UHGV virus genome: UHGV-1378817
Direction: 5' to 3' (one strand)
Origin: a virus
Length of the DNA stretch: 64,000 nt
Shown here: piece by piece, positions 1 to 64,000 of the stretch
How the letters are laid out: every line of letters begins with the position of its first letter
Position numbering within the stretch: the first letter of the stretch is position 1
The notes under the pieces: generated by a model
Told to the model about the DNA's origin: nothing
The model's database searches: none
Seen by the model: the letters and a program-made list of their open reading frames with translations, nothing else
Position numbers and translations under genes: made by a program

Positions 1-321
1 TGCAATAGTCATTACGACATCGGTATCAGCTGCGGCAGCAATACCTTTAAAATCTACAGTGGTCTTTTCTTTGGCCTGTCTGCCGATCATAACGTATTGT
101 GGAGGGAATACACCACCAAAAGCTTTTGCTGCAAACTCATACGCTGCAGAGCCTTGTGCGAAACCATCTTCCACCATCTGATCCAGCTCTGCATATACGC
201 GAGCTCGCTCAGTAAAGTTGTTGTGGATAGCGATGAACAGGGGAGTTTCGAAACCTACAGTGTCTATAGGCTGGGTTCCGAGGTTAACTGTAACATCTAC
301 CACTTTATCTAAATATGGCAT
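1..321 (-). CDS. virion structural protein, N-terminal part only (gene continues past window start); likely tail component by position
   Basis: ATG at 319-321 on minus strand preceded by AAGAGGA SD; frame stays open to the window edge; lies downstream of head/connector genes. Confidence 0.4.
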   Translation of the reverse strand, partial: MPYLDKVVDVTVNLGTQPIDTVGFETPLFIAIHNNFTERARVYAELDQMVEDGFAQGSAAYEFAAKAFGGVFPPQYVMIGRQAKEKTTVDFKGIAAAADTDVVMTIA

Positions 322-393
322 TTGTTTCCTCTTAATATCTGTGCACGGATATCAAACACGCAGTGTAATCATTACACTACACAATTATAACGA

Positions 394-945
394 TTACTGA
401 CCACTGTCTGTAACCGCTTTACCAGAATTGGGTGAAGGGAAGTGTGTGGTTATTTCAGCCTTAATTCCCTGAAGATCCTCAAAAGCCCCAATGTCTGTTT
501 CAACAAACCTTACGTTAAATGTCAGCATCACAGTGGCTCTATTTTCATACATCTGCTTATTCAACGGCACTCTTTGAGGTGAGATTGTTGAATTGTTAGA
601 GTAGGCAAAGCACGATCCCAGAGGGAAATACTTGTCATAAAACATTGGAAGGTTTATTGCTTGCAATACTCTGCTAAGTGCAGCATATGCCCTGCCACGA
701 TAAGCTGTTAACAGATAAGTAACAGTATAGCTGTGGGTGACGTAAGCATTACCCTCCGCGTCTTGAAACTCATTATCTTCCCAAGTGGTTGGATTGATCG
801 CCAAGGTTTGTAAAAGTACAAACTCACCTTCCGGCTTAGGTATGGTAGAGCTTTCTGCCAGAACTACAGTTCTTCCTGTGGCAACCTTGACGAGCTTGGC
901 AATGGTTGTTTCAAGATCAGAAAAAACTTTTTCGAAAGCTTCCAT
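394..945 (-). CDS. hypothetical virion protein (head-tail connector region)
   Basis: 183 aa ORF, co-oriented and tightly packed in morphogenesis block; stop/start overlap with next gene. Confidence 0.35.
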   Translation of the reverse strand: MEAFEKVFSDLETTIAKLVKVATGRTVVLAESSTIPKPEGEFVLLQTLAINPTTWEDNEFQDAEGNAYVTHSYTVTYLLTAYRGRAYAALSRVLQAINLPMFYDKYFPLGSCFAYSNNSTISPQRVPLNKQMYENRATVMLTFNVRFVETDIGAFEDLQGIKAEITTHFPSPNSGKAVTDSGQ

Positions 946-1370
946 CAGTTTTCTCCTTCAGGCTCTTCTACCACAAAAAATCTATATCTCCCACCACCAG
1001 AGGTAACATATGCATCGCATTTTAAAACAGTAAACCATTTCAAGTCACCACGGATGTCGGGCAGCTGAATTTGGTCAGCCATTGCATATGTTCCTTCATC
1101 CGGACTGTACAACTTGGTTGAGGAGTAAACTGTAAAAGCCTCGTACTGTCTGTCACCTTCAGGGTTTATTTGAGAGGAGTAATCTTTGGCTGCCCTTCCT
1201 GTCAACGGCTGCACAACACACTCTAAGACATCAAACTCTTCATACTCAAGTTCTAACCCCTCGTTGGCAAAAGGGCCACCAACTGTTTTGTTATACACTC
1301 TGTGGCGACCTTTGAATGTTTTACGAGGTATTAGTCTGTTCTTTCCTATCAGCTTATAACCTGCTGCCAC
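945..1370 (-). CDS. hypothetical virion protein (head-tail connector region)
   Basis: 141 aa ORF, co-oriented, packed between structural ORFs. Confidence 0.35.
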   Translation of the reverse strand: MAAGYKLIGKNRLIPRKTFKGRHRVYNKTVGGPFANEGLELEYEEFDVLECVVQPLTGRAAKDYSSQINPEGDRQYEAFTVYSSTKLYSPDEGTYAMADQIQLPDIRGDLKWFTVLKCDAYVTSGGGRYRFFVVEEPEGEN

Positions 1371-1385
1371 TCAACCCCCTTATTT

Positions 1386-1856
1386 TCACTGTCCGATTTT
1401 AAAGGTTGCAGATTCAAGCAGCACATCGTAATGCCGCATAGCCTCGTTGAAGCCCTTTTCTTGTGCCCACTGCTCACTAACAGTAGGATTACTAAACTGC
1501 CCAGCCTCAATAACAAACTGAATAGCTTTGGCCCCTGTGTCCCCCATCTGCTTAAGAATATCCTCTGCACTTGATCCTCTAGCCATAGCTCTCAACAATT
1601 TTTCTGTCAAGGTCTGTAGTTGAGTACTATGAAATGCAAAGGCTGTCTCCATGAAATTGCGAACAGGCAGCCCGTTCCAACCGAAGTTGTGAATGGCTGC
1701 CAATGTTGCCATATTTAAGCCTGACGGGTGAGGTTCGTCATAAAAGCCGTAGGTTATTGTTTTACTTTCAAGTCTCACAAGGTCTTTGTAGAAGCGATCT
1801 AAACGCTTTAGGTTGAACCTTGTTTGACATTTAACCTTTAGCATTATATCCCTCAC
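1386..1856 (-). CDS. hypothetical virion protein (head completion/neck region)
   Basis: 156 aa ORF in structural block. Confidence 0.35.
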   Translation of the reverse strand: MRDIMLKVKCQTRFNLKRLDRFYKDLVRLESKTITYGFYDEPHPSGLNMATLAAIHNFGWNGLPVRNFMETAFAFHSTQLQTLTEKLLRAMARGSSAEDILKQMGDTGAKAIQFVIEAGQFSNPTVSEQWAQEKGFNEAMRHYDVLLESATFKIGQ

Positions 1857-1897
1857 TAATGTATTTTACCACAAAGATACATCAAAAGCAACAATTT

Positions 1898-2518
1898 TTA
1901 AAAACTGCGTTTGCGTCTTGGGTGGCGAGGAGGTTGGTTATTTAGACCACTGATAGGTGTAATCCCCTGGACATCAAACGGTCCGTTGCTGTTTTCATTA
2001 AATTTAACCCGAATTCCTTCGTCTACACGAACACCACCAATGATAATCATTCTGCTGTAAGCATCCAGTTCAGAATCTACATAGTCAGGGTGTGCCAGCA
2101 GCCAATCAAGGAAATCTTTCCATTGGGCGTAGGAAGATCCACCACGAATCTCTATGGTCTCATCACCTATTTTTTCCAGACGGGAAGTTATACTTGCATT
2201 ACCGCTGGACACTTCCTGCATCATCAGCCACCTCACAAGCTGCACAAGCACATTGTACTTAAGCAGAGGTAGCTTATCAGGATCTGCCGGATAATTTAGT
2301 TTCAGCTTCTCCATGTCAAGGAATGTTTTAATTACCTCGTCAGGGAGGGTTTCCTCATCAACATTGCCAAGCAACAACCTCATAATATTAATAAGAGGTT
2401 GATCTGGATCAGGTTCCGGAGGTACAGGATCTTCTTTTGGTGGTTCTTCTGGGGTATCAACTACACCATCATGGTTAGGCGGGGACGGGATAATCTCTTC
2501 ATCTTCATACCATGCCAT
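1898..2518 (-). CDS. hypothetical virion protein
   Basis: ORF track 1898-2575 trimmed to internal ATG (MAWYEDEE...) that has a GAGGT SD and no longer overlaps the upstream gene. Confidence 0.35.
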   Translation of the reverse strand: MAWYEDEEIIPSPPNHDGVVDTPEEPPKEDPVPPEPDPDQPLINIMRLLLGNVDEETLPDEVIKTFLDMEKLKLNYPADPDKLPLLKYNVLVQLVRWLMMQEVSSGNASITSRLEKIGDETIEIRGGSSYAQWKDFLDWLLAHPDYVDSELDAYSRMIIIGGVRVDEGIRVKFNENSNGPFDVQGITPISGLNNQPPRHPRRKRSF

Positions 2519-2577
2519 TTGAAAATACCTCGTAAAAATAAAGCCCCATTCCTGATTTGGAAGGGGCCTTAACAAAA

Positions 2578-3426
2578 TTATGCCAGTGCAGCCTCAAAAT
2601 CTTTCATCATATTTTGGAAAGTTTTTGCCTTACTTAAGGTAACACCGTACTCTTTGGCGAAGGCTTGAAGTGCATCTTTTGAACCACTTTTGTCATCTTC
2701 GTTGTTAAGAGCTGCTGCCTGCTGTAGCAGGGCATCAACATCACTGCGAGAAGATCTTGATTCTTGTGCCTGTTCAGGATCCTGCTCAGTGCCTTCCTCC
2801 GGTACAGTCGGGCCTTGGGATTCTTCACCACCACCACCAGGTTCAGTAGGACCTACAGGCGGCTCCGGCTCTGGTTCAGGCGGTGGAGCTATCGTAGAGA
2901 CCAGTCCAAGATTTACAACCTGAGAACGTTTCTTAGGCCACTCAATGGTGAAAGTTTGGGTATCTTCTTCATAAACAATGCTGCATTGCTCATCGTTTAT
3001 GGTCACTTTTTTAGGCATCCCTACAGGGTCCCATAGATGGCCCTCTGCCACGGAAACTTGGAAAGCCGCATCTACCTCTTTAAACACTGACGGGGTGAGT
3101 GTGATATTGACATCCCCGCTTTGCAGTGTTAAAGTGCTTTCATCAAGGTTCTCTGTGAAGAACAGAAGAATAACACCCATACGGATAGTTGAAATACCAG
3201 TATCAATTGGCAGTCCTGTATGTTTTGCAATCTTCTCGAAGAAGTCTACAATCGTTCTGCACGGATAGTGAACACTGCCGATAACGAATTCTGTTGGTGG
3301 CAGCAGGGCTGATAAACCAACATTGATTTCTGGATTATATTGTGCTAAAAATTGATAAAAACTTAACTGATTGTTGAAAACTCTTAATAGAGGATCATAC
3401 TCAACTGGGTAGACGGTTCGCTTCAC
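2578..3426 (-). CDS. virion-associated protein with Pro/Glu-rich linker
   Basis: 282 aa; two domains separated by PPPEPEPEPPVGPTEPGGGGEE low-complexity linker; immediately downstream of capsid gene terminator. Confidence 0.35.
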   Translation of the reverse strand: MKRTVYPVEYDPLLRVFNNQLSFYQFLAQYNPEINVGLSALLPPTEFVIGSVHYPCRTIVDFFEKIAKHTGLPIDTGISTIRMGVILLFFTENLDESTLTLQSGDVNITLTPSVFKEVDAAFQVSVAEGHLWDPVGMPKKVTINDEQCSIVYEEDTQTFTIEWPKKRSQVVNLGLVSTIAPPPEPEPEPPVGPTEPGGGGEESQGPTVPEEGTEQDPEQAQESRSSRSDVDALLQQAAALNNEDDKSGSKDALQAFAKEYGVTLSKAKTFQNMMKDFEAALA

Positions 3427-3446
3427 GGGACACTCCTGTTAAACCC

Positions 3447-3484
3447 TAATAAATAAAAAGGGGAGGGGGAGAACCCCCTCCCCA
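3447..3484 (-). terminator. intrinsic terminator after major capsid gene
   Basis: GGGGAGGGGG-AGAA-CCCCCTCCCC hairpin followed on minus strand by TTTTTATTTATT. Confidence 0.7.
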
Positions 3485-3507
3485 TATGGGATGAATCACA
3501 TCAGTGA

Positions 3508-4518
3508 TTATTCACCACCTTTCAGAGTTGCTTTAACAACCAGCTCTGGACGGGTGTTAACTGCCAGCATGGAAGTTTCAGATTCAATCTTCTCTTCACG
3601 CAGGTATGCAGAGTGTTTATACCACATGTACAGTTCCTGTGCTGGAGTGTTTGCTTCGTTAACATCGTCTGCCGGAGCAAAGTGCAGCTGGAACATCTGA
3701 TCAATACCCATCGGCAGAATGCGAGCTTCTTTCTTAGGAATATTGCCAGAGATATCTTCAATAAAGGTGATACCTTTATGCTCAAACACACGGTATACGC
3801 TGTCTTGACCGCCAGCACCCAGACGGCGACGCAGAGGTTCCTGAGCAGAGCCGTAATAGGTGTATGCCAGTTCTACCAGCGGGTGATGAGTAACAGCACT
3901 GAAGAACTCCGGTGAGCACAGAGCTACAATGCGATAGCCAGCTGCGTTATCACCAGCTTGCAGTGCGATGTGCAGACGAGCTTCTTCCAGAACCTCCATA
4001 GGATCCTGATCTGCTTTTGCAGGGTCGATCTCAACAGACTTCTGAGACACACCCCACAGAGTGTAGTAATCATACTGGCAGGTAGCGTCACCAGGTGCAT
4101 AGGATTTACCAAGAATAGCCTGGAACAGCGCTTTCTCACGCAGTGCTTCATGGGAAACACGGATACGGCGAACAACGCGGGTTACTACGTCCTGAACAGT
4201 TTTCGGAGCATCAGGAGTGAAGTAACGACGGAAGTTCTGGACATCTGCAGCAGTGATACCTTTATCCAGAGGGAAGAACGGGATGTTCAGGTTTTTAACC
4301 TGAGCACGTTCATTACCAACGTAGTTACGCTCACCACCACGACGGCGTGCCGGAATGTCGGTTACAACTTCATCAACACGCTCAATCTGAGCAATTGTTG
4401 AGGTGCCAAGACGAGTTTCGAACAGATCCATGCCGGTAATCAGGCGAAATTGACGCGGAACAAGGTCCAGAGTAGCACCTAAATCGACAATGCCAAATTC
4501 ATCTTTACGAGTAATCAT
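3508..4518 (-). CDS. major capsid protein (putative)
   Basis: 336 aa ORF downstream of scaffold-like and decoration-like ORFs, followed by the strongest terminator in the block; position and size based. Confidence 0.5.
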   Translation of the reverse strand: MITRKDEFGIVDLGATLDLVPRQFRLITGMDLFETRLGTSTIAQIERVDEVVTDIPARRRGGERNYVGNERAQVKNLNIPFFPLDKGITAADVQNFRRYFTPDAPKTVQDVVTRVVRRIRVSHEALREKALFQAILGKSYAPGDATCQYDYYTLWGVSQKSVEIDPAKADQDPMEVLEEARLHIALQAGDNAAGYRIVALCSPEFFSAVTHHPLVELAYTYYGSAQEPLRRRLGAGGQDSVYRVFEHKGITFIEDISGNIPKKEARILPMGIDQMFQLHFAPADDVNEANTPAQELYMWYKHSAYLREEKIESETSMLAVNTRPELVVKATLKGGE

Positions 4519-4569
4519 TTATTTCTCCAAAGTAAAACTTAAATATTTTCCCGAACAATTTAGGGCTTA

Positions 4570-4956
4570 TTATTCACCAAGAGTCTGGACGTGAACTTTG
4601 TTACCTAAAGCTTCCAACTTATCCAGAATTCTTTGGTCTGCTTTAGCTCCATCTGCACCTAACAGCATGTCTTTTGCAAAGGTAACACCATGGACGGCAA
4701 CAACCAGGTTATAGGATTGGCCTACTTCTAACGGTTTTGCAAGATGGACCGTACCAGCATCTTTGACAAGAGCACGGTCAACAAGAACGCCGTACACATC
4801 AGAACCGTCTGCGTTAGCGATGGTACCAGTTTTTGTTACAACAGTGCCAGCGTGGTGATGCTCTGTCAGTGTTACCTTAATCTCTTTAAAATTGTAGCCA
4901 GCATCGCTAGAATCAACTTTGCCGAGCACGATATCAGAATATTGAGCGGTAATCAT
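4570..4956 (-). CDS. putative head decoration/auxiliary capsid protein
   Basis: 128 aa Gly/Val/Thr-rich ORF between scaffold-like and capsid genes. Confidence 0.3.
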   Translation of the reverse strand: MITAQYSDIVLGKVDSSDAGYNFKEIKVTLTEHHHAGTVVTKTGTIANADGSDVYGVLVDRALVKDAGTVHLAKPLEVGQSYNLVVAVHGVTFAKDMLLGADGAKADQRILDKLEALGNKVHVQTLGE

Positions 4957-4976
4957 TTATTTCCCCCGTTAATGTC

Positions 4977-5954
4977 TTATTTGGTAGATTCTGCACGTGC
5001 ACGAGCAAGTGCTTTTGCAACGTTTTCAGCAAGAATTTCTTCTGCGGATTTCGCAATATCATCCACAACAGGTTCGCCATCATTACCATGTTCAGTGGTG
5101 GCAAACTCTTCTTTGGTTTTATGCACCTCTGCTTCCAGCTCTTCAATTTTTGCTTGAGCTTTCTCCAGCATAGCTACGATAGGTTCGTTAGCTTTTTCCA
5201 GCATGAAGTCAACCAGGGTTGCATGATCTTCTTCACCAACAAAGCTTAAAGCTTGAGCCTTAGTCAGCATTTTAGCTTTTTCAACTTCAACCTGGGCCTT
5301 GATGATTTCTTCAGCTTTACTCTGGGTTGCTTTCAGCTCTTCTACTTGCTTCAGCAGATCCAGATACTCTTTAGTTTTGGTTACGTCCACCGGATTCTCC
5401 TCGGTATTTGCGGATTTTGCAACATCATCCACCTCGGCAGTTTTATCCACCTCAGCAGGTTCCTGTACCGCCTTGATCAGGTTCCCTTCTTTATCGAAGA
5501 GATCAGCGGTTACTTGTTCAAAAATCTGTTGTGTTTTTAACAGGCTGTACTGATCTACCACGCTAAGCTGCTTACCTTCTTTTGCAGCTTTATGAATGGT
5601 CACGTTATCACAACGCTCTTCCAGCCATGCAATACAAGACTCTGCGTCAGCTTGCGCCCATTCCCAATCAGGATGCTCTTTAGCCCAAGCCTCCTCTTCA
5701 ATCTCAAAACCAAGCATGTGTGCAAGTGCTTTAGCATCATCATACCACATATCAAAGAAACGACGCAGGTATTCTTCAAAACTAAGCTCCACAGTAACTT
5801 GGCGAAGTGCCTTAACAATATCGTCTGTTAACTGCTCAGGCTTAAGATCACTCTTCATCAAAAGAGATACAGGTCTGTTGTTAGCGCTATAGCCTTGCGC
5901 CTTATGGCACAGGGCAATCCCCTTCTCTTTAATAGTAATCGTTTTTTCAGACAT
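4977..5954 (-). CDS. putative head scaffolding protein
   Basis: 325 aa, highly charged with long predicted coiled-coil stretches (EELKATQSKAEEIIKAQVEVEKAK...); sits between portal-side genes and capsid. Confidence 0.45.
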   Translation of the reverse strand: MSEKTITIKEKGIALCHKAQGYSANNRPVSLLMKSDLKPEQLTDDIVKALRQVTVELSFEEYLRRFFDMWYDDAKALAHMLGFEIEEEAWAKEHPDWEWAQADAESCIAWLEERCDNVTIHKAAKEGKQLSVVDQYSLLKTQQIFEQVTADLFDKEGNLIKAVQEPAEVDKTAEVDDVAKSANTEENPVDVTKTKEYLDLLKQVEELKATQSKAEEIIKAQVEVEKAKMLTKAQALSFVGEEDHATLVDFMLEKANEPIVAMLEKAQAKIEELEAEVHKTKEEFATTEHGNDGEPVVDDIAKSAEEILAENVAKALARARAESTK

Positions 5955-6373
5955 TATTCATTGCCCTCTTCTACAACACTGATCCCGAAGTTTACGTTGG
6001 TAATTTCACCAGTTTCTTCATCAACATTACCTGTTGCCTGAATGCTTAGGCCACCAACAATGCCAGCCTTCTTAGCTTCCCATAATTCAGGATTATTGTA
6101 TTTAACTTTAGCAACCCAAGAGCCAGCCTTGATGACCTGCTCAGTGCCAATTACTACAACATCAAACTCTTCTTGAATCCACGTCTTTTCAATAGTGAAA
6201 GAATCTGTAGAGGTCAAGTGAAAAAGGTTTTCAGAAACTAGGCCTGCGGCGTATGCTGCGTCCCAGTTATCTTTAGCCTTTTTGATGGTGTCTTTACTCA
6301 TCCACTCACCGTGAGCATCTTTAGTGTCAGGTTCGTAGATGATTTCGTAGGAAATCATTTCTTCCTGTGGCAT
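5954..6373 (-). CDS. hypothetical head morphogenesis protein
   Basis: ORF track 5954-6529 overlaps portal; trimmed to ATG at 6373 (MPQEEM...); acidic 139 aa. Confidence 0.3.
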   Translation of the reverse strand: MPQEEMISYEIIYEPDTKDAHGEWMSKDTIKKAKDNWDAAYAAGLVSENLFHLTSTDSFTIEKTWIQEEFDVVVIGTEQVIKAGSWVAKVKYNNPELWEAKKAGIVGGLSIQATGNVDEETGEITNVNFGISVVEEGNE

Positions 6374-6440
6374 CTTATTCCCCATGTGGATTATTTTATC
6401 ACGCCAAAGGAGGTTTTGCAACCCCCTGTGTTGATAATTT

Positions 6441-7997
6441 TTAATTTTCCATGTTGGATATGGAATTATCTCTGGTTGATGACATCTTAGAAGTGCCGTT
6501 GCCAGTGGATCCTGCAGCCATTCCATCACCAGCCCTACTAATGTCCTGGCCCAAGAGCTTCATCAGCTCTTCCTGATCCATGTCCTCGTCAAATCTTTCA
6601 TCAAACCCGCCTACTTCAAGAATCTTATTAATTACTGCAGGAGTTTTTGGCAAGTAACCTACAGCACCGATCCTCTGGACAAACTTGGAGAAGCTCTCCA
6701 TATCCACTTCTTCAATCAGACCAGGTTTCAGTTTAGGCATATCATCATCTTCAAGGATGATACCATTCAATGCCAGAAGCTGTGGAATAAGATCTTTATT
6801 GAAGGCCTCAGTGATAATATCTATATCACGCTGAACAAAATGACCATGGATAGACTGTTTTGACTCAGACAGAGAGAAGGACCCAACGTTATCGTTACCG
6901 AGGTTAATAAAGCCAGCACCGAAACGGTCAAGAATCGCCTTCTTACGGGCATCAATCAAATCTTTAGTGGAATACTGCTTACCCATACCGTCAACCCCCT
7001 TCAGGGTCATGGAGTAAAGCTCTTTACCAGACTTATCTCTATCAGACGGAAGTATAAAGAAACTTTGCTCACCACTATGGGCGTTTGCTGCGTCAAGCAT
7101 AAGGTCTGCAACCATTCTCCCTTCCATTGAATTCGGGTCAATGCTGGCCTTGTTCAAAATATTGGAAGGAATTTTCAGCTCAAGCACACCACCAAGGTCT
7201 TTGGAACAGCCAACAACCTCAAGGTTTTCAATCAGAACTTTCTCACGGAAAGATCTGTAGCAACCTATCATCGGTGACACACCTGCAGGGTTAGATTCTG
7301 TTCCTGACAGGGTCATGAGCATAAGCTTTTTAGCAGGGATGAAAATTTCAGGCTCATTAAAGCCTTTTGAAGGCATTGCAGCAAGAGGTCCAGCCCAGCG
7401 TGCATTCTGAGTGTTTAGAAATGCATTAGGTGATTGATAAATACCTGTCAGTGTTCTACTATTCTTGTCAAAGACAAACGGCTCTGATCTGGACAAACTG
7501 GCCTGAGGTCGGAATGCAATTTTATCAATAAGAAGCATCCCGGTATATTTACCTTCTTTCTCTCTGCGGTATACTTTCTCAAACAGTGAAAAACCATACT
7601 CGTTAAAGGTAGCTGCGCTTCTTGCAATATCTCGAAGAGTTTGTTGGTTTGCCAAATTACGCAAAGAATACTCTATAAGCTCTGCAGCTTTCTTAGAGTC
7701 TTCACTTTTAACATTATAAAGGATCTTAAAATCATTGAATGCTTTCGTGATGAAAACATATTTTGTATCTAAGGCAGTAGCAACTGTGGAATCACATTTC
7801 ATAGTCTCCACTGTGGCAATCAGCTGAGGCCAACGCAATTCCTCAACCATCATAGATTGCGATTCTGCCATAATTTGGGAAAGTGCGCCAGAACCGATCT
7901 CACTCATACGAACATTATGAGTTGGTGCGCCTGCGTTCCCAGATTTATTCACAGTTTTGGCTGTGGCGTTGTGTTTCCTGCGGTTCTTTTTGGACAC
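6441..7997 (-). CDS. portal protein (putative)
   Basis: 518 aa ORF directly downstream of large terminase; size and position typical of portal. Confidence 0.55.
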   Translation of the reverse strand: MSKKNRRKHNATAKTVNKSGNAGAPTHNVRMSEIGSGALSQIMAESQSMMVEELRWPQLIATVETMKCDSTVATALDTKYVFITKAFNDFKILYNVKSEDSKKAAELIEYSLRNLANQQTLRDIARSAATFNEYGFSLFEKVYRREKEGKYTGMLLIDKIAFRPQASLSRSEPFVFDKNSRTLTGIYQSPNAFLNTQNARWAGPLAAMPSKGFNEPEIFIPAKKLMLMTLSGTESNPAGVSPMIGCYRSFREKVLIENLEVVGCSKDLGGVLELKIPSNILNKASIDPNSMEGRMVADLMLDAANAHSGEQSFFILPSDRDKSGKELYSMTLKGVDGMGKQYSTKDLIDARKKAILDRFGAGFINLGNDNVGSFSLSESKQSIHGHFVQRDIDIITEAFNKDLIPQLLALNGIILEDDDMPKLKPGLIEEVDMESFSKFVQRIGAVGYLPKTPAVINKILEVGGFDERFDEDMDQEELMKLLGQDISRAGDGMAAGSTGNGTSKMSSTRDNSISNMEN

Positions 7998-8099
7998 AAG
8001 CTTTACCCCTCAAAACAGTATAACAAAATAGCCCTCGTGTTAGAGGGCTAGTATCTCCGATTACTCTATTCTACCACATCTAATTAAGATTGGCAACAC

Positions 8100-9647
8100 T
8101 TAGATAAAACGCTTGAACATAGAAGGTGATGAGATTGATGGAATCACACAAGGAAGTGCTACCTCCTCTTTCTCCAGGAAATTAATCGCAGAAGCTACAC
8201 AGTCGGCCCAGTCGTCTTTTCTATTAAATGTTGATCTTTCCCCGTTGAATTTTTCAAGTTCAGTCAGAAATGCTTCCAGAGTATCAGGATGGAAACTGGA
8301 TTTTACAATCCTCACCATTCCTTGTTGGGCAAGATTGGCAAAAGGTGAGAACCTTGTCAGTTTAGATTTGTTGGAAGGCATTGGGTCTTCTTCAACCCTA
8401 AACCCTTCGGCGAGCAAGGATCTAGAGGAGGTTAAGAACTCACTCTTACCTGCCTGACCTGGGTCCACAGAGAAGACGATTATGCAATCATCACCATCAA
8501 ACTGCGCCTGTTTCCTGATGATCACATCTCGTTCACCAGCCTTTTTACAGAACTTGCCTTCCAGACCTGTGGAATACCTCCCGTCATCCACGTTCTCAGG
8601 ACAATAATCACCGGACAGGTAATAAAAGCCGTCGCTATCTTTACTTACCTTAACACTGGCGGTAAAGTCAGGAAACTTATTACCAGAAGTTCTCTCGGTT
8701 CCTGCCTTATCCCATGCCCTACAAGATACTGATCCAAGGGGCACTCTGTCGGCATCACGAAGGAAAGATCTTTGAAAATAGTTTGCACCCTCAGGCTTTG
8801 CAAACCAGTTACCATGGAGAAGCTGAGCTTTTTCAAGCTCGGGCAGACCTTCAAGGAAAGCAAGGTATTCTGGGTTGTCTCTTAAGCAGACAGGATTATC
8901 GAATATTGTTGCGCCTATAAACGAGAATGACAACGGTCTTGGCTTGATCTCCACACCCAGTCCGTTAACCGTGGTGTATTTCTCTATCAACTCTTCTTTA
9001 GAGTCTCCCCAGATAAATTCACCGTCGCGTCGGATAAAATATCTTTTCTTACCACATTTCTCCGGATCTGGATACCCTTCATCGTCCAACCACCATCTAA
9101 CCAGTTTGGCAAGCATGTGTTCTGAATCGGGGTTACAGCTGATAACCATTCTTGATGGATACTTTGACTGAGATCGCAGACGAGACATCAGATAGTCTAT
9201 CTGCTCCCATTCGAACTGCGTGCCCTCATCGAAGCAAACCATGGTATACTCAAGCCCTTGATGGTTAAGCTTATCTTGTACATACTCCATGTGGCAGTAT
9301 TTTACAACAGCTCCCTTTTTGCTTCTATCCCACTTGCCAGTGTTCGGATCAAACCGTGGAAAAATGAACTTATGATCCTTCTCTCTGAACTTTGGCTTAA
9401 TGTTTTCAGGCAGATCACTATAAATAGCTACTGCTTTAGGCCATAGTCCACCCTCACCTTCCAACTGTGGGGTTGTTCTTCGGAACATAACCACAGAGCT
9501 GTGGGGGTCATCAATAATTTTAAGTGGCATCAATTGCAAGAGGAACGACTTGCCAGACCCTGCGGCACCGCCGATTACCAAAATATCTGCATCGTTTTCG
9601 AGGATCATCTTCTGCTTTTCAGAACACGGTCCGTAAATCTTAGACAT
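8100..9647 (-). CDS. terL: terminase large subunit
   Basis: 515 aa; N-terminal Walker A VIGGAAGSGKS, central acidic motifs, C-terminal nuclease-like half; first gene of morphogenesis block. Confidence 0.8.
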   Translation of the reverse strand: MSKIYGPCSEKQKMILENDADILVIGGAAGSGKSFLLQLMPLKIIDDPHSSVVMFRRTTPQLEGEGGLWPKAVAIYSDLPENIKPKFREKDHKFIFPRFDPNTGKWDRSKKGAVVKYCHMEYVQDKLNHQGLEYTMVCFDEGTQFEWEQIDYLMSRLRSQSKYPSRMVISCNPDSEHMLAKLVRWWLDDEGYPDPEKCGKKRYFIRRDGEFIWGDSKEELIEKYTTVNGLGVEIKPRPLSFSFIGATIFDNPVCLRDNPEYLAFLEGLPELEKAQLLHGNWFAKPEGANYFQRSFLRDADRVPLGSVSCRAWDKAGTERTSGNKFPDFTASVKVSKDSDGFYYLSGDYCPENVDDGRYSTGLEGKFCKKAGERDVIIRKQAQFDGDDCIIVFSVDPGQAGKSEFLTSSRSLLAEGFRVEEDPMPSNKSKLTRFSPFANLAQQGMVRIVKSSFHPDTLEAFLTELEKFNGERSTFNRKDDWADCVASAINFLEKEEVALPCVIPSISSPSMFKRFI

Positions 9648-9934
9648 TAACCTCTCTCCTTTGGAAACAGTGTTCTAATATAGTCTTGCAAAATGATCAA
9701 TTTAGCTCTATCATTGCTACAAGACAGATTATTATCCCTCATAATGCCAGAATTCACTGCATCTGGAGCACCTTTCTTCAAAGGCATAGCTTTAGCAGGT
9801 GGTTTCATGGCACCTTCCGGGGGTTTAACAATCAACCTTCCTACATCCGGAGGGTCAATCTTGTATTCTCTCTCAACGCTGGTTGCACACCCACATAATA
9901 ACAAGCACACAATAAACAGTGTAGCAACTCTCAT
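9647..9934 (-). CDS. putative o-spanin (Rz1-like outer-membrane lipoprotein)
   Basis: 95 aa; signal peptide with Cys-containing lipobox-like LLLCGCATS, Pro-rich mature part; overlaps preceding gene by 4 nt. Confidence 0.5.
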   Translation of the reverse strand: MRVATLFIVCLLLCGCATSVEREYKIDPPDVGRLIVKPPEGAMKPPAKAMPLKKGAPDAVNSGIMRDNNLSCSNDRAKLIILQDYIRTLFPKERG

Positions 9935-10329
9935 CGATCCTCCTGATTGATACTCTCATTATAAATATCTATAAGCTGATCAGGGAGTGTTGACTTCTTG
10001 CCTTCAGGTGATTGGAGGTAGATAATCTGCTTTTCTTTACCTGCCCTCTCAGCCATATTTAATTTATCCTGCAGATCAGAAAGAGATTTTTCAAGGTTTT
10101 TAACCTCCTCTGCGTGGCCCATTTTAATTTTGTCGGCCTGCTTTTGTTGCTGATCAAGGATCCGTTCCCACTTTAACTCTGTTGCTGACACACCCTCTTG
10201 GTAGGCATCATTAAGCTTGGAGTTAAACCAATACACGGCCCCAAGATAAGCTGTACCTATCGCAGCTGCAAAAACTAAACCTTTTATGATCCCTCTATAC
10301 CTACTCAGCCATGTTAAAACTGAAATCAT
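9931..10329 (-). CDS. putative i-spanin (Rz-like)
   Basis: 132 aa; N-terminal TM helix (GLVFAAAIGTAYLGAVYWF) then charged coiled-coil; immediately upstream of o-spanin candidate. Confidence 0.5.
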   Translation of the reverse strand: MISVLTWLSRYRGIIKGLVFAAAIGTAYLGAVYWFNSKLNDAYQEGVSATELKWERILDQQQKQADKIKMGHAEEVKNLEKSLSDLQDKLNMAERAGKEKQIIYLQSPEGKKSTLPDQLIDIYNESINQEDR

Positions 10330-10434
10330 TTTAAGGCTCCAGAAACGAAAAAACCCCGCAGCTATACAGCTAACGGGGCGGGTTAAAATTGAGTAACCTA
10401 AATAGATCGAAACTAACTAAAAGGAGACTAATAC

Positions 10435-10704
10435 TTATCGAGGCACTCGGTGGATGATTCTAACAGTAACTGCATTTTCATTCATCAAGTATGCATCTAC
10501 ATCTCTGTAAATATAAAACTTCTGCTCACTATCAACAACACAAGCTACCGCCCCTTCAGAGTTGTCTTCAAAAAAGACCACCACTGCATCGCAGCTGAGT
10601 TCATGATATGACTCTCGAAGATTTACAGCCAGAGGATTGAAATCGTCACGAAAATCTACGGTATGGGTTGGATTTACACGCTCTACAATTTTAAGTGTAT
10701 ACAT
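10435..10704 (-). CDS. hypothetical protein
   Basis: ORF track 10435-10794 runs into tRNA-Pro; trimmed to ATG at 10704 (MYTLKIV...) with AAGGA SD. Confidence 0.4.
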   Translation of the reverse strand: MYTLKIVERVNPTHTVDFRDDFNPLAVNLRESYHELSCDAVVVFFEDNSEGAVACVVDSEQKFYIYRDVDAYLMNENAVTVRIIHRVPR

Positions 10705-10750
10705 TTTAAAGGTTCCTTTTGTTTGTATATGTTTAAAGTATAACTGAAAG

Positions 10751-10827
10751 TGGTCTCCACGGAGTGATTCGAACACTCGACCTCCTGATCCCAAATCAGG
10801 CGCTCTACCAAGCTGAGCTACGCGGAG
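10751..10827 (-). tRNA. tRNA-Pro (anticodon UGG)
   Basis: Cloverleaf read by hand: 7-bp acceptor, D arm GCTC/GAGC, anticodon arm CCTGA-TTTGGGA-TCAGG, T loop TTCGAAT, encoded CCA. Confidence 0.8.
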
Positions 10828-10838
10828 TATTTATTATT

Positions 10839-10913
10839 TGGTGGCCCTGGGTGGAATTGAACCACCGTCTGGCGATTATGAGTCGCTTGCTTGAACCTTC
10901 CAGCTACAGGGCC
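10839..10913 (-). tRNA. tRNA-Met or Ile2 (anticodon CAU)
   Basis: Acceptor GGCCCTG/CAGGGCC, anticodon arm GCGA-CTCATAA-TCGC, T loop TTCAATT, encoded CCA. Confidence 0.7.
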
Positions 10914-10914
10914 A

Positions 10915-10990
10915 TGGTGCTGATAGCAGGACTCGAACCTGCAACCTATTGATTACAAATCAATTGCACTACCAATTGTGCTACATCAGC
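10915..10990 (-). tRNA. tRNA-Thr (anticodon UGU)
   Basis: Acceptor GCTGATG, D arm GCAC/GTGC, anticodon arm ATTGA-TTTGTAA-TCAAT, T loop TTCGAGT, CCA. Confidence 0.75.
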
Positions 10991-10995
10991 AAAAA

Positions 10996-11094
10996 GGTGC
11001 TAGGTGATGGAATCGAACCACCTATGTATTCAACGACTACCTCGTCTATTTTCAGGATTAAAAATCCTCGCCCTTGCCAAAGGGCTTACCTAGC
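10996..11094 (-). tRNA. atypical long tRNA-like element (~99 nt; anticodon loop reads UUU with 4-bp stem; long extra arm)
   Basis: Acceptor GCTAGGT/ACCTAGC and canonical T arm GGTGG-TTCGATT-CCATC are clear; anticodon arm and a 30-nt variable region are non-canonical; 3' end ACC not CCA. Confidence 0.35.
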
Positions 11095-11192
11095 TCAGTA
11101 TGTTGACCATGTTGCTAGTCGGCGATGACGACTGTAACATTTGATAATCCGGTTCTGCTTCCGGCTTTCGCTTAATTACAAGGTCAACAATA

Positions 11193-11283
11193 TGGCTGAG
11201 GGTAATGGAATCGAACCATCATCGAGTCATCCTCAACGGGACGGTTTTCAAGACCGCTTGAGCACCATTGCTCCCTACCCTCA
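11193..11283 (-). tRNA. tRNA-Ser (anticodon UGA), type II
   Basis: Acceptor TGAGGGT/ACCCTCA, 3-bp D stem, anticodon arm GCGGT-CTTGAAA-ACCGT, long variable arm, T loop TTCGATT, CCA. Confidence 0.75.
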
Positions 11284-11397
11284 TTTATAAACAATACTGA
11301 TAATGACACTGATTTTCGAGCAGTTAGTGACTAGTATAAACGACGATAAATATCAATGCCATTATCTGTATGATTTATGCATTTAAAACTATAAATT

Positions 11398-11484
11398 TGG
11401 TGGGGAGTGGTGGAGTCGAACCACCCGAGTCGCAATGACAATAGATTTACAGTCTACACCGCTACCTCTACGGGATAACTCCCC
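11398..11484 (-). tRNA. tRNA-Tyr (anticodon GUA), type II
   Basis: Acceptor GGGGAGT/ACTCCCC, anticodon arm GTAGA-CTGTAAA-TCTAT, variable arm, T loop TTCGACT, CCA. Confidence 0.75.
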
Positions 11485-11488
11485 AATT

Positions 11489-11563
11489 TGGCACCCCGTA
11501 CTGGACTCGAACCAGTGTCAACGGCTTAGAAGGCCGCTGCTTTATCCACTAAGCTAACAGGGC
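11489..11563 (-). tRNA. tRNA-Arg (anticodon UCU)
   Basis: Acceptor GCCCTGT/ACGGGGT (two G-U pairs), D arm GCTT/AAGC, anticodon arm GCGGC-CTTCTAA-GCCGT, T arm ACTGG-TTCGAGT-CCAGT, CCA. Confidence 0.7.
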
Positions 11564-11659
11564 ACTGGGTGGCTTTCTTTTACACCTTAGCCGCCAGAAA
11601 AGGTGGGAGACCATGTTTACAATATTACACTGTTAAGCAAAGTTTGTCAAGAAAATATT

Positions 11660-11998
11660 TTAGCTATTGCCAACAGGTTGTATTTCTGTGGTAAATGGCA
11701 TAAAAGGTGCTGGTTTTTCAGCCTCTTCTACTACCACCTCTTCCTCTTCACCAAACATCTCATCATATTCTTCCTGCATTCGGTCTGCCTTATCAAGAAC
11801 ATACTCTGCAATGCTTTGACGAATATTTTGTTTGGTTTTCGGGTCCAACATCAGCTCTCTTAAAACTTTGTGAGCTTCTGGAACCATCGCTATAAAAGAT
11901 TCCTTCATATCAAGGATGTTCTTCTCTAGCTGAATGGCGTTGGACTCCTCTTTCAGAGGTCTGCCTCTACGGCGACGCTTTTTAGTTGTATCCGCCAT
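11660..11998 (-). CDS. small basic/acidic DNA-binding-like protein (AT-hook-like KKRRRRGRP motif)
   Basis: ORF track 11660-12151 trimmed to ATG at 11998 (MADTTKKRRRRGRPLKEES...) with GGAGG SD; acidic C-terminal tail. Confidence 0.45.
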   Translation of the reverse strand: MADTTKKRRRRGRPLKEESNAIQLEKNILDMKESFIAMVPEAHKVLRELMLDPKTKQNIRQSIAEYVLDKADRMQEEYDEMFGEEEEVVVEEAEKPAPFMPFTTEIQPVGNS

Positions 11999-12009
11999 GT
12001 TTCCTCCAT

Positions 12010-12021
12010 TATCACGTGATA
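12010..12021. promoter_or_regulatory. 12-bp perfect palindrome TATCACGTGATA just upstream of AT-hook-like gene
   Basis: Perfect dyad 12 nt upstream of the SD of the 11660-11998 gene. Confidence 0.35.
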
Positions 12022-12039
12022 GGTGGATTTTATCATAGC

Positions 12040-12260
12040 AAATACTGATTGTCAAGTTCGCCGCAGGGTGGTATTCCCTGCGACTTGCCCAGCGTCCTGG
12101 ACCAGCAAGACCCAACAAGTGGGTTTTCCAGCTATACCCATTACCGCACACAGGCTCGACCTTATTACAGGTTGGCTGGGGTCACATCGTCATGTGCTGG
12201 CTGCCCCTACCATTTTAAGTGTGGTGCACTATCAAGCCCTCTAAGGGGAACTCAGCCTTC
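12040..12260. other. GC-rich ORF-poor structured segment (candidate ncRNA)
   Basis: Local GC visibly well above flanks; several perfect hairpins (CGCAGGG-tggtatt-CCCTGCG; ACCCA-acaag-TGGGT; CACA-tcgtca-TGTG); only short multi-frame ORFs without SD. Confidence 0.3.
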
Positions 12261-12346
12261 TCCGAACCCTGTTTCAAAGCATCCGGAGATAAAGCCATCA
12301 AATTCATCTTTAAATTGGATATTCATCATAATACACGAAAACAACC

Positions 12347-12589
12347 TCATTGTAAAGCACAAATAAATAAAACATACTTAATTTGTTTGTTATCAGGCTC
12401 AGGGTAGAAGTAGAAGATCTTGCTATCACCGATCTGAACACCACCATCCCAACAGCATAGCCCATAACCCGTATTCATACAAGCTAAGTCGTTGGCAAAA
12501 TCTATTGCATCATCCAGTGCACGAAATTCACCTTCATCTTCTAAATAATCCTCATTCATGGAACGAAAAACGAGCTTAACCTTAAACAT
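12347..12589 (-). CDS. hypothetical protein
   Basis: 80 aa ORF, co-oriented with neighbours. Confidence 0.4.
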   Translation of the reverse strand: MFKVKLVFRSMNEDYLEDEGEFRALDDAIDFANDLACMNTGYGLCCWDGGVQIGDSKIFYFYPEPDNKQIKYVLFICALQ

Positions 12590-12665
12590 AGCATTACCTG
12601 TAGACCTCGTAAGTTAAAATTGTATCACATCATATTGCAGATCTTATCAGGTAACATTATTTTTG

Positions 12666-12875
12666 TCAACAGATTCCGGCCTTATCTCGCCTGTCTGCGT
12701 ATTCTTTAATCGCAACCTCCTCGGCATGGGTGACTAAATCTTCAAAGTAACTCTCAAGCTCCTCGTCAATGTCAGGAAACCAACTCTTTTTCCTGTCAGT
12801 GTGAATCGCAGACTTGTTGAATTTATTACAGTTCTTTGCTACCGGATTGTTCATTAATCGCCCCTCAGCGTTCAT
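12666..12875 (-). CDS. hypothetical protein
   Basis: 69 aa ORF; overlaps upstream gene by 11 nt. Confidence 0.35.
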   Translation of the reverse strand: MNAEGRLMNNPVAKNCNKFNKSAIHTDRKKSWFPDIDEELESYFEDLVTHAEEVAIKEYADRRDKAGIC

Positions 12876-13443
12876 AGTAAATCTTATTTAACATTACCTC
12901 ATCCTTTGCAGAGAGAATACCGAGATATGCATCACCGAACCTACCTGCAACAACCTCTACATGATACATAACTTCGTTAATATCGTCAAGAGTGATAACT
13001 GGATGACCGTATCTCTCTGAGTATTGTCTCAGAGTGCGATGTAGGGAATCATCATCGTAGGCAGACTTTTTAATATCACAAACACGACGAATAGCCTTGA
13101 TGTCGAAAAACCCTGTGCGATACCAACCAAGAAAAAGGTTTCGTACAGTGTCAACACCTACATCAACACCGTCAAGAACCTTATCTACAAGATAGCTGTC
13201 ATCCTTTGGACCTGCTTCCTTAGTTCGAATGTAGTTGCCATCTTTTCCAGGTGACAGCTCCTTCTCATCACCAACCTGAATGCCATCATTTGGCGGTGTT
13301 AACCACTTATCCGGATGCTTACGATCACGAGCGTTAGAATGATTACGCTGGAAACCTGGCTTCCACTTGAAAGTTTTCTCCATCTGTTCTTCATTCTGAT
13401 AACGTTTTGCAATCTTTTCACGGTCATCTTTGCGTGGACTCAT
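12865..13443 (-). CDS. hypothetical protein
   Basis: 192 aa ORF with complex composition; first gene downstream of GC-rich segment. Confidence 0.45.
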   Translation of the reverse strand: MSPRKDDREKIAKRYQNEEQMEKTFKWKPGFQRNHSNARDRKHPDKWLTPPNDGIQVGDEKELSPGKDGNYIRTKEAGPKDDSYLVDKVLDGVDVGVDTVRNLFLGWYRTGFFDIKAIRRVCDIKKSAYDDDSLHRTLRQYSERYGHPVITLDDINEVMYHVEVVAGRFGDAYLGILSAKDEVMLNKIYYER

Positions 13444-13559
13444 AACTACCTCCTCTTCAAGTTATAGAAAAACTCACTGTATCGCTTTGTAACGAGCTTT
13501 TCTATCAAACTGGTGCGATTGCCTTACCTGGTATAGTTTATATAGCTGTGGAGCGATTT

Positions 13560-13810
13560 AGGTGCCTTCTTGTCCGTTTCCACACATAAACTTCATCCAA
13601 GCTCGCGCGGGAGACTCTCAACCGACTCCTTACGGCGCTGGCAAGCTTTCGTCGGTGGTCCACATCAGTGCTCGGCCTTTGGCCTGCGCTATCGCTTCGC
13701 TCCCACACATGTTAACAGACCTGCATGTATGCACTTCTGTTATTGTGTGCACCAGGGAGGCCCGGCATCTCGCCCCTCGTAGGCGAGTGCCAATGAAGGG
13801 CCGACACTAC
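13560..13810. other. GC-rich ORF-poor structured segment (candidate ncRNA)
   Basis: About 250 bp of high GC in an AT-rich genome; hairpins such as GGCC-ttt-GGCC and CGCC-cctcgtag-GCG; the two ORFs called here overlap in different frames and lack SD. Confidence 0.3.
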
Positions 13811-13947
13811 CCATAGTAAGTAATAAATTTAAAACATGGTACTTAGGATCTAGTATATTCTACATAAGTTAAGTATATGTACTTAGTACCATAAGTACTA
13901 GATCTTTTATTTTTTATTATTTAGTTATTTTAGTTATATTCTTTATG

Positions 13948-14028
13948 TGTCCGTATCACGGACAGTTAGTGTCCGTATTACGGGCAGATGTGTCCGCGTG
14001 ACGGACAGTAGTGTCCGTATCACGGACA
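13948..14028. promoter_or_regulatory. array of four 17-bp palindromic operator-like sites (TGTCCGT-N3-ACGGACA)
   Basis: Sites at 13948-13964, 13970-13986, 13991-14007, 14012-14028; 21-22 bp centre-to-centre; sites 1 and 4 identical. Confidence 0.5.
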
Positions 14029-14103
14029 GTTACTAACCTCTGTTCCATAGCGAACATAAAACATACGAATCCTTATAGTACAGATATTTAAGTTTTTACT
14101 GGT

Positions 14104-14454
14104 CTAACCAGTTGTTGACATTCGAATAACCTCTTCTGGTGGCAAAACTTTGGAAAATGTGCATCTTTTACCTCTCCCTTGTGTGGATATTTCAACCACT
14201 CCTGCACATTCTAAAGTTTTAACGCACGCTGCTGCTTTTGTTTTCTTTATCCCAACATCTGCTGCAATTTTCCTTGTGCTGGGTGTGAAGCGTGAACTTC
14301 CTCCAAGCTTATACCAGTTGTGCAGGTAGCAGTATACGATCTTGTCATACAAGTCAAGAACAACAACCTCCCCAGTTGTGTCATTCAAAACTTTTGACAT
14401 AGACAGTATTTCAAGGGGGACTTTAAGATATAGCAGCTTATCCCCATCTTTCAT
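14104..14454 (-). CDS. hypothetical protein (possible DNA-binding protein)
   Basis: 116 aa basic ORF immediately upstream (on minus strand) of the palindrome array. Confidence 0.4.
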   Translation of the reverse strand: MKDGDKLLYLKVPLEILSMSKVLNDTTGEVVVLDLYDKIVYCYLHNWYKLGGSSRFTPSTRKIAADVGIKKTKAAACVKTLECAGVVEISTQGRGKRCTFSKVLPPEEVIRMSTTG

Positions 14455-14501
14455 ATCTCCTGATTCTCCTTGTGTGGCAATTTTCTTTAAAATAGCAGGG
14501 A

Positions 14502-15056
14502 TTACTCCCCGCTGTCAATAGCAAGACTCATTGCAATACTGTATGCCTCTTCTAATGGTAAGAGTCTACCCCACACATCCCAACCGACATCAAACTGCCT
14601 GCCAAACAACTGTTGTGTGGTTCCGTGAGCATGACCGAACAGTTGTACTGATCCGTGAGGCTTTCTGTTCCACTTTGCAAACTGGTAATGGCTCATACAG
14701 ATCAAATTCTTGTTGTGGCGAAGCTCGTAATAATCTACAACCTCATGATAGAACTCTTTCATAATTCTGACAGTCGTCCTTGTGTCATGGTTGCCACGAA
14801 CAAGAATAATATGTCCGTTCAACATATTTAGAATATCTGGAAGTAAGTTGTTGATATTTTTATCAGTAGTGCACGCAATATCTCCCAAGTGGAACACAGT
14901 GTCTGCAGGTGACACAACAGAGTTCCACTCGGCGATGATTCCCGCATTCATACTGTCAAGATTGTGATCATACTGAGATCTGTGTTTTTGACATGAATCA
15001 AACTCCATGACCCGCTGGTGGAGAAAGTGTGTGTCGCTTGTTACAAAGTATTTCAT
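14502..15056 (-). CDS. calcineurin-like metallophosphoesterase (candidate 2',3'-phosphatase/phosphoesterase)
   Basis: ORF track trimmed to ATG 15056 (MKYFVTSDTHF...) with GAGGA SD; motifs SDTHF (D-x-H), LGDIA (GD), GNHD, GHAHG. Confidence 0.7.
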   Translation of the reverse strand: MKYFVTSDTHFLHQRVMEFDSCQKHRSQYDHNLDSMNAGIIAEWNSVVSPADTVFHLGDIACTTDKNINNLLPDILNMLNGHIILVRGNHDTRTTVRIMKEFYHEVVDYYELRHNKNLICMSHYQFAKWNRKPHGSVQLFGHAHGTTQQLFGRQFDVGWDVWGRLLPLEEAYSIAMSLAIDSGE

Positions 15057-15063
15057 ACATTCC

Positions 15064-15474
15064 TCATTTAAGTTTAATGCAGTTTTTAAGCTGGCGTTCC
15101 ATACGATCCACAACCCTGTCTGGAACATCATGAATGCTTTTATTACCGTGTCGGTTTTCAACCACGATTACGGTATAATTATACCCATGGCTGATTGCCA
15201 TGTCAACATATTCTTGCACATGTTTTTCTTTTGTAAACGTATTACTTACCACGATACGGTCGTATCCCATACGCATCATATCTTCTACGTTATCTTTGCA
15301 CCATTTTGCTGCAAGTGTTACTTTACTTGCATCCCAGTTGTAATTGCCGTCATCGTCGTACCAGAACATGTCGTTCTCAAAATGTGGATACAGACCTTCT
15401 AAAGATAGCGCATTTGCCAGTGTTGATTTGCCAGACCCTGGTAGACCACGCACGATATATAGCATTTTAGACAT
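15064..15474 (-). CDS. polynucleotide kinase-like P-loop kinase
   Basis: Trimmed to ATG 15474 (MSKMLYIV...) with GGAGG SD; Walker A GLPGSGKST; layout resembles T4 Pnk kinase domain (IVVSNTF..., VPDRVVDRM). Confidence 0.6.
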   Translation of the reverse strand: MSKMLYIVRGLPGSGKSTLANALSLEGLYPHFENDMFWYDDDGNYNWDASKVTLAAKWCKDNVEDMMRMGYDRIVVSNTFTKEKHVQEYVDMAISHGYNYTVIVVENRHGNKSIHDVPDRVVDRMERQLKNCIKLK

Positions 15475-15592
15475 AGTAATCCTCCGTTTTAATTTCAAAG
15501 ATAGTATACCTAACTGTTTTGTTAATTTCAAGTGTTGACACTAGGTTATTTGTGTGGCAGGATAGACTGACAAAATGACAAATGAGGAACGT

Positions 15593-16510
15593 ATGATGAA
15601 GTATTTTAATGCAGACGACCTAGTTGACAAAGGTCTTGTAACCAGTAGATATTACCCAGATCTTGGGTTAAAGATCTATAAATACGCCAGAAAAGTATTT
15701 TACAACAATTTATGGCATTTGTCCCCTCGTTTACTGGAGTGCCGAGGCATTGTTGTCGGTAATGAAGGAAATGTTGTGGCATGGCCCTTCACAAAAGTGT
15801 TTAACTTGGGAGAAAACTCCACCAACCTGCCTGACAATAAGCTTGTGACGGCGGTAGAGAAAAAGAACGGATTCCTTGGTGTGGTATCATCTCATAAAGG
15901 TGAACTATTGTTCTCAACAACCGGATCTCTTGATTCTCCATATTGTAACCTTGCAAAGGAAACCATCCAGGAGCAATGCGGTAATTTAGATCTTATCAAG
16001 AAGGTTATGGGCAATGAAAACATGACATTCATGTTTGAAATTTGTCACCCTTCAGATCCGCATATTGTTCAGGAAGATCATGGCGCATATTTGATAGGTT
16101 GCAGGTATAATGATTCTGGAATAATGCTACCAGAGGCAGCTTTAGATGGGATTGCCAAATACCTTGGTGCAAAACGTCCTCACACTGTGCGTGAAATTCC
16201 GTTCAGCTATGCAAAAGAATTGGCTGCAGAAACAAGAGGTGAAGGGTATATGATTCGTAAGCCTTACTATCCTTATGATCTGCAGCTGAAGATCAAGTCT
16301 CCATACTATCTGGCACGGAAGGCCGTAATGAGGGGTAAAGCTTGGAAGATTTGGGATGATGATATCTTTAAACGTGTTGACGAAGAGTTTTACGGCATGG
16401 TAAACTTCATTCGCAACAACTACACAGAGGATGTATGGAACTGCCTCCTGGAGCAGGAACGCCGTGAGATACTTGACTACTATTTCCACAACGAGGACTA
16501 TATGCAATGA
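15593..16510 (+). CDS. RNA ligase-like nucleotidyltransferase
   Basis: Motif I K-x-N-G (EKKNGFLG), motif IV EGYMIRK, motif V LKIKSP; start moved to ATG 15593 with GAGGA SD; divergent from kinase/phosphatase pair. Confidence 0.55.
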   Translation: MMKYFNADDLVDKGLVTSRYYPDLGLKIYKYARKVFYNNLWHLSPRLLECRGIVVGNEGNVVAWPFTKVFNLGENSTNLPDNKLVTAVEKKNGFLGVVSSHKGELLFSTTGSLDSPYCNLAKETIQEQCGNLDLIKKVMGNENMTFMFEICHPSDPHIVQEDHGAYLIGCRYNDSGIMLPEAALDGIAKYLGAKRPHTVREIPFSYAKELAAETRGEGYMIRKPYYPYDLQLKIKSPYYLARKAVMRGKAWKIWDDDIFKRVDEEFYGMVNFIRNNYTEDVWNCLLEQERREILDYYFHNEDYMQ

Positions 16511-16857
16511 AGAAGTTGATTGTGTGGCTGGATGACTTGAGAGACCCGTCAAATTATGGGCTCCCAGACGCTATTTGGCTAAAGAATTCCTCCGAGTTTA
16601 TGGATTTTATTAACGATAATAGAAAGCTCTACAGACGCGTTTCTGAGTGGCATATGGACAACGACCTTGGAGAGGTATTAGAAGGGTACGATTGTCTATC
16701 TATGTTGGAGGAAAAATTTGTATTTGGTAAGCCTCCTGTAGTTGACAACGTGAAGATTTTCGTGCATACTTCTAACCCATCAGCTGCTCGTAAATTCATG
16801 CTTGCAGCTGACTCGTTTAAAAAGTTTGGAATAGAGATTAAACAAAACATCTACTGA
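16507..16857 (+). CDS. hypothetical protein
   Basis: 116 aa; ATGA start/stop overlap with RNA ligase gene; N-terminus MKKLIVWLDDLRDP. Confidence 0.45.
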   Translation: MKKLIVWLDDLRDPSNYGLPDAIWLKNSSEFMDFINDNRKLYRRVSEWHMDNDLGEVLEGYDCLSMLEEKFVFGKPPVVDNVKIFVHTSNPSAARKFMLAADSFKKFGIEIKQNIY

Positions 16858-16865
16858 GGACACTT

Positions 16866-17627
16866 ATGCGACGACTTATTATTATCTCCGGTGCTGGTTT
16901 GAGCGCTGAATCTGGTATTCCCACTTTCCGATCTGGTAGCACTGCAATGTGGGAGAATTTCAGCATCGATGAGGTGTGCAACATCCACACCTTTGCCAAG
17001 AACTACTATAAGGTGCATGACTTTTACAATGCACGTCGTGTAGCTCTAGGCAGTGTTGAGCCTAACCTTGCACATCTTCGGATCGCTGAGTGGTATTCCC
17101 GCTGGTCTGGTCGTGTGATCAACCTTACCACCAATGTAGATGATTTGCTGGAGCGTGCTGGTGTAAAACATGAAGATATTTTACATGTCCACGGGTATTT
17201 GCCAGAAATAGTCTATGAGGACGATGAAGGAAGTGACGTCATTAAGGACATTGGATACTCTGAGGTAGACGCAGGAAAGTATACCTGGGTTAAGCCTAAT
17301 GTGGTGTTCTTCGGAGAAGTAGCTCCGAAGTATACAGACATGTATGACCTGTTGACTTCTCTTACGAGCAATGATATGGTTATCCTTGTAGGGTGCTCCA
17401 ACACAGTTATCAATTTTAACTGGGAGCTATTCCCTGCCTGCAATAAGGGAACAAAACTGCTGATCGTTAACAAATACGACTCACAGCAGCTAGGGGAGAA
17501 TGGCATTTCACGTAGTGATATTTACCAATATGAGGATCGCGGCATCCCAGTTTGGTTTAACGGGGCGGTTGATGCTTTCTCTGATAAAACATTCATTGAG
17601 ACCGTAGAAAACTTTATGGAACTTTAA
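16866..17627 (+). CDS. Sir2-family NAD-dependent deacylase/ADP-ribosyltransferase
   Basis: Sirtuin motifs GAGLSAESGIPTFR, TTNVDDLLERAG, catalytic HG (LHVHGY), VILVGCSNTV; no CxxC zinc module seen. Confidence 0.75.
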   Translation: MRRLIIISGAGLSAESGIPTFRSGSTAMWENFSIDEVCNIHTFAKNYYKVHDFYNARRVALGSVEPNLAHLRIAEWYSRWSGRVINLTTNVDDLLERAGVKHEDILHVHGYLPEIVYEDDEGSDVIKDIGYSEVDAGKYTWVKPNVVFFGEVAPKYTDMYDLLTSLTSNDMVILVGCSNTVINFNWELFPACNKGTKLLIVNKYDSQQLGENGISRSDIYQYEDRGIPVWFNGAVDAFSDKTFIETVENFMEL

Positions 17628-17640
17628 AAGGAGACCTTTA

Positions 17641-18354
17641 ATGCTGAATACCAAATTAATTGACAACCTGGAAAAACTGTCCCAACCTGAAAACTACCTT
17701 TGGTCTGCCAACTGGGTGGAAAACTGGAACCGTGTGGCAGCTAAAGTGAAAAAATCATACACACCATTCGAATTACAGCTTAGCTTCATTGAGGAAGAGT
17801 TCAATGAAGTTTTGGAAGAGCTGGAGAAAGGTGATGGCGGAGATCACCTGCTAAAAGAGGCCTGCGATCTTCACGTTGTCACAAGTTATGCCGCTTATCT
17901 TGTTAATGATAATCACGAAAAGTGGTCAAACCTGTTTGATAATCCACAGGGTCTTAAGTTCAAGATCGGTGAGTTCTATGATACACTGATCGCTGCGAAA
18001 AACACCTCTAAGCAAAAAGCGTCCGCTTACCGCTTAGCAGAGTTGTCAACAGCTTTGCTGTTCCAGCTTCGCGGCGATGTGTGCGGGATGATGCGTAAGG
18101 TTCTCAAATCGAATGACAGCAAGTTTGCACGGGTCAACCATCTACGGTATTCACACGGTGCCAGTGCAGATATGCCTGCTGAACAACTCATCGAGTTGGA
18201 GATTAAAGATCTTGAGCGACGCTTTGATGGTCGATATGAAGGTTTTGTTGCTAAGGAAGAATTCTACAACGGTAATAAAGTTATCATATTCCTTGACAGC
18301 AAAGGTAAGATCATGAAGCCTTCGAGCTTCAAGGATGTAACAGAGTATATTTAA
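17641..18354 (+). CDS. MazG-like nucleotide pyrophosphohydrolase domain protein
   Basis: N-terminal EEEFNEVLEELEKGD...EACDL acidic motifs resembling MazG/HisE fold; 237 aa with an extra C-terminal domain. Confidence 0.4.
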   Translation: MLNTKLIDNLEKLSQPENYLWSANWVENWNRVAAKVKKSYTPFELQLSFIEEEFNEVLEELEKGDGGDHLLKEACDLHVVTSYAAYLVNDNHEKWSNLFDNPQGLKFKIGEFYDTLIAAKNTSKQKASAYRLAELSTALLFQLRGDVCGMMRKVLKSNDSKFARVNHLRYSHGASADMPAEQLIELEIKDLERRFDGRYEGFVAKEEFYNGNKVIIFLDSKGKIMKPSSFKDVTEYI

Positions 18355-18360
18355 CAACAT

Positions 18361-18387
18361 AGCCGGGATTACCCGGCTTTACTTGTT
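18361..18387 (+). terminator. intrinsic terminator-like hairpin
   Basis: AGCCGGG-att-ACCCGGCT followed by TTTACTTGTT, 7 nt after stop of 17641-18354. Confidence 0.45.
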
Positions 18388-18726
18388 GTGGAAAGTATGC
18401 AAGTGAGGAAGATAGTTATGTACAAGCACTCTAGAGATCTTGAAAACGATGCTGTGTTTGGGGATCAGATGAAAGAGTTGGTTAAACTCATAGGCAGGAT
18501 AGAGGATAAGTTTGACACTAAGATCTACATCGACAGCAAAGTATTCAACCACAAAATATGGACAAATCTGTGTGTTGGACTACATGGAGATAAAGATGTG
18601 GTAAATTTAGTTGTAATTAAGTTCATAGTGTGGCAGAATAAAACTATAAATTATTACGATCCACACCTGCTTGTTTACCCGATAAAAGACCTATTAGATA
18701 AGGAGGACTGCAGTGCCGTTATTTAA
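18388..18726 (+). CDS. hypothetical protein
   Basis: 112 aa ORF. Confidence 0.35.
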   Translation: MESMQVRKIVMYKHSRDLENDAVFGDQMKELVKLIGRIEDKFDTKIYIDSKVFNHKIWTNLCVGLHGDKDVVNLVVIKFIVWQNKTINYYDPHLLVYPIKDLLDKEDCSAVI

Positions 18727-18982
18727 TCTTGCTAAACCTGTAGAAGCACACCAGTTTGACGGAAGCTCTTCATCAGTATCTGATCTGCAACGGTGGATTG
18801 ATACAGGTGTGTTTACATCGTCACCTGTTCGTACCAGAGATCTTCGTCGCATGTGTGAGCTTGTCGAGCCGTTTGGTAACCTGGTCTTGTACCAGGGAGA
18901 TTGGTTAGTTGACTTTATGGGAGACTGGTTGGTAATGAGTAAAGAAGAGATGTTTAACATTTTTAAGGAAGAGGCCGAGTAA
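18713..18982 (+). CDS. hypothetical protein
   Basis: GTG start with AAGGAGG SD 6 nt upstream; 89 aa. Confidence 0.4.
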   Translation: MPLFNLAKPVEAHQFDGSSSSVSDLQRWIDTGVFTSSPVRTRDLRRMCELVEPFGNLVLYQGDWLVDFMGDWLVMSKEEMFNIFKEEAE

Positions 18983-20265
18983 TGCATCAGATCAAAACAA
19001 CACTGTACGCACTGAACAAAGATGGCAGCTACCAACAGTGGAAAGTATTCACGGATGGTGATAAGGTTATCGTAGAGTTTGGCAAGCTTGATGGTAAACT
19101 GCAATACAAAGAGACGGTATGCACGCCTAAGAACGTAGGTCGTGCCAACGAGACTACCGCTGAGCAACAGGCCGAGCTTGAGGCTATTAGCAAGTGGGAA
19201 AAACAAGTCCGTCTTGGGTATGTTGAGAATATGGAAGATTGCGAGCAGGGTGTTGACCTTTTACCCATGCTGGTGCATGACTACCTGAAGCGTGGCAAGG
19301 CTCTTAAATTACCTTGCTGGATCTTGCGTAAGTTAGATGGCCTTCGTCTACTTGTTGTTTTCCAGAATGGTGAGCCCAAATTTATTTCCCGTGGTAATAA
19401 GTCCTACCCTATTCAAGGAAAGCTTCTGGAGCAACTTCGCTCTTTCCACCTCACCACTGGGATTAAACAGCTCGACGGAGAGCTCTATATTCATGGTCTG
19501 CCTCTGCAGAAAATAGTTTCTCTTGCTAAACGATGGCGCACACAGGAAGAAATTCAGGCCGAGATCGATAAAGACTACAAGGCAGATAAAAAACGCCGTC
19601 AGGCTGCTATTAAGGCAGGTTTAGCAACATACAAAAACTTCAATAAGATGGACATTCCTGTTGATGTTGAGCCTGTTCGTGATGATTTGCGTTACGGAGG
19701 GTATTGCAGCTACGACTTAGAGTATCATATTTTCGATATCCCTAGCGATAAGGTGTGGTGGGATCCTGAAACAGAGTCTGGGCGCTGTAAGGATCTTATG
19801 GAGGCAAATGGTGCCATTTCTTCTTTGATGCTTGATCATATTAAGGTTGTTGATGCAGAGCTTGCATATACAGTTGATCGGTGCGAAGAGTCTGTTGGTA
19901 TATTTATGTCTGAGGGATATGAAGGTACCATTATGCGTAACTTCTGTGGTAAGTATGAGTATGGTCAGCGAACATCTGAAGCATTGAAATGGAAAAAGTT
20001 CAACGACGCAGAGGTGAAAGTTATTGACGTTGAGAAAGATAAGAATGATGAAGGTGTTCTTATCTGTGTTGACAAGGAGGGTGTTGTTGTTAAAATGAAG
20101 ATGAAAGGCACGCACGAGGAGCGTAGCTATGACAGGATGCAGGAAATGATCGGCAAGTTTGTCACCTTCAAATATCAAGCAAGGACAGAAGACAACAATT
20201 ACCAATTCCCTGTCGGTATCTGCGTCCGAAATGTTAACCCGGACACTTGGGAGGTGCTGGAATGA
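18982..20265 (+). CDS. ATP-dependent DNA ligase
   Basis: Motif I KLDGLR (K-x-D-G), EGTIMR motif IV-like, LKWKK motif V-like; 427 aa. Confidence 0.65.
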   Translation: MHQIKTTLYALNKDGSYQQWKVFTDGDKVIVEFGKLDGKLQYKETVCTPKNVGRANETTAEQQAELEAISKWEKQVRLGYVENMEDCEQGVDLLPMLVHDYLKRGKALKLPCWILRKLDGLRLLVVFQNGEPKFISRGNKSYPIQGKLLEQLRSFHLTTGIKQLDGELYIHGLPLQKIVSLAKRWRTQEEIQAEIDKDYKADKKRRQAAIKAGLATYKNFNKMDIPVDVEPVRDDLRYGGYCSYDLEYHIFDIPSDKVWWDPETESGRCKDLMEANGAISSLMLDHIKVVDAELAYTVDRCEESVGIFMSEGYEGTIMRNFCGKYEYGQRTSEALKWKKFNDAEVKVIDVEKDKNDEGVLICVDKEGVVVKMKMKGTHEERSYDRMQEMIGKFVTFKYQARTEDNNYQFPVGICVRNVNPDTWEVLE

Positions 20266-20389
20266 TGTAGTGAGGTTCAGTAGGTAACGGTAGCCAATTG
20301 AATGATGGTTTTTCAATTGGCACCTACATAACCACACTATGTAGTGTTGTTGATCGGGTTAGTTATGAGTAAACTGGAGAGTATGAAAG

Positions 20390-20860
20390 ATGAAACTTGA
20401 TAAAAATGTTCAACGAAAAGCTTTCTTGGATATGATCGCATATTCGGAAGGCACAGATAATGGTAGACAACCTACCAAGGATCGGGGGTACGATGTCATA
20501 GTCGGAGGCAAGCTGTTCAGCGATTACAGCAAGCATCCCGGTGTTTACGTTAAGCTAAATGCTAAGCTTACCTCCTCCGCTGCTGGGCGTTACCAGGTTT
20601 TGGAGAAGTTTGCTAAACACTACATGAAACAGTTAGGATTACCAGATTTTGGCCCTGCCAGTCAGGACAAGATTGCGTTGCAACTGATCCGTGAGTGCAA
20701 GGCTCTCGCCGACATTGACGAAGGGCGTATCCACGAAGCTATCCGCAAATGCCGTTCCCGCTGGGCTTCGTTACCCGGTGCCGGATATGGTCAGCATGAA
20801 CAGAAGATCGAGAAGTTGATCGAGGTGTTTAAAAAGGCAGGCGGCATTGTTCTGGATTGA
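20390..20860 (+). CDS. endolysin, lambda R-like lysozyme/lytic transglycosylase
   Basis: Near-colinear with lambda R as recalled (QRKAFLDM.A.SEGTDNGRQ...GYDVIVGG...AGRYQ...WASLPGAGYGQ). Confidence 0.8.
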   Translation: MKLDKNVQRKAFLDMIAYSEGTDNGRQPTKDRGYDVIVGGKLFSDYSKHPGVYVKLNAKLTSSAAGRYQVLEKFAKHYMKQLGLPDFGPASQDKIALQLIRECKALADIDEGRIHEAIRKCRSRWASLPGAGYGQHEQKIEKLIEVFKKAGGIVLD

Positions 20861-20923
20861 TCATTGACATAACCACACGGACGTGGTATTGTTACCTCAT
20901 AAGATGTTCAGGAGGGTTTAACC

Positions 20924-21130
20924 ATGAAAGATTTTCTGTTGGCAATTTTGTTCATGGCAGCATGTCTGTCCTGTGGTGTCGTGTTTGCAGGTGAAACAGC
21001 GTATCTTGTCGATGTGTATCGGGACAATGGTAAACGTATTTGCCTTTATGAGACAAGCCAAGGTGAGCTCTACGAGCTTGTGAAACAAGGCGAGGCAGGT
21101 TCCTGCCCTCGCACCCATTTCTTTGAATAA
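20924..21130 (+). CDS. small secreted protein
   Basis: 68 aa with N-terminal signal-peptide-like hydrophobic segment (LLAILFMAACLSCGVVFA). Confidence 0.4.
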   Translation: MKDFLLAILFMAACLSCGVVFAGETAYLVDVYRDNGKRICLYETSQGELYELVKQGEAGSCPRTHFFE

Positions 21131-21139
21131 GGGGGATAC

Positions 21140-21604
21140 GTGGAAGACGGACGTTTAATGAAGTCTGAACGCAGGCTTATTGTGCAACTGATCCCAGAAA
21201 CAGCTTGGTATAATAACCTCCGAAACGCTGTGAAGAAGAGTGAGTGGGATAAGATCCGTAAGAAGTGCTACAGAGAAGCCAACTACACTTGTGAGGTGTG
21301 CGGCGGTAAAGGCAGCAAACATCCAGTGGAATGTCATGAACTTTACACTTTCGAAGAGGGAGTGATCCGGCTTGTCGGACTGATAGCGTTGTGCCCAGAT
21401 TGTCACACATCTGTGCATCCTGGGTTAGCAAATATCCGTGGAAAGTATGCTCAGGCAGTTAGTCAGTTGGCTAAGGTGAATAAGATCACTAAGGGTATGG
21501 CAGAGGCGTATTACCGAGACTGCTTTGCAGAGTGGCGTGAGCTTAGTAAAGTTCCGGAATGGAAGACTGACTTTTCTTGGATACATCAGTATTTGGAGAG
21601 TTAA
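21140..21604 (+). CDS. HNH endonuclease
   Basis: CEVCG...HELY...CPDCH zinc-finger HNH pattern. Confidence 0.55.
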   Translation: MEDGRLMKSERRLIVQLIPETAWYNNLRNAVKKSEWDKIRKKCYREANYTCEVCGGKGSKHPVECHELYTFEEGVIRLVGLIALCPDCHTSVHPGLANIRGKYAQAVSQLAKVNKITKGMAEAYYRDCFAEWRELSKVPEWKTDFSWIHQYLES

Positions 21605-22461
21605 GTGTGGTATACTACAATGACAATGATAAAGATGCAGTTGCTTGGTTGAAGAATCTAATATCTTTAGGACTACTTCCTCAAGGCGAGGTGGATGATC
21701 GTTCTATTACAGAGGTTACTGTAGAAGATCTTAGAGGTTTCACTCAGTGGCACTTCTTCGCTGGCATAGGTGGATGGCCTTTGGCCTTGAAACTTGCTGG
21801 CATTCCAGAAACTTGGTCGGTATGCACAGGATCTCCGTGCTGCCAACCTTTCTCTCAGGCAGGTAAGCAACGTGGAAAATTTGACCCAAGACATCTTGCA
21901 CCAACATACCTCCGGCTCGTTAAACAGCTTAAACCTGAGTTCATGTTTGGAGAGCAGGTTGCAAAAGCGGTTGAATCTGGATGGCTCGACGATATGCAGA
22001 ATGAAATGGAAAACTCTGGTTACAGCTTCGGGGCTTCCATACTTAATGCTGCAATCCTCAACGCCCCGCACCGCCGCGAACGACTTTACTTCGGGGCAGT
22101 TAGCAACGTGGTTAACCCCTACGGTAACTCAGGTAGGGTGCAGATCTCAGGAAGCGATGGAAAGGCGCAAGCAACAACGCTTAGCAACTGGCAGGAAGTC
22201 ATTAAGTCCTGGGAATCTGTGGGAGCAGGTGAGGATGTATTACGGGTGTGGGAGCATACAAGACAGTATCTATGCCGAGACGGAAAATGGCGTAAACTTC
22301 CTGAACCCGGCATTCCCTTGTTGGTTGATGGGCTATCCACCCCAATGGGATTGTCTCGCCACAAAGGCTTCGGTAACGCTATAGTTCCGCAAATAGGGGC
22401 ACTTTGGGTGCAAGAGTTTATGAAGTCAGTGGATGATTGTGTAAGAGGTGAGTATGGCTAA
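21577..22461 (+). CDS. DNA (cytosine-5)-methyltransferase
   Basis: Motif I FFAGIGG, motif IV PCCQPFSQAG, ENV-like FGEQV, motif X GNAIVP; start uncertain (overlaps HNH gene by 28 nt). Confidence 0.75.
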   Translation: MDTSVFGELSVVYYNDNDKDAVAWLKNLISLGLLPQGEVDDRSITEVTVEDLRGFTQWHFFAGIGGWPLALKLAGIPETWSVCTGSPCCQPFSQAGKQRGKFDPRHLAPTYLRLVKQLKPEFMFGEQVAKAVESGWLDDMQNEMENSGYSFGASILNAAILNAPHRRERLYFGAVSNVVNPYGNSGRVQISGSDGKAQATTLSNWQEVIKSWESVGAGEDVLRVWEHTRQYLCRDGKWRKLPEPGIPLLVDGLSTPMGLSRHKGFGNAIVPQIGALWVQEFMKSVDDCVRGEYG

Positions 22462-22744
22462 GAAACCTGTAAAAGAGAAATTTGATAAGACAGCTTTTGT
22501 ATTCGATACACCTCTGGACGACATCATCAGAGGTATGCAATCCTTGTATCGGAAGGCTGAATCTGAGCAGTTGTCTGAATCAGAACTTTACTGGCTTGGT
22601 TGGTGGGAGTTAAACCTGCCTAAAGCTGAAAGTTCTTGTCTGAGAACTGTTAAAACGTGCGCCCAAGAAAACGCTGCACTTGGAATCTACCACAAAAGGA
22701 AAAGATCAACAAAAAGCTCTCCAAGAAAGACCAAAAAGTCTTGA
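22448..22744 (+). CDS. hypothetical protein
   Basis: 98 aa ORF with basic C-terminus. Confidence 0.4.
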   Translation: MSMAKKPVKEKFDKTAFVFDTPLDDIIRGMQSLYRKAESEQLSESELYWLGWWELNLPKAESSCLRTVKTCAQENAALGIYHKRKRSTKSSPRKTKKS

Positions 22745-22770
22745 CAAAAGTGTTATTAATCTGATATTAT
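22741..22770 (+). promoter_or_regulatory. sigma70-like promoter
   Basis: TTGACA, 17-18 nt spacer, ATATTA/TATTAT; upstream of 22804 gene. Confidence 0.55.
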
Positions 22771-22803
22771 CGGTCAGATATCTATAAACTAGGAGAACTA
22801 GAT

Positions 22804-23112
22804 ATGCTTAAAATTTTTATTGTTGAAGATAAAGATATTGTCCAGTTGTATGCAAACGAGAATCATAAAGGTATGATTCTGAAGAAGGCAAGCAACCTTC
22901 ATGAAAACACAATTCAACCTGGCGATGTAATTAAGATCTGTGGTTATATGATATCAGACTCCTTGATGAAAATAACCCACCACTGGGGGTCTAATCCGTT
23001 CCTTTTTGAAAAGTATTGGGATGTTGAGTCACTTATTGCAGAGAGTGATGATGCATTCCATTACAGCATCCAACCATCTTGCAGAATAACTAACAGGAGG
23101 GTCTTTGAGTAG
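22804..23112 (+). CDS. hypothetical protein
   Basis: 102 aa ORF after promoter and AGGAG SD. Confidence 0.4.
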   Translation: MLKIFIVEDKDIVQLYANENHKGMILKKASNLHENTIQPGDVIKICGYMISDSLMKITHHWGSNPFLFEKYWDVESLIAESDDAFHYSIQPSCRITNRRVFE

Positions 23113-24244
23113 AGAATATCCACTTATTGAGTCCATAGATTGTCTGGCTGATCTTCTTGAACCTGACGCTATAGTTTATTATGACTTCGATCAAGTTGCA
23201 TATCAAGCTGCAGCAAGTTGTGAAAAAAGGACAATTGAGGTAACACACAAAGCCTCCGGACGTAAGAAGATGTTTAAAACACGAACAGAGTTCTGGGGGC
23301 GGCAGAAGAACACCGTTGGTGGTTGGTTAAAAGCTGAGAATACCAACCGTGAAGCTGCATGTAAAAAGGCTGGCAAGGAGTTTATTCCGTGGACACGAGA
23401 AGATTTCGATGTCTTGGATATCCAAACCCCTGATCCTGTAGAGAACTGCTTGCACACAATTAAGTGTAAAGCTAATGCAGTCCTTAATTATCTCGGTATT
23501 CCGGAAGATCGGTGCGTGGGGGTACTTGGAGGCACAGGTAATTTCAGACTAGATCTTCCCATGCCGGAAAGATATAAAGCCAACCGTAACAATACTCTTC
23601 GACCACTGCTGCTTGGAGATGCAAGACAGTATCTCCAAAAGCAGTATAATGCTCAAGTGATCAACGGTATCGAGGCTGACGACTGGTTAGCTATCCAGCA
23701 ATTTGAAGGTTGGAACCACTACCAAAAAACAGGTAAGTTCAACAAGTTTATTATCTCTATTGATAAGGACCAAAGAACACTACCGGGGCTTGTGTTCGAT
23801 CCCATGCGAAACGATAAGGGAGATTTTGTAAGAGAAACCCCTATGCTGATCGATAACGGTATGGGAAACATCTTCATGAAGCCTAATGGAGAGGTTGGTG
23901 GTTACGGAATGCTGTTCTTCGGATACCAAATGCTGTGTGGTGATTCTGCTGACAACATCAAGCCGTATCAGGGACTTATCGGTAAGGGTAAGTTCGGAGA
24001 TGCCTCAGCATTCTACCTACTGTCTCAGTGCAGCACTCCAAAGGAGATGTGGATGGCTATTATTGATCAGTACAAGAAGTGGTTCCCGAAAGGTGTTGTT
24101 AAGTATACTGACTTCAATGGTATTGATCGTAGAATTTCCGTAGGTCAATGGATGAGTATAATTTTTGACTGTTTGTATATGAAGCGAACATTCAATGATC
24201 AAACAAAACTTGTTAACGTTCTTAGAAATGTTGGAGCAATTTGA
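23105..24244 (+). CDS. 5'-3' exonuclease / flap endonuclease (RNase H-like)
   Basis: Acidic metal-binding clusters (GIEADDW, IDKDQ) and H3TH-like GDSADNIKP. Confidence 0.6.
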   Translation: MSREYPLIESIDCLADLLEPDAIVYYDFDQVAYQAAASCEKRTIEVTHKASGRKKMFKTRTEFWGRQKNTVGGWLKAENTNREAACKKAGKEFIPWTREDFDVLDIQTPDPVENCLHTIKCKANAVLNYLGIPEDRCVGVLGGTGNFRLDLPMPERYKANRNNTLRPLLLGDARQYLQKQYNAQVINGIEADDWLAIQQFEGWNHYQKTGKFNKFIISIDKDQRTLPGLVFDPMRNDKGDFVRETPMLIDNGMGNIFMKPNGEVGGYGMLFFGYQMLCGDSADNIKPYQGLIGKGKFGDASAFYLLSQCSTPKEMWMAIIDQYKKWFPKGVVKYTDFNGIDRRISVGQWMSIIFDCLYMKRTFNDQTKLVNVLRNVGAI

Positions 24245-24576
24245 TGACTAAAAATTCTGTAGATAACGCAATTATGGAAGCTGTTTTTGAGGATGATCAC
24301 ACAACAGGGACACTTAAAACAAAAAATACATTCGTTGTTGCCACAGGTATGTGGCGGTTGTATGAAGATGACACCATTTCATACATCCTGTACACGGATG
24401 ATTACGCAGATGACCGTGTATGGTCTGCTGTTTTAAAAGAGGATTGTGAGCTGATTGAGGGCGAGCGGTTATGCATGTTCACCAGTGTGGAAACAGATGT
24501 TAAGCTTTGCTCTCTCGTATTGTTCAAAGATAAGGCTTATGCTCCTGATGAAGGAGAGGAGGATGAGGAAGCATGA
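24241..24576 (+). CDS. hypothetical protein
   Basis: 111 aa acidic ORF. Confidence 0.4.
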   Translation: MMTKNSVDNAIMEAVFEDDHTTGTLKTKNTFVVATGMWRLYEDDTISYILYTDDYADDRVWSAVLKEDCELIEGERLCMFTSVETDVKLCSLVLFKDKAYAPDEGEEDEEA

Positions 24577-25202
24577 GAGAGCGTCTATTATCCATAGACC
24601 AGTCGTTGACACACACAGCTTGCGTTGTATGGGACGATGGAAAGCCTGTTCATAAGGTTGTGTTACGAACTCAAAGCTCATCTGCAAAAGAGAAGAAACC
24701 AGGGACGGTTTCTTTTGCAACAGCTGCTGAGCGTATTGACTGGATCTGCAAACAGGTCAGATATTATATCCACACGCACGGCGTTGACACCGTAGTTATG
24801 GAAGGGCTTTCCTTTGGATCACGCGGGGATGCCACACGTGAACTGGCTGGGTTGTTTTACGGTCTTGAAGTTATGCTTTGGGATGCCTTAGCTGATTGTG
24901 AAAATGACGGCCTGTTTAAGGTCCACACAGTGACACCAACAACTGCCAAAAAGTTTGCTCGTAGTCATCTTCCTGAGGAACTGGCTTTCGAGGAGAAGAA
25001 AAAGCTTGACAAAAAGACAGGTAAAGAGCATACTGTGAAGAAACCTGTTACAATGGATAAAAAGTTGATGGTTAAGGCCTGCGAAGTATCTGAACCTGGG
25101 TTCCTAGATGGGATCAATTTGGTACAAGGTAAGGCCGATCTCGCAGATGCTTATTGGATAGGCAGGGCGCATCTGGAGGGATTATCGCAAAGCGTAAAAT
25201 AA
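24573..25202 (+). CDS. RuvC-like Holliday junction resolvase
   Basis: LSIDQSLTHTA (catalytic Asp), VVMEG (Glu), DLADAYWIG acidic motif. Confidence 0.55.
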   Translation: MRERLLSIDQSLTHTACVVWDDGKPVHKVVLRTQSSSAKEKKPGTVSFATAAERIDWICKQVRYYIHTHGVDTVVMEGLSFGSRGDATRELAGLFYGLEVMLWDALADCENDGLFKVHTVTPTTAKKFARSHLPEELAFEEKKKLDKKTGKEHTVKKPVTMDKKLMVKACEVSEPGFLDGINLVQGKADLADAYWIGRAHLEGLSQSVK

Positions 25203-25759
25203 GAAAGAAAGCTGTCAAAGCCCCCGTTCATAACGGGTGGTTAAAAGATTCTAAGGACATAGCCAACTTTCGAAAAGAATTGTCAGAGGAGCAGGATGGT
25301 CTTGATCCGATCTTGTGCGAGCCACTTCGTAAGCCTTGTTTGGATCATGACCATCTGACTGGTCGTTGCAGGGGTGTTTTGTCACAATGCACTAATACCT
25401 TTGAGGGGTATGTGCTTAAATACTGGATGAAATACTGTAACGAGTATACAGATTGCAGTTTATCAGAGGCGTTGCGCCGGATGGCTGACTATTTGGAGAA
25501 AGACTACAGCGACTTCCCGCTCCACAAAAACTACAGAGATGATATGACAAAGTTCTTGAGGAGATGCTCTAAAGCTACGATCATTGCACGAGCAGAATCA
25601 GATCTCAATCTTGTCATTAATCCAGAGTGCACCAAGCATGAGGCTATTGAGTTCTACATGCAGGAGTTTATAAAGAAAACTGAGGAGAGAGATTTCTATG
25701 GGGATGAAAAAGGTATTCAATCCTTGCGACTCAGTCCTGATCAGGATGAAATACCGTAA
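25154..25759 (+). CDS. endonuclease VII-like (HNH-type) nuclease
   Basis: C...CLDHDHLTGRCRGVL.QCTNTFEG matches T4 endo VII zinc/active-site pattern; start unresolved (track start is TTG overlapping upstream gene). Confidence 0.55.
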   Translation: MDRQGASGGIIAKRKIRKKAVKAPVHNGWLKDSKDIANFRKELSEEQDGLDPILCEPLRKPCLDHDHLTGRCRGVLSQCTNTFEGYVLKYWMKYCNEYTDCSLSEALRRMADYLEKDYSDFPLHKNYRDDMTKFLRRCSKATIIARAESDLNLVINPECTKHEAIEFYMQEFIKKTEERDFYGDEKGIQSLRLSPDQDEIP

Positions 25760-25919
25760 CTGGAAAGGTGTTGTTGCAGATCGCTGCGTTACTGAGCCTA
25801 ATTTATGGTTTGGCTCTACAGAGTATCATAAAGAAGAGCAGTGGTTGATGCGTGCCTTCGATGTAGACAAGGGCGAATATCGTGACTTCGCTTTAAAAGA
25901 CATTCTTCAGTTTTACTAA
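25698..25919 (+). CDS. hypothetical protein
   Basis: 73 aa ORF overlapping end of previous gene in another frame. Confidence 0.3.
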   Translation: MGMKKVFNPCDSVLIRMKYRNWKGVVADRCVTEPNLWFGSTEYHKEEQWLMRAFDVDKGEYRDFALKDILQFY

Positions 25920-25931
25920 GGAATCTTAACG

Positions 25932-26915
25932 ATGATGACAAAGTTAACTCTTGAGCAAATTTTAACACTAAAGCAACAGGGATACACTAATAGACAAATT
26001 GCTCGTGAATTTTTAGGCCGTGAGTCACGTGAGAGCTGGATCCGACTACAGCTTAAACGTGCACAAGAGAATATGTCAGAGATTGTAGGAGAAGCAACGG
26101 AGCGCTTCCTTGAAGAGCACAAAGGTGCTAAAGTTTGGGTGTATGATACAGAGACATCTCCAACAAACGGCTGGTTCTTTGGGCACTATAAGACCAACAT
26201 TCAAACCTGCGGTATTGAAATTATGCCCTACATGCTAACTTTCGCAGGTAAGTGGTTAGACAGTCCTAGTGTGGTTGACTGCGCTCTTCCTGATTACAAA
26301 ATGTGGGATGAGGATATTCACAATGATCTCGAATTGATTCAGGATTTGTGGTATTATCTGGATACATGTGATGTCGCAGTAGCCCACAATTCAGGTTTTG
26401 ACTGTGGGTGGGCCAACCAACGATTTGCATTTCACGGATTGCCTCCAACAAGCCCCTACAAAGAGGTTGACACCCTTAAAATGATCAAGAAGGCATTCCG
26501 TTTGAATGCAAACACTTTGGAGTATGCATGCAAATACTTCCAACTTGCCCGACAGAAACTGATTGACCACACATTTGAAATGTGGATCAAGTGTGTTCAC
26601 GGTGATCTTGAGGCGTTTAAACAGATGCGGGAGTACAATGTTGGCGATATCCTATCTCTGGAAGGCCTGTATTTGCTGGCTCGCCCGTTTGCTAAGCAGC
26701 ACCCCAACATGTCATTGTACTACCAGGATGAGGAGCCAAAAGTTCGTTGCCCACGCTGTGGTGGAGAACACCTTCACGAGGAAGAAGCTTTGGCGTATAC
26801 TCAACTGAGTGCATTTAAAACATACCGCTGCGAAGGTTGTGGATCTGTTGTTCGTGACCGTAACAACATCCGCACCAGAGAAGAAATGAAAAATACCCTG
26901 ATTCAGATAATCTAA
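25932..26915 (+). CDS. DnaQ-like 3'-5' exonuclease with C-terminal zinc ribbon
   Basis: Exo I VWVYDTETS, Exo II VAHNSGFDCGW, Exo III YNVGDILSLEGLY; C-terminal CPRCGG...CEGCG. Confidence 0.7.
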   Translation: MMTKLTLEQILTLKQQGYTNRQIAREFLGRESRESWIRLQLKRAQENMSEIVGEATERFLEEHKGAKVWVYDTETSPTNGWFFGHYKTNIQTCGIEIMPYMLTFAGKWLDSPSVVDCALPDYKMWDEDIHNDLELIQDLWYYLDTCDVAVAHNSGFDCGWANQRFAFHGLPPTSPYKEVDTLKMIKKAFRLNANTLEYACKYFQLARQKLIDHTFEMWIKCVHGDLEAFKQMREYNVGDILSLEGLYLLARPFAKQHPNMSLYYQDEEPKVRCPRCGGEHLHEEEALAYTQLSAFKTYRCEGCGSVVRDRNNIRTREEMKNTLIQII

Positions 26916-26923
26916 CAATTATA

Positions 26924-26951
26924 GGGAGGCTTGCGCCTCCCTTTTCCTTTT
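26924..26951 (+). terminator. intrinsic terminator
   Basis: GGGAGGC-ttgc-GCCTCCC followed by TTTTCCTTTT, 9 nt after exonuclease stop. Confidence 0.65.
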
Positions 26952-26960
26952 GGAGGCACT

Positions 26961-27779
26961 TTGAGCAAGAAAGAGTCCAACGACAAATACTACACAAACC
27001 CTGAGTATGCAGAATATCTTGTTGGTAAAGTAAAAGATAAGTATGGGAATTGTGCATACGTTGAGCCTTCTGCTGGAAGGGGTTCTTTTTCAAAACTATT
27101 TTCAGAGATACTGTCGTACGATTTAGTACCAGATCCTGAATTTGAAGGACCAACACCGTGCATTCAGGCAAACTTCTTGGAGGTGCATCCCAAGGCAGAT
27201 GTCTTCATAGGTAACCCACCATTTGGCAAGAATTCATCCTTAGCTTGCAAATTCTTTAACCATTGTGCATCATTGCTAGAGCTTGGAGGGGCTATAGCCT
27301 TCATCTTGCCACGGACATTTGAAAAAATATTTTTTGCAAACAAACTGGACATGTCGATGCACCTTGTCTACAGCGAAAGGTGCCCTAAGAATTCGTTTTT
27401 ACTTAATGGCAAACCTTATGACGTGCCATGTGTTTTCCAAATTTGGGAGAAAAAGGCGTGCAATAGGGATCCTGTAGAGATTGGAGAGAATAAGTTATTT
27501 TCTTTTAGCACACCAGATGACTACGACTTCTGTGTAAGACGTGTTGGGTATAATGCTGGAAAAGTATTGGGGGATGATGACCCAAAATCTGAAGAATCAA
27601 CATATTTCATAAAATCTTTAGTTAACGGTGTTGACAGAGTGTTTGCTGAATGCTATTCTTCTTTTCAAGAAGAAGCAGGTAAGACTGCTGGAATGAAGAG
27701 TATAGGTAAGAAAGAACTACAATACATTTTGGAGACCAGGTATGATCAAAAGCATAGACTTGACCAAAGAACTTACTGA
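26961..27779 (+). CDS. DNA N6-adenine (or N4-cytosine) methyltransferase
   Basis: SAM motif VEPSAGRGSF and catalytic NPPF; track start (TTG 26931) lies inside the terminator, moved to TTG 26961 with GGAGG SD. Confidence 0.65.
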   Translation: MSKKESNDKYYTNPEYAEYLVGKVKDKYGNCAYVEPSAGRGSFSKLFSEILSYDLVPDPEFEGPTPCIQANFLEVHPKADVFIGNPPFGKNSSLACKFFNHCASLLELGGAIAFILPRTFEKIFFANKLDMSMHLVYSERCPKNSFLLNGKPYDVPCVFQIWEKKACNRDPVEIGENKLFSFSTPDDYDFCVRRVGYNAGKVLGDDDPKSEESTYFIKSLVNGVDRVFAECYSSFQEEAGKTAGMKSIGKKELQYILETRYDQKHRLDQRTY

Positions 27780-28200
27780 TGCAAAAGCTTTTGGTGAGAC
27801 AGCGGTACAAAGAGGACAGGCGATGGGACTGGCACTACCTTTCGTCTTAAAAGAGCACTTTACAGATTTTCAACTTATCAAAGGTGATAAGGGAATGCTT
27901 ATCCTGGAGCATAAGTTGAGTAAGAAACGCTATAAAGTCGTTTTTAATTCTAAAGCTCCAACAAAACTGGGATTCAGAACTTACAATCTTAACCCTTCCT
28001 ACACTAAGGGTGTTGGAAGGGTAGAACAACAGCATTTCAGTGCCAGAGCTTCTTTAGCCCCTTTGATGCTAAATTTCTCAGGGGTGGCTTTAGGATACCT
28101 TGATAAGAAAAGGGTTCTTCATGTTCGTTTCACAGACTTTGTAACGCTTTTAGCTAACAACGAGGTTGATGAGAAGGGACGTGTAAAAACAAACTTCTAA
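27742..28200 (+). CDS. hypothetical protein
   Basis: 152 aa ORF. Confidence 0.4.
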   Translation: MIKSIDLTKELTDAKAFGETAVQRGQAMGLALPFVLKEHFTDFQLIKGDKGMLILEHKLSKKRYKVVFNSKAPTKLGFRTYNLNPSYTKGVGRVEQQHFSARASLAPLMLNFSGVALGYLDKKRVLHVRFTDFVTLLANNEVDEKGRVKTNF

Positions 28201-28215
28201 TAACGCATAGTATGA

Positions 28216-28419
28216 TTGGAGACCGAAATGACACTAGAGTTAACAATTCCAGACAGCTTTTCAGAAAACTTTATCCCAGAAATGATGAGTAAGATGCGAT
28301 CATTGCTTGATCAGATTGAGGAGGCTGTTTGGGAAGACGATGCTGTAGTGGCTAACGAGCTGGTAGATAAGTGTAAAAGTATTATTGATGCAGTTGAAGA
28401 ATACCACGGAGGTTTTTAA
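28216..28419 (+). CDS. hypothetical acidic protein
   Basis: 67 aa ORF. Confidence 0.4.
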   Translation: METEMTLELTIPDSFSENFIPEMMSKMRSLLDQIEEAVWEDDAVVANELVDKCKSIIDAVEEYHGGF

Positions 28420-29033
28420 TGGATATTATTGTTCTTAACGCCCCACCCAGCAGTGGTAAGGATCACATTGCAGATCTCTTGTTGGAAGCTATTCCTAACT
28501 CACACCACCGTGAGGTTAAGGAAATGCTCTTCAGTGTGGCAATTAAGGCAGCTGGTGTAACTCCTCAACTCTGGAATGCACTTTATGACCGCCACTACAA
28601 AGAAGAGCCTTGCCCTTTCTTAATGATAGACGGCAAGCATGTTTCTCCGCGAGAATGGATGATCCATTGTAGTGAAAATCTGATTAAACCTATCTTTGGT
28701 GAAGATGCTTTCGGTAAAGCCGCAGTCGCATCTTTGAAGAAAGATTTCCCTGAAGGTAAAGGGGTTATTGTTTACTCCGATGGGGGATTCAAAGAGGAGC
28801 TGGCATGCCTTAGCGAGTACGCATACAGCACAGGTGGAGATCTGTTGTTGTTCCGTATTCACCGTGTAGGATATGACTGGGGAAATGATTCCAGAACCTA
28901 TCTAAGTCTGGAAAAGAACGGAATAAAAGGGGTTGAGTTTGATGTTGTAAACCCTGAAGGTGCACCTTGGGAGTGTGCATCGGAGATTGTGTGCAAGTAT
29001 ATTGATGCTAAAGAGGCCCAAGAAGAATGTTAA
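28419..29033 (+). CDS. P-loop kinase, dNMP kinase-like
   Basis: Walker A-like NAPPSSGKDHIAD at N-terminus, as in phage deoxynucleotide monophosphate kinases. Confidence 0.45.
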   Translation: MDIIVLNAPPSSGKDHIADLLLEAIPNSHHREVKEMLFSVAIKAAGVTPQLWNALYDRHYKEEPCPFLMIDGKHVSPREWMIHCSENLIKPIFGEDAFGKAAVASLKKDFPEGKGVIVYSDGGFKEELACLSEYAYSTGGDLLLFRIHRVGYDWGNDSRTYLSLEKNGIKGVEFDVVNPEGAPWECASEIVCKYIDAKEAQEEC

Positions 29034-29620
29034 TCGGAATTGATGTAGATCTGACACTGGTAGATTCAGGAACAGCATGGTGGGAGTGGTTGGAGCGTTT
29101 GTATGGTCCAGCCAGTAAGACAGTAGCTAAACCTTCTAATGGGCTAATGTATTACGATTTGTCAAAGTATTGGCCTGATCGTCCCAAAGAAAACATCATA
29201 GGACCTTTTGATTTCTGGAGTGATCCGTTCCTCTACGACTTCCTTAAGCCTGAAGAGGGGGCTATTGAGGTTATGAAAGATTTGGTGGCTCGTGGTCACA
29301 AGCTTGCATTTATCTCGGTATGCAAGAAAGGTCACCTTGCATCTAAATCAAGGTTCTTAAAGCGTTGGACCAGTGATTTTATGGACCTGGACGATCACAC
29401 CCAGGGCCACGGCTTCTACGCCACACATTTCAAAGGGAATGTGGCTGTAGATGTTATAATTGACGACAGGCATGAATACCTGAACCAATTCGCTTCACGA
29501 CCTGAAGTTATTAAAATCCTAAAAGATACGCCTTATGAGCAATTCGAGGAGTTAAAGGTCAGTGTTGACTATACCGCTAATAGCTGGTATAAAATAGGAA
29601 AATTTTTAGAAGGTATTTGA
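29027..29620 (+). CDS. HAD-superfamily 5'(3')-deoxyribonucleotidase-like hydrolase
   Basis: Motif I GIDVDLTLVD (DxD), later IIDD. Confidence 0.55.
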   Translation: MLIGIDVDLTLVDSGTAWWEWLERLYGPASKTVAKPSNGLMYYDLSKYWPDRPKENIIGPFDFWSDPFLYDFLKPEEGAIEVMKDLVARGHKLAFISVCKKGHLASKSRFLKRWTSDFMDLDDHTQGHGFYATHFKGNVAVDVIIDDRHEYLNQFASRPEVIKILKDTPYEQFEELKVSVDYTANSWYKIGKFLEGI

Positions 29621-29621
29621 A

Positions 29622-29822
29622 ATGGGCAGATGTTCTAAAGGTGGCGATCCTGTAGTCAGATACGGTGACTGGCTAGAGGTGTATGATCTAGGAGGTAAGC
29701 TAGTGTATGCCTCTAGGATCACCCAAGATATGTGCTCTGACATGTTCAACAGATACCTTGCATTTAAGGCCAACATAAACCCAGACGAAATTTCCAAAAT
29801 TAAAACAAGGAGAGCTAAATAA
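29622..29822 (+). CDS. hypothetical protein
   Basis: 66 aa ORF. Confidence 0.4.
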   Translation: MGRCSKGGDPVVRYGDWLEVYDLGGKLVYASRITQDMCSDMFNRYLAFKANINPDEISKIKTRRAK

Positions 29823-30805
29823 TGCTAAAACTGTGCACTGCAAAGATTATTGCTGACAGCATTTCCGAGAAAGGTAAGCGTATCACCACTTTTGAACTAG
29901 AGTATCCTCGAATTATTCACTCAGAGCTTATGACGCACCGAGTGTTCAGCCGAAACGCCATGTCTTCCCGTGCAGTACCTGTCGGCAAGATGCTGCAACA
30001 GATTGTGGAGAATCCGGCAATGCCAGTTCGCTTCGGTGTAAATAAGCGAGGAATGGAAGATGGTGGGGAACACGATCAAAAGATCCGTGTAGAGTACACT
30101 GACATGGAGCTAACTCCTGAAGAGTTTTGGAAAGAAGCTGCAAAAAACGCCGCTTGGCATGCAGAGAAGTTCGCCCTTGCTGGTTACCATAAGCAAGTAT
30201 GTAACCGCTTAGTGGAGCCGTTCCAGCGCATGAAAACAGTTGTAACAAGCACCGAGTGGAATAATTTTTTCCACCTCCGTTGCTGGCACGATGCGGATCC
30301 TACGATTCAGATGTTAGCTAATTGTATGTGGGAGGCTCTTGAGAATAGCACTCCTGAAATCCTTAAACCGGGTCAATGGCACACCCCATATGTAGAGCAC
30401 GTTTATTTGGACGGAGAGTTTAACTACGCTGTACGTGACACAGAAGGAAAGCTCTGCATTCTCGATACTAAAGAAGCTCTGTCTATCAGTGCTAGTTGCT
30501 GTGCACAAGTATCTTATCGAAATATTGACAGCACGTTTGAAAAGGCAGATAGTGTGGCTAAAAAATTGATTGGTGGGGATCGTATTCATGCAAGCCCTTA
30601 CGAGCACCAGGCAACACCTATGGATCACGATAACGCAATGGAACGTTTAAACTACTACCTGTCTTCATGTGAAATCACACAAGACATCAGTACTTGGCAG
30701 GAAGGTGTAACCCATCAAGACCGTGATGGTAAATTCTGGTCTGCCAACTTTTGTGGGTGGGTTCAGCACAGACAACTGCTTAATAACCACTTCGTGAAAG
30801 GTTAA
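29822..30805 (+). CDS. thyX: flavin-dependent thymidylate synthase
   Basis: ThyX signature RHR-x7-S present as THRVFSRNAMSSR. Confidence 0.8.
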   Translation: MLKLCTAKIIADSISEKGKRITTFELEYPRIIHSELMTHRVFSRNAMSSRAVPVGKMLQQIVENPAMPVRFGVNKRGMEDGGEHDQKIRVEYTDMELTPEEFWKEAAKNAAWHAEKFALAGYHKQVCNRLVEPFQRMKTVVTSTEWNNFFHLRCWHDADPTIQMLANCMWEALENSTPEILKPGQWHTPYVEHVYLDGEFNYAVRDTEGKLCILDTKEALSISASCCAQVSYRNIDSTFEKADSVAKKLIGGDRIHASPYEHQATPMDHDNAMERLNYYLSSCEITQDISTWQEGVTHQDRDGKFWSANFCGWVQHRQLLNNHFVKG

Positions 30806-30834
30806 TCCTATCACAGTGATAGGTAACTTTTGTG

Positions 30835-30863
30835 TTGACTAATAGTATTAGATAATCTATAAT
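30835..30863 (+). promoter_or_regulatory. sigma70-like promoter (consensus)
   Basis: TTGACT, 17-nt spacer, TATAAT. Confidence 0.65.
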
Positions 30864-30891
30864 AATGGCTCACTTTGTTGGTGAGCCAGAA

Positions 30892-31365
30892 ATGGAGACA
30901 GATATGAGTAATGTTATGATTCCTAAAAAGACATTTATTTCAGTTACTTTAGATTTTCTATCTACCGTCCCCGGGTTTAACGTTCGCACACGAAACGGTC
31001 TCCGAGCTGCACTCTTTGCCGTAGGGTTTGATTTAAAAAGTATTGATGTTCTTCGTGGAAAAAACGTTCGATGCAAAAATAAGCCAACACATTATCGAAA
31101 GGCAGATGTATTTGCTGGTGTCATGCGTGCAGACTTTAGATACCCACAAATGTATAACGGTGTAGATATTTTAGATGTAGATAAAGCACCTGGTGAGGCA
31201 ATGCTTGTTCAAGATCTCCCGTATGATATCCCCGTAGAGGATCGTGTTAATGTAAGAAAGTATACAAAACAATCTGAAAAGGCTGAAGATATTCATATTG
31301 TTGATGAACCTTTCAATTTTGAAGATCTGCATCGCCTGGAAAAATTATTCGGTATTGAAAGCTAA
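30892..31365 (+). CDS. hypothetical protein
   Basis: Track start 30865 lies at or upstream of predicted TSS; start moved to ATG 30892 (alternative 30904). Confidence 0.4.
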   Translation: METDMSNVMIPKKTFISVTLDFLSTVPGFNVRTRNGLRAALFAVGFDLKSIDVLRGKNVRCKNKPTHYRKADVFAGVMRADFRYPQMYNGVDILDVDKAPGEAMLVQDLPYDIPVEDRVNVRKYTKQSEKAEDIHIVDEPFNFEDLHRLEKLFGIES

Positions 31366-31375
31366 GGTGGTGAAG

Positions 31376-31606
31376 ATGAATCATAACTCCAAGTGGAAGG
31401 ATCTTGGTTTTGCAAGTCGGGCAGAATATGTTGGTTGGCTTTGGTTCAACGGCCTGACAAACGATATTAAAATGTATGATGATGTTTATTATGACGAGTA
31501 TACAGGTAAAATTATAAATATCTCTGTAGAAGAGGATACCTTTATCCAGCAAGATACTGATACCTGCCTTGATAAATACGTTAATGAAGTGGAGGAAGCA
31601 AATTGA
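31376..31606 (+). CDS. hypothetical protein
   Basis: ATG 31376 with AAGGTGG SD; track 5' extension overlaps previous gene. Confidence 0.4.
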   Translation: MNHNSKWKDLGFASRAEYVGWLWFNGLTNDIKMYDDVYYDEYTGKIINISVEEDTFIQQDTDTCLDKYVNEVEEAN

Positions 31607-33918
31607 TCACCAAGGTAATTAAAAGCAACGGATGTGAAGTGGCATTCGATCCAGAACGTTTAAATAAGGCAGCTATTTTCGGTGACGACGGTAACGGCAA
31701 TTGGTCACACATTGCACTGGATGCATACAAACGACTGTATGATGGATGTACAACCAAAGAAGTTAACCAAGCTATCATAGACTCCTGTGTTAGCCGTAAA
31801 GACGAAGCACATTCCCGTATGGCTGGTCGTGTTCTTATTGGTCAGATTTATAAAGAGGCTTTTGGAGGGTTTACAAAGATCCCTTCCTTACCATCATTTT
31901 ACAATGACATGGTTGAGAAAGGTTATTGGGAGGATATGGGTTATAGCTTTACCGAGCTAAACACTTTAGACGCTGTTATTGACCACAGTAAAGATCTCGG
32001 TTATGGCTATGCAGTCCTTAAACAGTTTCGCGACAAATACGGGATCAAGGATACTCTTAAAGACACCTTGTTTGAATCTCCCCAGATGATGTTTATGGGG
32101 ATAGCAATGGCTGTCATGAAGAATATGCCGAAAGAACGTCGTATCAACGATGTTGTAAAATTATACACTTATCTGTCCGACTTAAAGATCAATGCCCCGA
32201 CACCGTACTTAAACGGGCTACGCACAGGTAAGACAGGGTATGCATCTTGTTGTGTAATAAAAGCTGACGATACAGCAAAATCTATCGGTGTGGCACGTGA
32301 AGTTGCGTACACAATGACGGTTAACCAAGCAGGTATCGGCTACTATTTATCATCAAGATCTGCAGGCGATGGTGTTCGTGGTAACACTATTAAACATATG
32401 GGTAAGATTCCATATTATCGAGGTATTGATGCTGGGGTTAAGGAGAACAGACAACAATCACGTGGCGGTTCTGCAACAGTATCATTCCTTGCACTGGACC
32501 CGCAGATTGATGAGCTAATCCGTTTGAGAAACCCTATGACTGTTGCTTCAAAAAGAATCAACACCATGGACTACTCCATCGGTATTAATAGGTCGTTTAT
32601 CAACCGTGTGGCTAAGAATTTAGATTGGATGCTTGTTTCTTATAAGCACGCGCCTCAACTGCATGAGGGTATCTTCACCATGTCTATGGAGGAGTTTGAT
32701 GCAGAGGTTGATCGTATTGCTAAAGATGACAGTATTCCTAAAACATGGATCCGAGCTAGAGATCTTGCTGTTGAACTGATCACGCAGCGCACTGAGGTGG
32801 GAAGGCTGTACGTATACTGGACAGATGAGATGAATAGACATACACCTTTTAAAGATGTGATCTATTCAAGCAACCTGTGTGCAGAAATAGCCCTCCCGAC
32901 AAAAGGCTATTCAGATATGCGTAATATCTTCAAGTACGATGCTGATGATGGAGAGGTTGCATTGTGCTTCCTGTCATCTCTTGTAGCTGGGAGGGTTACT
33001 CCAGAGGAGTATGAGGATGTTGCATACTATACGGTGCTTATGATTGACAATGTTATGGAAATCATGACATATCCGTATGAAAATATGGAAAGCACAGTTA
33101 AAAAACGCAGATCCATCGGGGTTGGCCTTACCAATGTTGCACATTTTATTGCCAGCCACAAGGTTACTTACGGGTCTCCTGAAAGTAAACAGCTCGTTCA
33201 CGATCTTGCAGAACTTCACAGCTATAGCTTGCATAAGGCAAGTTTACGGTTGGCAAAAGAGCGTGGTGTCTGCGAGTGGATGCATAAAACAAAATATCCA
33301 GAAGGTTGGTTACCAATCGACACCTATAACAAAGAGGTCGATAGCGTGGTGAAAGATCCTTCTCTTAAACAGAATTGGGAAGGGTTACGTAAAGAAATCA
33401 TTGAGAATGGTGGGCTACGTAATAGCGTTCTTGAAGCATATATGCCTAATGAAAGCTCTTCGCTGGCAACAAACACCACTAACGGGGTTTATCCTGTCCG
33501 TGAGCACATTATCTTTAAAAAGTCGCCACAAGGGCAGGTGCTGTTTATCGTTCCTGACTATGATGAGTTGAAAGAGTATTACACCTCGGCTTGGGACGTT
33601 GATACTAACGACATGATCGATATGTATGCCGTGATTCAAAAATTCACAGGTCAGGCAATCAGCGCGGATTTATACATAGACTACACCAAGTTGAAAGATG
33701 GTAAAATTTCAATGAAGGAGCAGTTAGGGTACCTTATCCGTGCCACTAAATTCGGGATGAAGACATGGTATTATTTAAACTCTAGGGTTGGTGCTGGTGA
33801 CTCCTTGGCAGAGGAACTTCATGCCAAGAAACAGGCTGAAGATGAAACCAGAAAGAACTATCCTTTGATTGCAGATAGTTCAGTTGAAGATCCGTATTGC
33901 GAAAGCTGTGCACTATAA
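31603..33918 (+). CDS. nrdA: ribonucleotide reductase class Ia alpha subunit
   Basis: 771 aa; active-site NLCAEIALPT, C-terminal Cys pair CESCAL. Confidence 0.9.
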   Translation: MITKVIKSNGCEVAFDPERLNKAAIFGDDGNGNWSHIALDAYKRLYDGCTTKEVNQAIIDSCVSRKDEAHSRMAGRVLIGQIYKEAFGGFTKIPSLPSFYNDMVEKGYWEDMGYSFTELNTLDAVIDHSKDLGYGYAVLKQFRDKYGIKDTLKDTLFESPQMMFMGIAMAVMKNMPKERRINDVVKLYTYLSDLKINAPTPYLNGLRTGKTGYASCCVIKADDTAKSIGVAREVAYTMTVNQAGIGYYLSSRSAGDGVRGNTIKHMGKIPYYRGIDAGVKENRQQSRGGSATVSFLALDPQIDELIRLRNPMTVASKRINTMDYSIGINRSFINRVAKNLDWMLVSYKHAPQLHEGIFTMSMEEFDAEVDRIAKDDSIPKTWIRARDLAVELITQRTEVGRLYVYWTDEMNRHTPFKDVIYSSNLCAEIALPTKGYSDMRNIFKYDADDGEVALCFLSSLVAGRVTPEEYEDVAYYTVLMIDNVMEIMTYPYENMESTVKKRRSIGVGLTNVAHFIASHKVTYGSPESKQLVHDLAELHSYSLHKASLRLAKERGVCEWMHKTKYPEGWLPIDTYNKEVDSVVKDPSLKQNWEGLRKEIIENGGLRNSVLEAYMPNESSSLATNTTNGVYPVREHIIFKKSPQGQVLFIVPDYDELKEYYTSAWDVDTNDMIDMYAVIQKFTGQAISADLYIDYTKLKDGKISMKEQLGYLIRATKFGMKTWYYLNSRVGAGDSLAEELHAKKQAEDETRKNYPLIADSSVEDPYCESCAL

Positions 33919-33925
33919 TTTTAAA

Positions 33926-33946
33926 GGGGCTTCGGCCCCATTTTAG
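33926..33946 (+). terminator. hairpin between nrdA and nrdB (possible attenuator/partial terminator)
   Basis: GGGGC-ttcg-GCCCC followed by ATTTTAG. Confidence 0.35.
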
Positions 33947-33956
33947 AGGTAGAATA

Positions 33957-35045
33957 ATGGCTGTATTTAATGCTGAGAACACCGCTCATAAAACTGGTGA
34001 CTATCCGCTGTTTCTGGGACAGCAAATGGGTATGTACGATTCTATCAACAAAAAATATCCACAACTGTTTGAACTATACAAAAAACAAAAAGAGCAAGAT
34101 TGGGCAGAGGATGAAGTGGATTTGTCGCAATCTATTTCAGATTTTGTAACATGCTCAAAGTCAACTTATGACGTGATGGTGCAGACCTTGATGTGGCAAT
34201 GGGAGGCTGATAGCGTTGCGGCAAGATCGATCATCTGCCTCTTTTCACCATTCATCACTAATAGTGAGCTTTTCACTCTATTGATGAAACAGTCGGAGAT
34301 TGAAGTTCTTCACGCACTAACTTACTCAGAGATTGTTAGACAATGCCTCCCCAATGCCCGTGAGATTATAGAAGAGATTCAGGAAAACCAAAACGTTCTG
34401 AGCAGATCCGGCGTTATTGTCAAATACATGCAAGAGCTTGAGGTTATTGGTGCAAAATACCGACTGGATCCTTCTAGTGTTGAAGAAGATGTTGTGCGGA
34501 AATGCATTCTTAGAGCGCTTTTTGCACTTTTAGCTCTGGAAAGTATTGAGTTTATTGCAAGTTTTGCATGCACTTTTGCAGTAGCTGAACAGGGTATCTT
34601 TGTTCAGGTGGCGCAGCTTGTTCAAAAAATCATGCTTGACGAAATGCTACATTCGAAAGGGGATTTTGCCATCATTGATATCCTGCTTAATGATCCCGCA
34701 TGGGAGAAAAGCTTCCTTGAGATAAAGGGGGAGTTAAAAGAGATTCTTGATGAAGTACGAACCAAAGAGTACGGTTGGAGTGACTATATTTTCAGCGAAG
34801 GAAGAGCGATTATAGGTCTTAACTCCCCGTTGCTTAAAGAGTGGGTTGACTATAACTGCTCACCGATTTATGATTACTACGACATCGACAAAGACTTTGT
34901 GCCGCCAACAAAGGACCCGCTACCGTTTATGCAGGTGTGGATGAAACCTTCATTGCAACAGACGGCGAACCAAGAAATGTCGAACACTGACTACCGCGTC
35001 AACACAACTGTTAACGACGCTGAAGAAGAAATTTGGGAGTTTTAA
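33957..35045 (+). CDS. nrdB: ribonucleotide reductase class Ia beta subunit
   Basis: Di-iron ligand motifs (EVLHALTYSEIV, EFIASFACTFAV...E, MLDEMLH); start set to ATG 33957 with GAGGT SD. Confidence 0.85.
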   Translation: MAVFNAENTAHKTGDYPLFLGQQMGMYDSINKKYPQLFELYKKQKEQDWAEDEVDLSQSISDFVTCSKSTYDVMVQTLMWQWEADSVAARSIICLFSPFITNSELFTLLMKQSEIEVLHALTYSEIVRQCLPNAREIIEEIQENQNVLSRSGVIVKYMQELEVIGAKYRLDPSSVEEDVVRKCILRALFALLALESIEFIASFACTFAVAEQGIFVQVAQLVQKIMLDEMLHSKGDFAIIDILLNDPAWEKSFLEIKGELKEILDEVRTKEYGWSDYIFSEGRAIIGLNSPLLKEWVDYNCSPIYDYYDIDKDFVPPTKDPLPFMQVWMKPSLQQTANQEMSNTDYRVNTTVNDAEEEIWEF

Positions 35046-35048
35046 TAT

Positions 35049-35327
35049 ATGAGCTGCGAAAAATCTTTTTTCATCATCATTTACGGTAAGGATAACTGCC
35101 CACATTGTGTCAGAGCAAAAGAATTTGCAATCAGCAAAGGTCTGCCTTTTGTATATAAGACACTTGGCGAGGGCTACACAAAAGAAGAGCTTATTGAGAA
35201 GTGCAGTCCAATTGTCCCTAGAACGTTGCCGCAGATCTTCTTAGAAAGCGATCTTGACAGTGTCCATATAGGCGGTGCCGACGATTTCATCTCTTTTGTT
35301 AAGAATGGTTTTGGAGAGAAAAAGTGA
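35049..35327 (+). CDS. glutaredoxin-like protein (NrdH/NrdC-type redoxin)
   Basis: CPHC active site in KDNCPHCVRAKEF; 92 aa; between nrdB and nrdD. Confidence 0.7.
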   Translation: MSCEKSFFIIIYGKDNCPHCVRAKEFAISKGLPFVYKTLGEGYTKEELIEKCSPIVPRTLPQIFLESDLDSVHIGGADDFISFVKNGFGEKK

Positions 35328-37447
35328 AAGTTGTAAAACGGGACGGTAGAGAAGAGTTCTATAACGGAATTAAGGTGATCAAGGCGGCAGAGTCCGCCTT
35401 ACTTGAGTCTGGGCATACTGAAGAAGAAGCTTACCGGATCGCCTGCGCGGTTAATGAAGTTGTTGCTAACAATCTACCAACCGACCAGTGCACGATCTCT
35501 GTAAAAAATATCCATATCCTTGTTGAAGATGCTCTTATGGATATGGGTTTAAAATGTGCAGCCAGAGAATACATCCAGTATAGACAGACAAGAGATAATA
35601 ACAGAGAGGCAGGTGGAAAACTGCTTGCAGATATTAGTGGCTTCTTGGATCGAACTTGTGATGAATTTACAAAAGAAAACGCAAATAAGCCTACTAATCA
35701 TGTACACACTCATCGCGACCTGCTTGCGGGTATTCTTAGCAAACACCTTGCATCAACACAGATCCTGCCAGACCGTGTCTCCGAAGAGCACAATAAGGGC
35801 TTCATCCATGTGCATGATCTTGACTACTTGATCAGTCCGTTAACAAACTGTTGTTTGGTAAACTATCCAGATATGTTGGAAAACGGATTCAACATTGGTA
35901 ACGCCCATGTCAGTAAGCCGAAGTCAATAGGGGTTGCAACAACAATCCTTAGCCAAATCTCTAGTGCGGTAGCTAGTGCTCAATATGGTGGTCAGACTAT
36001 GAGCCATATTGATCATTATCTGGCACAGTATGCTGAAGCAACCTATGAGAAGAACCTTAAATTTTGCCAGGAACATTGGTTGCCAGATGCTGAGAGTGTT
36101 GCAATGCAAATGACAGATAAAGACGTATTTGACAGCATGCAGACTTTGCTCTATCAAATCAATACGTTAACTTCTGTCAACGGGCAAACTCCATTCATCA
36201 CATTGAGTTTAGGACTGGATACCTCGGTCTTTGGTAGAATGATTACCAAAAACTACCTGAAAGTCCACAAAATGGGTCTTGGTGAAGAACGTATTACACC
36301 TGTGTTTCCTAAAGTGCTGTTCTTCCTAGAAGAGGGTGTCAACATGAACCCTGGGGATCCTAACTATGATTTGAAACGATTAGCTCTGGAATGCTGTGCA
36401 GAACGTATCTACCCTGACTTCGTGTCTGTACCACTAAATAGAAAAGTGACAGGCTCGACAGATGGCAAAGTAACGAGCATGGGTTGCCGGAGTTTTCTTA
36501 GCAAATACAATGACTTGGAAACAGGCGAGGAGAAATATCTTGGCAGATTTAACTTAGGCGTTGTTAGCCTTAACCTGCCAATGATTGCGGCAAAAGCTAA
36601 GACGGAAGGTGTTGATTTCTTTGCAGTTCTTGACGAATACTTGGATCTTGCATACGAGGCTCACCTTGTAAGGGTTAATCGTCTAAAAGGAACAAAGGCA
36701 GGGCAGAACCCCATCATGTGGTGTGAAGGCGCTCTTGCTCGCCTGGATCCTGAAGAGAGTATTGATAAACTCTTCTATGACGGGTACGCTTCCATCAGTA
36801 TTGGGTATATCGGTGTGTATGAAACCTGTCAGATTTTGGGTAGAGAGGGTGACAAGGCTTTAGCTCTTGGAATCCTTCAGCACATGAGAGATGCTTGTGA
36901 GCGATACAAGAAGGAAAGTAGACTAGCATTTAGCTTGTACGGCACTCCTTCTGAGAGTCTATGCTATAAAGCTGCAACCTGTCTGGATCGTGAATATCCG
37001 GAAGTGTTAAAGCACGATCATGAATATCTCACCAACAGTTTCCATCAGCCAGTATGGATAAATAGCTCTCCTTTTGATAAGTGGGAGTATGAGGAAGGTT
37101 TTGCTATGATCTCCTCTGGTGGCAACATCGGATACGTAGAGACACCTAACCTGAAAAACAACCTGGATGCTTTAGAGGCTCTTGTTGACTTCGGGTATAA
37201 ACACATTATGTATTTTGGTATTAACCAACCTGTGGATAAATGTCTCAAGTGCGGTTTCTCTGGTGAGTTCAGTGCAACAGCTAAAGGCTTTGTATGCCCA
37301 GAGTGTGGAAACCATGAAGAGGGAACGATCAGTGTAATTCGACGTGTGTCTGGATACCTTTCCAGTCCTAACTCCCGTCCTTACAATAAAGGTAAGCAAG
37401 CGGAAGTTATCGAGCGAGTTAAGCACTACGGAAGTTGTGGTTGCTGA
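35324..37447 (+). CDS. nrdD: anaerobic ribonucleoside-triphosphate reductase
   Basis: 707 aa; C-terminal zinc ribbon CLKCG...CPECG and glycyl-radical motif RVSGYL. Confidence 0.9.
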   Translation: MKVVKRDGREEFYNGIKVIKAAESALLESGHTEEEAYRIACAVNEVVANNLPTDQCTISVKNIHILVEDALMDMGLKCAAREYIQYRQTRDNNREAGGKLLADISGFLDRTCDEFTKENANKPTNHVHTHRDLLAGILSKHLASTQILPDRVSEEHNKGFIHVHDLDYLISPLTNCCLVNYPDMLENGFNIGNAHVSKPKSIGVATTILSQISSAVASAQYGGQTMSHIDHYLAQYAEATYEKNLKFCQEHWLPDAESVAMQMTDKDVFDSMQTLLYQINTLTSVNGQTPFITLSLGLDTSVFGRMITKNYLKVHKMGLGEERITPVFPKVLFFLEEGVNMNPGDPNYDLKRLALECCAERIYPDFVSVPLNRKVTGSTDGKVTSMGCRSFLSKYNDLETGEEKYLGRFNLGVVSLNLPMIAAKAKTEGVDFFAVLDEYLDLAYEAHLVRVNRLKGTKAGQNPIMWCEGALARLDPEESIDKLFYDGYASISIGYIGVYETCQILGREGDKALALGILQHMRDACERYKKESRLAFSLYGTPSESLCYKAATCLDREYPEVLKHDHEYLTNSFHQPVWINSSPFDKWEYEEGFAMISSGGNIGYVETPNLKNNLDALEALVDFGYKHIMYFGINQPVDKCLKCGFSGEFSATAKGFVCPECGNHEEGTISVIRRVSGYLSSPNSRPYNKGKQAEVIERVKHYGSCGC

Positions 37448-37510
37448 TTCTTGACAAAAGCCACAAGGATGTGGCATATTATTGACACACAGTGAGCTAG
37501 GAGGTGCAGT

Positions 37511-37627
37511 ATGTCATCAGGTATTTATAAAATTTGCAAGTGCGGCTGTAGTTGCAATCTTCGTTGGTGCAAGGCACTAGACGATTTTATTTGGCATTGC
37601 CCTAAATGTGATGCGGAGTATCTATGA
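37511..37627 (+). CDS. small Cys-rich zinc-ribbon-like protein (38 aa)
   Basis: MSSGIYKICKCGCSCNLRWCKALDDFIWHCPKCDAEYL; GGAGGTG SD 6 nt upstream; ATGA overlap with nrdG; below ORF-track size cutoff. Confidence 0.4.
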   Translation: MSSGIYKICKCGCSCNLRWCKALDDFIWHCPKCDAEYL

Positions 37628-38097
37628 ACATTGTCGGATACACAGAAATATCTTACACCGAAGGGCCAGGTATTAGAACTGCCTTGTGGGTATCTGGGTG
37701 CCCACACGCTTGCCCTGGTTGCTTTAATCAGGCATTTTGGTCAAAAGATAAGGGGAGGGAGTTCACTGAAGAAGACTTGCAAAAAATCTTGTCAGATTTA
37801 GATAACCCGTCTGTGTGCGGTATCTCTCTACTGGGTGGAGAACCCTTAGCATACTATAATGAGCCAGATATTATTAGCCTGATGGAGAAAATTAAGGAAA
37901 AATTTGGTGACAAGAAAACTATTCTTGTATATACTGGGTTCACATTTGACCATATCTCTAGTGATGTTCTTAAACTGGCTGATATCATCATTGACGGTAA
38001 GTATGTAAAAGATTTACCAACCAAGAAACCGTTCAGAGGCAGTGATAACCAAAGAATGTTTAAAAAAGTATCAGGCGGTTGGGTTCAGGTAGACTAG
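37624..38097 (+). CDS. nrdG: anaerobic ribonucleotide reductase activating protein (radical SAM)
   Basis: Cys cluster GCPHACPGCFN near N-terminus. Confidence 0.85.
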   Translation: MNIVGYTEISYTEGPGIRTALWVSGCPHACPGCFNQAFWSKDKGREFTEEDLQKILSDLDNPSVCGISLLGGEPLAYYNEPDIISLMEKIKEKFGDKKTILVYTGFTFDHISSDVLKLADIIIDGKYVKDLPTKKPFRGSDNQRMFKKVSGGWVQVD

Positions 38098-38100
38098 TTG

Positions 38101-38130
38101 TTGACAAAGCTTTGTTGAGTTGGTTATAAT
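38101..38130 (+). promoter_or_regulatory. sigma70-like promoter
   Basis: TTGACA, 18-nt spacer, TATAAT. Confidence 0.6.
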
Positions 38131-38159
38131 TGCCGTAATGAAAGCAGAGGAGGTGCAAA

Positions 38160-38273
38160 ATGGCTAAAAAAGCCTTGAAGAAGGCGTACAAGAAAGAGAT
38201 TGCGCTTGAGCTTAAGAAAAAACACAAGCGTGAAAAGAAACATCATGAAGATGAAGAGGGGGTGCAACAGTGA
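38160..38273 (+). CDS. small highly basic protein (37 aa)
   Basis: MAKKALKKAYKKEIALELKKKHKREKKHHEDEEGVQQ; AGAGGAGGTG SD; below ORF-track cutoff. Confidence 0.35.
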   Translation: MAKKALKKAYKKEIALELKKKHKREKKHHEDEEGVQQ

Positions 38274-38620
38274 CACAAGAACGTATCGATTTGGCTAATA
38301 AGTTTGTAGACCTCATTTTGCCACGGTTAGTTACTCAACATGCAGATGCTATTTCTACTAATCTTGATGGCTTACGCCTAATGCTGAATCGCACAGATGA
38401 CCCTCGTATTCGGGCTGATTTAGAAGCCTCTGCCAACAAACTGGAAAAGTTCTTGCAAGTAGACACGCAAGAAGCCTTGCACAAGATTATGGTGGAAGGT
38501 TTCTCTAAAGAATTTACCATTAAAGAGCTTAAGGAGCTGATCCACCAAGAAGAGATGAATATCCGAGTTCAGGCTGTTGCAAGCAGCATGGAAGCGGCTA
38601 TTGAAAAACTGTTGCAGTAA
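38270..38620 (+). CDS. hypothetical protein
   Basis: GTG start overlapping stop of previous small ORF; 116 aa helical. Confidence 0.4.
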   Translation: MTQERIDLANKFVDLILPRLVTQHADAISTNLDGLRLMLNRTDDPRIRADLEASANKLEKFLQVDTQEALHKIMVEGFSKEFTIKELKELIHQEEMNIRVQAVASSMEAAIEKLLQ

Positions 38621-38658
38621 AAGTACTTGGCACATCTCAATCTGAAAGGAGTCCCAAC

Positions 38659-39447
38659 ATGGGTCGAGCTAAAGAAACAAAACGCATGCGTGATGAAGCT
38701 AGAGAGGCTCGCAAATCTGATCGCCTGCGTAAGGCTGCTGAGAAATTTGCTGACGAACGAGAGCACACTGCTCCAGCTCTCCGACCAATGAATAAGAAGC
38801 AGCAAAAGTATCTTGATTATCTAGGGTCACGTAAGATTATTATTGTAAACGGTGTGTTTGGATCCGGTAAGACATTCATGGCATCTGCATATGCAGGTGA
38901 TCTTCTGCGTAAGAACGAGATTGATAAGATCATTGTTGCACGTCCTTACGTTCAGACAGGAAAGACTTCAGGATTTAAACCTGGAAATGCAATGCAGAAA
39001 TTGTGGCCCTATCTTCGAAGCATGATGGACACGATTTGTCGTCGTGTTGGCAAAGGTGCTTTTGCCGCAATGCTGGGAGACGGTCAGAACAGCCGTATCG
39101 AGATTTGTGAAGTTGAAAGCATTCGTGGTCGTAGTTTCGATGAGCGATGCTTTGTCCTGATTGACGAGGCACAGCAAACTAACCCTGAAGAAATGTTGTC
39201 AATTATCACAAGGATCTCTGATCAAGCCACCCTTGTAATTATGGGTGATAATAGCCAACGTGACATCCCTGGTAAATCTGGCCTTGCATGGGTGACGGAT
39301 TTCTTTACTCGTCATCCAGATCCTGAGGTTGGAATGATCAGCTTTGATAGTCCAGACGATGTCGTTCGTTCCGGGTTGGGTCGTCAGATCGCACTCAATC
39401 TTATTGAGGATCGTGCAAATCATATTTGGACCCCTGTTTCCGAGTAA
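38659..39447 (+). CDS. phoH: PhoH-like ATPase
   Basis: Walker A GVFGSGKTF, Walker B VLIDEAQ, PhoH-type C-terminal region. Confidence 0.8.
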   Translation: MGRAKETKRMRDEAREARKSDRLRKAAEKFADEREHTAPALRPMNKKQQKYLDYLGSRKIIIVNGVFGSGKTFMASAYAGDLLRKNEIDKIIVARPYVQTGKTSGFKPGNAMQKLWPYLRSMMDTICRRVGKGAFAAMLGDGQNSRIEICEVESIRGRSFDERCFVLIDEAQQTNPEEMLSIITRISDQATLVIMGDNSQRDIPGKSGLAWVTDFFTRHPDPEVGMISFDSPDDVVRSGLGRQIALNLIEDRANHIWTPVSE

Positions 39448-39492
39448 TACAGAAGGGTGGTTATTCCACCCTTAAAATGTCTAAAACGGTTG

Positions 39493-39521
39493 TTGACAAA
39501 TAGGTAAGCTTTAGATATTAT
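39493..39521 (+). promoter_or_regulatory. sigma70-like promoter
   Basis: TTGACA, 17-nt spacer, TATTAT. Confidence 0.6.
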
Positions 39522-39549
39522 TATCGGACAAAACAGAGAGAAGGACAGT

Positions 39550-39861
39550 ATGGCTACAATACAAGAGAAACTGAATAAAATATACTGCCTGTTTGTCTAT
39601 AACGGCGAGACAATTTTGGCAAATAAAGGATCCAAGAATGTGTGGATCAAGGACAGCGGTGGTAACATAATTAACTTAGCGTTGCTACGTGAGCGCCGAC
39701 ACAGATTCTTTATCGAGTCTCGAATTATTGAAAGCAGCACTTGCTACAGAACAGGCGATAAAGTAATTGTTGACAATGATACGTGGTATGTGGTAGACTG
39801 GCAATCATTGAGTTGTGATGCTTCTGACAATCGTAAGTATTCCATAGTGATTGCTAAATAA
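39550..39861 (+). CDS. hypothetical protein
   Basis: 103 aa ORF after promoter. Confidence 0.4.
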   Translation: MATIQEKLNKIYCLFVYNGETILANKGSKNVWIKDSGGNIINLALLRERRHRFFIESRIIESSTCYRTGDKVIVDNDTWYVVDWQSLSCDASDNRKYSIVIAK

Positions 39862-39921
39862 AGGTAAATGTGAATCAGGTTTAAATAAATAGCTTTCAAC
39901 TTCCAATATTAAGGATTTCTC

Positions 39922-40971
39922 ATGAATTTAACACCTCGCAGCACCATGGTACACGGCATGAAAGAAAAACAGAACGGTTTCGAACCTATGAGTAATAAAA
40001 TGTTTGGTATGCCGGGCGGTATTATGGAAACATACAGCTACCCAACACCTGTTGTTGACCACGTTCTTTATATCGACGATTTGGAGGACCTGCAGGATCA
40101 TATGTCTCGTCTGCAGACGATTCGTATGGCTCAGCCGGAAGAAAGCATTCGCGTGATCATCAATAGCCCCGGGGGTTGCGTGCACATTGCAATGGCTTAT
40201 CTGCAGGCATTCCGCGAGTCTCAGGCAAGCGTTGTTGCACATGCTGAAGGGATGTGCTGCTCTGCTGGAACAATCTTATGGCTTGGTTGCAAAGAACGTA
40301 CTGTGGCTCCGGACACAGAATTTATGTTCCACTACTATCAAGGTGGCACTTATGGTAACGGTGTTAACATGAATATTCAGGTCAGCTACTGGAAAAAACG
40401 TTTTGAACACCTGATCGAAAAATACTACGGTGGGGTGCTGACAGAAGATGAGATCGCATCCATCACAGCTGGTGGCGAAGTGTGGTTGGACGGAGAAGAG
40501 TTGGCAGCACGTACTGGAGCTATTATTCTGGATGAAGGTAACATACAACGCATCCAGAATGGACAAAAACCGAAAAAGCTTCTGGCAAAAGGGGATGAAG
40601 AAGGCGTGTTAGGTGAAGCAGGTCTTCCGGAGATTCACCAGTGCACCTCTTTAGATGAGTTAGTTCATGCTGTTGAATCTGCAAAAGCGGGTGGTTCGAA
40701 AGGTGATGTTCACACTGTGTTCCTGAACCTGCAGATGGAAAGTGGTGAGACCGTTAAGATTGCCTTAGGTGAGATCACCTCAGAAGATTTGCAGCGATTC
40801 TCTGTTGTTGAACTTCAAGACATTCTGTCCCAATTGAAGACAACCCTGAACGGCGGTGAAGAGGTTAAGGTAAAAGATAAGACTCGTAAGCGTCTGGTGG
40901 ACAATATTATTAAAACAGCAAAAGAGCTTAATGAAAAAATCCTGGGTGCAGGAATTGTCGAAGAAGCTTAA
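39922..40971 (+). CDS. ClpP-like serine peptidase with C-terminal extension
   Basis: INSPGG and catalytic-Ser context GMCCSAGT resemble ClpP/S14; about 150 aa extra C-terminal region. Confidence 0.6.
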   Translation: MNLTPRSTMVHGMKEKQNGFEPMSNKMFGMPGGIMETYSYPTPVVDHVLYIDDLEDLQDHMSRLQTIRMAQPEESIRVIINSPGGCVHIAMAYLQAFRESQASVVAHAEGMCCSAGTILWLGCKERTVAPDTEFMFHYYQGGTYGNGVNMNIQVSYWKKRFEHLIEKYYGGVLTEDEIASITAGGEVWLDGEELAARTGAIILDEGNIQRIQNGQKPKKLLAKGDEEGVLGEAGLPEIHQCTSLDELVHAVESAKAGGSKGDVHTVFLNLQMESGETVKIALGEITSEDLQRFSVVELQDILSQLKTTLNGGEEVKVKDKTRKRLVDNIIKTAKELNEKILGAGIVEEA

Positions 40972-40983
40972 ACATTAATTCTA

Positions 40984-41006
40984 AAGCCCTCTTCGGAGGG
41001 CTTTTA
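40984..41006 (+). terminator. intrinsic terminator
   Basis: AGCCCTC-ttcg-GAGGGCT followed by TTTATGAT, 13 nt after ClpP-like stop. Confidence 0.55.
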
Positions 41007-41022
41007 TGATCTGGAGATTTGC

Positions 41023-41556
41023 ATGACTTGTGCTAGAAAACCTGATGAACAACGTAACGCCTACGACGAGTATGTGACACCGGAGTGGTGTGCAGAAGGG
41101 CTGTATGACCTTATTCCGTTCCCAGAAGACTGGACCTACTTAGAGCCTTGCAGGAATAGTGCCTCAGGTGTGTTTTACTCCCGTATGCCGTTAGGATCTG
41201 CATGGGGAGAAATCCAAGAAGGTGTTGACTATCTGAATACAGAATACAACCATGTTGACTGTATTATCACCAACCCACCATACAGCCTAGCTCGTGAGTT
41301 TGTAGACAAGGCGTTGAAAGATGCTGACGTAGTTATTATGCTTTTGCGTCTTAATTTTCTGGAAAGCAAAGCCAGATTTGAATGGTGGCTTGATAATGCA
41401 CCCACTACTGTGATCACAATATCTAAGCGTCCATCATTTCAATCAAATGGTAGAACTGACGGGCAAGCATATGCGTATTTTGTGTGGGATAAGAAAAACC
41501 GTTTAGGCTTGCCGCCATTTATGTGGTTGGCACCACCAGAGGTGGACCTGAAATGA
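41023..41556 (+). CDS. small N6-adenine methyltransferase-like protein
   Basis: Catalytic-type motif IITNPPY; 177 aa. Confidence 0.5.
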   Translation: MTCARKPDEQRNAYDEYVTPEWCAEGLYDLIPFPEDWTYLEPCRNSASGVFYSRMPLGSAWGEIQEGVDYLNTEYNHVDCIITNPPYSLAREFVDKALKDADVVIMLLRLNFLESKARFEWWLDNAPTTVITISKRPSFQSNGRTDGQAYAYFVWDKKNRLGLPPFMWLAPPEVDLK

Positions 41557-41837
41557 AAATGAGTGCTAAGGACAAATTACACCAGTTAGCGCTAAAACGT
41601 CCTGTAACGCTCCCTGACGAGCTTAACTCCATTTATGATGCGATTGTAGGGGAGATACAAAATAAAGCGTTAGCAGGCTTTCTGGGATGCGGATTTTCGA
41701 TAAATCTACCCTCGCATCTCTCAGACTACTTCCCGCACATTGTTGGAGATTTAAGGGCAGGAGGTCTGCAGGTAGATGTTGTTGGCATCTCCCCAGAGAA
41801 AAATAATACGGTTGCCTACTTGACAGTAACCTGGTAG
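41553..41837 (+). CDS. hypothetical protein
   Basis: Start set to ATG 41553 (ATGA overlap; GAGGTGG SD). Confidence 0.4.
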   Translation: MKMSAKDKLHQLALKRPVTLPDELNSIYDAIVGEIQNKALAGFLGCGFSINLPSHLSDYFPHIVGDLRAGGLQVDVVGISPEKNNTVAYLTVTW

Positions 41838-41873
41838 TTGTGTATTGTTGTTTTCAACAAGAGGGGGTCATTT

Positions 41874-42113
41874 ATGTACAAGTCATTTTCAATCTACTCA
41901 AGACAGGCGAAACACTACACAGAGATCCTGATCACTCAGAAAAAATCTGTGGAAGGTGAGTGGGAATATCACCATAAAATGTTGCGTCCAGACTGGGTTT
42001 TTGATAGACTTATTGCTATGATCCCTCTCGGAGAAGTATACCCTCTGACAGCCCATCGCGATGCTTGGGATTTAATTGATTACATAGATTCATTTAAGGA
42101 GCCTAGATTATGA
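41874..42113 (+). CDS. hypothetical protein
   Basis: Start set to ATG 41874 with AGAGGGGG SD. Confidence 0.4.
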   Translation: MYKSFSIYSRQAKHYTEILITQKKSVEGEWEYHHKMLRPDWVFDRLIAMIPLGEVYPLTAHRDAWDLIDYIDSFKEPRL

Positions 42114-42508
42114 AGATTGAGATTACTAAAGAAGGTAATAAAGTGTCCGGCAACTATGCAACAGTAATTCGGGATTTAATGTTTGAAGCCACCAAGATCG
42201 GTACATCTAAAGTTGGTCAAACTGTTAGTGTGAAAAGTAATATCGCCACAGGAGAGAAGGTATTCATTGTGGTCAAAGGGCAGGATCCCGTGGAAGGAAC
42301 AGTGGGCCGAGGTGGCTACCTGTGCATTTCTGAAGAGCCGCGTATGTTAGTGGCTGACGCTACTATGGGTGGGAAACGTGTGTGCGAGGCGGATGAGGTA
42401 ATGATTATCCAACCTGTTGATCCAGATGACCCAGCAACTTGGGTGGTAGGAAATGAAATCTTCTCTTTAGAAGAGTTATCCTTCCCAGCACCGCGCTCTG
42501 TTCAGTAA
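42110..42508 (+). CDS. hypothetical protein
   Basis: 132 aa; ATGA overlap with previous gene. Confidence 0.4.
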   Translation: MKIEITKEGNKVSGNYATVIRDLMFEATKIGTSKVGQTVSVKSNIATGEKVFIVVKGQDPVEGTVGRGGYLCISEEPRMLVADATMGGKRVCEADEVMIIQPVDPDDPATWVVGNEIFSLEELSFPAPRSVQ

Positions 42509-42545
42509 TAATTTATCTTACCAGGGACGGTAGGTAGGAGGTAGC

Positions 42546-42779
42546 ATGAAAGTTAAATTTCTTACAGATTTAGGGTACCCTTCCTTGGTTGACTGTGTTG
42601 GTAAAATTGTGGAAGCAAAACGGCTATCTGCAAACGAGAATGTTGTCCTGGTTAAAGGGAAGGATTTACTAGCTGCAGGTGCAGAGTCTGGCAGGATCTC
42701 TCCTGATTATATGTATTACCTATCTTTAAGTAATCTGCCAGAGCGAGGCGGTAAAGGCCTTGAAGTTGTGGAGGAGTGA
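42546..42779 (+). CDS. small protein, paralog family A (MKVK...G.DL[IL]AAGA...VEE)
   Basis: Shares N-terminal MKVKFL, central KGKDLLAAGAESG and C-terminal EVVEE with 46201 and 46418 ORFs. Confidence 0.45.
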   Translation: MKVKFLTDLGYPSLVDCVGKIVEAKRLSANENVVLVKGKDLLAAGAESGRISPDYMYYLSLSNLPERGGKGLEVVEE

Positions 42780-42784
42780 CAGGT

Positions 42785-43309
42785 ATGCTTCTGATTAACT
42801 GGGAAGACCTCTATGGGGACAAAGACCCTGTTGCGTTTGTTGATCGTAGGTGGAGATACACTGAAGAACAACTGGCGGCAAAAAATTTAACTGCAAAACG
42901 CAGAAAGATCATCCAGTGCAAGTACAAATACGCACAGTTTGCTGCAAAAGTGTCTCCACAAATCGAGAGCTTTGTGCTTAAATTGTATGACGAGTACCTC
43001 AAATTCCAATTGGATTTTGTGCAGGTGTACCGTGCACAGGTACGACCAGATACCAACATATGTAGATGGAAGGTTGTTTGTGAAGGTAAAGATTTGCCGC
43101 TCAGCTTGACAATTGAGTGGCGTTATGGGTATCATGAGTGTGGTCTGTATGATATTTGGGATGTCATTGTAGATCCTGCTAAGCATCTGAACACAGAGGA
43201 GCTGGAATATATCAATAAGGTTATTCTCGATATGTTTTTCAGCTACACACATGAAAACTCTGAGAAAGAACGGGATAATTTTCTTGACACCCTCAGCGAC
43301 CATTTGTAG
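42785..43309 (+). CDS. hypothetical protein
   Basis: Start at ATG 42785 with GGAGGAG SD; 174 aa. Confidence 0.45.
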   Translation: MLLINWEDLYGDKDPVAFVDRRWRYTEEQLAAKNLTAKRRKIIQCKYKYAQFAAKVSPQIESFVLKLYDEYLKFQLDFVQVYRAQVRPDTNICRWKVVCEGKDLPLSLTIEWRYGYHECGLYDIWDVIVDPAKHLNTEELEYINKVILDMFFSYTHENSEKERDNFLDTLSDHL

Positions 43310-43339
43310 TATACAATTTAACCTACAAAGGGAGGACCA

Positions 43340-43567
43340 ATGAGTATAAATGTTGTGCTAATAGGTTACCTGGTAATGTCCGTTATAACAGCGGTATTCT
43401 TGACAGGTGTATGCATCGTGTCCAGACGAAGGGTGAAGTTTGATGATTTTATCACCATCATCACTGCTGCACCTTTTTGGCCTGTTGTTATCTTCATCGT
43501 AATAATGTGCCTAGTTGATTACTACAAGAATATCAGGAAGGAGAGTAGGGATGGAGGCCGCACCTAA
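43340..43567 (+). CDS. small membrane protein (two predicted TM helices)
   Basis: 75 aa; hydrophobic segments VVLIGYLVMSVITAVFLTGVCIV and ITAAPFWPVVIFIVIMCLV. Confidence 0.45.
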   Translation: MSINVVLIGYLVMSVITAVFLTGVCIVSRRRVKFDDFITIITAAPFWPVVIFIVIMCLVDYYKNIRKESRDGGRT

Positions 43568-43786
43568 AACTATCTATACTGTTCTTAAAGAGATTGCGTT
43601 CTACGCAGATCTTAGCCAGGCACCTTTATGGGAAAAGAGCATGTATTTAAAATGGTGCGTTAATTTAGGGAGACCTTCCAGTGTTTCAAGCCATGTTTAT
43701 TGAGATGCTATCTGGGATATTGTTACTGGTAGCCATCTTAGGTGGTGCAGTTCTGATGTATAACTATCTTGAAAAAGGAGACAGCA

Positions 43787-43972
43787 ATGGTAAAAAATAA
43801 ATCTTTAGAGCAGGCTGAAAACCTTCTCCACGAGCTGGTAAAGGAGTGGAAAGTTGAATACTCAGATTTTAATGCACGAGAGGGTGAAGATTATTGGCCT
43901 ACGGAGCGCTCAGAGGGCGAATGGTATCAAGATTTTATAGAGTGGTTATATCAGACGTGCGATGAGGGGTGA
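43787..43972 (+). CDS. hypothetical protein
   Basis: ATG 43787 with AAGGAG SD (track start is upstream TTG). Confidence 0.35.
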   Translation: MVKNKSLEQAENLLHELVKEWKVEYSDFNAREGEDYWPTERSEGEWYQDFIEWLYQTCDEG

Positions 43973-43974
43973 CG

Positions 43975-44439
43975 ATGTTTGTTAAATATGTAAAAACGTG
44001 CCTCAACAGTCTTGGCAGAGAGCATTGGTACACCTTGCTTGAAAAAGGGGAAATTTTAACAAAATCTGGAAAGATAACTTTGATACCTCTTGATAGTAAA
44101 GGTAAAGACCCGTCACGACTTGTTATAGATGATTACGTTACAGGTGTGACGTTCGAGGTCTCTGTGGAGAGGTTAATACGCAGAGCTGGCGGCCCTTATG
44201 ACCGAAGAGAGTATGTTTTCGATTCCGTTACAGAGATGGGGGAGCATCCGTCTTTAATGTTCAGGATGGTAATCAGAGATATGAGGTCATCTATAGATAG
44301 GATCGTAAAGGACATTAAGGAACCTTTTAGAGTAAAAGTTAAGAAGTTTTTCGATTCTAAGATTAACATACTCGCCGTTGCACTAGGTGTAGTTCAACTT
44401 CTGTTAATTTTGCACTATTTTGAACTACTATTTAAGTAG
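43975..44439 (+). CDS. hypothetical protein
   Basis: ATG 43975 with GAGGGG SD; C-terminal hydrophobic segment. Confidence 0.4.
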   Translation: MFVKYVKTCLNSLGREHWYTLLEKGEILTKSGKITLIPLDSKGKDPSRLVIDDYVTGVTFEVSVERLIRRAGGPYDRREYVFDSVTEMGEHPSLMFRMVIRDMRSSIDRIVKDIKEPFRVKVKKFFDSKINILAVALGVVQLLLILHYFELLFK

Positions 44440-44501
44440 TAGTTGAGATATGGCACAAAGGATGTGCCATAGTGAAATAAACTAAGAAAGAGGTAGAGAG
44501 A

Positions 44502-44849
44502 ATGCCAAAGATTAAAACGTTATTACTGTGGGTAGCTGTTTTAGCTTTTATAGGGTACTGGACTTGGGAAACTGAATTAAAAGATATCGGATATACCAGT
44601 CTTGAGAGCAAGGCGTGCATTGGCATAACCGATGCGTTCAGGCAAAATGCTATGGATCACGAATGTGTTGATGCAGATATAGATGAGAAACTGTCTAAGG
44701 ACAAAGATTTTTACCATGGGCATGCTTTACTTGATAGTGGTGACACTGTAGAGTTCTGGTCGTGGTTTCGTGAAGATGGAACAATAAAAACAGCAGTAAA
44801 GATCTCTAACAAAGAGTTAATGCTGTTGCAGCAAAAGGAGGCTCAATGA
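44502..44849 (+). CDS. membrane-anchored hypothetical protein
   Basis: N-terminal TM (LLLWVAVLAFIGYW); 115 aa. Confidence 0.4.
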   Translation: MPKIKTLLLWVAVLAFIGYWTWETELKDIGYTSLESKACIGITDAFRQNAMDHECVDADIDEKLSKDKDFYHGHALLDSGDTVEFWSWFREDGTIKTAVKISNKELMLLQQKEAQ

Positions 44850-45133
44850 TCTGGATATCCTATGCTGATGGCACCATGCTGTATACTGCAGGTACCAGAT
44901 ATGAAGTTCAGGAGAACGATAAAAAATTTATCGTAAAAACATTTGACAAGGACGACAACCTTTTGCTAGAATTGACTTACAAGGTTGGAGAGGTATCCAA
45001 TATCCAATTGGATTGTGGTCATAAAGATAATCCACTCAAAAAACCTGGAATAGGCAAGGCTTCAGAAGAACGTTTGTCTCGTATTGCAGAAAGCGTTTCT
45101 ACACAAAAATCTAAGAAGGGGACTAGAAAATGA
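44846..45133 (+). CDS. hypothetical protein
   Basis: 95 aa; ATGA overlap. Confidence 0.4.
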   Translation: MIWISYADGTMLYTAGTRYEVQENDKKFIVKTFDKDDNLLLELTYKVGEVSNIQLDCGHKDNPLKKPGIGKASEERLSRIAESVSTQKSKKGTRK

Positions 45134-45324
45134 AAAACTTACGTTTTAACACTTATTACTACAACACATTAAATGATTTGTACTATATTGTTCGAAGTAA
45201 AAGTCCTGAAACAGTCCTATTCTGCCGTGAACCCTTCAAAGGGGAGGAAGTAGAGTCTGAGATGAATGTTAGCCAAATCACCTCTTTGTTGCTCTCAGGC
45301 GCAATGGAAGAAGTAATATTCTAA
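45130..45324 (+). CDS. hypothetical protein
   Basis: 64 aa; ATGA overlap. Confidence 0.35.
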   Translation: MKNLRFNTYYYNTLNDLYYIVRSKSPETVLFCREPFKGEEVESEMNVSQITSLLLSGAMEEVIF

Positions 45325-45342
45325 ACCAGGCGGGAGGGTTTT

Positions 45343-45528
45343 ATGAAGCACTATTGCCTGTCTGGTAGAATGGGTGCAGATTGTGATTGGGTTTTCTTAA
45401 AACTTGTCAGCATTCGAGAGTTCATCCCAGAGGAAGAGCAAGAAAGTGAGCTGATGTCATGGATCAACCATTACGGTAACACTTTTCGACATGTTAAGGT
45501 AGAAGAGTTGCCAAGCGAGGCTGATTGA
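45343..45528 (+). CDS. hypothetical protein
   Basis: 61 aa ORF. Confidence 0.35.
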   Translation: MKHYCLSGRMGADCDWVFLKLVSIREFIPEEEQESELMSWINHYGNTFRHVKVEELPSEAD

Positions 45529-45530
45529 CT

Positions 45531-45620
45531 ATGATTGCATCAATATTAACGTTTATGGGTGGCGTGGCATTCGGATTCATTGTTTGCCTGTTTATAGTGA
45601 TTATGTCTATGCGAGGCTGA
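45531..45620 (+). CDS. small hydrophobic peptide (29 aa, single TM)
   Basis: MIASILTFMGGVAFGFIVCLFIVIMSMRG; starts 3 nt after previous stop; below ORF-track cutoff. Confidence 0.3.
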   Translation: MIASILTFMGGVAFGFIVCLFIVIMSMRG

Positions 45621-45623
45621 ATT

Positions 45624-45920
45624 ATGAAACTTTTTGAGTGGTTTAAAAAGTTTAAATATAAAGCTGTAGCCATCGTGCCGTGGTCAATTCAGTGGGTTGA
45701 TGAAGGTGGTCTACCAATACCTGGTGACAAAGATACTGGGTACTGGATTATGATGGAGAACGGGTTTGGAAAGCGAAAGTATACGTGCACAAACTCTACT
45801 CGATCTGCACTTAATAGAGTGCCTGGTTACAAACTTATGGTTGTGTGGAAAATGTCAGGCGTCCCTCCAGCCAATGCTCAATTTCTTACTGACAATCCTA
45901 CCACGGTAGAGGGAGATTGA
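45624..45920 (+). CDS. hypothetical protein
   Basis: 98 aa ORF. Confidence 0.4.
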   Translation: MKLFEWFKKFKYKAVAIVPWSIQWVDEGGLPIPGDKDTGYWIMMENGFGKRKYTCTNSTRSALNRVPGYKLMVVWKMSGVPPANAQFLTDNPTTVEGD

Positions 45921-46204
45921 TAATGAAAAAGATTAACAGTAGTGAAGTCGAGTTTAAACTTGTCGGAAAAGGCACTTACTGGGAAGTTCGTCAAAAGGTA
46001 TATTTGTTCGGTCTTATTCCTTACTGGTCTAAATTCTACTGGGGAGCTAACGAGTGGGGAAGATACGCCACCAAATCAATGGCACTTATTGGTATAGCAG
46101 AGTACATTGCAGCCAGAGATAGGGTTGGAGACACTTATTACTATACTGCGGACGATATTCGTAACAGTGTTTACGTCCCACAACCACCTGATGGAGACCG
46201 TTGA
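45917..46204 (+). CDS. hypothetical protein
   Basis: 95 aa; ATGA overlap. Confidence 0.4.
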   Translation: MIMKKINSSEVEFKLVGKGTYWEVRQKVYLFGLIPYWSKFYWGANEWGRYATKSMALIGIAEYIAARDRVGDTYYYTADDIRNSVYVPQPPDGDR

Positions 46205-46428
46205 TGAAAGTTAAAGTTTTAGATTCAAGCTTCTATATTGGTCAGGAGCCCTTAGTGGGGAAAGTGTTTACTGCTGTCCCTAACGAAGATTACCCCGACC
46301 TTTTAAAAATAAAAGGGGCAGATCTTATTGCCGCTGGTGCATCTCAGGAATGCTTTGACAGTCAGTGGACCTACAACTTTGCCCTAGGTGAGGATGTAGA
46401 GATAGTGGAGGACAATCATGAAGGTTAA
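46201..46428 (+). CDS. small protein, paralog family A
   Basis: MMKVKVL...KGADLIAAGASQE...VEIVED; paralog of 42546 and 46418. Confidence 0.45.
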   Translation: MMKVKVLDSSFYIGQEPLVGKVFTAVPNEDYPDLLKIKGADLIAAGASQECFDSQWTYNFALGEDVEIVEDNHEG

Positions 46429-46672
46429 AATTCTTGATTCTAACGTCTACTTGGGACAATCCTTCCTGAAGGGAAAAGTCGTTCCTGCGGTATACTTTGA
46501 AGGGTTGCCGTGGGATGATCCTGTTCGGCAACATCACAGTTATGTAGGCCACAACGTAGTGTTTATCTTAGGAGCAGACCTGATCACCGCTGGTGCACCT
46601 GAATATTATTTCGGGGAAGAGTCCTATTATGCCTTTGGGGTAGGGTCAGATGCAGATATTGTAGAGCTGTGA
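46418..46672 (+). CDS. small protein, paralog family A
   Basis: MKVKIL...LGADLITAGAPEY...DIVEL. Confidence 0.45.
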   Translation: MKVKILDSNVYLGQSFLKGKVVPAVYFEGLPWDDPVRQHHSYVGHNVVFILGADLITAGAPEYYFGEESYYAFGVGSDADIVEL

Positions 46673-46684
46673 TGGGTAACCGTT

Positions 46685-47083
46685 GTGAAAAATAAACTGT
46701 TCAAAGTTACAATGAAAATTCGCGGAGCTTGGAGCGTAAAGCAAGGGCGTATTCCAGAATTTGAGAAAGACTTCTACGTAGTCTCCACCTCGGAGGAGGC
46801 TGCATGCTGGCAAGCTGGCTATGCCTATGCAAGAACCTGGTACGAAGGATACCAGACTGGGGGCTATGACGGAGAAATTATCAGCAAGAGTGTAGAAGAA
46901 ATTAATGTGTTGACAAGTGAAAAAGTTTTTGTTATAGTGCATCCAGATTCCAGAGTGAAGCATTACTGGAATGCCAGAACAAAAACTTGGACACCGTTTG
47001 CAGATTCTGCTACGCCACTTTTAAACCAGAAAGCTCTTGACTCTGCCCCAAGTTATGGGGTTGTTGAAGAAAAGCTAAACTGA
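46685..47083 (+). CDS. hypothetical protein, paralog family B
   Basis: Paralogous to 48894-49289 (FVIVHPDSRVKHYWNARTKTWTP vs FVMRHPHSNIAYYWDVLNNEWTP); GTG start. Confidence 0.45.
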   Translation: MKNKLFKVTMKIRGAWSVKQGRIPEFEKDFYVVSTSEEAACWQAGYAYARTWYEGYQTGGYDGEIISKSVEEINVLTSEKVFVIVHPDSRVKHYWNARTKTWTPFADSATPLLNQKALDSAPSYGVVEEKLN

Positions 47084-47100
47084 AACAGTGAGGTGCCACT

Positions 47101-47391
47101 ATGATGGATTTAGTTCTGAATATTGATAACGCAGGAGAGCTTAAAGACGATGGTGTAACAAGTATGGACAAACCCTGCTCTGCCGAGGTTGACTCAAAAT
47201 GGACCTACAAGTTTGACGGAGAGATCTTCGCAAATGATGAGAAGGTTGTAGATGCTGCAGCCATTTTGAACGCTTTAGGGTACGACCCTGTGAATTCTTT
47301 GATCAAGGATCCTGTTGAGTTTGCAGAGTATGTTCGAAAAATGGCAGATCTTGCTGTAGATATTTTAAGAACTATCGACAACAAGCTATAA
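47101..47391 (+). CDS. hypothetical protein
   Basis: 96 aa acidic ORF. Confidence 0.4.
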   Translation: MMDLVLNIDNAGELKDDGVTSMDKPCSAEVDSKWTYKFDGEIFANDEKVVDAAAILNALGYDPVNSLIKDPVEFAEYVRKMADLAVDILRTIDNKL

Positions 47392-47396
47392 AACTG

Positions 47397-47425
47397 TTGA
47401 CACAACGCTTCGGCTATAGTATTAT
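47397..47425 (+). promoter_or_regulatory. sigma70-like promoter upstream of hpf-like gene
   Basis: TTGACA, 17-nt spacer, TATTAT. Confidence 0.6.
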
Positions 47426-47474
47426 TGTTTTCAAAGAGAGATAGTTATTCCCTCTTCCTTAAAAGGAACACGTT

Positions 47475-47795
47475 ATGCAAATTGAAATCACTGGCAACAA
47501 TGTAGAAATCACAGAAGGTATGGTATCTTTTATTTCCCGCAAAATGTCCAAGCTGGAGCGTTTACATCCCTCTGTTAACTATGCACGTGTGAGTGTAAAA
47601 GTTGAAAATGATCACCAGGAAGTTATGGCGTTCATTTTTGACAATTCTGGAAAAGAAGTTATTGCCAAGGCTAAAGGCAGTGATGCTTACGAGGCAACTG
47701 ACCGTATGGTAGATGTTGCAGCACGTCAGCTGGCTAAATGCGGTGGAAAGAAAGGTAAGGGGAAAGGCAAAGTAAAGATTGACTTTGGAGAATGA
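47475..47795 (+). CDS. hpf: ribosome hibernation promoting factor / RaiA-like protein
   Basis: N-terminus MQIEITGNNVEITEGM...KLERL...VKVE close to E. coli HPF/RaiA as recalled; Lys/Gly-rich C-terminal tail. Confidence 0.7.
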   Translation: MQIEITGNNVEITEGMVSFISRKMSKLERLHPSVNYARVSVKVENDHQEVMAFIFDNSGKEVIAKAKGSDAYEATDRMVDVAARQLAKCGGKKGKGKGKVKIDFGE

Positions 47796-47804
47796 GGTGC
47801 TACA

Positions 47805-47906
47805 ATGGGTGTGATTAAGAAATTAGTCCCAAATGTAGAGATTGCATGCTTTGAAATTATGTTTGCAATCGCAGTTGTAGTTAATGTGTTAGGTTACGGC
47901 TATTAA
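47805..47906 (+). CDS. small hydrophobic peptide (33 aa)
   Basis: MGVIKKLVPNVEIACFEIMFAIAVVVNVLGYGY; GAGGTG SD; below ORF-track cutoff. Confidence 0.3.
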   Translation: MGVIKKLVPNVEIACFEIMFAIAVVVNVLGYGY

Positions 47907-47932
47907 TATCAAATAATTGAGGAGACCTCTAA

Positions 47933-48202
47933 ATGAAAATTAAATTATTCAAAACTGAGCTGGCAGACAAAAACTGTGGACTGGTTGAAGGCATGATTGT
48001 TGAAGCACAACCAGTGGACTATATGAAGGTGGTTCGTGATGCCCTGGGTGAAGGTTTTGATCTGATGGAGCCAGCTCTGCGAGAAGATGTTATCGAGATG
48101 GCTAAAAAGCACACACCTGAAGGTTTGGTGGTGTTTGTTGCACCGGGTAACGGAGAAGAGTTGATTGTAACTCCTGATGTGTATGAGATTGTAGAGGAAT
48201 AA
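47933..48202 (+). CDS. small protein, paralog family A-like (C-terminal EIVEE)
   Basis: MKIKLFK... N-terminus and ...YEIVEE C-terminus. Confidence 0.4.
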   Translation: MKIKLFKTELADKNCGLVEGMIVEAQPVDYMKVVRDALGEGFDLMEPALREDVIEMAKKHTPEGLVVFVAPGNGEELIVTPDVYEIVEE

Positions 48203-48293
48203 TCCTACTTGGATTAGCATACTTCCTCGATAAGGAAGATCTGTAATTATTTGTGGGAAAGGAATCCCAATCTCTTACCAGAGGTGATACTAT

Positions 48294-48557
48294 ATGATTG
48301 TTTATTTTAAAACTTCAGGTGGATACCCTGATTCTCAAAGTTTGATCGGAAAAACGTGCACAGCATACTCACCTCTTGATGAGGAGGTAAGCGATATTCT
48401 ACGAAATATGTATCGGATTGACCCACAAGAAGCCTTTGATCAAAACCTTGTATTTGTCAAGGGCTCAGACATGAAGTCTTTGGGAGCATTCCCTGAAGCA
48501 GATGATGATGCCGTTTATTCGTTCATGACCCCTTTTGAAGCTATGGTTGTTGGGTGA
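48294..48557 (+). CDS. small protein, family A-like
   Basis: 87 aa; VFVKGSDMKSLGAFPE resembles the family A central motif. Confidence 0.4.
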   Translation: MIVYFKTSGGYPDSQSLIGKTCTAYSPLDEEVSDILRNMYRIDPQEAFDQNLVFVKGSDMKSLGAFPEADDDAVYSFMTPFEAMVVG

Positions 48558-48561
48558 TAAT

Positions 48562-48894
48562 ATGAAAGTACGCTTTATTGGTGAAACAATTCCTGTGCAT
48601 CTCCGGTCTCCTGAGGATTCTGCAGATCTTGCATCTCAAAAGGCGAGAGGTTATGATAAGAAAGTAACCTCAACCGATGTAGTGCTTGAGGCTACCAGTC
48701 TACCTGACCCTGCTGCATTCTTTAATCATTATGGGTACTATTTCAGCAATCTGATGAATATCGGTGAGCTTGTGTTTATCAGTGGTGGAGAGATTGTTAG
48801 CAAGCTTGGCGGCGATCCGGATGTCTTTCATGAAACCTGTCCTTTTGCATTTGTGGTAGGTTCAGATGTGGAAGTTATTGAGGAGGTGCGGTAA
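48562..48894 (+). CDS. hypothetical protein (C-terminal VEVIEE)
   Basis: Start at ATG 48562 (MKVRFIGE...); track 5' extension overlaps upstream gene. Confidence 0.4.
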   Translation: MKVRFIGETIPVHLRSPEDSADLASQKARGYDKKVTSTDVVLEATSLPDPAAFFNHYGYYFSNLMNIGELVFISGGEIVSKLGGDPDVFHETCPFAFVVGSDVEVIEEVR

Positions 48895-49289
48895 TGGTAA
48901 GCCTATACCGTGTTGAGTATAGCTCAGATACTGTATACAACGTAAGAAGCAAAGATCGCAGCGACAGAGTGCAAGAAATGTATGTTCTTGCCGACAGTCC
49001 GTTATCTGCAGCGTTCAAGGCAGGGGCTCTTGCATCTCGTTGGAAATTCGAAGGTGGATCTTTCTATGAAGAAACCCTTGAAGATTCTGTTGTTATTTCT
49101 TCTGTAGAGGTTTCAGATGACTACGAAGGGAAAAAGTTCGTAATGCGGCACCCACACAGCAACATTGCGTACTACTGGGATGTTCTGAACAACGAGTGGA
49201 CCCCAGATCTTCAGAAGGCTACTGTGCTAACACCGTTTTTGGCAGATAAGTTCCCACCAGAAGGTAATTTATCCGCACTGTTTCAGTAA
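48894..49289 (+). CDS. hypothetical protein, paralog family B
   Basis: Paralog of 46685-47083; GAGGAGGTG SD. Confidence 0.45.
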   Translation: MVSLYRVEYSSDTVYNVRSKDRSDRVQEMYVLADSPLSAAFKAGALASRWKFEGGSFYEETLEDSVVISSVEVSDDYEGKKFVMRHPHSNIAYYWDVLNNEWTPDLQKATVLTPFLADKFPPEGNLSALFQ

Positions 49290-49308
49290 TTTTCTTGCAC
49301 ACAGGTGT

Positions 49309-49337
49309 TGACAACGCCAACCCTGTGTGAAATAATA
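49309..49337 (+). promoter_or_regulatory. sigma70-like promoter
   Basis: TTGACA, 17-nt spacer, AATAAT; embedded in inverted repeat CACAGG...CCTGTG. Confidence 0.45.
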
Positions 49338-49365
49338 CCTTCATCTTAACAAGACAGGAGACCGA

Positions 49366-49626
49366 TTGATGAAGATTAAATTGAAAAACCTTGAAACGGC
49401 AGAGATTCAGGACGGTGTTGATTTCCGTTCTAAAGATGGTGACATCTTAGAGGTAAATATTCCAACCTACGAGCTGATTAAAGGTTTTGGCAACGTCCCA
49501 GAGGAAGGTATCGCAGACGTTCTTCTAATGTTAATCGTTAGTGGGACAGTGTTCTTGGGTGAAGGTGAGAACGCTATTGCAATCCCAAGCCATTTTTATG
49601 AAGTAGTTGACGAAGAGGTGCTGTAA
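49366..49626 (+). CDS. small protein, family A-like
   Basis: MMKIKLKNL... N-terminus and ...YEVVDEEVL C-terminus. Confidence 0.4.
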   Translation: MMKIKLKNLETAEIQDGVDFRSKDGDILEVNIPTYELIKGFGNVPEEGIADVLLMLIVSGTVFLGEGENAIAIPSHFYEVVDEEVL

Positions 49627-49977
49627 ATGAAAGTAGAAATTACCGGTTTTGATATTAATATGGTTCCGGAAGATATTTTAGCTAAATTGCCGGAAGGTTT
49701 TGGTAACGGTGTTGTGGTGGATGCTGTTCCTCCTACCAAAGACATTCTGCTGCAGTATGGTGTAGCAGAGGAAGATGTCGATAAAGTTCTTACAATGATG
49801 GCAATCGATCGTGTTGTCGTTGTTAAAGGTCTCGATAATTTTGAGAGTGATCCCCTGATTATTCGTGGAGATGACTACAAAATCATCGATAATGAAGGCC
49901 AAGAGTTCTATGAGCCTTGTGCAGAAGATATTCTTAACTTATTACTGGAAGCAGGTACCGAAGAGGAGGACGAATAA
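49627..49977 (+). CDS. hypothetical acidic protein
   Basis: 116 aa, MKVEITG N-terminus, acidic tail. Confidence 0.4.
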   Translation: MKVEITGFDINMVPEDILAKLPEGFGNGVVVDAVPPTKDILLQYGVAEEDVDKVLTMMAIDRVVVVKGLDNFESDPLIIRGDDYKIIDNEGQEFYEPCAEDILNLLLEAGTEEEDE

Positions 49978-50306
49978 TGAAGATTGACCCGTTACTGAAG
50001 GCTCGTGCAGAAAAAGCGTACACCATTAAGCTGACCAACCTGGTTCCTACTTGTCATCCAGATGTAGGTTGGCCTGAAGGTCTGGTAGAGGGGACTGTAA
50101 CAGCTGCATACCTCCCTAACATCAAATACCTCATGGAGATCTTAGAGATGGATGAGGAAACTGCAGAACAGTTCCAGTTGGACATGAAACAAAGTGGGAC
50201 TCTGGTTATTCACGGGTGGTACAATACTAAAGATGCAGAAGACCCTCTTGTAACTTCTAATCTGGCATATGAAATCTTAGGACCTTTGAACCTGGGGGAA
50301 GACTAA
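49977..50306 (+). CDS. hypothetical protein
   Basis: 109 aa; ATGA overlap. Confidence 0.4.
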   Translation: MKIDPLLKARAEKAYTIKLTNLVPTCHPDVGWPEGLVEGTVTAAYLPNIKYLMEILEMDEETAEQFQLDMKQSGTLVIHGWYNTKDAEDPLVTSNLAYEILGPLNLGED

Positions 50307-50593
50307 TGAAAGATCTGGTTAAGATTAAGATTAAAGATACCAACGGCGAACTCAGCCATTTTGGAATTAATGATGGTGACGAGCTGATCGCACACCTACC
50401 TACCAAGGAAGTTGTAAGCAAAGCAGTTGCCGGAGAAGAAGATGCAATGCAGGCTGCAGGTGTGGATGAAAACTATGTAGCCATGTGTATGTGCCGAGAT
50501 CAGGTTGTTCTGTATAAAGCGTATCGACCAAACGGAGCCACGGAGTGGCTTGTATTCCGACCTGAAGGATATGAAATCCTAGAGGCACTATGA
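50306..50593 (+). CDS. hypothetical protein
   Basis: 95 aa; ATGA overlap. Confidence 0.4.
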   Translation: MKDLVKIKIKDTNGELSHFGINDGDELIAHLPTKEVVSKAVAGEEDAMQAAGVDENYVAMCMCRDQVVLYKAYRPNGATEWLVFRPEGYEILEAL

Positions 50594-50682
50594 TAAATCT
50601 TGCCAAGGTTGCAATGGTCCTGCTAATTATTTGCTGGTCAGTAACCTTAACACTGTGTCTTGTATTTCAGTAAGGTGCTTAT

Positions 50683-50946
50683 ATGAACATCCTGATGTGG
50701 GTTGTAGCAGTGGCGTTTGTTGCATGTTTTTGCTGCTGGGTTGCGGTGAGGATTTCTGTAGCTACCCTTCGGAAGTTGGGGTTCTCAGAGTGGGATATTA
50801 ATATTCTTTCTTTTCGCAATGAAACAATCTCAGCCGCCCTGCTCTGTAAGAAATTCAAGTGGGAACCTTGTGAGGTCATGAGCTATCTAAGAACAGGTGA
50901 TATCCCTGAAAGATTTAAAAAAGTTCTTGACGGCGATGATAAATGA
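50683..50946 (+). CDS. membrane protein (N-terminal TM)
   Basis: 87 aa; MNILMWVVAVAFVACFCCWVAV hydrophobic N-terminus. Confidence 0.4.
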   Translation: MNILMWVVAVAFVACFCCWVAVRISVATLRKLGFSEWDINILSFRNETISAALLCKKFKWEPCEVMSYLRTGDIPERFKKVLDGDDK

Positions 50947-51101
50947 CAGTATAGTGACTAACAAGAGGTGGTGAGTGATTGATTTTACTGAAGCTTTAAT
51001 GATGGCCTTGTCTGTTTTAGCGCTATCGGTGTGTTTTGGGGCGTTATTCACATCTCTGGTTAAAGTTTTACATACAGTATTATTACCCAAGGAGCGCAGT
51101 A

Positions 51102-51353
51102 ATGACGAAGATTGACTTGAATGCTGGCGACCATGTTGTTGTCAAATGCATTGGAGATTATCTTGGATTCACAATCGGCAATACTTACGAAGCGGTAGTG
51201 GCGAAGGTTTATCATGATAAAGTCCTCAGTCTTGTATTTGACTGCGATGATGATGGGGATGACCGATACGTCTGTGAGGTGCTGGCACGAGACGATAGTG
51301 AAGACCAGAAATTCCTGGTTATTGAACTGAACGGTATTTTTGTAGAACGTTAA
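51102..51353 (+). CDS. hypothetical protein
   Basis: ATG 51102 with AAGGAG SD (track start is further upstream). Confidence 0.4.
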   Translation: MTKIDLNAGDHVVVKCIGDYLGFTIGNTYEAVVAKVYHDKVLSLVFDCDDDGDDRYVCEVLARDDSEDQKFLVIELNGIFVER

Positions 51354-51381
51354 TTTAAAACAACATAAGGAGACTCTTACT

Positions 51382-51687
51382 ATGGCTAAATCTAAAGTTG
51401 AACTGTTCACCTCTCTTCCTTCTGACACTGCAGAACGTGATCGCCTTCGCAAAACAATCGAAGAGCTGGTGGAACTCCAGCTTCAGATTAAAGATCTGAA
51501 AGATGCCATCAAGGATATCATTCTCGTTGAGAAGCAGGATCATCTGTATTCTCCTAAATTCATCAAATCTCTGGTGGCTACAGAGTTCGATATTCGCTAT
51601 GAGGCTGAAAAACGTCGCGCTAAAATCGAAGAAGAGGTTGAGCACATGTCTGAGGCAGACATTCTGTTCAAACGCTCTGTAGAATAA
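51382..51687 (+). CDS. hypothetical protein
   Basis: 101 aa helical ORF. Confidence 0.4.
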   Translation: MAKSKVELFTSLPSDTAERDRLRKTIEELVELQLQIKDLKDAIKDIILVEKQDHLYSPKFIKSLVATEFDIRYEAEKRRAKIEEEVEHMSEADILFKRSVE

Positions 51688-51692
51688 TGACA

Positions 51693-51725
51693 AAGAGAGG
51701 GGCCTGGGCCCCTCTTTCACTATTT
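51693..51725 (+). terminator. intrinsic terminator-like hairpin
   Basis: AGAGGGGCC-tgg-GCCCCTCT followed by TTCACTATTT, directly after 51687 stop. Confidence 0.5.
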
Positions 51726-51741
51726 GCAAAAGGAACCAGCT

Positions 51742-52068
51742 ATGAGAATGCCAATCACTGTGAAAGAGCTAAATGAACGTGATGCAGGTGGTCTATGGCC
51801 TGCACGAAAAATCCGCTGCGTCTATATGAAAGAGAATCTTGAACATCTTGATCAACAGATCAAGGTCGGTGATATTTTTGAGGTCTTCTATTCCAATCGT
51901 CGTAACTGGGAAACCATTCAGCCTTCTGGTTTTGTTCTTGCCAAACTTGACACTGGAGAAGTGATTATCCCTGGGTTGGATATTGTCTTCGAAATTATCC
52001 AGGAGTGGGATCCGGATAAGATTAGATACGAAGAATTATTCGGTAAAGGTATTATCAAACCTGTGTGA
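51742..52068 (+). CDS. hypothetical protein
   Basis: ATG 51742 with AAGGA SD. Confidence 0.4.
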   Translation: MRMPITVKELNERDAGGLWPARKIRCVYMKENLEHLDQQIKVGDIFEVFYSNRRNWETIQPSGFVLAKLDTGEVIIPGLDIVFEIIQEWDPDKIRYEELFGKGIIKPV

Positions 52069-52076
52069 GGTGGATT

Positions 52077-52376
52077 ATGTCTACAAAGGCGGCTAAATAC
52101 TCCTACATGCCATCAACCTCTGCAGAGGTAGACTTTAGTTTCGATGTGTTTCCACTGTTTGAGGCGGTTCTGGCATACCCAACAATACTATCTACTCCTG
52201 AATCACTTGTGCCTGTTAAGTTGCAGAACGCTATGCATTCTATGCACTACAACAATAAATGTAGGCACAGATGGTGTCAGGACGAGGAAAAAGATTTGGA
52301 CAGTTTGAGAGATTTTGACAGTCACCTTTTGACACCTTTCAGCTACTCCAACCTTGATAAGCCCTCATGGGTATAG
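52077..52376 (+). CDS. hypothetical protein
   Basis: ATG 52077 with GAGGTGG SD. Confidence 0.4.
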   Translation: MSTKAAKYSYMPSTSAEVDFSFDVFPLFEAVLAYPTILSTPESLVPVKLQNAMHSMHYNNKCRHRWCQDEEKDLDSLRDFDSHLLTPFSYSNLDKPSWV

Positions 52377-52531
52377 CAAAATATCAAATTTAAGACACCT
52401 AGGACGCTCTGTGGCGTCCTTTTCTTTATCTGGTGCACGATTGCATACCTTGGACAGGTAATCTCATTATAGAGCGCTTTAGAAAGAATTTGACTGTTTT
52501 CCTAAACCACCAACATCTTGAGGTATCATTT

Positions 52532-52753
52532 ATGAAAATTGTTCTATACGACGATAACGATATTGCTCTCAGTACTGTATATTTTGAAGATGATGATCTG
52601 CCAGATTTTCTACGTGTCTCCACATTTGCTGCAGAATACGGTGTGAGCCGTCAGGCAATGCATAAGTACCGAGAGTATCAGAATTGCTCATGGGCTGAGA
52701 CCTTTATGCACTTTATCCAACGTAAGCAGGCTCTGGACCGCAAAAAGCTTTAA
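52532..52753 (+). CDS. hypothetical protein
   Basis: ATG 52532 with GAGGT SD (track start is far upstream). Confidence 0.4.
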   Translation: MKIVLYDDNDIALSTVYFEDDDLPDFLRVSTFAAEYGVSRQAMHKYREYQNCSWAETFMHFIQRKQALDRKKL

Positions 52754-52853
52754 GTGTATATACTTTTTATTTCGAGCGTAGCGAGAACGCACGTCCGTTT
52801 TGACCCAAATCACCATACGCTCGGATTTTAACCAAACCCTCGCGGCGTTTCTG

Positions 52854-52882
52854 TTGACACATTACCGCTCTCGTGATAGTAT
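52854..52882 (+). promoter_or_regulatory. sigma70-like promoter
   Basis: TTGACA, 17-nt spacer, TAGTAT. Confidence 0.5.
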
Positions 52883-52902
52883 CCACACATCGTTTGGAGA
52901 AT

Positions 52903-53004
52903 ATGGGATACACAATGAGAACATTGTCCGAAGTTTTAGTGGTGATCCTGATGATCATTACGTCCATAGCGGCTGTTGCCGGAATACTCACGGGTGGAAC
53001 ATGA
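52903..53004 (+). CDS. small membrane peptide (33 aa)
   Basis: MGYTMRTLSEVLVVILMIITSIAAVAGILTGGT; GGAGA SD; ATGA overlap with next ORF; below ORF-track cutoff. Confidence 0.35.
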   Translation: MGYTMRTLSEVLVVILMIITSIAAVAGILTGGT

Positions 53005-53213
53005 TCAACACGCATGCATCTGAAGAGACATCTGAAGGAGTGACCATATGTCCATTGGCTGATCCAGTGAAAGGGGAAAACTTCGATTCTGAAGATTCTC
53101 CATCTTCGCTCCAGATAGATCCTGAGGCTGATGACTTGACGTGGGGAGACATCGTAGATATCTGGTTCTCTATTATGCCTGAGCACGAAGAGTTCAGAGG
53201 TGGTAGACTATGA
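53001..53213 (+). CDS. hypothetical acidic protein
   Basis: ATG 53001 overlapping stop of the small TM ORF; the track ORF 52800-53213 begins upstream of the promoter so was trimmed. Confidence 0.35.
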   Translation: MINTHASEETSEGVTICPLADPVKGENFDSEDSPSSLQIDPEADDLTWGDIVDIWFSIMPEHEEFRGGRL

Positions 53214-53334
53214 AGCACCGAGCCCACACAGGTTCCTCATGCTAAAGCATGGCCTGAAGAGGCAAACGTGCATAATTCCCGTGCATTGGAACGTATAAAA
53301 CCCTGTTCACACTCTCATTTCCAGAGGAGATTTC

Positions 53335-53550
53335 ATGAAGATAGAAATATTTGGTGGGGCTGACAACACTCGTGGCCTGATTTACCTTGAATTTGATGAA
53401 TCATACCTGCCAGAGGTGTTAAATATAGACTCTGTTGCTGAGGCTTTGGGAGTAAACCCTAAAGAACTCCACTCTTGTGCTGAGATCGATGGTTGGGAAG
53501 AGACCATGAACATTGATTTCAGTGAAGTAGAGGACGAACCGCTGGACTGA
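53335..53550 (+). CDS. hypothetical acidic protein
   Basis: 71 aa; MKIEIFGG N-terminus; last plus-strand gene before non-coding region. Confidence 0.4.
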   Translation: MKIEIFGGADNTRGLIYLEFDESYLPEVLNIDSVAEALGVNPKELHSCAEIDGWEETMNIDFSEVEDEPLD

Positions 53551-53679
53551 CACACAATTAGCTGCCCGGCTAAAGTGCTGGAAGCGCACCTATAACACAT
53601 CTTTCAACTAAATTTCCTACCACCACAATCACTTACCTCCAACACATGACTGTTTGCTTGTTTAGTGAGCAGTCATGCC

Positions 53680-53707
53680 TTGACATTCTTGCCTATCCTG
53701 ATAAAAT
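53680..53707 (+). promoter_or_regulatory. sigma70-like promoter firing into ORF-poor region
   Basis: TTGACA, 16-nt spacer, TAAAAT; no convincing ORF downstream. Confidence 0.4.
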
Positions 53708-55021
53708 TAAGTTCTTCTCTTTTCTTTTACCGAGTAATTCGGGTTTTCTGTTCTCTTCGGTTTGAAGGGGTATGGAGATACACCTGAGTGAACAGGGTGA
53801 ACAACCGAACCATTGGCTATGGCATTAGCATGGCGAAGCGGACGGGTGACGAAAGAGGGGCCGGAGGACACCAGTCACTGCCATATGATATATGGGTGAT
53901 AACCTGAAGAGTCTGAATAAGTGTTTAAGTACCAGTCAGAGGAAAAGGTGAATGGTAGCCGAAGGGGGAGGGGGGTTTCTTGTATCTTTAATTTGTATAT
54001 TATGTATACACTTGTAAACCAATATCATCTAGATCTGTTTACCACACAAAGTGGATAGAGACAAATATTACCTATTAAACTTGAATTATTTATAGAAAAT
54101 ACCACAACACCACTTAAGTCTTTGATTTTACACACAAATCTTACAGATATTCAACCTCCATATTTAACATACCTGTAACATATTCCATACTCTACCTGCC
54201 TGATCAATTTCCCCAACTACATCCCTCATATTTCCCCTGTCTGTACTACCCTGCCCCACCGGGAGTCCCGTCATATCTGGCTTTCCAGCAAATATCACAC
54301 CCACAAATATCATGCCTGAAGAGGGTTTCATCCCATAATACCTGCCTTGCCTGAAGAGCGCTTCATACACCACGTAAATTTTTTAATTGACCTCCCCTGC
54401 CCCGCCGGAGAGGTTGGCTTTTCCCACACAGACCTGAAGAGTCAGCCAGAAATATCTGAATAGGCCCAGTTCTACCACGATTTTGACCTGACCTACAGGA
54501 GCGCTGCCAGGCGGACGAAATGGGAATACTTCTCATTCTTATAACAATTCTCAAATATCGAGGCAGTGAGGCAAATTAATAGGCCAGGCCGTTCACACAG
54601 TGGCACAACATTTGCAACCTATCTTGTGGGGGTGAATGAGAATACCTATCATTGTGAGAACCATTATCATTACGGGCAATTTAACATAATACCCATTATG
54701 CGCACCACTGGTGATACATACAGGGATTGATAACACGAGTTACAGTTTACGCATATAACAATCATATTTCTTACTATTTGTGTGGGATATAGTTAGCAGC
54801 CGATAGATTAGATATTGACCTGTGGACTTCCAACCGTCTAGACGTCTAAGCGCCCACACAACAAGGCTTATACATACATTACTGAATGTAAACAGGGCCG
54901 CAAAAATGCTACCATACCAGTTTGTAAATTTTCATGCAGCACTTGACAAAGAGGAGGAAAACTTGTCTGACACAATGTCACACAATATGACACAATAACG
55001 GCTGTTACCATTCCATATCTC

Positions 55022-55077
55022 ACTGTTTACGCATAGACTGTTTACGCCTGGATAGTTTACACCTTGACAGTTTACAC
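55022..55077. repeat. four direct iteron-like repeats with exact 15-bp periodicity (ACTGTTTACGC x2, ATAGTTTACAC, ACAGTTTACAC)
   Basis: Repeat starts at 55022, 55037, 55052, 55067; further copies of the core at 54742-54752 and 55493-55502. Confidence 0.7.
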
Positions 55078-55150
55078 AGATATGATAAGCCATGACATTC
55101 GTTTGCATGAAAACAATTAGCAAGTTAACAATTAACAAGTTAATAATATA

Positions 55151-55303
55151 TGACATAATATAAAAGCAGGGCAACTATTAGAAGATCTATAGTTGCCTTG
55201 CTTGTTATGTCATGATTAACTAAATACAAGGCAACTATGATCTGATTAATAGTTTGCAGACAAACTATCACGGGGGTGATGGTTACTGCTTTTATATTAT
55301 GTC
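55151..55303. repeat. ~150-bp element bounded by perfect 18-bp inverted repeats, containing internal GGCAACTAT palindromes
   Basis: Left arm GACATAATATAAAAGCAG (55152-55169), right arm CTGCTTTTATATTATGTC (55286-55303); inside, GGCAACTAT-N10-ATAGTTGCC. Confidence 0.6.
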
Positions 55304-55946
55304 GCGACTCCGTCGCGCCATGCCATTCGTTTGCATAGTTGCCTTATTGTTACAGATAAAATAATTGTATTGTTAATTATTTCTTATCTTTCTATTAGTC
55401 ATCTAATGATTCCGGTTAGTATAGTAACGTACAGTAAACATTAGACGACTAAATATTTCTATGTTTATGATAACCTATCGTGACAATTCCGGACTGTTTA
55501 CGAAAAATGTTGACACCTGAGCTGATTTATGTTATGCAATTTAAACGAATAATTATTTTATGCAGGTATTGACTATTCCGTTATTCTATGGTTGGAATAA
55601 ATACTTAGCAAGCTATAGAATGGTGAGCGTACGTAAATTCTGAGATTTGTCGGCTATAGTTATACTCGATTTTTCACGTAGAACACGCTTTTTGGTTTGT
55701 GTAAGTGTATGACTTATAAAGATTTTTAGTTGTTGACAAGATATTGAAGATGTGCATCAGGTTAAATTTTGTGCAATAGCTGCATTACGTGCAATTTTGG
55801 AAGGAAAACTGGTAAAAATAGCACCGATACCACACAATGAAAGGTTATGCAATAGCTATTTTATATGTATATTTGTACAGTGTGCAGGATTGATGGCTCG
55901 TCAATTATTCCACTTGCCAGGTAGGGCCGTTTATGGTAGGGGAAGA

Positions 55947-55977
55947 GCAGACAAAAAGAAAGGGGCCTAAGCCCCTT
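55947..55977 (-). terminator. intrinsic terminator closing the minus-strand gene block
   Basis: AGGGGC-ctaa-GCCCCT hairpin followed on minus strand by TCTTTTTGT, about 20 nt after stop of 55996-56415. Confidence 0.6.
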
Positions 55978-55995
55978 GATAATTCAGTTAAAAAA

Positions 55996-56415
55996 TTATA
56001 ATGATTCGTATATTTCAAAAATCCGATTTGCCAGGTCGTTACGGTAGCGGAATTTTTCCTCACGTTTGATCATCAGATCTTTAAAGCCGTATTCTTTAAG
56101 CACTTCATTAACTTTATGGCGGCATACCTTCATATTATCTTGAGCGTCACCAATAAACTTGTTGCTGTGGTGCATTGCTTTAATTTCTTCTTCCAGGACC
56201 AGGGCAACTACCCGTACCGGATCAAGCTGGTAGGCGGTAACATCGATGCGGCATTGTAGACGGCTTTTAACGTCTGCCACCGGATATACTGCAACCTCTT
56301 CCCCGTCAACATTGACAATAATTAGTTTACCATCGATTTCGAATCCTTTCGCCGCCGGACCGTGACAAAAAGCGTTATCAAAGCTATATGCCGGATTATT
56401 AGATTTAATGTTCAT
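55996..56415 (-). CDS. hypothetical protein
   Basis: 139 aa ORF with own promoter and terminator. Confidence 0.45.
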   Translation of the reverse strand: MNIKSNNPAYSFDNAFCHGPAAKGFEIDGKLIIVNVDGEEVAVYPVADVKSRLQCRIDVTAYQLDPVRVVALVLEEEIKAMHHSNKFIGDAQDNMKVCRHKVNEVLKEYGFKDLMIKREEKFRYRNDLANRIFEIYESL

Positions 56416-56464
56416 GGTGTTTTTACCTCTTAGTTAATTTTCTTACAACTTCCCTTCAAAAAAG

Positions 56465-56493
56465 AATATAGCAAAACTGCCGATCCCTGTCAA
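56465..56493 (-). promoter_or_regulatory. sigma70-like promoter (minus strand)
   Basis: On minus strand TTGACA, 17-nt spacer, TATATT; upstream of 55996-56415. Confidence 0.55.
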
Positions 56494-56559
56494 CCAAGGA
56501 TGGCATAATTTTTATGTGATCAAGGGGCTTTATTGCCCCTGACCATGTAACTTGTTGTA

Positions 56560-56823
56560 TTATTTGTTATTCATCCAGTTTTCCCAAGCTGCCTGATAAT
56601 CTGCCTCACTGCGGCGGATCTCTTCTTGCTCTTCAAGCCGGATCTCTTCTTCTAGGTACCCCAAGATATCGGCTTTTTTGGTCTGGCGTAACATCCAATC
56701 ATCTTTTTTACGGGTAAAGATCTTATATGCTTTCTCGCAAACCTCTTTTTTGCTACCTTTTTGGACTTCAAGAACTTTGTAGGCCATGTACTGAACTAGT
56801 TTGAGCTGATCAAGACGTTTCAT
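56560..56823 (-). CDS. hypothetical protein
   Basis: 87 aa charged ORF. Confidence 0.4.
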   Translation of the reverse strand: MKRLDQLKLVQYMAYKVLEVQKGSKKEVCEKAYKIFTRKKDDWMLRQTKKADILGYLEEEIRLEEQEEIRRSEADYQAAWENWMNNK

Positions 56824-56886
56824 GATGTTTACCTCTTTATGGGGTTCTGGTTTGGTGTGGGCCTTTTGGCCCGTGTCATTATCTTA

Positions 56887-57159
56887 TTACTTACGGCGGC
56901 AAAATTCAAGTGTTTTTAATTGATAATCTTCCTCAGCTTGGAGTACAACCGCCTCGATCATTTCGTTGGCATTGGTGAAGCCATACCCTTGAGCGAACTC
57001 ATCCGCGCCACCTTCGTGATCATGTTCTGCGTTCATCGCTTCCACAAAATGGAATTCAAGATTATTGAGGTAAGGGCTTGATGTTCCGTCCTCTTTTTCG
57101 ATGAGATCCCAGATAGCATTAAAACGTGATTCGACTTCTTGATTAATCCAGCTTGACAT
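56887..57159 (-). CDS. hypothetical acidic protein
   Basis: 90 aa ORF. Confidence 0.4.
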   Translation of the reverse strand: MSSWINQEVESRFNAIWDLIEKEDGTSSPYLNNLEFHFVEAMNAEHDHEGGADEFAQGYGFTNANEMIEAVVLQAEEDYQLKTLEFCRRK

Positions 57160-57321
57160 AATGTTTTCCTCTCTTCTGGTTGTTGTGTGGGCACTTTTGC
57201 CCCTTCAAGATAAATGATACCCCCACCACCTGGCAGATGTCAACGGTTTTTATAGTTTTTTATATAACAGGCACCCCCGGTGATTGTCTCCCCCCGTCGC
57301 CAGGTGCCTGCCGTGAAACAA

Positions 57322-57356
57322 GTATAACAAAAAACAGGACCATTGCAAGCCCTGTT
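57322..57356 (-). terminator. intrinsic terminator
   Basis: AACAGGGC-ttgcaatgg-TCCTGTT hairpin followed on minus strand by TTTTTGTTAT, after stop of 57373-57564. Confidence 0.55.
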
Positions 57357-57372
57357 TTGTAGTTTATAAATA

Positions 57373-57564
57373 TTATATTTTTTCGCCTATGTAGTCCGGT
57401 CGGTTTTTCTCTGTCATGCGCTTTAGCAATTCTTGCATGTTGCTTATGGCTTGTAGTGTATCCCCTTCCAGGCTTGAATCGACATAATCAGGATCGTCTA
57501 TGACCTTTCTATGATTATGATAACGCAGTACCGCCAATACCTTTCTAACTTGTTCGATATTCAT
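57373..57564 (-). CDS. hypothetical protein
   Basis: 63 aa ORF. Confidence 0.4.
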   Translation of the reverse strand: MNIEQVRKVLAVLRYHNHRKVIDDPDYVDSSLEGDTLQAISNMQELLKRMTEKNRPDYIGEKI

Positions 57565-57713
57565 TTTTACCGCTCTTTAAAACAAGGTGCCAACCGTTTC
57601 CAATAGATCACTAACTATCAGGACAATACTGATCAGCACATATCTAACCATAAGGGGAAAGAGCGCCAGCGATCCCGCCACAATCCCCAAGGTGATGATT
57701 ATCTTTCTCATGG

Positions 57714-57998
57714 TTAACGGTTTACGTAAGTTTTCCCGTTCACGGTTATGGGCAGATCCTCCAGGTCTGGATCTTCCTTAAGGTCGCGAGCAAGCTCACC
57801 GCACCGGATACCCTCGAATCCGTAGTACTCTGTCGTGCCGTCCTTAAAAGTTTTAGCGGCAAGGCATAAGCGATAAGTAACCCCGATTCGATTGACGGCA
57901 TGAATATCCGTTAGATTAACCTCTTTTGCCAGCTCTTTAGCCATTACAGGCGCATTAAGTCCAACAACCAGGGCAACCACTGCGATCATCTTTTTCAT
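57714..57998 (-). CDS. secreted/periplasmic small protein
   Basis: 94 aa; signal-peptide-like N-terminus MKKMIAVVALVVGLNAPVMA. Confidence 0.45.
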   Translation of the reverse strand: MKKMIAVVALVVGLNAPVMAKELAKEVNLTDIHAVNRIGVTYRLCLAAKTFKDGTTEYYGFEGIRCGELARDLKEDPDLEDLPITVNGKTYVNR

Positions 57999-58089
57999 TG
58001 TGTCTATCCTCTTTCTGCTACGTTTAAGGCGGAGGTAACCGCCTGTTTATGCTTTGTTGGTTAATTTTCGGGTATCGGTATAAATTAAA

Positions 58090-58305
58090 CTATGCTGTAC
58101 GTTCAACTATAACAACGGTTTGGGGGATCTCACCTTCCACCACTAATAAGGCCTTTTTCTGCGTGATGGATATCTTTACCCGTTGCAGCGTGGCGGTGAA
58201 GTCTTTCATTTCGTCACGTGGTGTTTTAGTGCAATACCAGATCTCAGGCTTGCCGATCTGTAAGTTGCGTAAAAATTCCGTTTTGCCTGTTTTGTTAGTG
58301 ATCAT
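58090..58305 (-). CDS. hypothetical protein
   Basis: 71 aa ORF. Confidence 0.4.
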   Translation of the reverse strand: MITNKTGKTEFLRNLQIGKPEIWYCTKTPRDEMKDFTATLQRVKISITQKKALLVVEGEIPQTVVIVERTA

Positions 58306-58314
58306 TTGCCAACC

Positions 58315-58419
58315 TCACCCGATACCGTTGGAAGACAAGATCACATTAGCCATGGTTGCAATCAGGCCAATACCCAGGGCAATAACCAGGATCACCGCAT
58401 CAATTAATTTCTGTTTCAT
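58315..58419 (-). CDS. small membrane peptide (34 aa)
   Basis: MKQKLIDAVILVIALGIGLIATMANVILSSNGIG; below ORF-track cutoff. Confidence 0.3.
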   Translation of the reverse strand: MKQKLIDAVILVIALGIGLIATMANVILSSNGIG

Positions 58420-58496
58420 GGTGTTTATTCTCTTCTGTTAGTAACCTTATTCATGGGGCCGCTACTACAGCCCCAGGGTAAGGCGGCTATGTGCTT

Positions 58497-58742
58497 TTAG
58501 TGTTTCATTCCAACCATCGCGGCACGGATCGCCGTAGTGCTGTACTTGAAGCCGTCCGGGGTCTTATCTTGTCCGGTTAGCTCCAGAAAAAGCATCATAT
58601 CCCGCGCCGCATCATTACGATTAGCATTAGCGTTAATAAAGCCTTGGGCCAACCGGTACAATGACTCATCGTTATTAATCCAAAGGCTTACATTCCAATG
58701 AGTTTTGTTTTTGTAACCGTTATAACCTTTATTGCTTTTCAT
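58497..58742 (-). CDS. hypothetical protein
   Basis: Start set to ATG 58742 (MKSNKGYNGYKNKTHW...) with AGAGGT SD. Confidence 0.4.
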   Translation of the reverse strand: MKSNKGYNGYKNKTHWNVSLWINNDESLYRLAQGFINANANRNDAARDMMLFLELTGQDKTPDGFKYSTTAIRAAMVGMKH

Positions 58743-58833
58743 GGTGTTTACCTCTTCTTTGTTCCAGGTGGCGGACCATTCCACCGCCTTATGTATTATG
58801 CTTTGTTAGATGGTTGTTTGTTGTCAAACTATT

Positions 58834-59013
58834 TTAACGATAATCATCGTACGCTTTATTAACCTGGCGAATATAACATTCAAAAGCCAGATCAATAGAT
58901 TTATATTCACGGATATATTCACCATAGGAAACCACATACATTTCTATAGCTTCCTCATATGCGAGGAGAATAGAATCTAAGCCTACGATCTCAGTCTTTG
59001 CAATAATAGCCAT
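58834..59013 (-). CDS. hypothetical small protein (59 aa)
   Basis: MAIIAKTEIVGLDSILLAYEEAIEMYVVSYGEYIREYKSIDLAFECYIRQVNKAYDDYR; GAGGATAAAAATC-ATG; below ORF-track cutoff. Confidence 0.35.
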   Translation of the reverse strand: MAIIAKTEIVGLDSILLAYEEAIEMYVVSYGEYIREYKSIDLAFECYIRQVNKAYDDYR

Positions 59014-59088
59014 GATTTTTATCCTCTTTGTGGTTGGTGGGGCTTGTTGCCCCCTTTGATTTATATACTACAGTCTTATATGGTCATG

Positions 59089-59322
59089 TCAACTATTTTC
59101 AAAAAATTTTTCTGCTGTAATATTTTTCCCGGTAGGGTTCGCTACTTTCAAAATTTTATCATGCACTGGACGCCCAAAAGAATAAGCGCCGTACACAGTG
59201 CACCAATAATCGCCGTCAGGCTGTACTATTACCGCCGCATAGGGTACGCCTTTTTCGTTTTTGCTGACAAAATAGATCACGTTGCCATTAATAGCCTCGG
59301 CGCGTTTAATTTGTTCCATCAT
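59089..59322 (-). CDS. hypothetical protein
   Basis: 77 aa ORF. Confidence 0.4.
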   Translation of the reverse strand: MMEQIKRAEAINGNVIYFVSKNEKGVPYAAVIVQPDGDYWCTVYGAYSFGRPVHDKILKVANPTGKNITAEKFFENS

Positions 59323-59378
59323 GATGATTTGCCTCTCTTTATTTTCATAATTGGGGGGCCTTTTCGGCCCAGCCAGGT

Positions 59379-59663
59379 TTATTTATTGATAGCGTGCAGC
59401 GGGAAAGGTACGCCAGGTTGATAGATAACTTTTACAACCTCATCAGGACAAAAGAAGTTGCAGAACTCACCGCAATAGGCCTCATCCTCTTTCAACTCTT
59501 CATCAATATACTCAAAAAAGTAGTCGATGCTTGGATAATCTTGCCCTGGGTTATAGTCAACCATTGTCAGGACCAGTTCAAGATCGTTGCGTAGGATATG
59601 CATACCCGCTTTTAAGTATTTTGCTTCCATTTCTACTACATCGCCAGCGGTAACAATAGCCAT
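59379..59663 (-). CDS. hypothetical protein
   Basis: 94 aa ORF; promoter-like TTGCAT/GATAAT plus G-rich hairpin upstream. Confidence 0.4.
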   Translation of the reverse strand: MAIVTAGDVVEMEAKYLKAGMHILRNDLELVLTMVDYNPGQDYPSIDYFFEYIDEELKEDEAYCGEFCNFFCPDEVVKVIYQPGVPFPLHAINK

Positions 59664-59890
59664 GGTTTTAACTCCTATCTATCCGGTTAATGATTGGGGG
59701 CCGCCCCCCTGATGAGTCCTATTATCCATATTGTAGGGCTTGATGCAAGTACTTATTTAAAAAATTTTTTAAGCGCTCCGTATGCCGTTGTAACGCCAAA
59801 ATAATAAAGGCCATGCAACCGCATAGCCTTTATGTGATTATATCGCTGCAGGCCCTGCCAGGGGCCTTATTTTGCATCATTTTACCGGAA

Positions 59891-60199
59891 CTATACAGAG
59901 AAAACATCGTTCACAATAGCGATCACAATGCCGCCCACCTTGTCACGGTCAACAATGCACAAATCACCATAAATCATGTGGTAGTCTGGATGATCTTTCA
60001 CGGAATAGTCAATGAGTGTTTTCTTGTCGTCCAGCTTTGTAACTTCCATTCTCATAACGATATGAGAATCATCAAAGGCATTATTCCGAAAAGTCATAGC
60101 CTGACCACCAGGGCACCCAGTGATCTCAACTTCCACACCGTCTACGATCTGACCATCAAAGAAATAAAGATTATTAGCCGGGATAAACATGTTTATCAC
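59891..60199 (-). CDS. hypothetical protein
   Basis: 102 aa ORF with AAGGAG SD; preceded by conserved 40-bp intergenic element. Confidence 0.4.
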   Translation of the reverse strand: MINMFIPANNLYFFDGQIVDGVEVEITGCPGGQAMTFRNNAFDDSHIVMRMEVTKLDDKKTLIDYSVKDHPDYHMIYGDLCIVDRDKVGGIVIAIVNDVFSV

Positions 60200-60240
60200 T
60201 CCTTGTTAACTGCGTGTTATTTTACCACGATTAAAATTTA

Positions 60241-60280
60241 CTTTACCGATGGCCCTGAAGTCAAGGCCATCTAAAAATAA
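60241..60280. repeat. conserved intergenic element, copy 1 (hairpin GATGGCC...GGCCATC with TTGACT in loop)
   Basis: 37/40 identical to 63961-64000; perfect 7-bp stem GATGGCC/GGCCATC enclosing TTGACTTCAG on minus strand. Confidence 0.6.
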
Positions 60281-60282
60281 AT

Positions 60283-60483
60283 TTACAGGCCTACAATCTC
60301 TTTGATTCGTTTTACTGCTGCCTCAGCGCCTTGGGGGTAGAAATTATGGTAACCGATCACGCGAGTGATACTAATCGCCGTTTGATGATCTTCATAATCG
60401 CCCTTGAAGATTTCTTGACCGTCAATCAGCACGGCAATTTTTTCTTCTTTTTTGAAGTTAATAACGCGGATATTGTTGCTCAT
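60283..60483 (-). CDS. hypothetical protein
   Basis: 66 aa ORF. Confidence 0.4.
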   Translation of the reverse strand: MSNNIRVINFKKEEKIAVLIDGQEIFKGDYEDHQTAISITRVIGYHNFYPQGAEAAVKRIKEIVGL

Positions 60484-60621
60484 TTTGTTTCTCCTTTCTG
60501 GTTTTTGTGTTGGTGGGGATTAGCTCCCCGTTGATTGTCATTATCCACATTCTGGACCGGATTGCAACACCCCGGAAGAAAAATTTTTTAAAAAGATAGG
60601 CCCCATGATCGGGGGCTGTTC

Positions 60622-60741
60622 TTAGTTACTTACTGCGATAAAGTACATCCCTACGCCTAGCAATATTTCAAGGGCGATGATCTCAAGCCATACCATAACC
60701 CGGCGCGCCTTATCGGTGCGGGGCTTATCCTTGGTTGTCAT
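60622..60741 (-). CDS. small membrane peptide (39 aa)
   Basis: MTTKDKPRTDKARRVMVWLEIIALEILLGVGMYFIAVSN; strong SD AGGAGGAAAGGGGGAG; below ORF-track cutoff. Confidence 0.35.
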   Translation of the reverse strand: MTTKDKPRTDKARRVMVWLEIIALEILLGVGMYFIAVSN

Positions 60742-60910
60742 CGTCTCCCCCTTTCCTCCTGGTAGTAGTGACGCGATCTACAATGACCCCCAGGAGTCCT
60801 ATCACGACACACATCACGAGAAAAATTATCTCCGCTGTTGTTCGGTCCATTATTATAAAAGTCCTCAAGATCAGGCCTGAAAATAAAGCTTTCGTTATTG
60901 AATCCATCAC
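60725..60910 (-). CDS. small membrane protein
   Basis: 61 aa with hydrophobic core (IIFLVMCVVIGLLGVIV). Confidence 0.3.
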   Translation of the reverse strand: MMDSITKALFSGLILRTFIIMDRTTAEIIFLVMCVVIGLLGVIVDRVTTTRRKGGDDDNQG

Positions 60911-60960
60911 GCCAGGCGGCTGGCTTCAAATCTTCATTAAAGGGATTAATTAACGTGGTA

Positions 60961-61332
60961 TTATTTAAACGGCTGGCCCACATATTTTCTATTCCTCTCA
61001 AATAGGCGATCCGCCTCAGTTAAACATATCTCATGGGCTTGATCTCTGGTTTTAGCTTCATCAAAAACCTGTTGCGCCAGGCTGCAACGTAGGGAGACTG
61101 GAAGATCACTATAATAGGCGTTGACAAACGTTTGAGCGTCGTACAGGTCTGAAAATACTTTACCCTTTCTATTATCGCCTTTGTCAACAATTGCAAGGAT
61201 AACAAGTACAATAGTTGCAACCACCCCCAGGAAAATAGATATAATAAACCATAAAAAGGCGGATCTACCTATCTTGCCAGCGATCCAGGCGTTGAACAAG
61301 GCAACTACTACAGCCAAAATAATAAATTCCAT
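60961..61332 (-). CDS. membrane protein
   Basis: Start set to ATG 61332 (MEFIILAVVVALF...) with AAAGAGG SD; two hydrophobic segments. Confidence 0.4.
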   Translation of the reverse strand: MEFIILAVVVALFNAWIAGKIGRSAFLWFIISIFLGVVATIVLVILAIVDKGDNRKGKVFSDLYDAQTFVNAYYSDLPVSLRCSLAQQVFDEAKTRDQAHEICLTEADRLFERNRKYVGQPFK

Positions 61333-61396
61333 TCTATGTACCTCTTTTGTAGTTCTGTTTAACAATAAGGCGGCAAATATGCCGCCTGTTACCTGA

Positions 61397-61777
61397 TTAA
61401 AAATTATCGCCGTAAATCTTTCCGCTTTCTACCCATACCACCACGCGAGGCATACTATCCCACACGTCTTGTTTTAGATTGAGCGCGTGCAATTCTTCGG
61501 TGGTGCTCATACCGGGCACGGGCTGATTGTATACTGCAAAACGACCGCCTGCATAATCATAGGCCAGGGTTAAATCACACTGGATCATCTTTTTGATCAT
61601 GGCATTAAGCATGGCGTTAGCCGCATATTGATCACGTTTTAAAGGCAACTCTTTGATTAGTTTGCGATAGTTTTCGATATGGTCGCACACTGTTTCACGA
61701 GGAAGATCTTTCATATCTTCACGGAATGTAACCAGGTTAAACATAACGGTGTCAATAGCCTTGGTAGTGTTTTTCAT
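61397..61777 (-). CDS. hypothetical protein
   Basis: 126 aa ORF; promoter TTGCAA/TATATT and 5' hairpin upstream. Confidence 0.4.
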   Translation of the reverse strand: MKNTTKAIDTVMFNLVTFREDMKDLPRETVCDHIENYRKLIKELPLKRDQYAANAMLNAMIKKMIQCDLTLAYDYAGGRFAVYNQPVPGMSTTEELHALNLKQDVWDSMPRVVVWVESGKIYGDNF

Positions 61778-61867
61778 GATGTTATCCTCTTTGTTTTGTG
61801 TTGGGGCAAACGTCTTGCCCCCTTGAGTTTTAATATAGCAGGTTTTTAGGTTATTGCAACACTTTAT

Positions 61868-62491
61868 TTATGAAAAAGTCATCTCACCATATTCATCGAC
61901 ATCAAACCGCCAATCATTGGCCTCGATAAGGCCGATCAGGTTTTCTGCGGTGAACTGTTCTAGATAGGCCTCCTTCAGGTCTACGTAAACCTTGCGGGAT
62001 AGCTCCCGTACCGTCTCGGTGATCAGTTCTTCCAGGTCTTCCACTTTGTTTTCTTGTTTGGCGGTCAGATCTAGCCAAGTGGTATCAATGTACCCGCTTA
62101 CAGTGTTTTCATGGCTGTAATGGCTGTACTTGTCGCGTTCAACACTGGCTGATAACTCGCCATCGTGCATTGTGCCGAACAAGTGACGAATTGATCGGAA
62201 CTTGGTCAGGGCCTTTACTTTACGCAAAAATTTTTCTAAATCCACGTTTTCAGCACTGATTGACGCGCCGTCACCCTGGCACCAAAAGCCGGACCAATGT
62301 ACTTCGGTATCTTCAAGGCCGTACTCTGGAAAGATATATTCTTTGTAGTGTTCAATTACACTTTCTGCAAAAAAGTTATCCCCGCTGTGTTCTTCTCTTT
62401 CGCGGACCATTTCAATAGCTTTTTCTTTTTGTTCGTCGGTCAGCACGTCGAAAGATAAATTGTAACCTGTGGTAATGTTAACGGTGGTCAT
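61868..62491 (-). CDS. hypothetical protein (207 aa)
   Basis: Largest gene of the block; conserved-looking HWSGFWCQGDGASI motif; own promoter. Confidence 0.45.
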   Translation of the reverse strand: MTTVNITTGYNLSFDVLTDEQKEKAIEMVREREEHSGDNFFAESVIEHYKEYIFPEYGLEDTEVHWSGFWCQGDGASISAENVDLEKFLRKVKALTKFRSIRHLFGTMHDGELSASVERDKYSHYSHENTVSGYIDTTWLDLTAKQENKVEDLEELITETVRELSRKVYVDLKEAYLEQFTAENLIGLIEANDWRFDVDEYGEMTFS

Positions 62492-62548
62492 GATATTTTC
62501 TCCTATTTTCTTTGTTAGTGGCGGGAAAACTTCCCGCCTGTGTGCTTA

Positions 62549-62576
62549 AGTATACTTATTGAGATTTACTTGTCAA
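62549..62576 (-). promoter_or_regulatory. sigma70-like promoter (minus strand) with 5' leader hairpin
   Basis: On minus strand TTGACA, 16-nt spacer, TATACT, then GGCGGGAA-gttt-TCCCGCC hairpin before SD. Confidence 0.55.
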
Positions 62577-62826
62577 CACTATTTTTTAAATTATTGTGGC
62601 GTAAAATATTCAAGATCTCTTCAACGTCATCAACACGGCGGCAATTTTTAAACGCTACCAATTGCCCCAGGATTTTAATCACTGGACGGCCTTGCCAGTG
62701 CCCTTGGAGAAAGCGCGCTTTAACTTTATCGGTGGAACTATCACGCCACCAAATAGCCTTGTTGTTGCAGTAGTAAAAATTATTCAGGATAACATCAACT
62801 TTATCAAAATTTTTTAATTTACGCAT
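62566..62826 (-). CDS. hypothetical protein
   Basis: 86 aa basic ORF. Confidence 0.4.
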   Translation of the reverse strand: MRKLKNFDKVDVILNNFYYCNNKAIWWRDSSTDKVKARFLQGHWQGRPVIKILGQLVAFKNCRRVDDVEEILNILRHNNLKNSVDK

Positions 62827-62858
62827 GGCGTTTACTCCTTTCTCTCTTTGATGTGGTT

Positions 62859-62886
62859 AGTATAGCTAACCTGTTGACGATGTCAA
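62859..62886 (-). promoter_or_regulatory. sigma70-like promoter (minus strand)
   Basis: On minus strand TTGACA, 16-nt spacer, TATACT; upstream of 62566-62826. Confidence 0.55.
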
Positions 62887-63002
62887 TGATATTTTTAACG
62901 CCATGAAACGGCCCTGGGCGATGTTTTCAGGTTAAAGGGGGCGATTGCATAGGTGGGGCCTTTTTGGCGCTTACAGGGCCAACCAGGGGCGCTATTCGTA
63001 GG

Positions 63003-63036
63003 ATAGAAATAAAAAGCCCCGCACAATGGCGGGGCG
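63003..63036 (-). terminator. intrinsic terminator
   Basis: GCCCCGC-acaatg-GCGGGGC hairpin followed on minus strand by TTTTTATTTC, just after stop of 63044-63265. Confidence 0.65.
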
Positions 63037-63043
63037 TTGGTTG

Positions 63044-63265
63044 TTATTTGCCTTTGTGGCGGTATCGTTCCGCCTGTCGTTCACGTTCCAAAAGCAGGCC
63101 CGGTAATTTGCGATCATAATGATTCCGCCAGATCTTCCCAAATCTTTTTGGCTTATTCAGTTTATTGTTGCGCTGGCGGCGTTCCGGCAGCTCTTCGGAA
63201 GCATGAGATCGCTTTACAATCTTCTCAAAATTAATCTTCATATATTCCCCCCTTGCTAACTTCAA
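63044..63265 (-). CDS. hypothetical basic protein
   Basis: 73 aa, Arg/Lys-rich. Confidence 0.35.
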   Translation of the reverse strand: MKLARGEYMKINFEKIVKRSHASEELPERRQRNNKLNKPKRFGKIWRNHYDRKLPGLLLERERQAERYRHKGK

Positions 63266-63584
63266 TATTGGCCTGAATAGCCCGGATACGGCGCTTTATA
63301 ACTTCCTGATCTGTGTGATCGTATCCCCAAAAGTCTACGATTTTTGCGCCTCCAGCCTTTAGGCGGTATAGTGTTTCTTGCATCTTGTAAGCCGGGATCG
63401 GTCGCGGTGTTACCTGGTCGCCCTTCTCATTCTTGTACTTGATAATGTAGTCTTCATTGTCGTTGAATACCCAAAATGGGTATTCTGTGAGCGCGTTGCT
63501 CTCTTTTTCGTTTTTAGATTGGATCTTGTTTACAATTAAAGCCGTAGCAATAGCGCCAATAATAAAACTTGCCCCGCTGATCAT
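63231..63584 (-). CDS. membrane-anchored hypothetical protein
   Basis: Start set to ATG 63584 (MISGASFIIGAIATALIV...) with AAGGAG SD. Confidence 0.4.
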   Translation of the reverse strand: MISGASFIIGAIATALIVNKIQSKNEKESNALTEYPFWVFNDNEDYIIKYKNEKGDQVTPRPIPAYKMQETLYRLKAGGAKIVDFWGYDHTDQEVIKRRIRAIQANIEVSKGGIYED

Positions 63585-63659
63585 GTACTTTCTCCTTTCA
63601 TTGTGTTGATAAACTGTCTTTATAGATGGCCCTGCTACCAGGACCACCGAAAAAACAGC

Positions 63660-63905
63660 TTATTTGACGATACCGACAAAACAGATCCCGCCTTCCCCTA
63701 TATAGGCAATATCGGTAATTTTATAATTTGTCAAGATCCGCGTGTTCAGATCATTAATAAAATCGGTCATCGCGTTGGTGTAGTTGTCTTCCGTGTCTAA
63801 GGCATAATCCCAGGTGTAAACCTTTTTACGTCCGAAGCCTTTTACCATGATACGGGCGCTTTTGGTGTTGGTAGGGGCATAATATTTAGTGATTAGTGCT
63901 GCCAT
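63660..63905 (-). CDS. hypothetical protein
   Basis: 81 aa ORF preceded by copy 2 of the conserved intergenic element. Confidence 0.4.
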   Translation of the reverse strand: MAALITKYYAPTNTKSARIMVKGFGRKKVYTWDYALDTEDNYTNAMTDFINDLNTRILTNYKITDIAYIGEGGICFVGIVK

Positions 63906-63960
63906 GGTTTTAACTCCTATGCATTAGTTCAGTGTTAACAGTATAAAGTTTACTTTATTG

Positions 63961-64000
63961 ATGGCCCTAAAGTCAAGGCCATCTAAAAATAATCTTACTC
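63961..64000. repeat. conserved intergenic element, copy 2
   Basis: 37/40 identical to 60241-60280, including GATGGCC/GGCCATC hairpin and TTGACT. Confidence 0.6.

What the first reader, a model, noticed from the sequence alone, without database searches (positions are those of the whole stretch)
10996..11094. Atypical ~99-nt tRNA-like element with canonical acceptor and T arms but aberrant anticodon and extra arms
The 7-bp acceptor stem (GCTAGGT/ACCTAGC) and T arm (GGTGG-TTCGATT-CCATC) are textbook. The anticodon arm, however, can only be drawn with a 4-bp stem and loop TTTTTAA (reading UUU), and about 30 nt lie between it and the T arm, longer than normal type II variable arms. The 3' end encodes ACC rather than CCA. 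It could be a suppressor or decoy tRNA, a tRNA with an insertion, or a tRNA-derived regulatory RNA.
Basis: seen in the sequence. Interest (0 to 1): 0.5.

Follow-up and report, generated by a model that had tools for sequence, protein, structure and literature searches.

The report
Conserved odd long-arm phage tRNA
This is a real 99-nt tRNA-shaped RNA gene in the tRNA operon of an rV5-like coliphage: it belongs to a strongly conserved, functionally uncharacterised family found only in Vequintavirinae phages, it carries a lysine-type anticodon loop here, and it may help the phage cope with host enzymes that cut tRNAs.

Summary
The gene lies on the minus strand (11094 to 10996) between tRNA-Ser and tRNA-Thr in a seven-gene tRNA operon of an rV5-like phage. 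It has a 7-bp acceptor stem and a textbook T arm. The anticodon stem has 4 bp and the loop is UUUUUAA. A 31-nt variable region follows, and the 3' end is A73-CC.

It is not a one-off. About 30 distinct homologues occur in five Vequintavirinae genera and in metagenome contigs. None was found in bacterial genomes. All 21 tested pairs stay paired across 26 sequences, 12 through changes on both sides. These include the tertiary D-loop/T-loop pair (G19:C56 becomes U19:A56). Two single-stranded linkers flanking the extra hairpin are nearly invariant.

The anticodon differs by genus: UUU, UAU, UCA or NCC. In Mydovirus only loop positions 33 and 34 vary.

My best reading (confidence about 0.4) is a non-canonical tRNA. 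In rV5 it would be Lys-type (UUU plus A73) and replace host tRNA-Lys when defence nucleases cut it. An RNA-repair gene trio lies 3.4-5.5 kb away.

A non-decoding decoy is a serious rival. No paper describing the element was found.

Verdict: a new variant of a known kind, of moderate to high interest.

The parts
10996..11094 (-). Whole tRNA-like gene: 97-nt body (G1 to A73) plus encoded C74 and C75
   Evidence: ARAGORN. Rfam tRNA 35.5 bits. Cloverleaf minimum-free-energy fold, z = -3.66. Family model R1 scores it 101.5 bits.
11088..11094 (-). Acceptor stem 5' strand GCUAGGU; pairs with 10999-11005
   Evidence: 7 pairs, 100% paired in 26 homologues, 5 of the 7 with changes on both sides.
11070..11087 (-). 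A8 A9 plus the D arm GCCC-UUUGGCAA-GGGC. It can also be drawn as a 6-bp stem with tetraloop UGGC, as in tRNA-Sec and allo-tRNA. A8 and U14 replace the usual U8 and A14.
   Evidence: D stem: 3 of 4 pairs covary. The minimum-free-energy fold draws 6 bp plus a 4-nt loop. D-loop G19 covaries with T-loop C56 (G:C in 15 sequences, U:A in 11).
11054..11069 (-). G26 plus the short anticodon arm AGGA-UUUUUAA-UCCU (U33, anticodon UUU, A37, A38)
   Evidence: Sequence. cmscan needs position 27 deleted. 4 pairs stay paired in all homologues, 2 of them with double changes. The loop is invariant in 6 distinct Vequintavirus variants.
11047..11053 (-). 5' linker GAAAAUA (single-stranded; GAAAA is invariant in the family)
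   Evidence: Invariant columns in alignment A1; segment table.
11032..11046 (-). Extra-arm hairpin G-ACGA-GGUAG-UCGU-U
   Evidence: Predicted hairpin in every member, with length and sequence differing between genera. ACGA/UCGU here becomes ACGG/CCGU in Avunavirus, a compensatory change.
11023..11031 (-). 3' linker GAAUACAUA (AUACAUA is invariant in the family)
   Evidence: Invariant columns in A1. Used as the search motif that found only Vequintavirinae-type contigs.
11006..11022 (-). T arm GGUGG-UUCGAUU-CCAUC
   Evidence: It is close to the T arm of the phage's own tRNA-Ser (GAUGG-UUCGAUU-CCAUU).
10996..11005 (-). Acceptor 3' strand ACCUAGC, discriminator A73, then C74 and C75. Next come UUUUU and G1 of tRNA-Thr.
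   Evidence: Other genera encode U73-CCA; Avunavirus has U/C73-ACA.
10751..11650 (-). The tRNA operon that holds the element. Promoter-like TTGACA-17-TAATAT at 11650-11622, then Arg(UCU), Tyr(GUA), Ser(UGA), the element, Thr(UGU), Met(CAU), Pro(UGG).
   Evidence: ARAGORN. Promoter scan. The same promoter is annotated P(tRNA) in the rV5 RefSeq record.
14502..16510 (.). Context only: a trio of RNA-repair-type genes 3.4-5.5 kb from the element. Metallophosphoesterase 14502-15161(-), P-loop kinase 15064-15531(-), Rnl1-type RNA ligase 15575-16510(+).
   Evidence: Pfam Metallophos 1.2e-6, AAA_33 1.1e-10, RNA_lig_T4_1 6.4e-15. PHROG phosphoesterase, polynucleotide kinase and RNA ligase families. rV5 annotation.

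Best explanation
Shown: the element is a functional, tRNA-shaped RNA gene of a family restricted to Vequintavirinae phages. It sits inside the phage's sigma-70-driven tRNA operon. It keeps an L-shaped tRNA core: a 7/5 acceptor-T branch, a D arm, and the D-loop/T-loop pair.

Inferred (maturation):
- RNase P cuts the 5' end out of the polycistronic precursor.
- Exonucleases trim the UUUUU trailer.
- The host CCA-adding enzyme adds the final A.

Inferred (function in the rV5 lineage):
- The canonical Lys-type loop (U33-UUU-A37-A38) together with A73 lets LysRS charge it.
- It then supplies AAA/AAG decoding when the host's single tRNA-Lys(UUU) species is destroyed by anticodon-arm nucleases such as PrrC, RloC or PARIS AriB.
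- Its short GC-rich anticodon stem and unusual body make it a poor nuclease substrate.
- The nearby kinase, phosphoesterase and Rnl1 ligase genes would be a second line of defence.
- The ultraconserved linkers around the extra arm stabilise the unusual core or bind an unknown partner.
For: - Real and structured: Rfam tRNA 35.5 bits against a gathering score of 29; fold z = -3.66.
- Covariation: across 26 distinct homologues, 100% of 543 pair cells are paired. 12 of 21 pairs change on both sides, with 0 of 500 shuffles matching. Slid controls pair in only 32-45% of cells. The tertiary 19:56 pair switches G:C to U:A.
- Distinct family: members score 97-117 bits on family model R1. Every other match to intact tRNA genes, the phage Ser, Tyr and Leu included, scores 23 bits or less, and there is one copy per genome.
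- Very strong purifying selection: Mydovirus copies are identical at 107 of 109 nt, while the flanking 300 nt upstream (which hold tRNA genes) differ by about 6-20%.
- Operon context with a promoter.
- Lys reading: the loop UUUUUAA differs from the E. coli tRNA-Lys loop CUUUUAA only at position 32 (one search confirms the host sequence). The loop is invariant in the rV5 lineage, and the discriminator is A only in the lineage that has UUU. A73 plus U34-U36 is the established E. coli LysRS identity set (textbook knowledge).
- Some GenBank records (BASEL phages and others) name it tRNA-Lys.
- Codon supply is an unlikely reason. E. coli has a median of 6 tRNA-Lys copies per genome.
- Precedents: T5 tRNA-Lys(UUU) resists AriB (PMC11464382). 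Phage tRNA-Lys genes rescue cells from AriB toxicity, and phage tRNA-Thr genes resist P2-OLD partly through a shortened anticodon stem (PMC12445682).
- Thr(UGU), Tyr(GUA) and Pro(UGG) of this operon match tRNAs reported as nuclease targets.
- The RNA-repair trio lies 3.4-5.5 kb away.
Against: - No decoder is known with a 4-bp anticodon stem lacking nucleotide 27, A8/U14, and a 31-nt variable region on 7-nt and 9-nt single-stranded linkers.
- LysRS is a class II enzyme that faces the variable-region side of the tRNA, so the extra arm could clash with it.
- Homologues in sister genera have loops a decoder should not have: A33 or C33, and a 6- or 8-nt loop.
- In Mydovirus, positions 33 and 34 are the only free positions in the RNA.
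- Those phages also carry a canonical tRNA-Gly(UCC).
- The family-wide conservation therefore points to a role that does not depend on which codon is read.
- The LL12 record notes an inconsistent tRNAscan-SE isotype.
- V18 and O157 typing phage 4 have lost the gene, so it is dispensable at least on some hosts.
- No expression, charging or nuclease data exist.
Confidence: 0.4

Rival explanations
1. A non-decoding tRNA mimic, either a decoy or a pseudo-substrate. The RNA is matured like a tRNA but is not used by the ribosome. It binds, and so titrates or blocks, a host tRNA-targeting defence nuclease or toxin. The anticodon loop is the exchangeable specificity module, and the conserved extra-arm linkers provide tight binding or resistance to cleavage.
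For: - The whole body, including the unpaired linkers and the extra-arm loop, is more conserved than the neighbouring tRNA genes. The loop differs between genera (UUU, UAU, UCA, NCC).
- Within Mydovirus only positions 33 and 34 vary (AU, CG, CA, UU, plus CU and AG in relatives). These positions flank the PrrC/RloC cut site.
- Loops with A33 or C33 and of 6 or 8 nt are incompatible with normal decoding.
- Seunavirus and Mydovirus have a canonical tRNA-Gly(UCC) as well.
- A second atypical tRNA with an equally variable anticodon arm lies just upstream in those phages.
Against: - No decoy tRNA turned up in the defence papers read here. The established counter-measures are resistant tRNAs and RNA repair.
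- A stoichiometric decoy must out-compete thousands of host tRNAs for a catalytic enzyme.
- In the rV5 lineage the loop is a perfectly canonical, invariant Lys loop with a matching A73. A decoy does not need a matching discriminator.
- With flanks this diverged, variation at positions 33 and 34 could be simple lack of constraint rather than an arms race.
Confidence: 0.25
2. An allo-tRNA-like or tRNA-Sec-like recoding tRNA. SerRS would charge it through the long extra arm regardless of the anticodon, so it would insert Ser at Lys codons (and at Ile, Gly or UGA codons in other genera). Alternatively it acts as a regulatory RNA, as proposed for allo-tRNAs.
For: - The D arm can form a 6-bp stem with a tetraloop, which is the tRNA-Sec/allo-tRNA signature (PMC5389517).
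- It has a long extra arm.
- U73 is present in most genera, and the allo-tRNA paper counts G73 or U73 plus a long V arm as SerRS elements.
- Anticodons vary on one scaffold, as in allo-tRNAs.
- Several lineages carry UCA in a YAUCAAA loop, close to the tRNA-Sec loop CUUCAAA as I recall it. GenBank labels some of them 'tRNA-TERM'.
Against: - The acceptor/T branch is 7/5, not 8/5, 8/4 or 9/3. An eighth acceptor pair cannot form, because it would be an A:C mismatch (sequence).
- The window copy has A73, and pair 2:71 is C:G rather than the G:C of E. coli tRNA-Ser.
- The extra hairpin hangs on 7-nt and 9-nt linkers, whereas SerRS reads an arm that leaves the core directly.
- Genome-wide Lys-to-Ser mistranslation would harm the phage.
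- The 6-bp D stem cannot be tested, because its two extra pairs never vary.
Confidence: 0.1
3. A purely cis-acting processing module. A former tRNA is kept only because its acceptor/T half gives RNase P a cut site that releases the neighbouring tRNAs from the polycistronic precursor. The product itself would have no role in trans.
For: - In most genera it starts 2 nt after the CCA of the preceding tRNA.
- The best-kept canonical parts are the RNase P determinants: the acceptor stem, the T arm and the 19:56 pair.
- The anticodon loop is the least constrained part in Mydovirus.
- The gene is dispensable in V18 and in typing phage 4.
Against: - It does not explain the near-invariant linkers, extra-arm loop, D arm and anticodon stem, which RNase P does not need.
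- It does not explain the invariant Lys loop and the A73 switch in the rV5 lineage.
- Adjacent canonical tRNAs in the same operons process each other without such a module.
Confidence: 0.1
4. A decaying tRNA pseudogene or a chance cloverleaf.
For: Some GenBank records label it tRNA-Pseudo or tRNA-OTHER. The Rfam score is low.
Against: 100% pairing with 12 doubly changed pairs, and identity at 107 of 109 nt among diverged phages. This is incompatible with neutral decay.
Confidence: 0.02

Closest known systems
Nuclease-resistant phage tRNAs, such as T5 tRNA-Lys(UUU) against PARIS AriB and phage tRNA-Thr(UGU) against P2-OLD
   Same: It is phage-encoded and sits in a tRNA cluster. Its anticodon is that of the classic nuclease target, Lys UUU. 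Its anticodon arm differs from the host's, and a shortened anticodon stem is a documented resistance feature (PMC12445682; PMC11464382).
   Different: Those tRNAs are otherwise canonical class I tRNAs of about 76 nt with experimentally shown function. This one lacks nucleotide 27, has A8/U14, carries a 31-nt variable region with conserved linkers, and has no experimental data.
tRNA-Sec and allo-tRNAs (Mukai et al., PMC5389517)
   Same: It has a long extra arm. The D arm can be drawn as a 6-bp stem plus tetraloop. One scaffold carries many different anticodons, including UCA. U73 is present in most genera.
   Different: The acceptor/T branch is 7/5, not 8/5, 8/4 or 9/3. The anticodon stem is shorter, not longer. 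The extra hairpin is held on long conserved single strands. The window copy has UUU and A73.
Bacterial class II tRNAs (Ser, Leu, Tyr), including this phage's own tRNA-Ser and tRNA-Tyr
   Same: It has an extra-arm hairpin. Its T arm is close to those of the phage tRNA-Ser and tRNA-Tyr. These and tRNA-Leu are the next-best intact tRNAs for the family model, at 20-23 bits. Recombination between its T arm and that of tRNA-Tyr produced the V18 and typing-phage-4 deletions.
   Different: The variable region is 31-41 nt, against 13-22 nt as I recall for class II tRNAs. Linkers of 7 and 9 nt replace the usual 1-3 nt. The anticodons are not Ser, Leu or Tyr. The anticodon arm has 15-16 nt.
Nematode nev-tRNAs: V-arm tRNAs with Gly(CCC) or Ile(UAU) anticodons (Hamashima et al., cited in PMC5389517; details from my own knowledge)
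   Same: A class II-type body carries anticodons of amino acids whose normal tRNAs are class I. This family also uses Gly and Ile anticodons.
   Different: Those are eukaryotic, Leu-accepting and have canonical anticodon arms. There is no sequence relationship.
Phage T4 stable RNAs species 1 and 2 (RNA C and RNA D) in the T4 tRNA cluster (my own knowledge)
   Same: They are small stable RNAs of unknown function, co-transcribed and co-processed with phage tRNAs.
   Different: No sequence or structure comparison was made here. They do not form a full cloverleaf with an anticodon arm.

Membership tests
Canonical tRNA (Rfam RF00005) | Score at or above the curated gathering score | tested here: met
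   35.5 bits against 29 for the window copy. Homologues in Avunavirus, Seunavirus, Mydovirus and Henunavirus do not reach it, and ARAGORN misses them.
Canonical tRNA (Rfam RF00005) | 7-bp acceptor stem, 5-bp T stem, 7-nt T loop UUCRANY, D-loop/T-loop G19:C56 pair | tested here: met
   All are present. All pairs are kept in 26 homologues, and 19:56 covaries G:C to U:A.
Canonical tRNA (Rfam RF00005) | 17-nt anticodon arm (5 bp plus a 7-nt loop with U33) | tested here: not met
   The arm has 15 nt (4 bp plus 7 nt, or 5 bp plus 5 nt), and cmscan deletes position 27. The loop itself is canonical here (U33, A37). In other genera it has A33 or C33 and 6 or 8 nt.
Canonical tRNA (Rfam RF00005) | U8 and A14; variable region of 4-5 nt (class I) or about 13-22 nt leaving the core directly (class II) | tested here: not met
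   A8 and U14 are invariant in the family. The variable region is 31 nt here and up to 41 nt elsewhere, with 7-nt and 9-nt single-stranded linkers.
Canonical tRNA (Rfam RF00005) | Aminoacylation and use on the ribosome | not testable with these tools
   Needs charging assays, tRNA sequencing and reporter assays.
tRNA-Lys(UUU) | Anticodon UUU with U33, A37 and discriminator A73 (the E. coli LysRS identity set, from textbook knowledge) | tested here: met
   Loop UUUUUAA and A73. The host loop is CUUUUAA (sequence confirmed).
tRNA-Lys(UUU) | Class I body homologous to other tRNA-Lys genes | tested here: not met
   blastn finds no match to any E. coli genome. The LL12 record notes an inconsistent tRNAscan-SE isotype. 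The body is shared with homologues that carry UAU, UCA and NCC loops.
tRNA-Sec / allo-tRNA | Acceptor/T branch of 8/5 (Sec) or 8/4 or 9/3 (allo) | tested here: not met
   The branch is 7/5 in all members. Position 8 (A) faces C65, so no eighth pair can form.
tRNA-Sec / allo-tRNA | Long D stem (6 bp) with a tetraloop | tested here: inconclusive
   The minimum-free-energy fold draws GCCCUU-UGGC-AAGGGC. The two extra U:A pairs never vary, so covariation says nothing.
tRNA-Sec / allo-tRNA | Anticodon UCA (Sec), discriminator G73 or U73, long V arm | tested here: not met
   The window copy has UUU and A73. UCA plus U73 occurs in Henunavirus-type members (L009, L020, L042, L048, L051). The long arm is present.
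Suppressor tRNA | Anticodon complementary to a stop codon | tested here: not met
   UUU reads AAA and AAG. The 'tRNA-TERM' labels on some rV5-like records come from a different loop register.
tmRNA | tRNA-like domain without an anticodon arm, plus a tag reading frame | tested here: not met
   ARAGORN reports no tmRNA. The only Rfam match over the element is the tRNA model (one lower-scoring match of the same clan was suppressed and not shown). An anticodon arm is present.
Vequintavirinae long-arm tRNA-like family (defined here, model R1) | G1-C2...G5-G6-U7, A8, D loop UUUG(G/U)YAA, G26, 15-16-nt anticodon arm, GAAAA linker, extra hairpin, AUACAUA linker, T loop UU(C/A)GAUU | tested here: met
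   The window copy scores 101.5 bits on R1. Members score 97-117 bits and intact tRNA genes 23 bits or less. The copy was part of the seed alignment, so the score is partly by construction. The gap to other tRNAs is the informative part.

The most novel reading that the evidence does not exclude
The family could be a new class of phage tRNA mimic. It would be matured by the tRNA machinery but would not be a decoder. Its ultraconserved body (Sec/allo-like D arm, extra hairpin on invariant linkers) would dock onto a host tRNA-targeting immune nuclease or toxin, or onto an unknown phage partner. Its anticodon loop would be a fast-evolving specificity cassette: Lys-like in coliphages, NCC, UCA or UAU elsewhere, with positions 33 and 34 diversifying at the nuclease cut site. 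That would make it the first RNA decoy against tRNA-directed immunity.
Probability: 0.25. Interest if true: 0.8.

Novelty: new variant of a known kind. Interest (0 to 1): 0.6.

Why it matters
tRNA cleavage is now recognised as a widespread anti-phage strategy (PrrC, RloC, PARIS, P2-OLD, retron effectors, Schlafen, Cas12a3). Phage tRNAs are emerging as the counter-measure.

This element is present in well over a hundred sequenced Vequintavirinae phages, including rV5, PVP-SE1, BASEL phages and phage-therapy candidates. Databases label it inconsistently or not at all. It is more conserved than the canonical tRNAs beside it.

- If it is a working tRNA-Lys, it stretches the known structural limits of a decoder: a 4-bp anticodon stem, A8/U14 and a 31-nt variable region. 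It would also give a new orthogonal scaffold.
- If it is a decoy, it would be a new anti-defence principle.

Either way it is directly testable. Genetically tractable phages and published AriB, PrrC and OLD toxicity-rescue assays already exist.

Tried and rejected
1. Chance or pseudogene: rejected by the covariation and conservation data.
2. Other Rfam families: a permissive scan of 10980-11200 gave the tRNA model (one lower-scoring same-clan match suppressed) plus one insignificant leader hit.
3. Host origin: the 3' motif has 0 hits in one genome each of 185,579 bacterial and archaeal species. blastn finds nothing in 5,426 complete E. coli genomes.
4. A wider family: three pattern scans of IMG/VR, including relaxed ones, returned only the same contigs, nearly all 84-150 kb. 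Two further hits (L033, L035) were spurious.
5. An 8/4 or 8/5 acceptor branch: impossible because of an A:C mismatch.
6. Pairing between the two conserved linkers, or between the linkers and the D or anticodon loops: I tried this by eye and found no pairing consistent across genera. In the rV5 lineage only, AUUUU of the anticodon arm could pair with the AAAAU of the linker.
7. An internal promoter or terminator as the reason for linker conservation: the scan found only hairpins that belong to the cloverleaf itself.
8. Positive selection at positions 33 and 34: I considered it, but the flanks are so diverged that simple lack of constraint cannot be excluded.
9. Literature: six full-text searches and ten papers read found no description of the element. 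The supplement listing the 245 coliphage tRNAs screened against AriB is not held, so I do not know whether this gene was in that library.
10. Neighbouring small proteins (phrog_8729, phrog_3330 and others) gave no functional clue.
Full report
**What is there.** The window is an rV5-like coliphage (genus Vequintavirus). Region 10700-11600 is 99.8% identical to phages APECc02, CM1 and rV5_ev147.

The flagged element reads on the minus strand, from 11094 down to 10996:
GCUAGGU AA GCCC-UUUGGCAA-GGGC G AGGA-UUUUUAA-UCCU GAAAAUA G-ACGA-GGUAG-UCGU-U GAAUACAUA GGUGG-UUCGAUU-CCAUC ACCUAGC A CC.

- ARAGORN reports it at exactly these coordinates as 'tRNA-???'. It lies between tRNA-Ser(UGA) and tRNA-Thr(UGU) in a cluster of Arg, Tyr, Ser, the element, Thr, Met and Pro.
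- The Rfam tRNA model matches at 35.5 bits, above the gathering score of 29. It needs position 27 deleted and 26 nt inserted in the variable region.
- The minimum-free-energy fold is the cloverleaf, with z = -3.66.

'ACC' is the discriminator A73 plus C74 and C75, with the terminal A not encoded.

**Operon context.** A strong promoter-like site, TTGACA-17-TAATAT, lies at 11650-11622(-) upstream of tRNA-Arg. It coincides with the P(tRNA) promoter annotated in the rV5 RefSeq record. No terminator-like site separates the genes, apart from hairpins that are part of the cloverleaf itself. The element is therefore most likely transcribed with the six recognised tRNAs. This is an inference; no transcript data exist.

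The rV5 genome paper lists six tRNAs and does not mention this gene (PMC3606486). GenBank records call it tRNA-OTHER, tRNA-Pseudo, tRNA-Lys, tRNA-???(atcc) or tRNA-TERM, or leave it unannotated. The LL12 record adds 'isotype prediction via tRNAscan-SE inconsistent'.

**It is a family.**
- blastn and motif scans found homologues in Vequintavirus, Avunavirus (Av-05), Seunavirus (PVP-SE1, SSE121, GAP31, KE22), Mydovirus (Mydo, KB57, KPP-1 and others) and Henunavirus (pEp_SNUABM_01).
- They also found 18 metagenome contigs and 13 IMG/VR contigs, nearly all 84-150 kb.
- There are about 30 distinct sequences.
- The 3' motif has no match in one genome each of 185,579 bacterial and archaeal species.
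- The element has no blastn match in 5,426 complete E. coli genomes.
- In other genera the homologues score below the Rfam gathering score, and ARAGORN misses them. This explains why they are unannotated or overlaid with spurious small CDSs.
- Family covariance model R1 scores members at 97-117 bits, with one copy per genome. Every other match to an intact tRNA gene, the phage Ser, Tyr and Leu included, scores 23 bits or less. The deleted hybrid gene in V18 scores 32 bits.

**The structure is selected.** I tested 26 distinct sequences against a cloverleaf of my own definition plus the tertiary 19:56 pair.
- 100% of 543 pair cells are standard pairs.
- 12 of 21 pairs show changes on both sides, and 0 of 500 shuffles reach this.
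- Sliding the partners drops pairing to 32-45%.
- D-loop G19 and T-loop C56 switch together to U19 and A56 (15 G:C, 11 U:A). This is direct evidence for the L-shaped D-loop/T-loop contact.
- The extra arm is a hairpin in every member, but its length and sequence differ between genera.

In contrast, several unpaired parts are invariant or nearly so:
- the strands on either side of the extra hairpin: GAAAA, and AUACAUA just before the T stem;
- A8, U14-U15-U16-G and G26.

Other features of the core:
- The D arm can also be drawn as a 6-bp stem with a tetraloop, as in tRNA-Sec and allo-tRNAs (PMC5389517). The two extra pairs never vary, so this cannot be tested.
- The acceptor/T branch is 7/5 and cannot become 8/4 or 8/5.

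**Strength of selection.** Mydovirus-type copies from different phages are identical at 107 of 109 positions. Their flanking 300 nt upstream, which hold tRNA genes, differ by roughly 6-20%. Their downstream flanks differ by 8% or more, or are unrelated. The only variable positions are the two loop nucleotides that correspond to positions 33 and 34:
- CAUCCA, CCGCCA, CCACCA and CUUCCA among the near-identical copies;
- CCUCCA and CAGCCA in more distant members.

So the whole body, including unpaired segments, is more constrained than the neighbouring tRNA genes. The site that a normal decoder keeps as U33 is free. With flanks this diverged I cannot tell diversifying selection from lack of constraint.

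**The anticodon arm differs by genus**.

| Group | Anticodon arm | Anticodon | Discriminator | 3' end |
|---|---|---|---|---|
| Vequintavirus | AGGA-UUUUUAA-UCCU | UUU | A73 | CC (CA in L021) |
| Avunavirus | loop UUUAUAA | UAU | U or C | ACA |
| Henunavirus and three metagenome lineages | GGGC-(C/U)AUCAAA-GCC(C/U) | UCA, with A33 | U73 | CCA |
| Seunavirus and Mydovirus | AGGUC-CNNCCA-GACCU (6-nt loop, or 4 bp plus 8 nt) | NCC | U73 | CCA |

- The Vequintavirus loop is invariant in 6 distinct variants.
- The discriminator is A only where the anticodon is UUU. A73 plus U34-U36 is the established LysRS identity set.
- U73, G1:C72, C2:G71 and C35-C36 in Seunavirus and Mydovirus are five of the six E. 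coli GlyRS identity elements. Both identity sets are textbook knowledge, not tested here.
- These combinations suggest the RNAs are charged. But the non-canonical loops, and the presence of a canonical tRNA-Gly(UCC) in the same phages, argue against ordinary decoding in those genera.

**Context that bears on function.**
- The host has a single tRNA-Lys species, with a median of 6 gene copies. Codon supplementation is therefore an unlikely reason to encode a Lys tRNA.
- tRNA-Lys(UUU) is the classic target of PrrC. It is also a main target of PARIS AriB, which cuts between positions 40 and 41 of the anticodon stem (PMC11464382 and PMC12409363).
- T5 escapes PARIS with its own uncleavable tRNA-Lys.
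- A screen of 245 coliphage tRNAs against AriB enriched only tRNA-Lys(UUU).
- Phage tRNA-Thr genes resist P2-OLD partly by losing an anticodon-stem base pair (PMC12445682).
- Thr(UGU), Tyr(GUA) and Pro(UGG) of this operon are among tRNAs reported as nuclease targets.
- Between 3.4 and 5.5 kb from the element the phage encodes a metallophosphoesterase, a P-loop kinase of polynucleotide-kinase type and an Rnl1-family RNA ligase. This is the same kind of toolkit T4 uses to repair PrrC-cut tRNA-Lys (the T4 comparison is my own knowledge).

**Best explanation and rivals.**
- *Best explanation (confidence about 0.4).* The element is a non-canonical but functional tRNA, matured by RNase P, 3' trimming and CCA completion. 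In the rV5 lineage LysRS would charge it, and it would stand in for host tRNA-Lys when that tRNA is cleaved. Its short GC-rich anticodon stem and unusual body would make it a poor nuclease substrate.
- *Main rival (about 0.25).* The family is a non-decoding tRNA mimic that docks on a tRNA-targeting defence protein, with the anticodon loop as an exchangeable specificity module. This fits the family-wide pattern better: an ultraconserved body, free positions 33 and 34, odd loop sizes and a redundant tRNA-Gly. It fits the canonical, invariant Lys loop and the A73 switch of the window copy less well, and it has no precedent.
- *Lesser rivals.* An allo-tRNA-like Ser-accepting recoder (about 0.1) and a cis-acting RNase P punctuation module (about 0.1).
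- *Excluded.* Neutral decay.

The remaining probability covers functions I have not thought of.

**Dispensability.** V18 and O157 typing phage 4 carry deletions that fuse the 5' part of tRNA-Tyr to the 3' part of the element through their similar T arms. This destroys the acceptor pairing and removes tRNA-Ser. The gene is therefore not essential on at least some hosts, as expected for an accessory counter-defence gene.

**Verdict.** It is not a suppressor and not a recent insertion. I found no paper that describes the family. I classify it as a new variant of a known kind, a non-canonical phage tRNA, with interest of about 0.6.

Noticed in passing
L028:547-640 (phage V18); L029:~560-633 (O157 typing phage 4): Natural deletions fuse the 5' part of tRNA-Tyr to the 3' part of the element, by recombination within or near the similar T arms. 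The hybrid acceptor stem no longer pairs, and tRNA-Ser and the element's 5' half are lost.
   Followed up: partly
window 11193-11283 (-) and 11398-11484 (-): The phage tRNA-Ser(UGA) is found only by ARAGORN and scores below the Rfam gathering score. It has U1:A72 and A8 instead of U8. tRNA-Tyr barely passes, at 29.9 bits against 29. Several tRNAs of this operon are therefore atypical.
   Followed up: partly
window 11095-11192 (-) and 11284-11397 (-): The two long spacers in the tRNA operon fold well. The Ser-to-element spacer gives a multibranch, cloverleaf-like fold (GUUGACC...GGUCAAC closing stem, z = -2.6). The Tyr-to-Ser spacer gives a long hairpin (z = -4.2). They could be degenerate tRNAs or processing signals.
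   Followed up: partly
L002:1419-1494, L004:1430-1505, L005:1432-1505, L007:1431-1505: In Seunavirus and Mydovirus the gene immediately 5' of the element is a second atypical tRNA. Its acceptor, D and T arms are conserved, but its anticodon arm varies widely (loops AAGAUUC, ACGAUUC, ACGAUA, ACAGAUCC, CUGCGCA). Different records annotate it as Ile, Ser or Arg, and where scanned (L002, L007) it scores below the Rfam gathering score.
   Followed up: partly
L001:~1795-1885 (phage Av-05): Another unannotated tRNA-like sequence: GGCGGUG ... ACAAGU-CUUCUAA-ACUUGU ... GAGG-UUCGAUU-CCUC CACCGUC U ACCA. It has an acceptor stem, T arm and Arg-type (UCU) anticodon hairpin, but no normal D arm.
   Followed up: no
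window 14502-16510: A metallophosphoesterase, a P-loop kinase of polynucleotide-kinase type and an Rnl1-family RNA ligase lie side by side. This is a putative RNA (tRNA) repair module, and in rV5 the ligase is annotated as 'RNA ligase 1 and tail attachment protein'.
   Followed up: partly
GenBank records NC_027351 (SSE121 gp001), PP856721 (CDS0262), NC_048741 (Mydo gp258/gp257), OP558001 (orf079), PQ882504: Short 'hypothetical protein' CDSs are annotated on top of the tRNA-like gene. They are almost certainly spurious calls.
   Followed up: no
GenBank MG0656xx 'Campylobacter phage' records (hits H18, H19, H34-H39 and others): Eighteen records labelled Campylobacter phage (most of those listed are 135-143 kb) are 99-100% identical to rV5-like coliphages across this tRNA region. 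The host labels look doubtful.
   Followed up: no
L009, L008, L010-L013, L036, L040 (extra-arm loop): Henunavirus and many Mydovirus copies share a conserved 12-13-nt extra-arm loop, GAACUAACAGUA, on stems that differ by compensatory changes (GUC/GAC versus GCC/GGC). This suggests the loop itself is a recognition site.
   Followed up: no

Follow-up and report, generated by a model that had tools for sequence, protein, structure and literature searches.

A conserved three-way-junction RNA on the gene strand of an rV5-like phage, and its apparently undescribed family among virulent phages

The GC-rich segment at 12040-12260 of the phage DNA analysed here (the window, 64,000 nt in all) carries a conserved non-coding RNA fold. 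Comparison of its homologues shows a compact three-way junction of 58 nt at 12127-12184, specific to the minus strand, which is the strand that carries all genes around the segment, and shows that this core is common to T4-like, rV5-like and N4-like phages and to several uncultured lineages of virulent phages. The best reading of the segment as a whole is a non-coding RNA unit of ~190 nt on the minus strand, from ~12250 to 12062, the ends of which we infer from promoter-like consensus matches and hairpins; the element is apparently a member of an undescribed, widespread phage RNA family. We put at roughly one in two the probability that it works as a factor-binding small RNA or as a processed leader module, an estimate that takes in the uncertainty between action in trans and action in cis.

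Genome setting of the segment

The window comes from an rV5-like Vequintavirus: the 2.5 kb around the segment share 99.1% identity with Escherichia phage APECc02 and 94-99% with ~118 further Vequintavirus (rV5-like) genomes. Read in the order of transcription, the minus strand presents a cluster of RNA ligase, polynucleotide kinase and phosphoesterase genes, a replication-initiator-like HTH gene, ORF77, ORF76 and ORF75, then the segment itself, ORF74 (11998-11660) and seven tRNA genes (11563-10751), with the array starting ~560 nt downstream of the element on the same strand. The tRNA genes were called by ARAGORN and the Rfam tRNA model, and neither finds a tRNA in 12040-12260, all seven of the window lying at 10751-11563. 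The annotation of rV5 itself marks the sigma-70 promoters P75, P74 and P(tRNA), and a consensus scan recovers these sites in the window at 12669-12641, 12055-27 and 11650-22.

Several features of this neighbourhood deserve mention in their own right. ORF74 (11660-11998, minus strand) encodes 112 aa with an N-terminal Arg-rich motif, KKRRRRGRP, and an acidic end, and its predicted protein is reminiscent of the lambda N-type RNA-binding antiterminators. Homologues of ORF74 are embedded within the tRNA arrays of PVP-SE1, 4MG and CR3, where they are never the sole protein gene, since small hypothetical, membrane-protein or HNH endonuclease CDSs occur there too. Between the -10 box of P74 and the ribosome-binding site of ORF74 lies a perfect 12-bp palindrome, TATCACGTGATA (12010-12021), which looks like an operator candidate. 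Within the tRNA array, an odd 99-nt tRNA-like gene (10996-11094, minus strand) has a 4-base anticodon according to ARAGORN and scores only 35.5 bits with the Rfam tRNA model; it is annotated as tRNA-Lys in AlexBoehm and unannotated in other records. Eighteen GenBank records named "Campylobacter phage" are ~97% identical to this E. coli rV5-like phage over the region, and their host or name labels look doubtful.

The first-pass annotation had described the segment as GC-rich, hairpin-dense and non-coding. The elevated GC is borne out, at 0.534 against 0.428 for the window, and the sliding-window calculation shows a real deviation, at the 99.4th percentile of all 221-nt windows. The hairpins that had been named are all present on the plus strand: CGCAGGG-tggtatt-CCCTGCG at 12062-12082, ACCCA-acaag-TGGGT at 12110-12124, and CACA-tcgtca-TGTG nested in GGGG..CCCC at 12178-12207. 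The term "hairpin-dense" holds to the extent that these hairpins exist, but their stability is no better than chance, with MFE z-scores against dinucleotide shuffles of -0.51 for the minus and -0.48 for the plus strand of 12030-12270; the T4 element likewise folds no better than its shuffles. Because the folding energy is ordinary on both strands, the case for an RNA rests on comparison, that is, on covariation. The open reading frames over the segment are short, overlapping and without conserved frames; the segment is non-coding in most annotated relatives, ORFs are annotated there inconsistently, and rV5 marks a promoter only. Clear protein-coding conservation did not emerge, and the indels and in-frame stop seen in relatives are incompatible with coding.

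Fold, covariation and strand of the core

A covariance model of the element, R1, finds one copy in the 64-kb window (12127-12184, minus strand; 73.9 bits, E=2.7e-19). The layout on the minus strand is the same in every copy: a P0 stem-loop, the 5' strand of P1 directly preceding ACCU, the hairpin ACCU-GURNNA-AGGU (P2), CGA, a mini-hairpin of 2-3 bp (P3), GGUAA, and the 3' strand of P1, in which a purine is bulged after the first pair. The window copy fits this family definition, reading ACCUGUAAUAAGGU-CGAG-CCUGUGUGC-GGUAA, with GCCA/U(G)GGU as P1 (Table 1). GCGGUAAU resembles the 530 loop of 16S rRNA and the GGUAA strings of RNase P RNA, and a UAA/GAN junction motif was considered as well; these likenesses we take to be leads only.

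Covariation was first counted on 33 distinct sequences collected by hand and next on 64 distinct ones aligned by the model; the 64-sequence alignment is fitted to the model, and its P1 columns adjoin invariant blocks without gaps. In both sets the inner P1 pairs 10-49, 11-48 and 12-46 form in all comparable sequences; in the larger set they are unpaired in none of the 63-64 comparable distinct sequences, and they show 15, 12 and 27 double substitutions, respectively. Pair 10-49 is CG in 48 sequences, GC in 11 and AU in 4; pair 11-48 is CG in 51, UA in 7, GC in 3, and AU and GU in 1 each; and pair 12-46 is AU in 37, UA in 11, UG in 8, CG in 7 and GC in 1. Pairing is found in 94.5% of cells overall, as against 26-45% when the partners are slid by 1-3 columns, and the covariation score is 0.321 versus 0.086 in shuffles, with 0 of 500 shuffles scoring as high. 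P2 is invariant except in one copy, that of contig L100, where an A-U pair has become G-C by compensatory change.

The U.G and G.U pairs in P1 would read C.A or A.C on the opposite strand, and together with a wobble in the last hairpin of L035 they fit the minus strand only, so we assign the structure to that strand. Nor is the core coding, since P3 varies in length by 1-2 nt and single-base indels occur; AlexBoehm has a 1-nt insertion, and the NBG2-type copy has an in-frame stop. RNAalifold, applied to the core, recovers P2, places P3 in a shifted register (C27-G40/G28-C39 plus G30-Y37/C31-G36) and does not predict the bulged P1; the register of P3 is therefore ambiguous, and P1 rests on the pair counts.

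Architecture of the whole unit

Table 1. Predicted features of the RNA unit and its flanks, in 5' to 3' order of the minus strand
Feature	Position	Strand	Basis or remark
P75-type promoter site, stronger	12641-12669	-	consensus match only
Promoter-like site TTTACA-17-TATTAT, weaker	12328-12356	-	consensus match only
Upstream flank	12259-12311	-	hairpin and 21-nt block inside mini-ORF
21-nt block AAAGAUGAAUUUGAUGGCUUU	12291-12311	-	identical in both Vequintavirus lineages, flanking ORFs ~70% identical
Hairpin UCUCCG..CGGAGA	12259-12290	-	compensatory C-G to U-A in L035
5' module	12208-12250	-	41/45 identical, window-type versus L043-type
5' module, hairpin CCCCUUAGAGGG	12237-12248	-	followed by CUUGAUAGUGC
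5' module, hairpin ACCA..UGGU	12209-12225	-	third part of module
P0 stem-loop, outer GGGG/CCCC, inner CACAU-gacg-AUGUG	12178-12207	-	adjoins P1; hairpin kept, sequence lineage-specific
Three-way-junction core	12127-12184	-	R1 match; covariation of 64 distinct homologues; 45-nt blastn match
P1 5' strand GCCA	12173-12176	-	part of core
P2 hairpin ACCU-GUAAUA-AGGU	12159-12172	-	part of core
CGAG	12155-12158	-	shares one base with P3
P3 mini-hairpin GCCUGUGUGC	12146-12155	-	part of core
GGUAA	12141-12145	-	part of core
P1 3' strand U(G)GGU, purine bulged	12136-12140	-	part of core
3' hairpins	12062-12124	-	pairing; comparison with L060, L035 and L043-type
Hairpin ACCCA-cuugu-UGGGU	12110-12124	-	dispensable
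Hairpin CCAG-gacg-CUGG	12089-12100	-	
Hairpin CGCAGGG-aauacca-CCCUGCG	12062-12082	-	last hairpin
Promoter TTGACA-17-TAAAAT of next gene (rV5 P74), sigma-70-type	12027-12055	-	11/12 match; rV5 annotation

The core is embedded in flanking modules that differ in how far they are conserved. The P0 position is always occupied by a hairpin, in sequences as unrelated as GGAAC/GUUCC (L043-type) and GUACC/GGUAC (Vibrio F102), and compensatory pairs are seen between T4 (GGGAA/UUCCC) and L009 (GGGAG/CUCCC) and between S16 (AAAGG/CCUUU) and KpnM_GF (AAAGC/GCUUU). The L043-type sister lineage consists of metagenomic contigs that keep ORF76, ORF75 and ORF74 at 60-73% protein identity and that also keep the core, with a P0 of other sequence. 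The 5' module, CCCUUAGAGGGCUUGAUAGUGCACCACAC...AAAAUGGUAGG, is nearly unchanged there, with flanking ORFs that are 69-71% identical in DNA (measured over the L043 ORFs), and the element is thus better conserved than its flanking ORFs.

On the 3' side, the hairpin next to the core is called dispensable in Table 1 because 10 nt of it are deleted in L060. The RNA unit probably has its 3' end at the last hairpin: in L035 this hairpin still pairs through a U.G wobble that is valid on the minus strand only, and in the L043-type its place before the next promoter is taken by another hairpin, GCUGG..CCAGC. The P74-type promoter bounds the unit on this side, and no canonical intrinsic terminator was found 3' of the unit.

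On the 5' side, the window-type shows no convincing promoter immediately upstream of the unit, so P75 or the weaker site at 12356-12328 would have to drive its transcription. In the L043-type, TTGACA-16-TATACT (11/12) ends ~10 nt upstream of the 5' module, with 170 nt to the next promoter; L038, in which the element is divergent from both neighbours, has TAAACA-18-TATAAT upstream, and L106 has TTGCGG-17-TATAAT (read by eye). These promoter-like sites, which as consensus matches are not proof, point to a discrete RNA gene. The upstream flank possibly belongs to the same transcript. Its 21-nt block encodes KDEFDGF of a mini-ORF, which in the L043-type has only 8 codons and a strong Shine-Dalgarno sequence.

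Distribution across phages and hosts

A sensitive blastn search with 12000-12300 matched 119 rV5-like genomes and ~730 other phage records, the latter over 12135-12179 only (45 nt) at 86-95% identity and mainly from T4-likes of many genera, plus Vibrio phages. A second blastn, with a query taken from an N4-like copy, matched 982 phage records and showed that the N4-like Klebsiella phage KpCHEMY26 and the 45-kb phage Ivi carry the core, which was found in 849-982 records. Pattern scans of metagenomes and IMG/VR turned up further lineages that have it.

The 301-nt query had no match in 5,426 complete E. coli genomes. A host-derived sequence was rejected on this count, and the 18-mer matches found in bacterial genomes, which come without the rest of the motif, are chance. 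In the Vequintavirinae genera PVP-SE1, 4MG, BIS47 and CR3, the ORF74 homologue and the tRNA array are kept and the motif is absent, so the element is accessory and patchily distributed. ORF74, with its Arg-rich protein, was likewise set aside as an obligatory partner, since these related genera keep it in tRNA arrays without the motif.

Two T4-like contigs of 172-178 kb, L104 (9016-9185) and L100 (5087-5255), carry the motif in tandem copies ~115 nt apart. The second copy has CAG for CGAG, and in L100 it has the compensatory GCCU/AGGC in P2.

Neighbourhoods: tRNA arrays and vs.8

Outside the T4-likes, the motif tends to lie near tRNA genes: in 9 of 14 lineages, tRNA genes of the same strand are no more than 1.2 kb away. 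L040 and L108 have it within the tRNA array itself; in L067 it follows the array by 34 nt, and it precedes the array by 190-800 nt in the rV5-type, the L043-type, L084, L090, L102, L110, L065 and L109. In the N4-like and 46-kb phages it is found between long hairpins in a tRNA-operon leader of ~850 nt. This untranslated leader (L084 5100-5960, minus strand; also L090, L102, L110 and L124) consists of long hairpins, GGUAAGAGCAUU ... AGUGCUCUUACC, that recur with variable inserts, and is likely an array of processed small RNAs. The boxA-like repeats noticed in the N4-like leaders turned out to be the 3' strands of these long hairpins, and none lies near the window element.

The T4-likes are the exception to this linkage with tRNA genes because their motif is bound to vs.8. 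It always lies on the gene strand, in the spacer that immediately precedes the vs.8 homologue, an adjacency that holds over ~1000 phages (vs.8 homologues occur in 1010 records) and that persists even where vs.8 has diverged to ~37% identity. Such constancy beside a diverged gene means that a cis-acting leader fits the T4-like arrangement at least as well as a trans-acting RNA. P0 starts right behind the upstream stop codon, and a conserved hairpin, GCCANGGAAYGGC, ends ~10-15 nt before the vs.8 Shine-Dalgarno sequence. The product of vs.8 is a protein with only a weak P-loop signal in Pfam and PDB searches. As an obligatory partner of the RNA, vs.8 was rejected, there being no vs.8 homologue in the window or at the non-T4 loci.

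In T4 itself, the motif falls within the annotated first 37 codons of vs.8, and in phage T4T (L003, 2444-2555) the annotated start of vs.8 (216 aa) falls inside the P0 hairpin. The NBG2-type has an in-frame stop in this vs.8 extension, and all other annotations start at MRTFLTG (~179 aa), from which it follows that the annotated T4 vs.8 start codon is probably wrong.

The second GC-rich island and the origin-like region beside it

The segment had been paired in the first-pass annotation with a second island at 13560-13810, the two being seen as alike in character and as a possible pair of phage ncRNAs or remnants of a self-splicing intron or mobile RNA element. The likeness extends to GC composition (0.534 and 0.574; 0.57-0.60 over 13540-13850) and to nothing beyond it. 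Pairwise comparison found no repeat in common, neither shared sequence nor direct or inverted repeats, the covariance model has no match in 13560-13810, and the L043-type sister lineage keeps the first island without the second. The proposal thus survives in part: an ncRNA is well founded for 12040-12260, through covariation on the gene strand across several phage families, and the islands are not a pair.

Most annotations treat the second island (13540-13850) as non-coding, and rV5 shows it to be tolerant of indels; neither Rfam nor R1 matches it, and searches outside Vequintavirus and in the L043-type lineage found no homologue. A mobile element bounded by both islands was rejected, as no repeat links them and the L043-type keeps island 1 and ORF74-76 without island 2; relatives carry no annotated reverse transcriptase or homing endonuclease in the vicinity. 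In island 2, the string "CUGAUG..CGAAAG" suggests a hammerhead by eye, but it was rejected, as it lacks core A9, has a stem II of 2 bp and has no Rfam match.

Island 2 adjoins a region, 13810-14454, that resembles an origin of replication. Behind an AT-rich stretch (GC 0.32) stand four tandem iterons of 21-22 bp, every one of them the palindrome GTGTCCGTATCACGGACA (13947-14032), and the iterons adjoin an HTH gene (14104-14454, minus strand) that matches replication-initiator PHROGs.

Intron and retron hypotheses for the first island fared no better. Neither group I nor group II introns gave an Rfam match, even at E<=10 with lax filters: a group I intron was sought over 11900-14100 and 12040-12300, and the flanks there are separate, complete genes with promoters of their own; for a group II intron, no RT-like ORF exists in 9500-16500 or in annotated relatives. 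The string GAGCC resembles the 5' half of a domain V only superficially, the complementary 3' half being absent. Retron models were checked likewise (no Rfam retron family at E<=10, lax filters), and for an msr/msd there is neither an RT gene nearby nor a pair of inverted repeats bracketing the segment.

Proposed mechanism and rival readings

In the mechanism that we propose, the RNA would be made early, with or beside the phage tRNAs, and would be either a small RNA in its own right or a fragment processed from an operon leader. Its conserved module would present a sequence-specific surface to one conserved putative partner, which may be a protein of host or phage or, possibly, a tRNA. By binding this partner the RNA would serve as a decoy, a sponge or a factor for maturation or stability in the tRNA-centred part of the infection programme; it would neither base-pair to a target nor regulate the next ORF. 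That P2 and CGA/GGUAA are near-invariant across unrelated phage families, with their surroundings free to vary, suggests sequence-specific recognition by one partner. A single conserved partner is also suggested by the stand-alone promoters and tandem copies of the element, by its confinement to virulent phages and by the tRNA and RNA-repair genes near it.

Ranked second, and possible rather than probable, is a purely cis-acting leader or spacer of early and tRNA operon transcripts, which would serve processing, 5' stabilisation, translation control or processive antitermination and would act only on the RNA or polymerase that carries it. The motif is always co-oriented with the downstream genes or tRNAs and usually lies 5' of or inside a tRNA array; the T4-like arrangement, with P0 after the stop codon, GCCANGGAAYGGC before the vs.8 Shine-Dalgarno sequence and an adjacency kept over ~1000 phages, favours a leader, as does the N4-like and 46-kb setting, where long RNase-III-like hairpins flank the motif in the ~850-nt tRNA-operon leader. 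In rV5-likes, the next gene encodes an Arg-rich protein like lambda N, which in related genera lies inside tRNA arrays, but PVP-SE1, 4MG, BIS47 and CR3 have this protein and the tRNA array without the motif, and no boxA-like match occurs near the window element. Action confined to the transcript in cis also sits poorly with the strong promoter between the element and the next gene, seen in the window and in the L043-type, and with L038, where the element is on the opposite strand to both neighbours.

A bolder reading is that the element defines a new trans-acting RNA class exchanged horizontally among virulent phages of several families, which would neutralise or hijack one conserved host factor of tRNA or RNA metabolism; we regard it as rather unlikely. 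The RNA might, for instance, be a decoy for a defence nuclease that targets tRNAs or for a tRNA-modifying or tRNA-processing enzyme, and the anticodon-loop determinant of the Q-family tRNAs resembles the invariant U-G-U-R loop of the element.

We consider improbable a riboswitch-type aptamer, in which the junction would bind a small molecule or ion and switch alternative pairings. The compact junction, its invariant unpaired nucleotides, the variable peripheral stems and the tandem copies of L100 and L104 would suit such a device, as would the placement of the element in the 5' UTR of vs.8 in T4-likes, and both in the window and in T4-likes a downstream ACCCA/GCCCA offers the P1 3' strand UGGGU an alternative pairing. 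No covariation was seen for that alternative helix, however; aptamers seldom contain a sequence-invariant helix such as P2, riboswitches do not typically target tRNA genes, and in the window, the L043-type and L038 the element is a stand-alone unit with no regulated ORF behind it, a promoter or an opposite strand intervening.

A new self-cleaving ribozyme that cuts polycistronic or tRNA precursors is very improbable. A three-way junction with ~20 invariant nucleotides, phage-borne, set in multi-RNA precursors and sometimes tandem, does recall such ribozymes, but the element matches no model of the hammerhead, twister, twister-sister, pistol, hatchet or HDV type, it lacks the core CUGANGA/GAAA of the hammerhead, and no conserved cleavage-site context was identified.

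Very improbable too, finally, is a DNA-level element (a replication signal, say, or a target of recombination or homing) or a set of chance hairpins in a GC-rich spacer, for although the patchy phylogenetic distribution of a nearly identical 45-bp core, the origin-like iteron region 1.8 kb away and the unexceptional folding energy could be read in that way, compensatory changes keep the pairing, the G.U pairs are valid on one strand only, orientation is constant relative to transcription, and the window has no flanking repeats or endonuclease genes.

Significance

T4 would gain a strongly conserved structured RNA, where it is now annotated as the first codons of vs.8, and the element links T4 to rV5-like, N4-like and several uncultured virulent phages. 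Its position by phage tRNA and RNA-repair genes is in the part of the genome that is seen as a battlefield with tRNA-cleaving host defences, and, were the trans-acting counter-defence reading true, an RNA-based counter-defence would have been hidden even in phage T4. Because the core is only 58 nt long and T4 genetics is easy, the question of binding is directly testable. At a minimum, the gain is a set of corrected gene starts and a new model for phage genome annotation.

Comparison with known RNAs

Rfam 15 gives no match for the window, the T4 copy or nine other loci, whether at the gathering thresholds or with the filters relaxed and hits admitted up to E<=10; the best hits, mir-5912 at 11.9 bits (GA 88) and sR38 at 9.4 bits (GA 50), are noise. 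The literature yielded nothing on vs.8 leaders or rV5 ncRNAs. More than 10,000 candidate phage RNAs have been catalogued (PMC10690425), and the core sequence was not found in the searchable literature of 8 million papers, which does not cover the tables of that catalogue, so that a prior listing is possible. In T4, no riboswitch or trans-acting RNA has been characterised, according to a review of that phage (PMC3014915). In size, in its three helices and in its invariant unpaired junction bases, the element is like the purine and TPP riboswitches and the hammerhead, but its junction strands are 0 nt, CGA and GGUAA where the hammerhead has CUGANGA, GAA and H, there is no Rfam match, and its contexts are not riboswitch-like.

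GOLLD and ROOL are Rfam families of large ornate phage and prophage RNAs, often beside tRNA genes and with no established function; they are 500-800 nt long and occur mostly in Firmicutes and rumen phages. The element shares with them the character of a phage-borne structured RNA near tRNA genes and differs in scale, having a 58-nt core in a unit of ~130-200 nt, and neither family has an Rfam match here. The lambda nut and HK022 put sites are structured early-leader RNAs that act through a bound factor or the polymerase, nut consisting of boxA and a 15-nt boxB hairpin and put of two stem-loops. The rV5-like element recalls nut in that a gene for a small Arg-rich protein follows it, but neither nut nor put is a three-way junction, no boxA lies near the element, and relatives keep the Arg-rich protein without the motif.

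A further comparison is with the T4 RNAs rnaC and rnaD (the species 1 and 2 stable RNAs), whose function is unknown (PMC3014915, PMC9697503). Like the element, they are small ncRNAs of a virulent coliphage, on the tRNA strand and beside tRNA genes, but there is no relation in sequence or structure: R1 has no match in L080, which contains both, rnaC ends in a tRNA-like T arm that the element lacks, and T4 carries the motif elsewhere, 5' of vs.8. The rV5-like phage PhiTE, for its part, encodes pseudo-ToxI, which is made of 36-nt units in tandem and is a mimic of a type III antitoxin (PMC3475682). Whereas the element is a single non-repetitive junction for which no host counterpart was found, pseudo-ToxI resembles it in setting, as an ncRNA of the Vequintavirinae, and is itself a molecular decoy against host defence (PMC3475682).

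What the first reader, a model, noticed from the sequence alone, without database searches (positions are those of the whole stretch)
13560..13810. GC-rich, ORF-poor, hairpin-dense segment between minus-strand genes: candidate structured ncRNA
About 250 bp of markedly elevated GC interrupt an AT-rich genome. The only ORFs are two overlapping plus-strand frames with no SD and odd composition. The segment is rich in local dyads (GGCC-ttt-GGCC, CGCC-cctcgtag-GCG, GAGACTC...GACTCC). It lies immediately downstream (minus-strand sense) of an AT-rich region and an array of four palindromic sites, as if under regulated transcription.
Basis: seen in the sequence. Interest (0 to 1): 0.62.

Follow-up and report, generated by a model that had tools for sequence, protein, structure and literature searches.

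The report
Hairpin-cassette array shared with phage-like plasmids
This GC-rich 250-base stretch of an rV5-like coliphage is a conserved non-coding string of hairpin modules punctuated by the octamer CCCACACA. The same kind of string, with shuffled modules, lies beside the replication origin of small phage-like E. coli plasmids, which points to an undescribed structured RNA (or single-stranded DNA signal) linking the phage to probable satellites.

Summary
Window 13560-13810 is a GC peak (0.60 against about 0.42) with no credible gene, and it is conserved in all 119 Vequintavirus (rV5-like) records. No Rfam, tRNA, Pfam or PHROG match was found.

It is a string of modules, read on the + strand: leader, module A, CCACA, module B', CCCACACA, hairpin H, module G.

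Module A, and in some members module G, recurs in a family of about 13.7-kb circular E. coli elements. These carry capsid and tail genes, a Rep-like gene and iterons. Their arrays combine cassettes (A/A', B, C, D, E, F, G or T) in at least nine different orders. Each cassette is followed by CCCACACA, and most arrays end in a + strand intrinsic terminator.

Ten base pairs show compensatory double changes, against at most one in shifted controls. The structure is therefore under selection.

The octamer is enriched 5-fold or more in the phage and more than 20-fold in the plasmids.

My best reading is a + strand multi-hairpin RNA, antisense to the flanking genes, that displays single-stranded CA-rich linkers. 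It would work as a multivalent platform or sponge. This is inferred, not shown.

A single-stranded or duplex DNA signal for replication, packaging or recombination remains a serious rival. The function is unproven and I found no published description.

The parts
13545..13602 (+). Leader. It holds GATTTAGGTGCCTT (13555-13568), which is shared with the plasmid leaders as ATTTAGGGGGCT, and a first degenerate linker TTCCACACA (13578-13586).
   Evidence: Alignments, motif search, sequence. A possible extended -10, TGGTATAGT at 13529-13537, was read by eye. It is not conserved in two phage copies and the scan did not find it.
13603..13659 (+). Module A. Helix P1 pairs 13605-13613 with 13629-13638. 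Helix P2 pairs 13619-13626 with 13651-13658. The two helices are interleaved, so they are compatible with a pseudoknot. The loop CTCCTTNCGGCGCTGGCAAGCTTTCG is invariant.
   Evidence: 84-85% identical to the plasmid copies. 93% of cells are paired, 3 pairs in P2 changed on both sides, and slid controls gave 0. The loop is invariant in 13 distinct sequences.
13660..13664 (+). Linker CCACA after module A. It varies among the phages: CCCACA, CCCGCA, TCAACA.
13665..13701 (+). Module B'. It contains the GGCC-TTT-GGCC hairpin inside AGTGC/GCGCT, followed by GCG-CTAT-CGC. The second hairpin resembles GTGC-TATC-GCAC in plasmid module B''.
   Evidence: Folds. Comparison with L049/L050.
13702..13709 (+). 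Linker octamer CCCACACA.
   Evidence: 9 copies in the window against 1.88 expected, and 0 of 100 shuffles reach 9. The same octamer punctuates all plasmid arrays.
13710..13755 (+). Module H. This is a long hairpin in which CACACA pairs with TGTGTG, enclosing TAACAG/CTGTTA and TGCA/TGCA.
   Evidence: Fold. The 18-nt deletion in rV5 and Murica leaves a perfect CACACATG/CATGTGTG hairpin.
13756..13808 (+). Module G. This is a long hairpin made of GGCCC/GGGCC, GGCA/TGCC and CTCGCC/GGCGAG.
   Evidence: 87% identical to plasmid L003, with 2 compensatory double changes and 99% of cells paired. It is 53/53 identical to the G module of plasmid L051.
13809..13946 (.). AT-rich spacer with overlapping inverted repeats (13821-13845 with 13892-13916). 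On the + strand it ends in a T-run.
13947..14032 (.). Four 21-22-bp palindromic sites (GTGTCCGTATCACGGACAG). They are probably the binding sites of the adjacent winged-helix protein.
   Evidence: They are annotated as a repeat_region in phages pangalan and Alma. They are replaced together with the protein in the divergent phage.
14104..14454 (-). A 116-aa winged-helix (HTH_36) protein. PHROGs labels the family 'replication initiation protein', and most GenBank records call it a transcriptional regulator.
   Evidence: It is found in the same 119 records as the array.
12865..13443 (-). A 192-aa ORF of unknown function that diverges from the array. It is specific to the genus.

Best explanation
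The segment is the phage copy of an undescribed family of modular non-coding elements. Each element is a string of independently folding hairpin cassettes separated by the C/A-only linker CCCACACA.

I think the functional form is most likely a + strand RNA of roughly 250-300 nt, antisense to the flanking genes.

The proposed mechanism is as follows. The hairpins act as insulating spacers and need only fold, so they can be swapped, lost or compensated. The conserved parts are the single-stranded CA linkers and the invariant loop of module A. These are displayed several times per molecule as a multivalent binding platform (a sponge or decoy) for a factor that also reads the same octamer elsewhere in the phage, for example in some intergenic leaders.

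The roughly 13.7-kb phage-like plasmids, which are probable satellites, carry the helper's module A, and sometimes G, at the head and tail of their own arrays. They would therefore tap or titrate the same factor.

What is shown: conservation, modularity, the shared modules, selection on the hairpins, and enrichment of the octamer.

What is inferred: transcription, the strand, the RNA nature, the sponge mechanism, and the helper-satellite relationship.
For: Conservation and lack of a gene:
- Conserved in 119 of 119 Vequintavirus records.
- No protein-family match, and the ORFs are broken in divergent copies.

Shared modules and modularity:
- Homologous modules occur only on small plasmids among 5426 E. 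coli genomes. There were 4 genomes and 0 chromosomal places.
- More copies were found in metagenomes and assemblies.
- 12 plasmid loci show at least nine cassette orders: ABCFG, ABFG, C'ABT, ABFT, ABCT, ABDET, ABCDET, ABCDT and A'B''DET.

Selection on structure:
- Compensatory double changes number 3 in module A, 2 in module G and 5 in the C/E/C' units. 93-99% of cells are paired and slid controls gave at most 1.
- A structure-preserving 18-nt deletion is seen in module H.

Strand:
- A + strand intrinsic terminator (11-bp stem plus TTTCATTT) closes the array in both plasmid lineages.
- The promoter of the - strand operon lies downstream of the array.
- In the module A helices there are 22 G.U-type cells against 1 A.C-type cell.
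- Linkers are predicted to be unpaired in + sense (0.42-0.82, against 0.32-0.41 for the rest) but paired in - sense (0.15-0.30). This holds in all 15 arrays.

Octamer:
- 9 copies against 1.9 expected in the window.
- 19 copies against about 3 expected in the APECc02 genome.
- 9-13 copies per plasmid.
- Six of the nine window copies lie in non-coding DNA. One is 27 nt upstream of a start codon and follows a sigma-70-like promoter.

Precedent: an rV5-like phage uses an expandable non-coding RNA array as a molecular mimic (PMC3475682).
Against: - No transcript data exist.
- The scan finds no promoter or terminator on either strand of the phage copy.
- G-ended arrays lack a canonical terminator.
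- The candidate phage -10 is lost in two phage copies.
- Fold z-scores are modest and equal on both strands.
- The compensatory changes in A and G separate just two lineages, so they represent few independent events.
- Many loops are C-GNA-G triloops. From my own knowledge these are hallmarks of very stable DNA mini-hairpins rather than RNA.
- TTTGTGGG, which is complementary to the last linker, is conserved beyond the terminator.
- The octamer is also enriched inside coding DNA on both strands, and its orientation flips across the plasmid iterons. This looks like a DNA-level signal.
- No binding factor is identified.
- The linker after module A is not strictly conserved among the phages.
Confidence: 0.4

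Rival explanations
1. It is a DNA-level cis signal. The array and the octamer act in single-stranded or duplex DNA near a replicon origin. Possible roles are single-strand initiation (priming) hairpins, a packaging (pac-like) site that lets the 13.7-kb elements be packaged by the helper, or a polar Chi/KOPS-like octamer read by a phage enzyme. In this view the RNA is irrelevant.
For: - The array sits next to origin-like repeats in both contexts. In the phage these are the AT-rich spacer, four palindromes and a Rep-like winged-helix gene. In the plasmids they are the iterons and a Rep-like gene.
- The octamer is enriched in coding and non-coding DNA on both strands.
- In plasmid L003 the copies left of the iterons are all in + orientation (11038, 12479, 12529, 12627). 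Those to the right are all in - orientation (13627, 128, 287, 2263, 2767, 4967).
- C-GNA-G triloops are frequent.
- Apart from three coding matches and a 24-nt segment, modules A and G are the only nucleotide-level matches between plasmid and window. This is what a shared cis site would look like.
- Element size is tightly constrained at 13.4-14.4 kb.
- TGTGGG beyond the terminator pairs with the last linker.
Against: - A duplex protein-binding site cluster would not need compensatory hairpin changes between the sites.
- A canonical + strand terminator at the array end is unexplained.
- G.U-type juxtapositions are tolerated and kept.
- Cassettes are individually dispensable.
- No known ssi or pac consensus was recognised, although that comparison was from memory only.
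- The plasmid copies are homologous positions, so the orientation pattern amounts to few independent observations.
Confidence: 0.3
2. It is an anti-defence RNA cassette array. The transcript is cut at the ACA-rich linkers by a host or phage endoribonuclease into unit hairpin RNAs. Each unit then acts as a decoy or antitoxin mimic against a different host system, as pseudo-ToxI does in the rV5-like phage PhiTE.
For: - Cassette gain and loss between near-identical plasmid backbones resembles fast-evolving counter-defence loci.
- There is a precedent in PMC3475682.
- The neighbourhood holds RNA-repair genes (RNA ligase, polynucleotide kinase, phosphoesterase) and a tRNA cluster.
- Module A is compatible with a pseudoknot.
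Against: - The units are not tandem near-identical repeats.
- No ToxN/AbiQ-like toxin, and no anticodon-loop or T-loop mimicry, was seen.
- One shared cleavage motif with many different units does not fit toxin-specific processing.
- Neither processing nor targets are shown.
Confidence: 0.12
3. A - strand structured leader or small RNA is transcribed from a regulated promoter in the AT-rich region, controlled by the four palindromic operators, and runs into the 192-aa gene.
For: - All flanking genes are on the - strand.
- The - strand MFE is slightly lower: -104.5 against -98.0 kcal/mol.
- The operators and AT-rich region lie upstream in that sense.
Against: - No - strand promoter was found.
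- In the plasmids the homologous array is not upstream of any - strand gene, and that operon's promoter lies beyond it.
- The terminator orientation, the wobble asymmetry and the linker accessibility all favour the + strand.
- The operators and their protein are swapped in a divergent phage without any change to the array.
Confidence: 0.1
4. It codes for one or more small proteins, for example the 56-aa rV5 ORF78 on the - strand or the 84-aa + strand frame.
For: - Several records annotate these ORFs.
- The 56-aa frame is open in 8 of 10 aligned phages.
Against: - No Pfam or PHROG family matches.
- The start codon lies inside the linker octamer, and no Shine-Dalgarno sequence is seen.
- There is a stop in the IMG/VR copy and frameshifts in Alma and ECML-10.
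- The plasmid homologues keep the modules but not the frames.
- The substitutions are compensatory in helices.
Confidence: 0.03

Closest known systems
CsrB/CsrC and RsmX/Y/Z (also CrcZ) protein-sponge sRNAs
   Same: These are multi-hairpin RNAs of 100-400 nt. A short motif is repeated many times in accessible positions, the copy number varies between relatives, and the RNA ends in an intrinsic terminator. The same motif also occurs in mRNA leaders.
   Different: The motif here is CCCACACA in the linkers, not GGA in loops or A-rich CA motifs. No CsrA/Hfq-type partner is known for it. Rfam models do not match. The element is carried by a virulent phage and by plasmids. The mechanism is untested.
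Type III antitoxin arrays (ToxI) and the pseudo-ToxI locus of the rV5-like phage PhiTE (PMC3475682)
   Same: It is a non-coding, repeat-organised RNA locus in an rV5-like phage. It evolves by unit gain and loss and by recombination with a plasmid-borne counterpart. Its units are compatible with a pseudoknot.
   Different: ToxI units are near-identical 36-nt tandem repeats next to a toxN gene. Here the units differ in sequence and length (31-90 nt), only the 8-nt linker repeats, and no toxin gene is adjacent.
Immunity RNAs of satellite P4 (CI RNA) and of P1/P7 (C4 RNA)
   Same: They are small structured RNAs of satellites or phage-plasmids, made from a non-coding leader, with short sequence repeats in the same transcript that can pair with them.
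   Different: They are single ~70-nt RNAs with defined complementary target boxes upstream of an operon. Here no ORF follows the array, no C4 model match was found, and no antisense target of 12 nt or more was found.
Single-strand initiation (ssi) signals near plasmid and phage origins (G4-type, PriA-type, RSF1010 ssiA/B)
   Same: They are GC-rich hairpin clusters beside an iteron origin. They function on one strand and tolerate compensatory change.
   Different: They are usually one to three hairpins without a repeated punctuating octamer, and they are not followed by a terminator.
REP/BIME elements, integron attC arrays and CRISPR arrays (similar in architecture only)
   Same: They have a cassette-like organisation in which a short conserved unit alternates with variable units, and array composition differs between close relatives.
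   Different: There is no match on E. coli chromosomes, no integrase, RAYT or cas genes nearby, and the conserved unit is only 8-11 nt.

Membership tests
Any Rfam 15 family (including C4 antisense RNA, 6S, tmRNA, group I intron, ROOL/GOLLD, HEARO, YrlA) | A covariance-model score at or above the family's gathering threshold | tested here: not met
   At the gathering threshold the window gave only 6 tRNA matches, at 10754-11563. An E-value scan of 13300-14100 gave only far-sub-threshold hits, for example rli43 at 23.9 bits against a threshold of 100. The longest plasmid array gave nothing meaningful.
tRNA / tmRNA | A cloverleaf or tmRNA fold detected by ARAGORN | tested here: not met
   There are 7 tRNA genes at 10751-11563 and none in 13500-13850.
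Type III toxin-antitoxin antitoxin array (ToxI-like) | Tandem near-identical repeats of about 34-45 nt | tested here: not met
   The modules differ in sequence and length, and only the 5-11-nt linker repeats.
Type III toxin-antitoxin antitoxin array (ToxI-like) | An adjacent ToxN/AbiQ-family endoribonuclease gene | tested here: not met
   The neighbouring genes are a winged-helix HTH_36 protein, a phosphoesterase, a P-loop kinase and ORFs of unknown function. In the plasmids they are a Rep-like gene and small ORFs.
Csr/Rsm-type sponge sRNA | Many copies of a short protein-binding motif exposed in single-stranded positions of a multi-hairpin RNA | tested here: inconclusive
   There are 2-6 CCCACACA-type linkers per array. 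They are predicted to be unpaired in + sense in 15 of 15 arrays. The motif is not GGA, and no binding was tested.
Csr/Rsm-type sponge sRNA | An independent transcription unit with a promoter and an intrinsic terminator | tested here: inconclusive
   A terminator is present in T-ended plasmid arrays. There is only a weak + strand promoter about 300 nt upstream in the plasmids. Neither was found in the phage copy.
Csr/Rsm-type sponge sRNA | A cognate RNA-binding protein that is titrated by the RNA | not testable with these tools
   No candidate was identified. Proteins shared by phage and plasmids are an 83-aa protein with no family match, a neck protein and a Dit-like protein.
Iteron-type replicon accessory element (ssi or origin component) | Location beside Rep-binding repeats and a Rep gene | tested here: met
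   In the plasmids the array lies about 100-500 bp from iterons that differ between members along with Rep. In the phage it lies beside an AT-rich spacer, 4 palindromes and a PHROG 'replication initiation' winged-helix gene.
Iteron-type replicon accessory element (ssi or origin component) | Supports priming or replication on single-stranded DNA | not testable with these tools
   This needs an in vitro primase or primosome assay, or origin mapping.
Phage pac site shared with a satellite | Terminase cleavage or packaging initiation at the site, with the satellite dependent on it | not testable with these tools
   There is only indirect evidence. Modules A and G are among the few nucleotide-level matches between phage and plasmid. 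rV5-like phages are reported to be circularly permuted (PMC3475682).
Protein-coding gene | A conserved open frame with protein-family support | tested here: not met
Host-derived sequence (captured E. coli chromosomal DNA, REP/BIME) | Similarity to E. coli chromosomes | tested here: not met
   There were 0 chromosomal places in 5426 complete genomes. All 6 places are on small plasmids.

The most novel reading that the evidence does not exclude
rV5-like virulent phages and a family of roughly 13.7-kb capsid- and tail-gene-bearing plasmids form a helper-satellite pair that communicates through a new class of cassette-shuffling structured RNA. The satellite heads its array with a copy of the helper's module A, and sometimes ends it with G, exchanged by recombination. 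It displays multiple CCCACACA linkers to capture or titrate a helper (or host) factor that reads this octamer across the phage genome. This would be an RNA-mimicry route to hijacking a virulent myovirus.
Probability: 0.25. Interest if true: 0.85.

Novelty: new variant of a known kind. Interest (0 to 1): 0.66.

Why it matters
If it is transcribed, this would be an undescribed family of phage and plasmid non-coding RNAs with an unusual organisation. Interchangeable hairpin cassettes are strung on a fixed octamer, and the family is not in Rfam.

It also exposes a coherent, apparently unstudied family of about 13.7-kb E. coli elements. These carry capsid, neck, Dit-like and tape-measure genes and share non-coding modules with rV5-like phages. 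They are candidate satellites of a virulent myovirus group that is used in phage therapy and biocontrol.

The strongly over-represented CCCACACA octamer, in the phage and still more in the plasmids, is a concrete handle for finding a new sequence-specific factor. That factor could be RNA-binding or DNA-binding, and could act in regulation, replication, packaging or recombination.

Each of these points can be tested directly with strand-specific RNA-seq, pull-downs and transduction assays.

Tried and rejected
Database searches that found nothing useful:
- Rfam at gathering and E-value thresholds, on the phage segment, the longest plasmid array and the 53.5-55 kb region, gave no family.
- ARAGORN found no tRNA or tmRNA in the segment.
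- Pfam and PHROGs gave nothing for the five local ORFs.
- Blastn and tblastn for more distant phage homologues of the array, the 192-aa ORF and the winged-helix protein found all three confined to the same 119 Vequintavirus records. There is therefore no deep phylogeny for covariation.
- IMG/VR scans returned only one rV5-like contig.
- A genome-contig scan with a 19-mer gave 19 hits in unrelated GC-rich genomes. I judged these to be chance matches.
- Literature searches for rV5 or Vequintavirus non-coding RNA, satellites or transcriptomes found nothing relevant except PhiTE pseudo-ToxI.

Ideas tested and dropped:
- An antisense target search with 10-mers of modules A and G against the phage and plasmids gave only chance-level 10-11-nt matches.
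- The linkers are not DnaA boxes. They lack the T residues of TTATCCACA.
- TGGCA-N-GC in module A is not a sigma-54 promoter. The GC element is absent from the phage copies.
- The modules are not RNase P-type minihelices ending in NCCA. The CCA after module A is not conserved among the phages, and the registers differ in other modules.
- No anticodon-loop or T-loop mimicry was seen, because there are no 7-nt loops of the right form.
- The 'FtsK' annotation of a nearby 87-aa ORF is not supported by Pfam.
- MFE comparison of the two strands was not informative.

Full report
**What the window is.** The window is 97-99% identical to Escherichia phage APECc02, a virulent rV5-like myovirus of the genus Vequintavirus. 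The region around the finding, read on the - strand, runs as follows:
- RNA ligase (on the + strand), a P-loop polynucleotide-kinase-like ATPase and a phosphoesterase.
- A 116-aa winged-helix protein at 14104-14454.
- Four palindromic sites, then an AT-rich spacer, then the GC-rich segment.
- A 192-aa ORF at 12865-13443 and two small ORFs.
- A second GC-rich gap, a 113-aa ORF, and seven tRNA genes.

**Check of the observation.**
- GC rises to 0.525-0.595 in 13500-13799, against 0.32-0.43 in the flanks.
- Both strands fold about two standard deviations better than dinucleotide shuffles.
- The four 21-22-bp palindromes at 13947-14032 are confirmed.
- Short ORFs exist on both strands, and some records annotate them.
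- None of these ORFs matches Pfam or PHROGs.
- The frames are interrupted in the most divergent copies.
- The segment is present at 88-99.7% identity in every one of 119 Vequintavirus records and in no other phage record.
- No Rfam family matches, at gathering or at permissive thresholds.

**The key lead.** Among 5426 complete E. coli genomes, the segment matches only four small plasmids and no chromosome.
- These plasmids are 13.2-13.7-kb circles. One is assembled as a 39.6-kb trimer.
- They carry a major capsid protein (PHROG 29), a Dit-like tail protein, a neck or tail-completion protein, a 706-aa tape-measure protein, small HTH proteins, a Rep-like 285-303-aa protein and iterons.
- No terminase or portal gene is annotated on them.
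- Three of their proteins resemble rV5-type tail proteins at 25-50% identity, and an 83-aa protein is 68% identical to a window ORF.
- A protein search with the Rep-like protein found 48 clusters. All named members are from E. coli, and the contigs are almost always 13.4-14.4 kb.
- I found no paper describing these elements. That they are satellites of rV5-like phages is my inference.

**Anatomy.** I aligned the phage segment with 12 plasmid loci and with metagenome copies. Read on the window's + strand, the alignment shows a modular array.
- The phage has: a leader (13545-13602); module A (13603-13659); CCACA; module B' (13665-13701); CCCACACA (13702-13709); hairpin H (13710-13755); and module G (13756-13808).
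- The plasmids start with the same module A, or with an alternative A' in a divergent lineage.
- They continue with cassettes B/B'', C, D, E and F in different combinations. Each cassette is followed by CCCACACA, sometimes extended by CA.
- They end either in G or in T. T is a canonical intrinsic terminator with an 11-bp stem followed by TTTCATTT.
- At least nine cassette orders occur on otherwise very similar backbones.
- One plasmid's G module is 53/53 identical to the phage's, while others carry a compensated variant. This indicates recent exchange between phage and plasmids.

**Is the structure selected?**
- In module A, helix P2 changes from CCGAC/GTCGG in the phages to CTGCC/GGCAG in the plasmids. 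Three pairs changed on both sides, 93% of cells are paired, and none appears in six slid controls.
- Helix P1 is interleaved with P2, which is compatible with a pseudoknot. It shows only one-sided change.
- Module G has two double changes and 99% pairing.
- The three-hairpin units C, E and C' have five double changes and 98% pairing.
- The 18-nt deletion in rV5 and Murica converts hairpin H into a shorter perfect hairpin.
- A caveat: the changes in A and G separate two lineages, so the number of independent events is small.
- In contrast to the helices, the 26-nt loop of module A (CTCCTTNCGGCGCTGGCAAGCTTTCG) is invariant in all copies. That implies sequence-specific recognition.

**Which strand, and RNA or DNA?** The + strand is favoured for four reasons:
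- The terminator that closes the plasmid arrays is on the + strand, in both plasmid lineages.
- The strong - strand promoter of the plasmid operon lies beyond the array, so the array is not its leader.
- The module A helices hold 22 G.U-type cells against one A.C-type cell.
- In partition-function folds of 15 arrays, the C/A-only linkers are mostly unpaired in + sense (0.42-0.82) but paired in - sense (0.15-0.30).

Against a simple RNA gene:
- No promoter or terminator is detected in the phage copy.
- G-ended arrays lack a canonical terminator.
- C-GNA-G triloops are common. By my own knowledge these are typical of stable DNA mini-hairpins.
- A TTTGTGGG complementary to the last linker is conserved beyond the terminator.

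**The octamer.**
- CCCACACA occurs 9 times in the window against 1.9 expected, and none of 100 shuffles reaches 9.
- It occurs 19 times in the APECc02 genome, against about 3 expected from base composition.
- It occurs 9-13 times in each 13.7-kb plasmid.
- Six of the nine window copies lie in the small non-coding fraction. Three are in the 1.4-kb ORF-poor region at 53.5-54.9 kb. One lies between a sigma-70-like promoter and a start codon at 57184.
- Coding copies on both strands are also in excess.
- In the plasmids the orientation switches across the iteron region.
- So the octamer is clearly a functional word, but I cannot tell whether it is read in RNA or in DNA.

**Context.**
- The winged-helix protein matches HTH_36 and PHROG 'replication initiation protein' families.
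- The plasmid Rep-like protein also shows HTH_36 or a weak Rep similarity.
- In both contexts the array, in + sense, points toward origin-like repeats.
- In the divergent IMG/VR phage contig the winged-helix gene is only 27% identical and its palindromes are replaced by different ones, yet the array is retained.
- The array therefore does not depend on that protein's DNA specificity.

**Best explanation and rivals.**
- My best explanation is a + strand multi-hairpin RNA. Its hairpins are exchangeable spacers, and its conserved single-stranded linkers plus the module A loop form a multivalent platform (a sponge or decoy). The plasmids share it because they exploit the same factor. Confidence is about 0.4.
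- The main rival, at about 0.3, is a DNA-level signal for replication priming, packaging or recombination polarity.
- An anti-defence cassette array processed at the ACA-rich linkers, by analogy with PhiTE pseudo-ToxI (PMC3475682), is at about 0.12.
- Protein coding is unlikely.

**Comparison with known systems.** The element does not meet the defining features of any family I could test. These were the Rfam families, tRNA/tmRNA, type III antitoxin arrays, host REP/BIME elements and protein-coding genes. In architecture it resembles Csr/Rsm sponge RNAs most closely, and ssi clusters in its position. I rate it a new variant of a known kind, namely a phage or plasmid structured non-coding element. 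It has an unusual cassette organisation and an unexpected link between a virulent phage and candidate satellite plasmids.

Noticed in passing
window 12020-12310 (core 12135-12179, - strand): This is a second GC-rich, ORF-free gap of about 250 nt between small - strand ORFs. Its 45-nt core (GCCAACCTGTAATAAGGTCGAGCC...GTGCGGTAATGGGTA) is 84-96% identical to an intergenic stretch in about 880 T4-like and other myophage records. In phage AR1 that stretch lies between ip4 and vs.8. It forms a hairpin within a hairpin.
   Followed up: partly
window 53550-54930: This is a 1.4-kb ORF-poor region at the turning point of cumulative GC skew. It has a sigma-70-like TTGACA...GATAAAAT promoter at 53682-53710, followed by a purine-rich stretch of about 270 nt that may be another non-coding RNA. 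It also holds five CCTGAAGAG repeats, GTTTACGC-like repeats at 54740-55080 and three CCCACACA copies. One of these, CCCACACAGACCTGAAGAGTC, resembles the plasmid T module. There is no Rfam match.
   Followed up: partly
loci L003-L007, L018, L020, L047-L051 (E. coli plasmids and contigs): This is a coherent family of 13.4-14.4-kb circular elements. They carry capsid, Dit-like, neck and tape-measure genes, a Rep-like HTH_36 protein and member-specific iterons, but no terminase or portal is seen. They were found in 4 of 5426 complete E. coli genomes and form 48 Rep clusters. They are candidate satellites of rV5-like phages, and no literature was found.
   Followed up: partly
whole window; APECc02 genome (L043-L045); plasmids: The octamer CCCACACA/TGTGTGGG is strongly over-represented. 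There are 9 copies against 1.9 expected in the window, 19 against about 3 in APECc02, and 9-13 per 13.7-kb plasmid. In plasmid L003 all copies left of the iterons are in one orientation and all copies to the right are in the other.
   Followed up: partly
L009 (IMG/VR contig) compared with window 13947-14454: In the most divergent rV5-like contig the winged-helix gene is only 27% identical. The four GTGTCCGTATCACGGACAG palindromes are replaced by different palindromes (TGATACAAATATGTATCA-like). This looks like a swap of a matched regulator and operator (or Rep and site) pair, while the neighbouring array and genes are kept.
   Followed up: partly
window 10996-11094 (- strand): This is a 99-nt tRNA-like gene inside the tRNA cluster. 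ARAGORN calls it with a four-base anticodon (atcc), and the Rfam tRNA score is low at 35.5 bits. Different records annotate it as tRNA-Lys or tRNA-OTHER.
   Followed up: no
window 14502-16510: This is an RNA-repair-like gene set: an RNA ligase (+ strand, 15575-16510), a P-loop polynucleotide-kinase-like ATPase (15064-15474, - strand) and a metallophosphoesterase (14502-15056, - strand). It lies next to the array and about 3 kb from the tRNA cluster.
   Followed up: no
window 54536-54559 (- strand) and L003 519-542: A 24-nt segment, GATATTTGAGAATTGTTA(T/G)AAGAA, is shared at 23/24 identity between the phage's large non-coding region and the plasmids. The function is unknown.
   Followed up: no
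APECc02 79184-81623 (corresponds to window about 8100-9650): In the RefSeq annotation the large terminase subunit is given as two CDSs, separated by an endonuclease VII gene. This suggests an intervening mobile element or a split gene.
   Followed up: no
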